From the NCBI GenBank assembly GCA_964565125.1, contig CAZMCX010000003.1, positions 3,957 to 18,652 of the forward strand: 14,696 nucleotides of DNA. The letters run 5' to 3'. The notes under the pieces were generated by a model. It searched no databases. It saw nothing but the letters and a program-made list of their open reading frames with translations, and was not told the origin of the DNA. This stretch comes from an uncultured archaeon (GTDB taxonomy: Archaea > Iainarchaeota > Iainarchaeia > Iainarchaeales > 0-14-0-20-30-16). Below are positions 1-14,696 of this stretch, one piece after another; the first letter of the stretch is position 1; each line of letters starts with the position of its first letter. A program made the position numbers and the translations under genes.

Positions 1-63
1 TTGCGCGAAAGCGGAAAAGGGTTGTCTTAAGTCCTGCCCGTTTGACCACTTCGGTACCCCCAC
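1..63 (-). tRNA. tRNA-Leu(UAA), 5' portion only (positions 1-37 at 63..26), followed by non-tRNA sequence (25..1: intron or trailer); truncated by the window edge
   Basis: The minus strand from 63 reads GTGGGGG-TA-CCGA-AGTGGTCAA-ACGG-G-CAGGA-CTTAAGA. This gives a 7-nt acceptor strand, U8, A14, G18G19, a 3-bp class-II-like D stem, G26, anticodon-stem strand CAGGA, and loop C32 U33 UAA G37 A38 (anticodon at 29..27). The expected 3' anticodon-stem strand (TCCTG) is absent. Instead CAACCCTTTTCCGCTTTCGCGCAA follows, which contains a small CGC-UUUC-GCG hairpin. The region is GC-rich compared with its surroundings. Confidence 0.55.
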
Positions 64-73
64 CGTGATTTTT

Positions 74-79
74 AAAAAA
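74..79 (-). terminator. Oligo-T tract (T6 on the minus strand) after the structured non-coding segment and before the tRNA; candidate archaeal oligo-T terminator
   Basis: Plus-strand aaaaaa at 74-79 equals TTTTTT on the transcribed strand. Archaeal termination commonly uses oligo-T. No experimental support. Confidence 0.25.
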
Positions 80-80
80 T

Positions 81-184
81 CCTAGGTAAAACAAAACTTT
101 TGCTTTAGCAAAATGACCATATCCCATAGAGGATATTCCGCCCTACTGGCTGGCCTAGGTTCCCTATTTGCTTTTCGCAAATAG
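81..184 (-). ncRNA. GC-enriched, multi-hairpin non-coding segment downstream of rpoD (unclassified structured RNA or processing/termination element); strand assumed from operon orientation
   Basis: There is no ORF. Perfect hairpins: 164-171/177-184 (ctatttgc/gcaaatag, 5-nt loop, 3 nt after the rpoD stop), 119-124/131-136 (atatcc/ggatat) and 98-103/108-113 (ttttgc/gcaaaa). The self-complementary cctagg at 81-86 and 154-159 could close an ~80-nt domain. By eye, GC content is clearly above the coding background. Confidence 0.3.
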
Positions 185-187
185 CCA

Positions 188-892
188 TTATTTCAGTTTT
201 GCTGAAATCTTTTTAAAATATTCTTTCAAGTATTCATCAACATCAATAAAGATGTCTTCTAAATCCTTGTTTTTGAATAATTCTAAATATAAATAAAATA
301 TATCTTCTGATAATTTTACCTTAAATCCTGCTTGCTCTAAGCAATATTTACAAAAATCATATGATGCAGTTTCAGAAATAACTAATTTATTTCCGTCCTT
401 TTTTAGTTGTCCTTCTGCAACTAATTTTTCTATCTCTTTAGGAAGTTTTTCTTTTGTTTGTGTTTCTGCGAATTCTCTATAATAAACTAATGCTGGCTGG
501 AATTTAACATGCTCTTTTCCAGTTCCTTTTCCCATTTTAAGCTCAATTTCTACTTCACAATCTTTTTTTAATTTAACCAAAGGTATGTTTTTATATAGAA
601 CATCAACATCATTTGACTGAATGTCATTACTATAAACCATTCCACCTTTTTTCTTAATATATCCTTTAGATACATCAGATATTTCTCCTTTTATTGGAAC
701 TAATCCAATTCTATTTGCTAAAAATTCATCCGGCATTACACTTTCATTTTTATAGTATATTACCTCATCTACTGCCATTGTAAGAACTTCAGTCATTATT
801 GCTCTTCTTAAAAAATTCATAAAGGTGTAGTCTACATCCTTTAGAAGAAAACAATACTTTCCTTTTTCCTTATCCGCATTAATTAATTCCAT
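188..892 (-). CDS. rpoD: DNA-directed RNA polymerase subunit D (Rpo3/RpoD)
   Basis: The protein MELINADKEKGKYCFLLKDVDYTFMNFLRRAIMTEVLTMAVDEVIYYKNESVMPDEFLANRIGLVPIKG matches the conserved RpoD/Rpb3 N-terminal dimerisation motif (ANalRR...AI..V.i..N.S...DE.lahRlGLiP). The position after S13-S4-S11 is canonical. The start is ambiguous: ATG at 892 (MELIN), or ATG at 904 / GTG at 907 as in the ORF track. Confidence 0.9.
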   Translation of the reverse strand: MELINADKEKGKYCFLLKDVDYTFMNFLRRAIMTEVLTMAVDEVIYYKNESVMPDEFLANRIGLVPIKGEISDVSKGYIKKKGGMVYSNDIQSNDVDVLYKNIPLVKLKKDCEVEIELKMGKGTGKEHVKFQPALVYYREFAETQTKEKLPKEIEKLVAEGQLKKDGNKLVISETASYDFCKYCLEQAGFKVKLSEDIFYLYLELFKNKDLEDIFIDVDEYLKEYFKKISAKLK

Positions 893-968
893 CTTCACAA
901 ACATCACCTAACATATAGGACAAGAACCGCTTCGGTTAGGCCCCACCTGTGTTGTATACTGCAAAAAA

Positions 969-1352
969 TTATTTCTTCTCTTTTGATCTATATCTCTTTT
1001 TTCTTCTACAGCTATCATGTGGCATAGGAGTAACATTTTCAATTTCTAATATGTTTAACCCGCCCCTAGTTAAAGAAGTTATTGCTGCTTCTGCCCCAGG
1101 ACCCGGGTTCTTTGGTTTTATTCCACCTGATGCCCTTACTTTTATAACTATACTACTTACACCTTTATTTCTTAAAGCATCAACTACTTGTTCTGCAGCC
1201 TTCATTGCGGTGTATGGGCCACCTTCTTTATGTTGAGCCTTAGTGATCATACCACCAGTTACTCTAACTATAGTTTCTGATCCAGTTATATCTGTTGCCA
1301 AAATAATAATATTATTGTGGGATGCAAATATATTTACTATTGCTTTATTCAT
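969..1352 (-). CDS. rps11: 30S ribosomal protein S11 (uS11)
   Basis: Motifs IFASHNNIIILATDITGSE..GGM.. and VIKVRASGG...PGPGAEAAITSLTRGGL.I..IENVTPMPHD are typical of uS11. Its ATG overlaps the S4 stop (ATGA at 1349-1352). Confidence 0.95.
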   Translation of the reverse strand: MNKAIVNIFASHNNIIILATDITGSETIVRVTGGMITKAQHKEGGPYTAMKAAEQVVDALRNKGVSSIVIKVRASGGIKPKNPGPGAEAAITSLTRGGLNILEIENVTPMPHDSCRRKKRYRSKEKK

Positions 1353-1936
1353 AATAATACCGCCTTTTCTTTTTCGGTAGCAGGGCTCAGATCTACTGCT
1401 TGTTTAACTGACTCTGCTTGAAGTCTTGGTTTTCTAAGTTCTACTTCCAAAACCTTTGGTTTCTTTCCTTTATAATATGCAACTGTTACATCATCGATTA
1501 CAGTAACTAAAGCATTTGGAGAAGTAATTCTCTTTCCATTTATTGCTATGTGTCCGTGAACAATAAATTGTCTTGCTTGACTTAATGTAGTTGCTAATCC
1601 TTTCCGGAAAACAAGCATAACTAATCTTCTTTCAAGCAAATCTTCAATTTTCAAAGATAATACACTATCAAGTGTTGCGTCGTCTTTCAACAAACCATAC
1701 TTTTTCAAAGAGTCTATTAATATTTTCTTCTCTTTTTCTAGTTGGTCTGATGGTAAAGCCAATACATCTCTTGCTGACTTTCTCTTTTTTCTTAACATTG
1801 TTTTAAACATGAACAATTCCTTTTTGTTTACTAAACAATAATTTTTTAACATGTCCCTTTCTTCAGGTATTCTTTCCTTGTCGAACCTTTTTTTAGGAAC
1901 ACTATATTTCTTTGAAAATTTTCTTGGATCTCCCAT
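1349..1936 (-). CDS. rps4: 30S ribosomal protein S4 (uS4)
   Basis: MGDPRKFSKKYSVPKKRFDKERI.EE is the archaeal uS4 N-terminus, and an S4 RNA-binding domain is present (RQFIVHGHIAINGKRITSPN). I place the start at ATG 1936, preceded by GTGAT; the track start at 1945 is the GTG inside that SD. Confidence 0.95.
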   Translation of the reverse strand: MGDPRKFSKKYSVPKKRFDKERIPEERDMLKNYCLVNKKELFMFKTMLRKKRKSARDVLALPSDQLEKEKKILIDSLKKYGLLKDDATLDSVLSLKIEDLLERRLVMLVFRKGLATTLSQARQFIVHGHIAINGKRITSPNALVTVIDDVTVAYYKGKKPKVLEVELRKPRLQAESVKQAVDLSPATEKEKAVLL

Positions 1937-2027
1937 TAATATCACGTCCTATTTTTGATGGCCTGTTTGATATTTCTGCGAACTTGTGAGCATAAATTCA
2001 AACTTGCCATTAATATCACCATAAAAA

Positions 2028-2600
2028 TTATTTGGCTATTTTTACAACCCCTATACTTCTTCCTTTTCCTCTAAATCCTGACTTTGTTTTTTGTCCTCTT
2101 ACAGGCAGGCCTTTCACTCTTCTTATTGCTTTTCTATGTCTCATCTTACCTAATCTATCTAATTCTTCTTTGTCATTAAACATTAACTCTGACCCTAAAA
2201 GATGTTTTGCTTTTCCGTCCCAAATATCTTCTGGTTTGTTAACAAACCAACTTGGAAAACCATAGTTCAAAGGATTTTTTGCAATATCGTCCAATAAAGC
2301 CATTTGCTTTTCATCTAATTTCCCTATTTTTGTGGTTGGCGGCAATTTTGTTTTTAATTCAAAAACCCTTGCAACTGCAACATTGTATCTTGTTCCAATT
2401 CCTTTTATTTTTCCAAGTACAGTCTGAACAGATTTACCTGCAGAAACATCAGTATCAATAATTCTAACAATTCCTTCACTAGATTCTATTTTTTGTGGTT
2501 TGGGCACAAAAACCTTTTTTTCTGTTTTTACTTCTTTAGAATTTCTATCTTTGTTTTTACCATAATTACCTTTTCTTTGTTTTTCTTCTTTTTTTGCCAT
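2028..2600 (-). CDS. rps13: 30S ribosomal protein S13 (uS13) with a ~40-aa Lys-rich N-terminal extension
   Basis: The core IVRIIDTDVSAGKSVQTVLGKIKGIGTRYNVAVARVF...RGQKTKS..RGKG is uS13. ATG at 2600 is preceded by GAGGTG (SD), which supports translation of the extension. Confidence 0.93.
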   Translation of the reverse strand: MAKKEEKQRKGNYGKNKDRNSKEVKTEKKVFVPKPQKIESSEGIVRIIDTDVSAGKSVQTVLGKIKGIGTRYNVAVARVFELKTKLPPTTKIGKLDEKQMALLDDIAKNPLNYGFPSWFVNKPEDIWDGKAKHLLGSELMFNDKEELDRLGKMRHRKAIRRVKGLPVRGQKTKSGFRGKGRSIGVVKIAK

Positions 2601-2621
2601 TTAAACACCTCAAAAATAATA

Positions 2622-2831
2622 TTATAATTTTACCTTCTTAAGTTCTTCAACACTCTTTACTGCCTGATCCAAAGGCCACAAATGAAGCATATTTATTTTT
2701 CTATTCTTAAATTTTAATCCTTCAATTCCAACAATATTTGACTTTGCATCTATTGATGCAATCATTACAACTTTTCCAAAATCGTTGCCTTGTTTTATTA
2801 TACAAACTCTTCCAACATCAATTATTTTCAT
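2622..2831 (-). CDS. rpl14e: 50S ribosomal protein L14e (eL14), KOW-type
   Basis: MKIIDVGRVCIIKQGNDFGKVVMIASIDAKSNIVGIEG...KFKNRKINMLHLWP fits the archaeal eL14 pattern (GRVc....G...Gk..vIv...D.n.vlv.G......r..N..HL). ATG at 2831 follows GGTG; the track start at 2840 is the SD GTG. Confidence 0.85.
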   Translation of the reverse strand: MKIIDVGRVCIIKQGNDFGKVVMIASIDAKSNIVGIEGLKFKNRKINMLHLWPLDQAVKSVEELKKVKL

Positions 2832-2841
2832 ATTTAACACC

Positions 2842-3288
2842 TTATTTTTTCATCTTATTTAAATATTTTTCCATAACATCAATAATTCCTGAAGAATTAA
2901 TTTTGTCAATATTAATTACTAAATCATAATTTCCATAATCTTTTACATTCAAACCATAATTGTTTGTAAAATATTCCCTCATTTCACTATCTTTTGTTTC
3001 AATTTCTTTCTTTGCGTCTTCAATTGTTATTTTTTTATTTTCAACTAAATATCTAATTTTATTTTCCAAAGATGCTTTCAAAAAAATTCTTACATCCGGA
3101 TCTTTTATTTTCCACACAGCCAACATACCCTTATAGATTGTGTCTTTTTTTGGTTTATTAAAAAAACCTTCTTCTTTAGGAACATTGTCTTCTATTGGTT
3201 CAAATTTCAAGCCATACCTCAAAGCAATAGCTTTACAAGTAGGTTCTATATCCTCATAACCATTACTTGCAATAGTTATAATCATCAT
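2842..3288 (-). CDS. Archaeal-type cytidylate kinase (CMK) homologue with a degenerate P-loop; likely non-catalytic or neofunctionalised
   Basis: The C-terminal two thirds (KGMLAVWKIKDPDVRIFLKASLENKIRYLVENKKITIEDAKKEIETKDSEMREYFTNNYGLNVKDYGNYDLVINIDK) resemble the archaeal CMK core/lid. The gene sits in the conserved L34e-cmk-L14e slot. The N-terminus reads IITIASNGYEDIEPTCK where ItISG..GSGK(T/S)T is expected. Confidence 0.65.
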   Translation of the reverse strand: MMIITIASNGYEDIEPTCKAIALRYGLKFEPIEDNVPKEEGFFNKPKKDTIYKGMLAVWKIKDPDVRIFLKASLENKIRYLVENKKITIEDAKKEIETKDSEMREYFTNNYGLNVKDYGNYDLVINIDKINSSGIIDVMEKYLNKMKK

Positions 3289-3344
3289 TTTCACCTACAA
3301 CCCATATTTCCCAGCTATATTCTTGAGTATAATTCTCTTTATAA

Positions 3345-3668
3345 CTACTTCCCAATCCTCTTTATTGCCTGAGAAACAAACTTTCTCATTGTTATTGTTA
3401 GATCTTCTTCTTTTTTTGCGCCGATTTTTACTTTTATTGTGTTCTCAAAAACTTTATCCCTACATGTTGAACACAATACCCCTCCAAACAATACTGAAGG
3501 CCTTTTTTCTGTTTTTGATAATCCTCTACTATTGTTTGCAGACAATATTCTTTCATTACACATTCCACAGCTTACCTTAGTCTTCTTCTGTCTTATCAAA
3601 CTAACTCTAGATTCCCCACTTGGAACTCTTACTCTTTTTTTCTTCATTACTCTTGCGCCAGGTCTCAT
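3345..3668 (-). CDS. rpl34e: 50S ribosomal protein L34e (eL34)
   Basis: MRPGARVMKKKRVRVPSGESRVSLIRQKKTKVSCGMC...KRPSVLFGGVLCSTCRDKV carries the eL34 zinc-ribbon pattern (C..C ... C..C). ATG at 3668 follows GTGAT; the track TTG start at 3686 would overlap the upstream gene. Confidence 0.9.
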   Translation of the reverse strand: MRPGARVMKKKRVRVPSGESRVSLIRQKKTKVSCGMCNERILSANNSRGLSKTEKRPSVLFGGVLCSTCRDKVFENTIKVKIGAKKEEDLTITMRKFVSQAIKRIGK

Positions 3669-3678
3669 GATAATCACT

Positions 3679-4122
3679 TTATCCAAACACTTTTCTTTTT
3701 TCTAATAAATTAAATACTACACTATAATAAATCCCTGAAACTATTGCAACTAATATATACCACACTAATGCTGGGCTTAACCCCAAAAATTTTCCTACTG
3801 GAAATTCAGCGTGCAAGAAATATATCTGCACAATAAACAAAATTATTATTCCAATAATAAACAGATATATCATATTTGACATATTTCCCTTCATCATTGA
3901 CATAGACAACTCCATTATCTCTTTTTGAAGTTTATCTGTTTTTTCTTTTGCTTTGGGGTTTGTTGCAGAACTTTTCAAAAGTTCTTTCATTTCTTTTTGT
4001 TTCTCTTTAACCTCTTTCTGTTTTTCTTTTATACCATATTTTTTTTCTGATCTTTTTTTCAGATAAAAACTAATTGCTGAAACCAATAATCCCAATGTCC
4101 CTACAATAAAAACTGCCCACAT
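3679..4122 (-). CDS. DUF106-family membrane protein (archaeal YidC/Oxa1/EMC3-like insertase homologue)
   Basis: Three predicted TM helices are present (WAVFIVGTLGLLVSAISFYL; IYLFIIGIIILFIVQIYFL; LVWYILVAIVSGIYYSVVFNLL), with a K/E-rich coiled-coil between TM1 and TM2. It occupies the conserved position just downstream of secY in archaea. ATG at 4122 follows GGTGAT. Confidence 0.6.
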   Translation of the reverse strand: MWAVFIVGTLGLLVSAISFYLKKRSEKKYGIKEKQKEVKEKQKEMKELLKSSATNPKAKEKTDKLQKEIMELSMSMMKGNMSNMIYLFIIGIIILFIVQIYFLHAEFPVGKFLGLSPALVWYILVAIVSGIYYSVVFNLLEKRKVFG

Positions 4123-4127
4123 CAATA

Positions 4128-5525
4128 TCACCGAGCCATAAACTTCCCTAACATTGGAAGCAACTGAGGTGCTTGTTCTCTTACTAGTTCCTCATACATT
4201 CTATATAAAATATCAACTGTTAACAGTATTCCCATTCCAGTTCCTACTGCACCAGTAATGTCCGCAAATCCGGCCATAAGCCCAACAAATATCGATCCTA
4301 AGATCGTAATTGTCGGAATATACCTATCCAAAACACCTTTTACTACTCTTGGGTCTCTTCTAAATCCGGGCAAATACATTCCACTTTTATTTAACTGATT
4401 AGCTAAAGAGCCTGAATCCTGACCAGCCATCTGAACCCAAAGTACTCCAAACAAAACACATGCCGCAGTTAATACAACTATGTACAACAAAGCATATCCT
4501 ATACTAGACAGAATATAACCCCATTCTGAACCCCCACCAATTACTTGGTTGAGGACATCGAGGACTACACTTCTTGTTGGGTTAACGACTTTATCAATAA
4601 ATGAAAATATTACTGAAAATACCCCTGTTCCTTTCGCAATCCATTGTGCAAGTAAGTGTATATTTGCAAACAAAGCAGCAGCCAATATTACAGGCATATT
4701 GCTCACATAGAAGAACTTTACTGGATATTTACCCATCGCCCCTCTTTGCCCAACTGTCAAAGGAATATTTACATGAACTCCTTCAAAGTAAACAACTATG
4801 AAAAATATTACCAATGCAAACATTATTGGCAGGAGATTGTTCACAAAACTTAACAAAAACCCACTTGTTCCCATGTTATGGAAAAATGACCATAACAAAC
4901 CATCTGCAGATGCAAAGTTAATTGTTGCGTGGCCTATAGACAAACCTGCACCATAGGTAAATGGATTAAATATTCTAATTAATATTGTGCTTGCAACACC
5001 GCCCGCAATAAATAAAGAAATTCCAGAACCAAATCCATAATTCTTTACAACTTCATCTAAATATAATAATATTATTGATCCAATTGCTACCTGCAATAAA
5101 ACCAAAAAAAACCTTCCTGATTCTGGAGCCAAAAGCCCCATTTTTACATAAATAAATGCTTCAAAGAAAGATAAGATAATTGCTAATAACTTTTGCCAAC
5201 TGCTAAATCTTGCTCTTTGAGCTGGATCTGAGAAGTCCATATTTATTATTTTACTTCCAACTAGTAACTGCAGTATAATGGATGCTACAACTATTGGGCC
5301 TATACCAACACTAATTATTGTTCCTATTTTACTTGCCAATAAATATTGGATATGTTCTAAACCTATTTGGGCTGATGAACTCAATCCGTAGATTGGAATC
5401 ATACCCAAAACAAAGAACACAACTAAGATTAATAGTGTCCATTTAAGCTTAGATGTTAAAGATGGCTTTTCTTTTGGAGCTATTACTTCAGGAATAACCC
5501 TAAAAACATTATCCATTATACTCAT
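4128..5525 (-). CDS. secY: Preprotein translocase subunit SecY
   Basis: 465 aa and polytopic (about 10 TM segments). Its position after L15 is canonical. The ATG overlaps the L15 stop (ATGA at 5522-5525). Confidence 0.95.
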   Translation of the reverse strand: MSIMDNVFRVIPEVIAPKEKPSLTSKLKWTLLILVVFFVLGMIPIYGLSSSAQIGLEHIQYLLASKIGTIISVGIGPIVVASIILQLLVGSKIINMDFSDPAQRARFSSWQKLLAIILSFFEAFIYVKMGLLAPESGRFFLVLLQVAIGSIILLYLDEVVKNYGFGSGISLFIAGGVASTILIRIFNPFTYGAGLSIGHATINFASADGLLWSFFHNMGTSGFLLSFVNNLLPIMFALVIFFIVVYFEGVHVNIPLTVGQRGAMGKYPVKFFYVSNMPVILAAALFANIHLLAQWIAKGTGVFSVIFSFIDKVVNPTRSVVLDVLNQVIGGGSEWGYILSSIGYALLYIVVLTAACVLFGVLWVQMAGQDSGSLANQLNKSGMYLPGFRRDPRVVKGVLDRYIPTITILGSIFVGLMAGFADITGAVGTGMGILLTVDILYRMYEELVREQAPQLLPMLGKFMAR

Positions 5526-5950
5526 TCTATCTTTCCTCCCTTGTTTTCAACCATCTTCTTAACATTTTCTATAGCTTTTATATTTTTCAACATGAACTTG
5601 TATTTTGGCTCTTTTCTGCCAATTACTTTTGTGTATTTTTTAAACCTTTTGTTTTCTGCAAAATCAATTTCTATTCCTTTTTCAAGATCTGCTTTTTTAA
5701 TTGTGCCCGCATCAACAAGATTATCTACATATTCATTTAACATTAATAAAGATATTGCTACATCTTTAGTCAATCCTTTTTGAGAAACTTTCTTTTCTTC
5801 ATCAATAAACTTAATCCAGTGATGACCAAAATGCCCTGCTCTTCCTCTTCCACCCCTAGAGCCTGCGCCTCTTCTATTCTTAGTATCTCCGGCACCCCTA
5901 GTTCTTGTTCCTAAATATCTTTTTTTTCTTCGTTCTTGTCTTACAACCAT
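5522..5950 (-). CDS. rpl15: 50S ribosomal protein L15 (uL15)
   Basis: The N-terminus RKKRYLGTRTRGAGDTKNRRGAGSRGGRGRAGHFGHHW is the Gly/Arg-rich uL15 signature. Synteny is L30-L15-SecY. Confidence 0.95.
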   Translation of the reverse strand: MVVRQERRKKRYLGTRTRGAGDTKNRRGAGSRGGRGRAGHFGHHWIKFIDEEKKVSQKGLTKDVAISLLMLNEYVDNLVDAGTIKKADLEKGIEIDFAENKRFKKYTKVIGRKEPKYKFMLKNIKAIENVKKMVENKGGKIE

Positions 5951-5979
5951 ACAAAACCACTTATTCAGAATTAAAAAAA

Positions 5980-6435
5980 TTATATCATTTTATTCAAAAG
6001 AGTGTTTATCTCTTTTCCTCTGGGGCCTAAATCCCCCTTTTGTCTAAATGTTGCCTTTATTGATTTTAATCCTTTTGATGCTGGGCTTAATCTAAATACT
6101 TTCTTTATTCCCAATTCATAAACTTTCTTTGGTTCTTTATACATTTCAACTACTTTTTCCAAAGTAACTTTCTTTTCTTTAAAGAATTCAGGAGTTAATC
6201 TTTTGTGCCCTTCTAATCTTCCTCTTTTCTCCACCATTGCTTTCAATGTTGCATCATCTATTTCACCGTAGGTTACATAGTCTTTTACTTTGTCAAGTTG
6301 ACCTTTCATAACATCATCTAATTTAACAATAACACAATGGTTTACTCTTGTTAAACCCATAATTTTCAAAGCATAATTTACTTGAGTACTTTTCTTTGCG
6401 GCACCCCTTAATCTAATTACTGCTAATAAAGTCAT
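5980..6435 (-). CDS. rpl30: 50S ribosomal protein L30 (uL30)
   Basis: MTLLAVIRLRGAAKKSTQVNYALKIMGLTRVNHCVIV is the uL30 fold signature. ATG at 6435 is preceded by GGTGG and lies 1 nt after the S5 stop; the track start at 6465 would overlap S5. Confidence 0.93.
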   Translation of the reverse strand: MTLLAVIRLRGAAKKSTQVNYALKIMGLTRVNHCVIVKLDDVMKGQLDKVKDYVTYGEIDDATLKAMVEKRGRLEGHKRLTPEFFKEKKVTLEKVVEMYKEPKKVYELGIKKVFRLSPASKGLKSIKATFRQKGDLGPRGKEINTLLNKMI

Positions 6436-6436
6436 T

Positions 6437-7162
6437 TTACCACCTATTTGTTTTTGATAACGCATCCATTGTGGCTTTTACAAAGTTCAGAGTTGTTCCT
6501 GTGCTTCCAAATCCTCTGCCCCACACATCATTAATATTACATAAATTAAATACTTCCTTAATTGCTTTTGCAACAACTAATCCGGTTCCTTTTGGTGCTG
6601 GCTTTAGCTCAACTTTCACTCCACCACATTTTCCATTTACTTTATATGGAAGGCTATGAGGAGTTCCGCAGTTACATTCCCATGCTCCGCATCCATGGTT
6701 TACTTTTATCACATTTAGTCTTGCTTTCTTAGCTGCTTTTGCGATTGCCGTTAACTTATCAGTGTCTTTTTCAGTTCCTAATCCTAAGTATTCTCTTCTA
6801 TCTCCAATTAATACAGTTGCTCTAAAAGAGTATCTTCTTCCTGACATTCTTACATATGATGTTTTCTTAATATCAACAACTTTCTCAGTTAATTCCAAAA
6901 AGAAATCAATTATTTGTGGTTCCAATATTTTTAGTCCTTTTGCCAAAATCTCATCTAAAGATTTTATTTCTCCAGATTTAACTTTTTTTCCTAAAACAGT
7001 TTGGGGAGCCCAGTCAGCCATTGAATATCTTGCCAGCAGTTGCTTTTTTACAACCATTTCTCGGATATTATCTTGCTTTTCAGTATCTGTTTTTTTCTTT
7101 GCTTCTACTGCAATTTTTTTATCCACTCTGTTCTTTCTTGCTAACTTATATTTATCTACCAT
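6437..7162 (-). CDS. rps5: 30S ribosomal protein S5 (uS5)
   Basis: The motifs RFRATVLIGDRREYLGLGTEKD and HGCGAWECNCGTPHSLPYKVNGKCGGVKVELKPAPKGTGLV are archaeal uS5 motifs. Confidence 0.95.
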   Translation of the reverse strand: MVDKYKLARKNRVDKKIAVEAKKKTDTEKQDNIREMVVKKQLLARYSMADWAPQTVLGKKVKSGEIKSLDEILAKGLKILEPQIIDFFLELTEKVVDIKKTSYVRMSGRRYSFRATVLIGDRREYLGLGTEKDTDKLTAIAKAAKKARLNVIKVNHGCGAWECNCGTPHSLPYKVNGKCGGVKVELKPAPKGTGLVVAKAIKEVFNLCNINDVWGRGFGSTGTTLNFVKATMDALSKTNRW

Positions 7163-7174
7163 GGATTATTCCCC

Positions 7175-7660
7175 TTAAAACTTCAACATGTCTATTTTCG
7201 TTAAATATTCTTTTAATTCTGCTTCTGGTTTTCCTGCCAATAAAGTTTTCATTTCTGGCAAAATTTCTGGCTCGTGAGCTATTGATAATCCAGAATCCAC
7301 CATTCCTTTTAAAACACTAAAAAGTTTTCCGCCTTTGTGGATTTTTTGCATTCCTAAATCCAAAATTGCTTCTTTTTTAAATTTTAAAGCAACCACTTTT
7401 TTTCCAAAGTAGTAACCTGCCAAATATCCGCAATACCTGCTCTTATATGACTCTGCTTTGAGCCCAAGTCCAGAAAGAACATCAGAAAATACGCTTAGTT
7501 TTACATTATCTCCTTTTACGTCATGTAAAACATATTGCATTATCACTCTTTTGTTGGTTAATCTAACCACAACTCTAGGGATCTTAGACTTTAACATGCC
7601 GAATCTTTTTTCGTAGTTGGTTCTAAGTTCTGTTCTTCGCCTATAATCGTGTTTTTTCAT
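7175..7660 (-). CDS. rpl18: 50S ribosomal protein L18 (uL18)
   Basis: YRRRTELRTNYEKRFGMLKSKIPRVVVRLTNKRVIMQ is the archaeal uL18 N-terminus. The ATG overlaps the L19e stop (ATGA). Confidence 0.93.
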   Translation of the reverse strand: MKKHDYRRRTELRTNYEKRFGMLKSKIPRVVVRLTNKRVIMQYVLHDVKGDNVKLSVFSDVLSGLGLKAESYKSRYCGYLAGYYFGKKVVALKFKKEAILDLGMQKIHKGGKLFSVLKGMVDSGLSIAHEPEILPEMKTLLAGKPEAELKEYLTKIDMLKF

Positions 7661-8094
7661 TTTTTCACCTTATCAACATACAACTTTATGTGGTTCTTAC
7701 TTCTAAAGAATCCACCTCTTACTTTAGAGTAAAGCTCTTTATATAGTATAAAATCTATCTCACTTTTGTCTTTCATCTCTCTAATATATTTTCTTTGTGC
7801 TCTAACCTTTTTTATCCATTCTTCTTTAGGTCTAGTTCTTGCTGTTTTTGCACCTTTTCTTGTTCCTGGACCTCTTCTTCTTCCTGCAGTCTTTTTAGCT
7901 TTCAGCTTTCTTGCCCTACCTCGGCTTTGGCCAGAAATTATTTTCTTTACTGTCCCATTAGTTACCATTTCTTTAATATCATCTTTTGTAATGGCTTTTT
8001 TCACTTCAGTAGTTGCATCAGGGGAAATCCAAACTTTTGACTTTCCAACATTAAGCAATTTTGAAACCTGTTCTCTAAAAGATTTCATATTCAT
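7657..8094 (-). CDS. rpl19e: 50S ribosomal protein L19e (eL19)
   Basis: LLNVGKSKVWISPD...SRGRARKLKAKKTAGRRRGPGTRKGAKTAR is the eL19 signature. An SD-like GGGGG lies upstream. Confidence 0.93.
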   Translation of the reverse strand: MNMKSFREQVSKLLNVGKSKVWISPDATTEVKKAITKDDIKEMVTNGTVKKIISGQSRGRARKLKAKKTAGRRRGPGTRKGAKTARTRPKEEWIKKVRAQRKYIREMKDKSEIDFILYKELYSKVRGGFFRSKNHIKLYVDKVKK

Positions 8095-8105
8095 AGTTAT
8101 TCCCC

Positions 8106-8648
8106 CTAATTCAGCATCTTTATGCCTTTCTTTTCTGCTTCCTTTCTAATAAACTCTTTCTTTTTCTTTCCTACAGTAGAACTTATCCTTGCTGCGTGTG
8201 TTTCTTTCTGTACTTTATCTAAATCTTTAACATTACATACTTTTGTTTCTCTATATCCCGATGGATGTAGACCTCTTATTTCTTCAGGGTTCTTGTAACC
8301 ACCTTTTACTCTACAGCCATCTCCTTTTCTCCATTTAATATCTATTCCTCTAGGAACTCTCCACTTGTTAAATTTATCTTTAGCTTTGCTTCGGATCTGT
8401 CTTATTCCAAATCTTCCTCTAAAAGTTGGGTGTTTCTTTTTCTTTGCAATTAATTTCTTTAATCTTGCAATTATGCTTGTGGGGGCCACTCTTTTCTTTT
8501 CTTTTTTATTTTGTTTTGCTTTGGCTTTTGGTTTACTAGTAGCTTTGTCAGCAATTTTTTCTGTTTTTTCCGTTGCTTTGATTGGTGCTGGCTCTACTTT
8601 TTGTGCCACTGCTTTCTTAACTGCACTTGTTTTTTTAATATCATTCAT
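8106..8648 (-). CDS. rpl32e: 50S ribosomal protein L32e (eL32) with a ~55-aa Lys-rich N-terminal extension carrying repeat copy R1
   Basis: The core is HPTFRGRFGIRQIRSKAKDKFNKWRVPRGIDIKWRKGDGCRVKGGYKNPEEIRGLHPSGY. ATG at 8648 is preceded by GGTG; the track start at 8666 is TTG. Confidence 0.9.
   Translation of the reverse strand: MNDIKKTSAVKKAVAQKVEPAPIKATEKTEKIADKATSKPKAKAKQNKKEKKRVAPTSIIARLKKLIAKKKKHPTFRGRFGIRQIRSKAKDKFNKWRVPRGIDIKWRKGDGCRVKGGYKNPEEIRGLHPSGYRETKVCNVKDLDKVQKETHAARISSTVGKKKKEFIRKEAEKKGIKMLN
8534..8603 (-). repeat. Repeat copy R1 (in frame in the eL32 N-terminal extension; encodes KVEPAPIKATEKTEKIADKATSK)
   Basis: By hand alignment, 8534-8594 matches 10250-10310 at 51/61 positions, including an identical 20-mer gctttgattggtgctggctc. 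Confidence 0.85.
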
Positions 8649-9171
8649 TTTGAACACCTTTTTCAACTATATAAATTCCATCTTGGAAAATTCTTCTATC
8701 CTTAGATCTTACTTTTGCTTTTCCTTCAATATTAGCAGCCACCTGACCTGCAGCATTCTTGTCTACAGAAGTTATGAAAATATCTTTTCCTTTAATTTCA
8801 ACCTTTACATTATCTACAACCTTAATTTTTATTTGCTTCTTTTGACCTGCAAAGTTAGATATTATAAATACATTGTCCTTTACTAAAACACTTAATGGGA
8901 AGTGAGAATACACTATACTCATCTTGTAGGTATATGGTTTACAAACTCCCGACATCATGTTCTTAATATTCTTGGATAAAGTCATCATTTGGGCTCTAGC
9001 TGGTTTTTTTTCGTTTTTTGTTTTAAGGATTATGTCTTTCCCCTTCAATTCTACATCAACCAATCTAATGGGATTCTTTTTTGACACACTACCCTTAGGC
9101 CCTTTAACAACGAAGTTTTTGCCTTCGTATTTTACTTCAACGTTATCCGGAACTTTAATATTTGATTCCAT
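8641..9171 (-). CDS. rpl6: 50S ribosomal protein L6 (uL6)
   Basis: Typical two-domain uL6 (IKVPDNVEVKYEGKNFVVKGPKGSVS..., ...QVAANIEGKAKVRSKDRRIFQDGIYI). ATG at 9171 follows GGTGA; the track start at 9180 is the SD GTG. Confidence 0.93.
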   Translation of the reverse strand: MESNIKVPDNVEVKYEGKNFVVKGPKGSVSKKNPIRLVDVELKGKDIILKTKNEKKPARAQMMTLSKNIKNMMSGVCKPYTYKMSIVYSHFPLSVLVKDNVFIISNFAGQKKQIKIKVVDNVKVEIKGKDIFITSVDKNAAGQVAANIEGKAKVRSKDRRIFQDGIYIVEKGVQNE

Positions 9172-9182
9172 TTTATTCACCT

Positions 9183-9572
9183 TTAATATACATATGCCAT
9201 TAATTTTCCGCCAATTCCTTGTTTTTTGGCTTCTCTATGAGCCATTATTCCTTTAGGAGTTGAAACTACTAAATAACCTATATTCTTAGATGGAAGATAT
9301 CTTTTCTCAAATCTTTCATAATCACTAACCTGAACAGAATATCTTGGCTTTATTGCCTTACACTCAGTTATTGCGCCTTTAAGTTTAACTTCAAGGATTC
9401 CTCCCCTTGGATTCTCCTTAACATCAAACCCCTCAATATAATTCAGGTCTCTCAAAAGACTACATGTTGCCAATATCAACTTACTTGCTGGCGTTATGCT
9501 ACAGCTTCTTTTAGCAACAAATTCTGAATTTTTAATTATTATCATTGCATCTGAAAATACATCTACACTCAT
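9183..9572 (-). CDS. rps8: 30S ribosomal protein S8 (uS8)
   Basis: DVFSDAMIIIKNSEFVAKRSCSITPASKLILATCSLLRDLNYIEGF...GGKLMAYVY matches uS8. GGTG lies 5 nt upstream of the ATG. Confidence 0.95.
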   Translation of the reverse strand: MSVDVFSDAMIIIKNSEFVAKRSCSITPASKLILATCSLLRDLNYIEGFDVKENPRGGILEVKLKGAITECKAIKPRYSVQVSDYERFEKRYLPSKNIGYLVVSTPKGIMAHREAKKQGIGGKLMAYVY

Positions 9573-9582
9573 ATGAACACCT

Positions 9583-9717
9583 TTAGTTATATTTTTTAAA
9601 TCCCAAATTTATTGCATTGTTCTTGAAACATCTTCTACAAATATAAAGATTATATTTTTTTACTAGGCCTCTATTTGTACTACAGATCTTACAAACAACT
9701 TTTTTCTTATCTGTCAT
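9583..9717 (-). CDS. rps14: 30S ribosomal protein S14 (uS14, zinc-ribbon type), 44 aa; not in the supplied ORF track
   Basis: My hand translation of the minus strand gives MTDKKKVVCKICSTNRGLVKKYNLYICRRCFKNNAINLGFKKYN*. It has CxxC...CxxC plus the LGF.KY C-terminus typical of archaeal S14. ATG at 9717 overlaps the L5 stop (ATGA). It fills the expected L5-S14-S8 slot. Confidence 0.9.
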   Translation of the reverse strand: MTDKKKVVCKICSTNRGLVKKYNLYICRRCFKNNAINLGFKKYN

Positions 9718-10490
9718 ATTACATCAACCCCGAAGGTCTTGTTTACATATGTAACCGCATCTTCTTTTGTAACCTTATGTGCGTTTCCAACACTTTTTCT
9801 GTAAAGTAATCTATTCTTTACTCTATATCCTCTTCTTTTTAAATTTACTATTACATCAAATCCAAGTAATCCTAATTTGGGGTCATACTTCATTCCGTGT
9901 ATGTCAATATATTCCTTTACCCCTAAAGCAAAGTTTCCATTTTTATCAAAGCTTTTTGATTTTATTTGGTTTTTATATGCTTTGAAAACTCTTGTCAAGA
10001 TTTCTTTTGCCTTCTTGCCTCTTAAAGTAACCTTGGTTCCAATAGGCAGGCCTGGTTTTATACCCCACTTTGGCAATCTTGTTTTTGCCTTAGTTTCAAC
10101 AGGCTTCATTTCAGTTAATCTTACTAAAATTTCTTTAGCATTTTGCAGTTTTCCCGCATTATCCCCAACACACATATGCAAAACTACTTTATCTAATTGT
10201 AATTCCCTCATTGTGTTGTTTGGATTTTTCACCTTTTTCACAGTTGCCTTGCTAGTAGCCTTGTCAGCAACCTTATCCTGCTTTTCCTTTGCTTTGATTG
10301 GTGCTGGCTCTTTCTTAGGCTCTACCTTTGTCTCTGCTTTGCCTTGGTTTACTTTGTCTTCGTTCTTAGCTTCCGGTTTAGCTTCTACTTTTACAGACTC
10401 TTTTTTGGCTTCTACTTTTGGTTTAACCTCTACTTTTGACACTGGTTTTTGCTCAACTACCTTGCTTTCTTTTGCTTGCTCTTTAGACAT
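9714..10490 (-). CDS. rpl5: 50S ribosomal protein L5 (uL5) with a 93-aa Lys/Glu/Val-rich N-terminal extension carrying repeat copy R2
   Basis: The core starts at residue 94 (MRELQLDKVVLHMCVGDNAGKLQNAKEIL...GLLGFDV). The upstream 279 nt stay open in an AT-rich context. ATG at 10490 has an SD-like GTGAT upstream. The internal ATG at 10211 has no SD at normal spacing. Confidence 0.9.
   Translation of the reverse strand: MSKEQAKESKVVEQKPVSKVEVKPKVEAKKESVKVEAKPEAKNEDKVNQGKAETKVEPKKEPAPIKAKEKQDKVADKATSKATVKKVKNPNNTMRELQLDKVVLHMCVGDNAGKLQNAKEILVRLTEMKPVETKAKTRLPKWGIKPGLPIGTKVTLRGKKAKEILTRVFKAYKNQIKSKSFDKNGNFALGVKEYIDIHGMKYDPKLGLLGFDVIVNLKRRGYRVKNRLLYRKSVGNAHKVTKEDAVTYVNKTFGVDVI
10250..10330 (-). 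repeat. Repeat copy R2 (in frame in the uL5 N-terminal extension; encodes KVEPKKEPAPIKAKEKQDKVADKATSKA)
   Basis: By hand alignment, 10250-10310 matches 14089-14149 at 52/61 positions, including an identical 22-mer tgctagtagccttgtcagcaac. Similarity continues about 20 nt further (tttcttaggctctaccttt vs ttttttagcttctactttt). Confidence 0.85.
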
Positions 10491-10520
10491 TTTATCACAC
10501 TCTTTTACACACCATAAATA

Positions 10521-11237
10521 TCATTGTACTAAATAATCAAAGTCATCAGGTAACAAAAATACATAATCCAACAAACTTCGTACTTCTTTTTTCTTTGTTT
10601 TAACAACAATTTCTCCTTTCTTTACTTCGTCCCCCAAAACTATTGATTTAACATTACCCACATTTCCAATGTGTGTTCCTTCTATAAATATTACTCTAAC
10701 GCCTTCACTAAACTCATAGTGGTCTTTTATTTTCTTTGCTTTAAAATCATAAGTTACAACATCATTTACTTTGTACTTACCTTTATCTATATTTATATTA
10801 TACCCGTTGTCCAAAAATAATAATTTCTTTCCGCCTTTTGCGGTTTTCTTTCCAACAATTTTGCTTAATCTTAAATCTGGTTTTTTATAATCTATTTCTA
10901 TAATATCCATTTTCTTATTCTTATGTGGAACAAAAGTATACTTTCTTTTTGTATCTTCTATATCTATAACATCAAACAATCCAACAGGAAATTTGTAATC
11001 TTTTATTCTTACACCATTTACTAAAACTGTTTTTGTCTGCAAAACTTTTTTTACTTCTCTTAAGTCATTTGCAACTTTCAAAATGTTCCTCAAAACAACA
11101 GCCATAGACACACTTTTCTTTTCTGCTTTTGTGCCGGGGGCAGTTTTTACTAAAAAGATATGATCTTTTTTCAGAACATGCTTTGGTCCAGAATAACTTA
11201 TTCTTTTTTGAGTTGAACTTCCGCCTTTATTTGCCAT
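10521..11237 (-). CDS. rps4e: 30S ribosomal protein S4e (eS4)
   Basis: GPKHVLKKDHIFLVKTAPG...VLVNGVRIKDYKFPVGLFDVIDI shows the eS4 S4/KOW architecture. ATG at 11237 follows GGTGA, 1 nt after the L24 stop. Confidence 0.93.
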   Translation of the reverse strand: MANKGGSSTQKRISYSGPKHVLKKDHIFLVKTAPGTKAEKKSVSMAVVLRNILKVANDLREVKKVLQTKTVLVNGVRIKDYKFPVGLFDVIDIEDTKRKYTFVPHKNKKMDIIEIDYKKPDLRLSKIVGKKTAKGGKKLLFLDNGYNINIDKGKYKVNDVVTYDFKAKKIKDHYEFSEGVRVIFIEGTHIGNVGNVKSIVLGDEVKKGEIVVKTKKKEVRSLLDYVFLLPDDFDYLVQ

Positions 11238-11238
11238 T

Positions 11239-11718
11239 TTATTCACCTTTCTTAACAACTTTCTTTACTACTTTTGTAGATGCTTTTGTAGGAGCCAAAG
11301 TCTTTGACTCTTTTTTTGTATCTACTTTCTTTGGAGTTTCTTTTTTTTCTAATTTCATTTTCTGTACTTTTTTTTCTCTTTTAAGTTTTGCTAATCTTAT
11401 ATTATCATTCAAGCTAAGTTCTTTTATTATCAAATTTGAAGGCTGGAATTTTACGTAAATTTCCTTCCCATCAACTTTTTTTATCTTTAAATTATCAATA
11501 TTAACATAACTATCTGCAACACTTGCTTTTACAATCTTGCCTTCTTTGCCTTTATATTTTCCAACCATTACTTTTACAATATCATCTTTTCTTACTTGCA
11601 GGGCCCTCATCTTATATTTATCTCTCAGTTCTTTTGACAAGTGAACTCTTAATTCCTTTTGCTTTTTATGTAAAGGAGCATTCAACTTTCTTTTTCTTTC
11701 GATATCTGATTTTACCAT
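11239..11718 (-). CDS. rpl24: 50S ribosomal protein L24 (uL24) with a ~45-aa Lys-rich C-terminal tail
   Basis: The KOW core is VRKDDIVKVMVGKYKGKEGKIVKA. The tail ...EKKETPKKVDTKKESKTLAPTKASTKVVKKVVKKGE shares KKVDTK and KKES with the uL22 tail. Confidence 0.93.
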   Translation of the reverse strand: MVKSDIERKRKLNAPLHKKQKELRVHLSKELRDKYKMRALQVRKDDIVKVMVGKYKGKEGKIVKASVADSYVNIDNLKIKKVDGKEIYVKFQPSNLIIKELSLNDNIRLAKLKREKKVQKMKLEKKETPKKVDTKKESKTLAPTKASTKVVKKVVKKGE

Positions 11719-11734
11719 TATATCACCTTAAATA

Positions 11735-12133
11735 TTATACAATCATAGACGCTTTTCCTGCAATCTTAGGCCATCTTTCTCCAATTTCTTTGGGAACCGC
11801 GCCTTTGATTTCTGTTCCTTTGGGAACCCCATCTTTATCTACTAATACAACTGCATTGTCTACAAACTTTAATTTTAATCCATTTGCTCTTGTTAATCCA
11901 CTTTTTGTTCTTATTACAATGGCCATAAATATTTTCTTTCTTAATTCCGGCTTACCTTTAGAAACAACTATATTTATCATATCCCCGATTCCTGCTTTTG
12001 GTATTCTTCTTTTTCTTGTTTTTAAGTTGAATACACTTATTAAATACACTTCTTTTGCACCCGTATTATCAGCACAAGTCATATGAGTTTTTAGTGCCAC
12101 TGCTCTTTGTGGTGTTGCGGACATTGCTCTCAT
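11735..12133 (-). CDS. rpl14: 50S ribosomal protein L14 (uL14)
   Basis: CADNTGAKEVYLISV...IGDMINIVVSKG...VVLVDKDG.PKGTEIKGAVPKE is the uL14 signature. The ATG overlaps the S17 stop (ATGA). Confidence 0.95.
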   Translation of the reverse strand: MRAMSATPQRAVALKTHMTCADNTGAKEVYLISVFNLKTRKRRIPKAGIGDMINIVVSKGKPELRKKIFMAIVIRTKSGLTRANGLKLKFVDNAVVLVDKDGVPKGTEIKGAVPKEIGERWPKIAGKASMIV

Positions 12134-12399
12134 TCTGAATCACCTTTAACTTTAGACACAATTATGAAGTTCTTTGTCTTACTAATTTTTCTTGTTTCAC
12201 CAATTCTCACAATGTCCCCGACTTCTACTTTTATTTCATCAGGAATGTGCACTACAATTCTTGATTTCACTTTCTTATATCTTTCATATTTCTTGACAAA
12301 GTGCACAATTTCTCTTTCAACAACAGCAGTTTTTGCACTTTTCATTTTAGTTATTTTTCCAACCAAAAATGAACCCCTCGGGATATATTTTGTTTCCAT
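12130..12399 (-). CDS. rps17: 30S ribosomal protein S17 (uS17)
   Basis: GKITKMKSAKTAVVEREIVHFVKKYERYKKVKSRIVVHIPDEIKVEVGDIVRIGETRKISKTK is the uS17 OB fold. GGAGG SD lies upstream. Confidence 0.93.
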   Translation of the reverse strand: METKYIPRGSFLVGKITKMKSAKTAVVEREIVHFVKKYERYKKVKSRIVVHIPDEIKVEVGDIVRIGETRKISKTKNFIIVSKVKGDSE

Positions 12400-12400
12400 T

Positions 12401-12664
12401 TTAAGTCCTCCAACATAATTTTATTCTTTCTTCAGGCCTGTAATTTATTTTGTCTCCATTGACTAAATATTCTTCTTTTCCATTTCTAAATTTAAACATC
12501 TTCCCTTTCTTAGGGATGGTCTTCAAACCATCTTTACATTCAACAACAAAAACATTTTTCGTTTCGTTGTAAACCGTTCCTTTAATTCCTCTTTGGGAAT
12601 CATCACTTGATTCCACTATTTCTACATCCAATCCTAAATATTCCATTATTTCTTTTTTTCCCAT
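12401..12664 (-). CDS. rnp1: RNase P protein component 1 (Rpp29/Pop4 homologue)
   Basis: YLGLDVEIVESSDDSQRGIKGTVYNETKNVFVVE...NYRPEERIK matches the archaeal Rpp29 pattern (liGl.v.vv.S.....G..G.vvdETkNtl.i ... rPedRik). The slot between SUI1 and S17 is conserved. ATG at 12664 is preceded by GGGG; the track start at 12712 is a TTG without an SD. Confidence 0.85.
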   Translation of the reverse strand: MGKKEIMEYLGLDVEIVESSDDSQRGIKGTVYNETKNVFVVECKDGLKTIPKKGKMFKFRNGKEEYLVNGDKINYRPEERIKLCWRT

Positions 12665-12738
12665 GTCTTTCCCCTGTATATAGGTGCCAAACCTTTGTAC
12701 ATTCGCCACCAAAGTGTGTTTTGTCTTTTCTTTGAACC

Positions 12739-13035
12739 TTAACTTTTAATATTCTTGGGAGAAAATCCTTTTTTTATCAAGAAAGCCCTTGCTTTCCTTG
12801 TATGTCTTCCTTGTAACTCGATTATATTATCTTTTGCTGTTCCGCCACAAGCTAATTCTTTCTTTAAATCTTTTGCCATTGATTCTACTTCTTTAGGATC
12901 AATACCACTTATATCAGTCACCATTTTGAATTTTTTCTTAAATTCTCTTATTGTTATCTCTTCTTGTTCTGCCATTATCTTTTTACAAACACAAAGTTCT
13001 TTTGGCAAACCACATACCGCACATAAAACGCTCAT
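12739..13035 (-). CDS. sui1: Translation initiation factor aSUI1/aIF1
   Basis: It has the N-terminal Cys knuckle CAVCGLPKELCVC and the SUI1 domain (KKELACGGTAKDNIIELQGRH). Synteny is L29-SUI1-Rpp29. The start is either ATG 13035 or TTG 13044. Confidence 0.88.
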   Translation of the reverse strand: MSVLCAVCGLPKELCVCKKIMAEQEEITIREFKKKFKMVTDISGIDPKEVESMAKDLKKELACGGTAKDNIIELQGRHTRKARAFLIKKGFSPKNIKS

Positions 13036-13050
13036 TATGTCCAAACTCCT

Positions 13051-13272
13051 TTATTTTTTAATAATACTTTTTGCTAGTTCATCTCTTTTCTTCTGAGATA
13101 TAACTGTTAATATTCTTGCAATATTTCTTTTTACATTTCTTATCTGATTTTTCTTATCATCTTTTGTTCCGATCTTCAGCTTAACCCTTTCTTCCATTAA
13201 TTTTTCTTGTAATACATCAAGCTCCTTGTTAAGCTCTTCGTAACTCTTTTTCAGATAATCTTTTGCTTTCAT
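13051..13272 (-). CDS. rpl29: 50S ribosomal protein L29 (uL29)
   Basis: A 73-aa helical protein, ..SYEELNKELDVLQEKLMEERVKL...IRNVKRNIARILTV, which is the uL29 pattern. It sits between S3 and SUI1. Confidence 0.9.
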   Translation of the reverse strand: MKAKDYLKKSYEELNKELDVLQEKLMEERVKLKIGTKDDKKNQIRNVKRNIARILTVISQKKRDELAKSIIKK

Positions 13273-13282
13273 AAAAATCCCT

Positions 13283-13963
13283 CTACTTCTTCTGCTCTTT
13301 GTCTAAAGTTTCAACTTCTTTTTTCTCTTCTTCAGACATTACTGCATATAATTTACTTACCTTATTTAAAATTTCATCTTTACTAATTTTATCTGGGAAA
13401 ACAGTTCCCGGCGGAATCAACTTTAATGTAACTCCAATTGCTCCTGATCTTGTATATGCTGCGCCAGTTCCAACCTTTACTTTTGAAACTTGGTCTCCAG
13501 CTTTTTTCATATATCCAAATGGAACCCTGTATCTCTGCTTTCTTCCGCCTTTTGACATAAGTTTTCCTTTTATTAATAATTCAAATCCTTCTAAATTTGT
13601 AACAGTTAATTCTTTAACTGCTCTATATACAACAGATCTCCAAGAAAAATTTCTTTCTAAACCGTTTATAATACTGTTAACTATGTGTTGAGCATTATAT
13701 TCGGGGTTTTCTATAGGCTTAATTTCCAACACTGGGTTCTTTATTCCATATTTTGTTTCCAATGTTTGAGTTAATTTTTTAACATTCTTTCCACTATAAC
13801 CTATTGCCAAACCTGGCTTTGCAACAGTAAGTATTATTTTAGTAGCCATTGGTGTTTTTACAATTTCAACGCCGCTAAATCCCGCCTTACTAAGGTTCTT
13901 TCTAAAGAAATCCTCAATCTGTATTTTTCTATATGCTTGCCGTATAAAGTTTCTCTCGATCAT
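13283..13963 (-). CDS. rps3: 30S ribosomal protein S3 (uS3)
   Basis: A KH domain (AGFSGVEIVKTPMATKIILTVAKPGLAIGYSGKN) and the uS3 C-domain (ELLIKGKL...YRVPFGYMKKAGD) are present. ATG at 13963 follows GTGAT; the track start at 13972 is that GTG. Confidence 0.95.
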   Translation of the reverse strand: MIERNFIRQAYRKIQIEDFFRKNLSKAGFSGVEIVKTPMATKIILTVAKPGLAIGYSGKNVKKLTQTLETKYGIKNPVLEIKPIENPEYNAQHIVNSIINGLERNFSWRSVVYRAVKELTVTNLEGFELLIKGKLMSKGGRKQRYRVPFGYMKKAGDQVSKVKVGTGAAYTRSGAIGVTLKLIPPGTVFPDKISKDEILNKVSKLYAVMSEEEKKEVETLDKEQKK

Positions 13964-13990
13964 GATTATCACGCCATTAATTCAATATCA

Positions 13991-14671
13991 TTACCCTTTT
14001 CTAGCAGGTATTTTTGTATGAATTTTACTGCTTATCGGGGCCAAAGCAAATCTTGTTTTACTTGTAGGGGTCAAATCCTTTCCTGTTTTGCTAGTAGCCT
14101 TGTCAGCAACTTTATCTTGTTTTTCTTCTGTTTTAATTGGGGCTGACTCTTTTTTAGCTTCTACTTTTTCCTCTATTTTAGTATCTACCTTCTTATCCTC
14201 TTTCTTTTCTTCTTTCTTTGGTTTTAGTTTATGTCTTTGTCTTACTAAAACTTCCAAATGAACTGATTTAGTATATCTTAATCTTCTTCTTCCACCAGGC
14301 TGGATAGTCGGTCTTCTTACTCCTGGATTTGCAACTATACCCACAACTGCCAAATCTTCACTATCTAATCCTTTGTGCTCTGCATTACTTTTTGCTAAAG
14401 TCAAAGCTTTTTTGAAGAACTTTGCTGCTTTTACTGGGTATCTTCCACTCTTTACTTTTCCTTCCATACCTGCTCTGTGACCTACATCATCATTAAATCT
14501 TGGCAAAGGAACATATCTCTTCATTTCTATTACATCGTCAAGATAAGCCACAACTTTAGAGTATGGTTTTCCCTTAATATACATTCCCAACTCTGCTGAA
14601 AATTTCTGAGAGATTGGGCAGTTTAATAATAAAGCCCTTGCTTCATTTTCTTTTGCTTTAAAATATGCCAT
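13991..14671 (-). CDS. rpl22: 50S ribosomal protein L22 (uL22) with an ~80-aa C-terminal tail carrying repeat copy R3
   Basis: The core CPISQKFSAELGMYIKGKPYSKVVAYLDDVI...GRYPVKAAKFFKKALTLAKSNAEHKGLD...HLEVLV is archaeal uL22. The ORF then continues through KPKKEEKKEDKKVDTKIEEKVEAKKESAPIKTEEKQDKVADKATSKTGKDLTPTSKTRFALAPISSKIHTKIPARKG. Confidence 0.92.
   Translation of the reverse strand: MAYFKAKENEARALLLNCPISQKFSAELGMYIKGKPYSKVVAYLDDVIEMKRYVPLPRFNDDVGHRAGMEGKVKSGRYPVKAAKFFKKALTLAKSNAEHKGLDSEDLAVVGIVANPGVRRPTIQPGGRRRLRYTKSVHLEVLVRQRHKLKPKKEEKKEDKKVDTKIEEKVEAKKESAPIKTEEKQDKVADKATSKTGKDLTPTSKTRFALAPISSKIHTKIPARKG
14089..14170 (-). repeat. Repeat copy R3 (in frame in the uL22 C-terminal tail; encodes KVEAKKESAPIKTEEKQDKVADKATSKT)
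   Basis: See R2. It also shares gactctttttt..tctacttt with the uL24 tail at 11306-11329. Confidence 0.85.
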
Positions 14672-14675
14672 AAAA

Positions 14676-14696
14676 TCACATCTTATATTTTATTGG
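14676..14696 (-). CDS. rps19: Probable 3' end of 30S ribosomal protein S19 (uS19), truncated by the window edge
   Basis: Only one minus-strand frame stays open to the window edge (..PIKYKM* with TGA at 14676-14678). The ending resembles the archaeal uS19 C-terminus (..FvPlK). S19-L22 synteny is expected. Very little sequence is available. Confidence 0.35.
   Translation of the reverse strand, partial: PIKYKM

Follow-up and report, generated by a model that had tools for sequence, protein, structure and literature searches.

The ribosomal stalk proteins (uL10/P0 and P1/P2) display the same short peptide on their flexible termini and present it as a multivalent docking site; this stalk tail is acidic-hydrophobic, occupies the extreme C-terminus, is conserved across archaea and eukaryotes, is carried by proteins of one structure and binds translational GTPases. 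Several insect ribosomal proteins carry histone-H1-like Lys-rich extensions (PMC1934995, PMC548281, PMC11764897), and for mosquitoes an independent evolution of these extensions is stated in the title of a 2007 paper by Hernandez & Fallon, which PMC11764897 cites. The ubiquitin module, known from fusions with eL40 and eS31 and from polyubiquitin, shows concerted evolution between its loci, which is attributed to ectopic gene conversion (PMC10457151). Lys-rich disordered tails of the KKE/D type are abundant and recur on several proteins of one RNP class, the snoRNPs, where they act electrostatically (PMC11528048).

We found three in-frame copies of a 66-78-nt DNA module in the extensions of eL32, uL5 and uL22, within a 14,696-nt stretch of DNA (hereafter the window) from an uncultured archaeon. 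The host genes, the module copies and related tail features are the following:

8106..8648, minus strand: eL32 gene; start ATG at 8648 with AAGGTG upstream; extension aa 1-~77, Pfam core aa 93-180
8532..8597, minus strand: module copy in the eL32 N-terminal extension; aa 18-39, VEPAPIKATEKTEKIADKATSK, codon-exact
9714..10490, minus strand: uL5 gene; 93-aa N-terminal extension at 10212-10490, Pfam core aa 92-236
10248..10325, minus strand: module copy in the uL5 N-terminal extension; aa 56-81, VEPKKEPAPIKAKEKQDKVADKATSK, codon-exact
10326..10349, minus strand: 5' half (NQGKAETK) of a second shared sub-module, adjoining the main uL5 module on its upstream side
11242..11382, minus strand: uL24 C-terminal Lys-rich tail; no module copy, carries the motif KTLAPTK (11284-11304)
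13991..14671, minus strand: uL22 gene; Pfam core aa 17-143, C-terminal tail aa ~148-226
14057..14086, minus strand: TGKDLTPTSK, immediately downstream of the uL22 module; an example of the clade-wide tail motif K-x-L-[AT]-P-[TIK]-K
14087..14164, minus strand: module copy in the uL22 C-terminal tail; aa 170-195, VEAKKESAPIKTEEKQDKVADKATSK, codon-exact

In a repeat search of the window, one of the families has three copies, at 8533-8624, 10249-10340 and 14088-14179, all on the minus strand, and the encoded peptide (22-26 aa) is basic, lysine-rich and internal to the N- or C-terminal tails. As a control, codon order was shuffled 1000 times within each extension with the Lys-codon composition kept; relative to these shuffles the Smith-Waterman z-scores are 8.2 (eL32-uL5), 7.6 (eL32-uL22) and 15.9 (uL5-uL22), none of the 1000 shuffles reached the observed score for any of the three pairs, and the longest exact matches between copies are 23 nt against a shuffle maximum of 17. 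These results bear out a sequence-only reading of the window, which had proposed that several unrelated ribosomal proteins carry one DNA module, in frame, in their extensions and had held that Lys-codon composition is insufficient to explain the match; its placement of the module outside the conserved cores agrees with the Pfam boundaries listed above.

The true fourth copy is found outside the window, ~1.2 kb past its position 1, where it forms part of the N-extension of uS9, a small-subunit protein; the module is thus hosted by four unrelated ribosomal proteins of both subunits (uS9, uL5, uL22 and eL32). The uS9 copy (L013/L014/L016) is identical to that of uL5 at 78/78 nt, all silent sites included; compared with the uS9/uL5 sequence, the uL22 copy matches at 65/78 nt, with 9 synonymous and 4 non-synonymous differences, and the eL32 copy, which is four codons shorter than the others, at 55/66 nt. 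True copies score 42-59 bits with an HMM of the module (eL32, 41.9 bits). The uL24 tail (11306-11329), which had been put forward as a partial fourth copy, has to be dropped: its shuffle z-scores are 0.9, -0.1 and 2.7, and it scores 2.8 bits with the module HMM. The uL24 tail of a sister species has a wholly different sequence.

The earlier remark that the module has no described equivalent was overstated, given the insect extensions and the ubiquitin fusions, and we regard it as an unusual variant of known phenomena. Like the insect H1-like extensions (PMC1934995, PMC548281, PMC11764897), the archaeal ones are lineage-specific, long, Lys-rich, terminal, outside the core and found on unrelated proteins of both subunits. 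Unlike the mosquito extensions, which that cited title describes as independently evolved, they share identical or near-identical DNA tracts between genes, and they belong to a DPANN host. The archaeal tails (26-41% Lys, net charge +8 to +26) are also polyampholytic, with 10-21% Asp+Glu and 4-20% Val, whereas the insect H1-like extensions are Ala/Pro/Lys-only. The ubiquitin fusions resemble the archaeal case in placing one in-frame module on one large- and one small-subunit protein, there at the N-terminus, and in their ectopic conversion (PMC10457151); but ubiquitin folds into a domain that is universally conserved in eukaryotes and removed by cleavage, whereas the archaeal module is a disordered peptide of few species, found at N- or C-termini with no indication of cleavage. 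Like the stalk peptide, the module sits on flexible termini of more than one ribosomal protein, but it is basic rather than acidic-hydrophobic, internal to the tails, confined to few species and not limited to proteins of one structure. The snoRNP KKE/D tails differ in being eukaryotic, nucleolar and on non-ribosomal proteins, and they are not known to share identical DNA tracts.

In what follows, W denotes the window's species, S the sister species, and U and T further related species. The uL5 protein of W, module included, is identical on nine contigs from ENA, NCBI and JGI assemblies; at the DNA level these loci match the window at 99.5-99.8% identity, and each module is found on every contig that extends to it. 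Species S, which differs from W by 8.8% of nucleotides in gene cores (dS 0.40; core proteins 93-97% identical), has the module in uS9 and uL22 and lacks it in uL5 and eL32. Three species keep the module in uS9 and two keep it in uL22; it is absent from the more distant relatives examined. It gave no significant match among 1.84 billion representative proteins and 0 matches each in a genome collection and in viral contigs; outside ribosomal-protein tails, neither a metagenome scan (two unrelated chance matches aside) nor a local HMM scan recovered it. The tails as a whole have no counterpart in the corresponding loci of Micrarchaeota, Methanofastidiosia and Halobacteria, nor in solved uL5 chains (151-196 aa) or uS9 chains (125-172 aa), which align only to the cores.

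Several observations point to copying between genes. The tract identical between W uS9 and W uL5 spans ~80 nt in total and has sharp borders, beyond which the flanks diverge immediately. The more distant species U has a different near-identical tract of ~65 nt (z 17.4), common to its uL22 tail and uS9 extension, on two contigs of one metagenome that may not be one genome. Within-genome paralogues are more alike than orthologues across these lineages: W uS9-uL22 match at 25/32 aa and U uS9-uL22 at 24/34 (the same two U contigs), as against 16/31 for W-U uL22 and 10/24 for W-U uS9. In the strain variant L010, 7 of 26 mismatches fall inside the 78-nt uL5 module (P ~3e-6), within 80 nt of the contig end, and a mismatch cluster occurs at the other end too; five consecutive mismatches of this uL5 copy all match the uL22 copy, again in a tract near the contig end. 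The uS9 and uL22 copies of W and S do not cluster by genome (81-90% identity in all directions, pS 0.26-0.57), which indicates that conversion is sporadic, and peptide-level selection alone could explain the similarity of these uS9 and uL22 copies. Gene conversion between tails, one of the mechanisms originally suggested, gains support from the uS9-uL5 identity, the uL5 of S without the tract and the separate uS9/uL22 tract of U.

Judging by their coding features, the extensions are evidently translated: SD-type AGGTGA lies 5-8 nt upstream of the extension start codons, four species have kept the uL5 start codon together with its SD-like GTGTGAT, and all W/S length differences are whole codons. 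AlphaFold gives uL5 residues 1-93 no secondary structure (pLDDT 52-70), and this extension is predicted to be disordered. The tails are hypervariable around the module: in comparisons of W with S, 13-39% of their codons are gapped. The pN/pS of the uS9 and uL22 module copies is 0.07-0.26, rising up to 0.52 in pairs with eL32, compared with 0.2-0.48 for the remaining extension sequence and 0.04-0.09 for the cores. W uS9 versus S uS9 (7 synonymous, 2 non-synonymous differences) and W uS9 versus W uL22 (9 and 4) yield 0.07-0.11, and no mRNA structure signal was detected (fold z 0.0-0.3). As the older copies differ mostly at silent sites, the constraint is on the peptide and not on the RNA. It is strongest on a short core, K-x-[L/P/S]-[A/T]-P-[T/I]-K, which is repeated across the majority of the clade's tails: 12/18 tails contain L[AT]P, with 13 occurrences in all (0.2 expected), and there are 14 of [LPST][AT]P[TI]K (0.1 expected), these counts not being phylogenetically independent.

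We therefore consider it probable that these are lineage-specific, disordered, Lys-rich extensions of ribosomal proteins between which segments have been copied, through ectopic gene conversion or template switching, with the resulting peptide translated and under purifying selection. The extensions would have grown on the solvent-exposed termini of uS9, uL5, uL22, eL32, uL24 and others in one Iainarchaeia-like DPANN lineage, and the near-identical DNA would reflect non-allelic (ectopic) conversion, or template-switch copying, between extension-coding stretches. All of these stretches share one orientation within ~15.5 kb of the cluster of ribosomal-protein genes. In uS9 and uL22, the module presumably predates the split of W and S; that of uS9 would have been pasted into uL5 very recently, in W, and the eL32 copy may be an older acquisition or have been lost in S. 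The tails themselves would act as flexible polycationic H1-like arms binding nucleic acid or another anionic surface non-specifically, with the short motif potentially giving them one common contact.

Other explanations have to account for the same data. All sequences are metagenome-derived and one variant contig terminates in the module, as might be expected of collapsed repeats or chimeric contigs arising in assembly or binning. Yet the same copies recur in at least nine independent assemblies, which excludes assembly chimerism; the copies have gene-specific flanks and substitutions, and S has its own diverged copies in uS9 and uL22. An artefact is accordingly ruled out for the existence of the copies and has next to no probability overall. 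Convergence of low-complexity Lys/Glu/Ala-rich tails through shared composition and codon usage would suit their similar make-up and does describe uL24, whose similarity is at chance level. For the four true copies it is refuted by the shuffle controls, by the uS9-uL5 identity down to silent sites and by the species-U tract, and we deem it extremely improbable. An element acting as nucleic acid (a mobile in-frame mini-insertion, a conserved mRNA motif or an sRNA target coordinating ribosomal-protein expression) could invoke the identical DNA in two genes, a 4-nt AAGG at both borders of the uL5 tract and the restriction of the copies to ribosomal-protein operons. We looked for flanking inverted repeats and found none, the metagenome, genome-collection, viral and local HMM scans gave no copies beyond ribosomal-protein tails, and both the fold z-scores and the silent differences among older copies speak against an RNA function. 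Such an element is very unlikely, and the in-frame mini-insertion suggested earlier fails for want of terminal repeats other than AAGG and of copies outside these tails.

A selected docking or recognition tag that recruits one specific partner (assembly chaperone, modifying enzyme, membrane or nucleoid), with recombination merely spreading it, is a more serious alternative. It would explain the peptide-level constraint between the uS9 copies of W and S and between uS9 and uL22 of W, the retention of the module in uS9 and uL22 across species, and the strong enrichment of the short motif in tails of five protein families from at least five lineages. Against this, the module is missing from uL5 and eL32 of the very close species S, from more distant relatives and from the representative proteins searched; the surrounding tails are hypervariable, no partner is known, and the termini of the host proteins are expected to lie far apart on both subunits. 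We thus regard a dedicated tag as unlikely. In the form first proposed, a tag common to 50S proteins, it does not hold, with one host being a 30S protein and the uL5 and eL32 of so similar a sister species lacking the module. A somewhat fainter prospect is that the module and its core form a true short linear docking motif, multivalent on flexible arms of both subunits in ultra-small archaea, which would recruit one partner (an assembly/chaperone factor, modifying enzyme, membrane or nucleoid) and be spread and maintained by selection via ectopic gene conversion.

Phylogenomics uses ribosomal proteins as anchors because no other genes are commonly held to evolve so vertically and so independently. 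The terminal extensions seen here act as a common, recombining pool: unrelated essential genes of both subunits come to carry identical tracts that jump from one to another, and tails turn over between species with cores >93% identical. The locus shows how, in an archaeon, extensions of ribosomal proteins can arise and spread. It is also a warning to trim such tails from DPANN marker-gene alignments, and it offers a concrete, testable candidate motif for the role of polycationic surface arms in uncultured organisms.

Further short sequences are shared among the tails. By inspection of the motifs, the H1-type TPxK fits some instances (LTPTK, LTPKK, LTPSK), and many have Ala at that position (LAPTK, PAPIK). 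The uL22 TGKDLTPTSK has counterparts in species U, whose uL22 tail contains KDLTPTK and whose uS9 extension contains KDLTPK. The second sub-module, of which the uL5 NQGKAETK stretch matches the uS9 ENQGKAEPK stretch at 24/27 nt, has the full form (E/N)(H/N)QGKAE(T/P)K(A/V)L(A/T)P(T/S)K, which is present in the uS9 of W and of T and in the uL5 of S.

The window (GC ~32%) carries, on its minus strand, a densely packed cluster of archaeal ribosomal-protein genes in the order uL22, uS3, uL29, SUI1, Rpp29, uS17, uL14, uL24, eS4, uL5, uS14, uS8, uL6, eL32, eL19, uL18, uS5, uL30, uL15, SecY and onward. Nine contigs of independent ENA, NCBI (GCA_002778895.1) and JGI assemblies encode an identical uL5 protein and match the window DNA at 99.5–99.8% identity; among named relatives, 'Candidatus (I)ainarchaeum' and Diapherotrites MAGs (DPANN archaea) come closest to this population (W). 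We compared W with a sister species, S (GCA_028710695.1; contigs L018/L020), a third species, T, represented by uS9 alone (L015/P0123), and two further relatives, U (contigs L034 and L036, JGI sample 3300013137) and V (contig L021), the uS9 N-extension of the last being taken from P0126 because L021 14912–15013 is a run of N (masked) in the genome-collection copy. Over 22 core genes, W and S differ at 8.8% of nucleotides (dS 0.40, dN 0.029).

A repeat search of the window recovers one three-copy family (8533–8624, 10249–10340 and 14088–14179), all of whose copies lie in frame in eL32, uL5 and uL22 and outside the Pfam cores, in the parts that we call tails or extensions. When codon order was shuffled within each extension with Lys/Glu codon composition kept, 0 of 1000 shuffles reached the observed local alignment scores (z = 8.2, 7.6 and 15.9 for the three copy pairs), and the exact matching blocks of 23 nt exceed the shuffle maximum of 17. 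The recurrence noticed in a sequence-only reading is thus confirmed by the repeat family, the in-frame coordinates and this equal-composition control. The uL24 tail, proposed there as a possible fourth copy, is at chance level against codon shuffles (z 0.9, −0.1 and 2.7) and scores 2.8 bits with the module HMM, versus 42–59 bits for true copies, and drops off the host list. The fourth host is uS9, which on contigs L013, L014 and L016 has a ~120-aa Lys-rich N-terminal extension with the module; L016 overlaps window positions 1–850 at 100% identity. The uS9 copy lies ~11.5 kb from the uL5 copy in the same orientation, and all module hosts share one orientation within ~15.5 kb.

Module copies, and a neighboring gene with a partial likeness
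8532–8597, minus strand, eL32 module, codon-exact, VEPAPIKATEKTEKIADKATSK
10248–10325, minus strand, uL5 module, codon-exact, VEPKKEPAPIKAKEKQDKVADKATSK
14087–14164, minus strand, uL22 module, codon-exact, VEAKKESAPIKTEEKQDKVADKATSK
L016 2089–2166 (~1.24–1.32 kb beyond window position 1), minus strand, uS9 module copy, also on L013 and L014
3679–4131, minus strand, EMC3/TMCO1-like (DUF106-type) gene, downstream of SecY

In the last of these, a membrane protein, a 28-nt stretch of a K/E-rich loop (3928–3955, minus strand, PKAKEKTDKLQKE) shares 86% identity with the eL32 module segment, with a weak partial HMM match (8 bits); this may be chance in Lys-rich sequence or one more piece of the tail vocabulary. 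When JGI metagenome contigs were scanned for exact matches to the module 3′ part, eight stretches came up, of which six belong to the ribosomal-protein tails treated here and two are unrelated and due to chance. Homologues of uS9 across the wider clade display hypervariable K/E/V/P-rich N-extensions of ~35–150 aa, among which the specific module is found only in W, S and T. The module profile, which is short, matched none of 1.84 billion representative proteins at E ≤ 1e-3, a set whose representatives may lack the tails. A degenerate DNA pattern for D/E-K-V/I-ADKATSK, from which the S copies deviate by one codon each, gave no match in GTDB species genomes, the window genome evidently lying outside these representatives, and viral contigs gave 0 matches to the module. 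The uL13 gene beside uS9 has a short K-rich N-terminus (MVVKKEIKVKSKAVKPEPK).

The uS9 and uL5 copies of W are identical over all 26 module codons (78/78 nt), and this identity is confined to a discrete ~80-nt tract, with the flanks diverging at once. The sister species has the module in uS9 (KVEAKKEPAPIKAKEKQDKVADKVTSK) and uL22 (KVDAKIETAPIKANEKQDKVADNATSK), as does T in uS9; at the module site of uL5, S instead has ...HQGKAETKALTPSKATKSTSAKVVKN. Zero differences between paralogues against an orthologue background of ~9% mark the uL5 copy as a probable very recent paste from uS9. Upstream of the junction, W uL5 and W uS9 both have AACCAAGGCAAAGCAGAG (NQGKAE), and downstream S uL5 already has AAGGCTACT (KAT), like the module 3′ end, so that the replaced uL5 segment is bracketed by short homologies. 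A second shuffled sub-module, (E/N)(H/N)QGKAE(T/P)K(A/V)L(A/T)P(T/S)K, is complete in W uS9, S uL5 and T uS9; W uL5 has only its 5′ half. The uL5 extension of W further contains an upstream partial duplicate of the module 5′ end (KVEAKKES; 10395–10418, minus strand), which matches the first part of the uL22 copy at 23/24 nt and shows that duplication has taken place inside the tail. The eL32 of S lacks the module segment; V, though more distant, has KALAPIKAAKRIAVKK at the same place as the W module, which hints at loss of the eL32 copy in S. The older copies in W, S and T are roughly equidistant (81–90% nucleotide identity, pS 0.26–0.57), suggesting episodic rather than continuous exchange; grouping of W and S copies by genome was not seen, the 78-nt copies being about equidistant.

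A different near-identical tract of ~65 nt, encoding KKVVESKDKSN..KAEKKDLTP, links the uL22 C-tail (L034) and uS9 N-extension (L036) of U (z 17.4 versus codon shuffles), both contigs coming from the same metagenome.

Peptide identity between tails
W uS9 versus W uL22, paralogues, same genome, 25/32
U uS9 versus U uL22, paralogues, presumably same genome (L034 and L036, one metagenome), 24/34
W uL22 versus U uL22, orthologues, between lineages, 16/31
W uS9 versus U uS9, orthologues, between lineages, 10/24

That paralogues of one genome are closer than orthologues of different lineages is, on these alignments, the classical signature of concerted evolution. Together with the 78/78-nt tract, it supports the gene conversion between tails that had been offered among the first interpretations. 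Unrelated ribosomal-protein genes exchange discrete, identical or near-identical tracts between the parts that encode their extensions, and we infer that the exchange would occur by ectopic gene conversion or template switching, probably seeded by short repetitive Lys/Glu/Val codon homologies. The mobile insertion raised alongside is not supported. Of the 26 mismatches in L010, a strain contig 99.26% identical to the window, 7 fall in the 78-nt uL5 module (Poisson P ~3e-6); at five of these, which are adjacent, the base is that of the uL22 copy. A k-mer path switch is unlikely at its 5′ junction, where only 2 nt are common with uL22; the tract lies <80 nt from the contig end, and the opposite end also has a mismatch cluster. 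This variant is no more than suggestive of a uL22-type conversion tract in uL5. Within uL14 (11785–11836, minus strand), a 22-nt direct repeat occurs with its units 30 nt apart, and the window and L010 differ at 11816, 11822 and 11828; these three sites fall in a single repeat unit and may mark a further small conversion tract.

The tails are evidently translated. Most window genes have an AGGTGA-type Shine-Dalgarno sequence 5–8 nt before the ATG, as do the eL32 ATG at 8648 and the second uS9 ATG on L013, and the uL5 ATG with its SD-like GTGTGAT/GGGTGTGGT is kept in W, S, U and V, even with a ~15-aa extension. A candidate internal uL5 start at Met94 has AAGGTGA 17 nt upstream, at the extension/core junction (10212–10240, minus strand). 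We reject it because four species retain the upstream ATG with its GTGTGAT/GTGTGGT and the extension has only whole-codon indels and a pN/pS of 0.20; as the 17-nt spacing exceeds the local consensus, a core-only short uL5 isoform is unlikely. Between W and S, the extensions differ in length by whole codons throughout, and pN/pS is 0.04–0.09 in the cores and 0.20–0.48 in the alignable extension parts (13–39% of codons gapped). For the module copies of uS9 and uL22 the ratio is 0.07–0.26, and in pairs with eL32 up to 0.52. The W uS9 and uL22 modules differ by 9 synonymous and 4 non-synonymous changes; since the differences between old copies are mostly silent, the constraint is on the peptide and not the RNA, and the module is under peptide-level purifying selection. 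RNA structure in the module is likewise rejected (sense-strand fold z 0.0–0.3).

The tails are also polycationic and predicted to be disordered. Eighteen of them, from five protein families and six lineages, have 26–41% Lys, 2–15% Glu and 4–20% Val, with a net charge of +8 to +26. The AlphaFold model of uL5 has a core pLDDT >90, with residues 1–93 at 52–70 and devoid of secondary structure; solved archaeal and eukaryotic chains of uL5 (151–196 aa) and uS9 (125–172 aa) align to the cores only, and the Micrarchaeota, Methanofastidiosia and Halobacteria loci lack tails of this kind. Across the five families, the tails share a recurring short motif.

Versions of the short motif
KVLAPTK, W uS9
KTLAPTK, W uL24
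KDLTPTS, W uL22
KALTPSK, S uL5
KALAPTK, T uS9 and U uL24
KDLTPTK, U uL22
KDLAPKK, V uL24
KALAPIK, V eL32
EPAPIK / ESAPIK, the module's own version

Among these phylogenetically non-independent tails, L[AT]P occurs 13 times, in 12/18 tails, against 0.2 expected from shuffles, and [LPST][AT]P[TI]K 14 times against 0.1. We speculate that the tails might project from the ribosome surface like flexible, H1-like arms and make electrostatic contact with RNA, DNA or anionic membrane, with the short motif perhaps being their common specific contact. From general ribosome structure, the termini of the hosts would lie on the small-subunit head (uS9), at the central protuberance (uL5) and, for uL22, uL24 and eL32, close to the tunnel exit on the solvent face of the large subunit, probably too widely spaced for a single composite site. 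As uS9 is a small-subunit protein, the shared peptide is not 50S-specific, and its earlier reading as a 50S tag is not supported.

Nor does the claim that there is no described equivalent hold. Lys-rich 'histone H1-like' extensions are known from Drosophila eL22 and uL23 (Koyama 1999, as cited in PMC1934995) and mosquito eS6 and uL23 (PMC548281); they are likewise lineage-specific and on several unrelated ribosomal proteins. The key difference is that the mosquito extensions evolved independently, going by the title of a 2007 paper cited in PMC11764897, whereas here tracts move between genes. Ubiquitin-eL40 and ubiquitin-eS31 similarly share a common in-frame module on one large- and one small-subunit protein, homogenized by ectopic gene conversion (PMC10457151). 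Also discussed (10.64898/2026.06.18.733196 and PMC11528048) are a general ribosome 'coat' formed by flexible terminal fragments and, on snoRNPs, Lys-rich IDRs. The literature searched, with incomplete coverage, yielded no account of tail modules recombining on ribosomal proteins of archaea. The tail module is a variant of already known phenomena.

Three smaller features lie in the same cluster. The extreme C-terminus of uL22 (13994–14056, minus strand), 3′ of the module and outside the core, is conserved between W (SKTRFALAPISSKIHTKIPARKG) and S (SKTQFASASISKAHTKIPNRK); U lacks this segment. A 44-aa uS14 zinc-ribbon gene (MTDKKKVVCKICSTNRGLVKKYNLYICRRCFKNNAINLGFKKYN; 9583–9717, minus strand) has a 4-nt overlap with the uL5 stop, is under the 50-aa ORF cut-off and is absent in most assemblies' gene calls. 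The uL24 C-terminus varies by strain (11239–11250, minus strand), with 159 aa (...KKVVKKGE, then stop) in the window and contigs L001 and L003, and 163 aa (...KKGEQDGK, then stop) in L002 and L004, resembling the V ending ...KVSKDGK.
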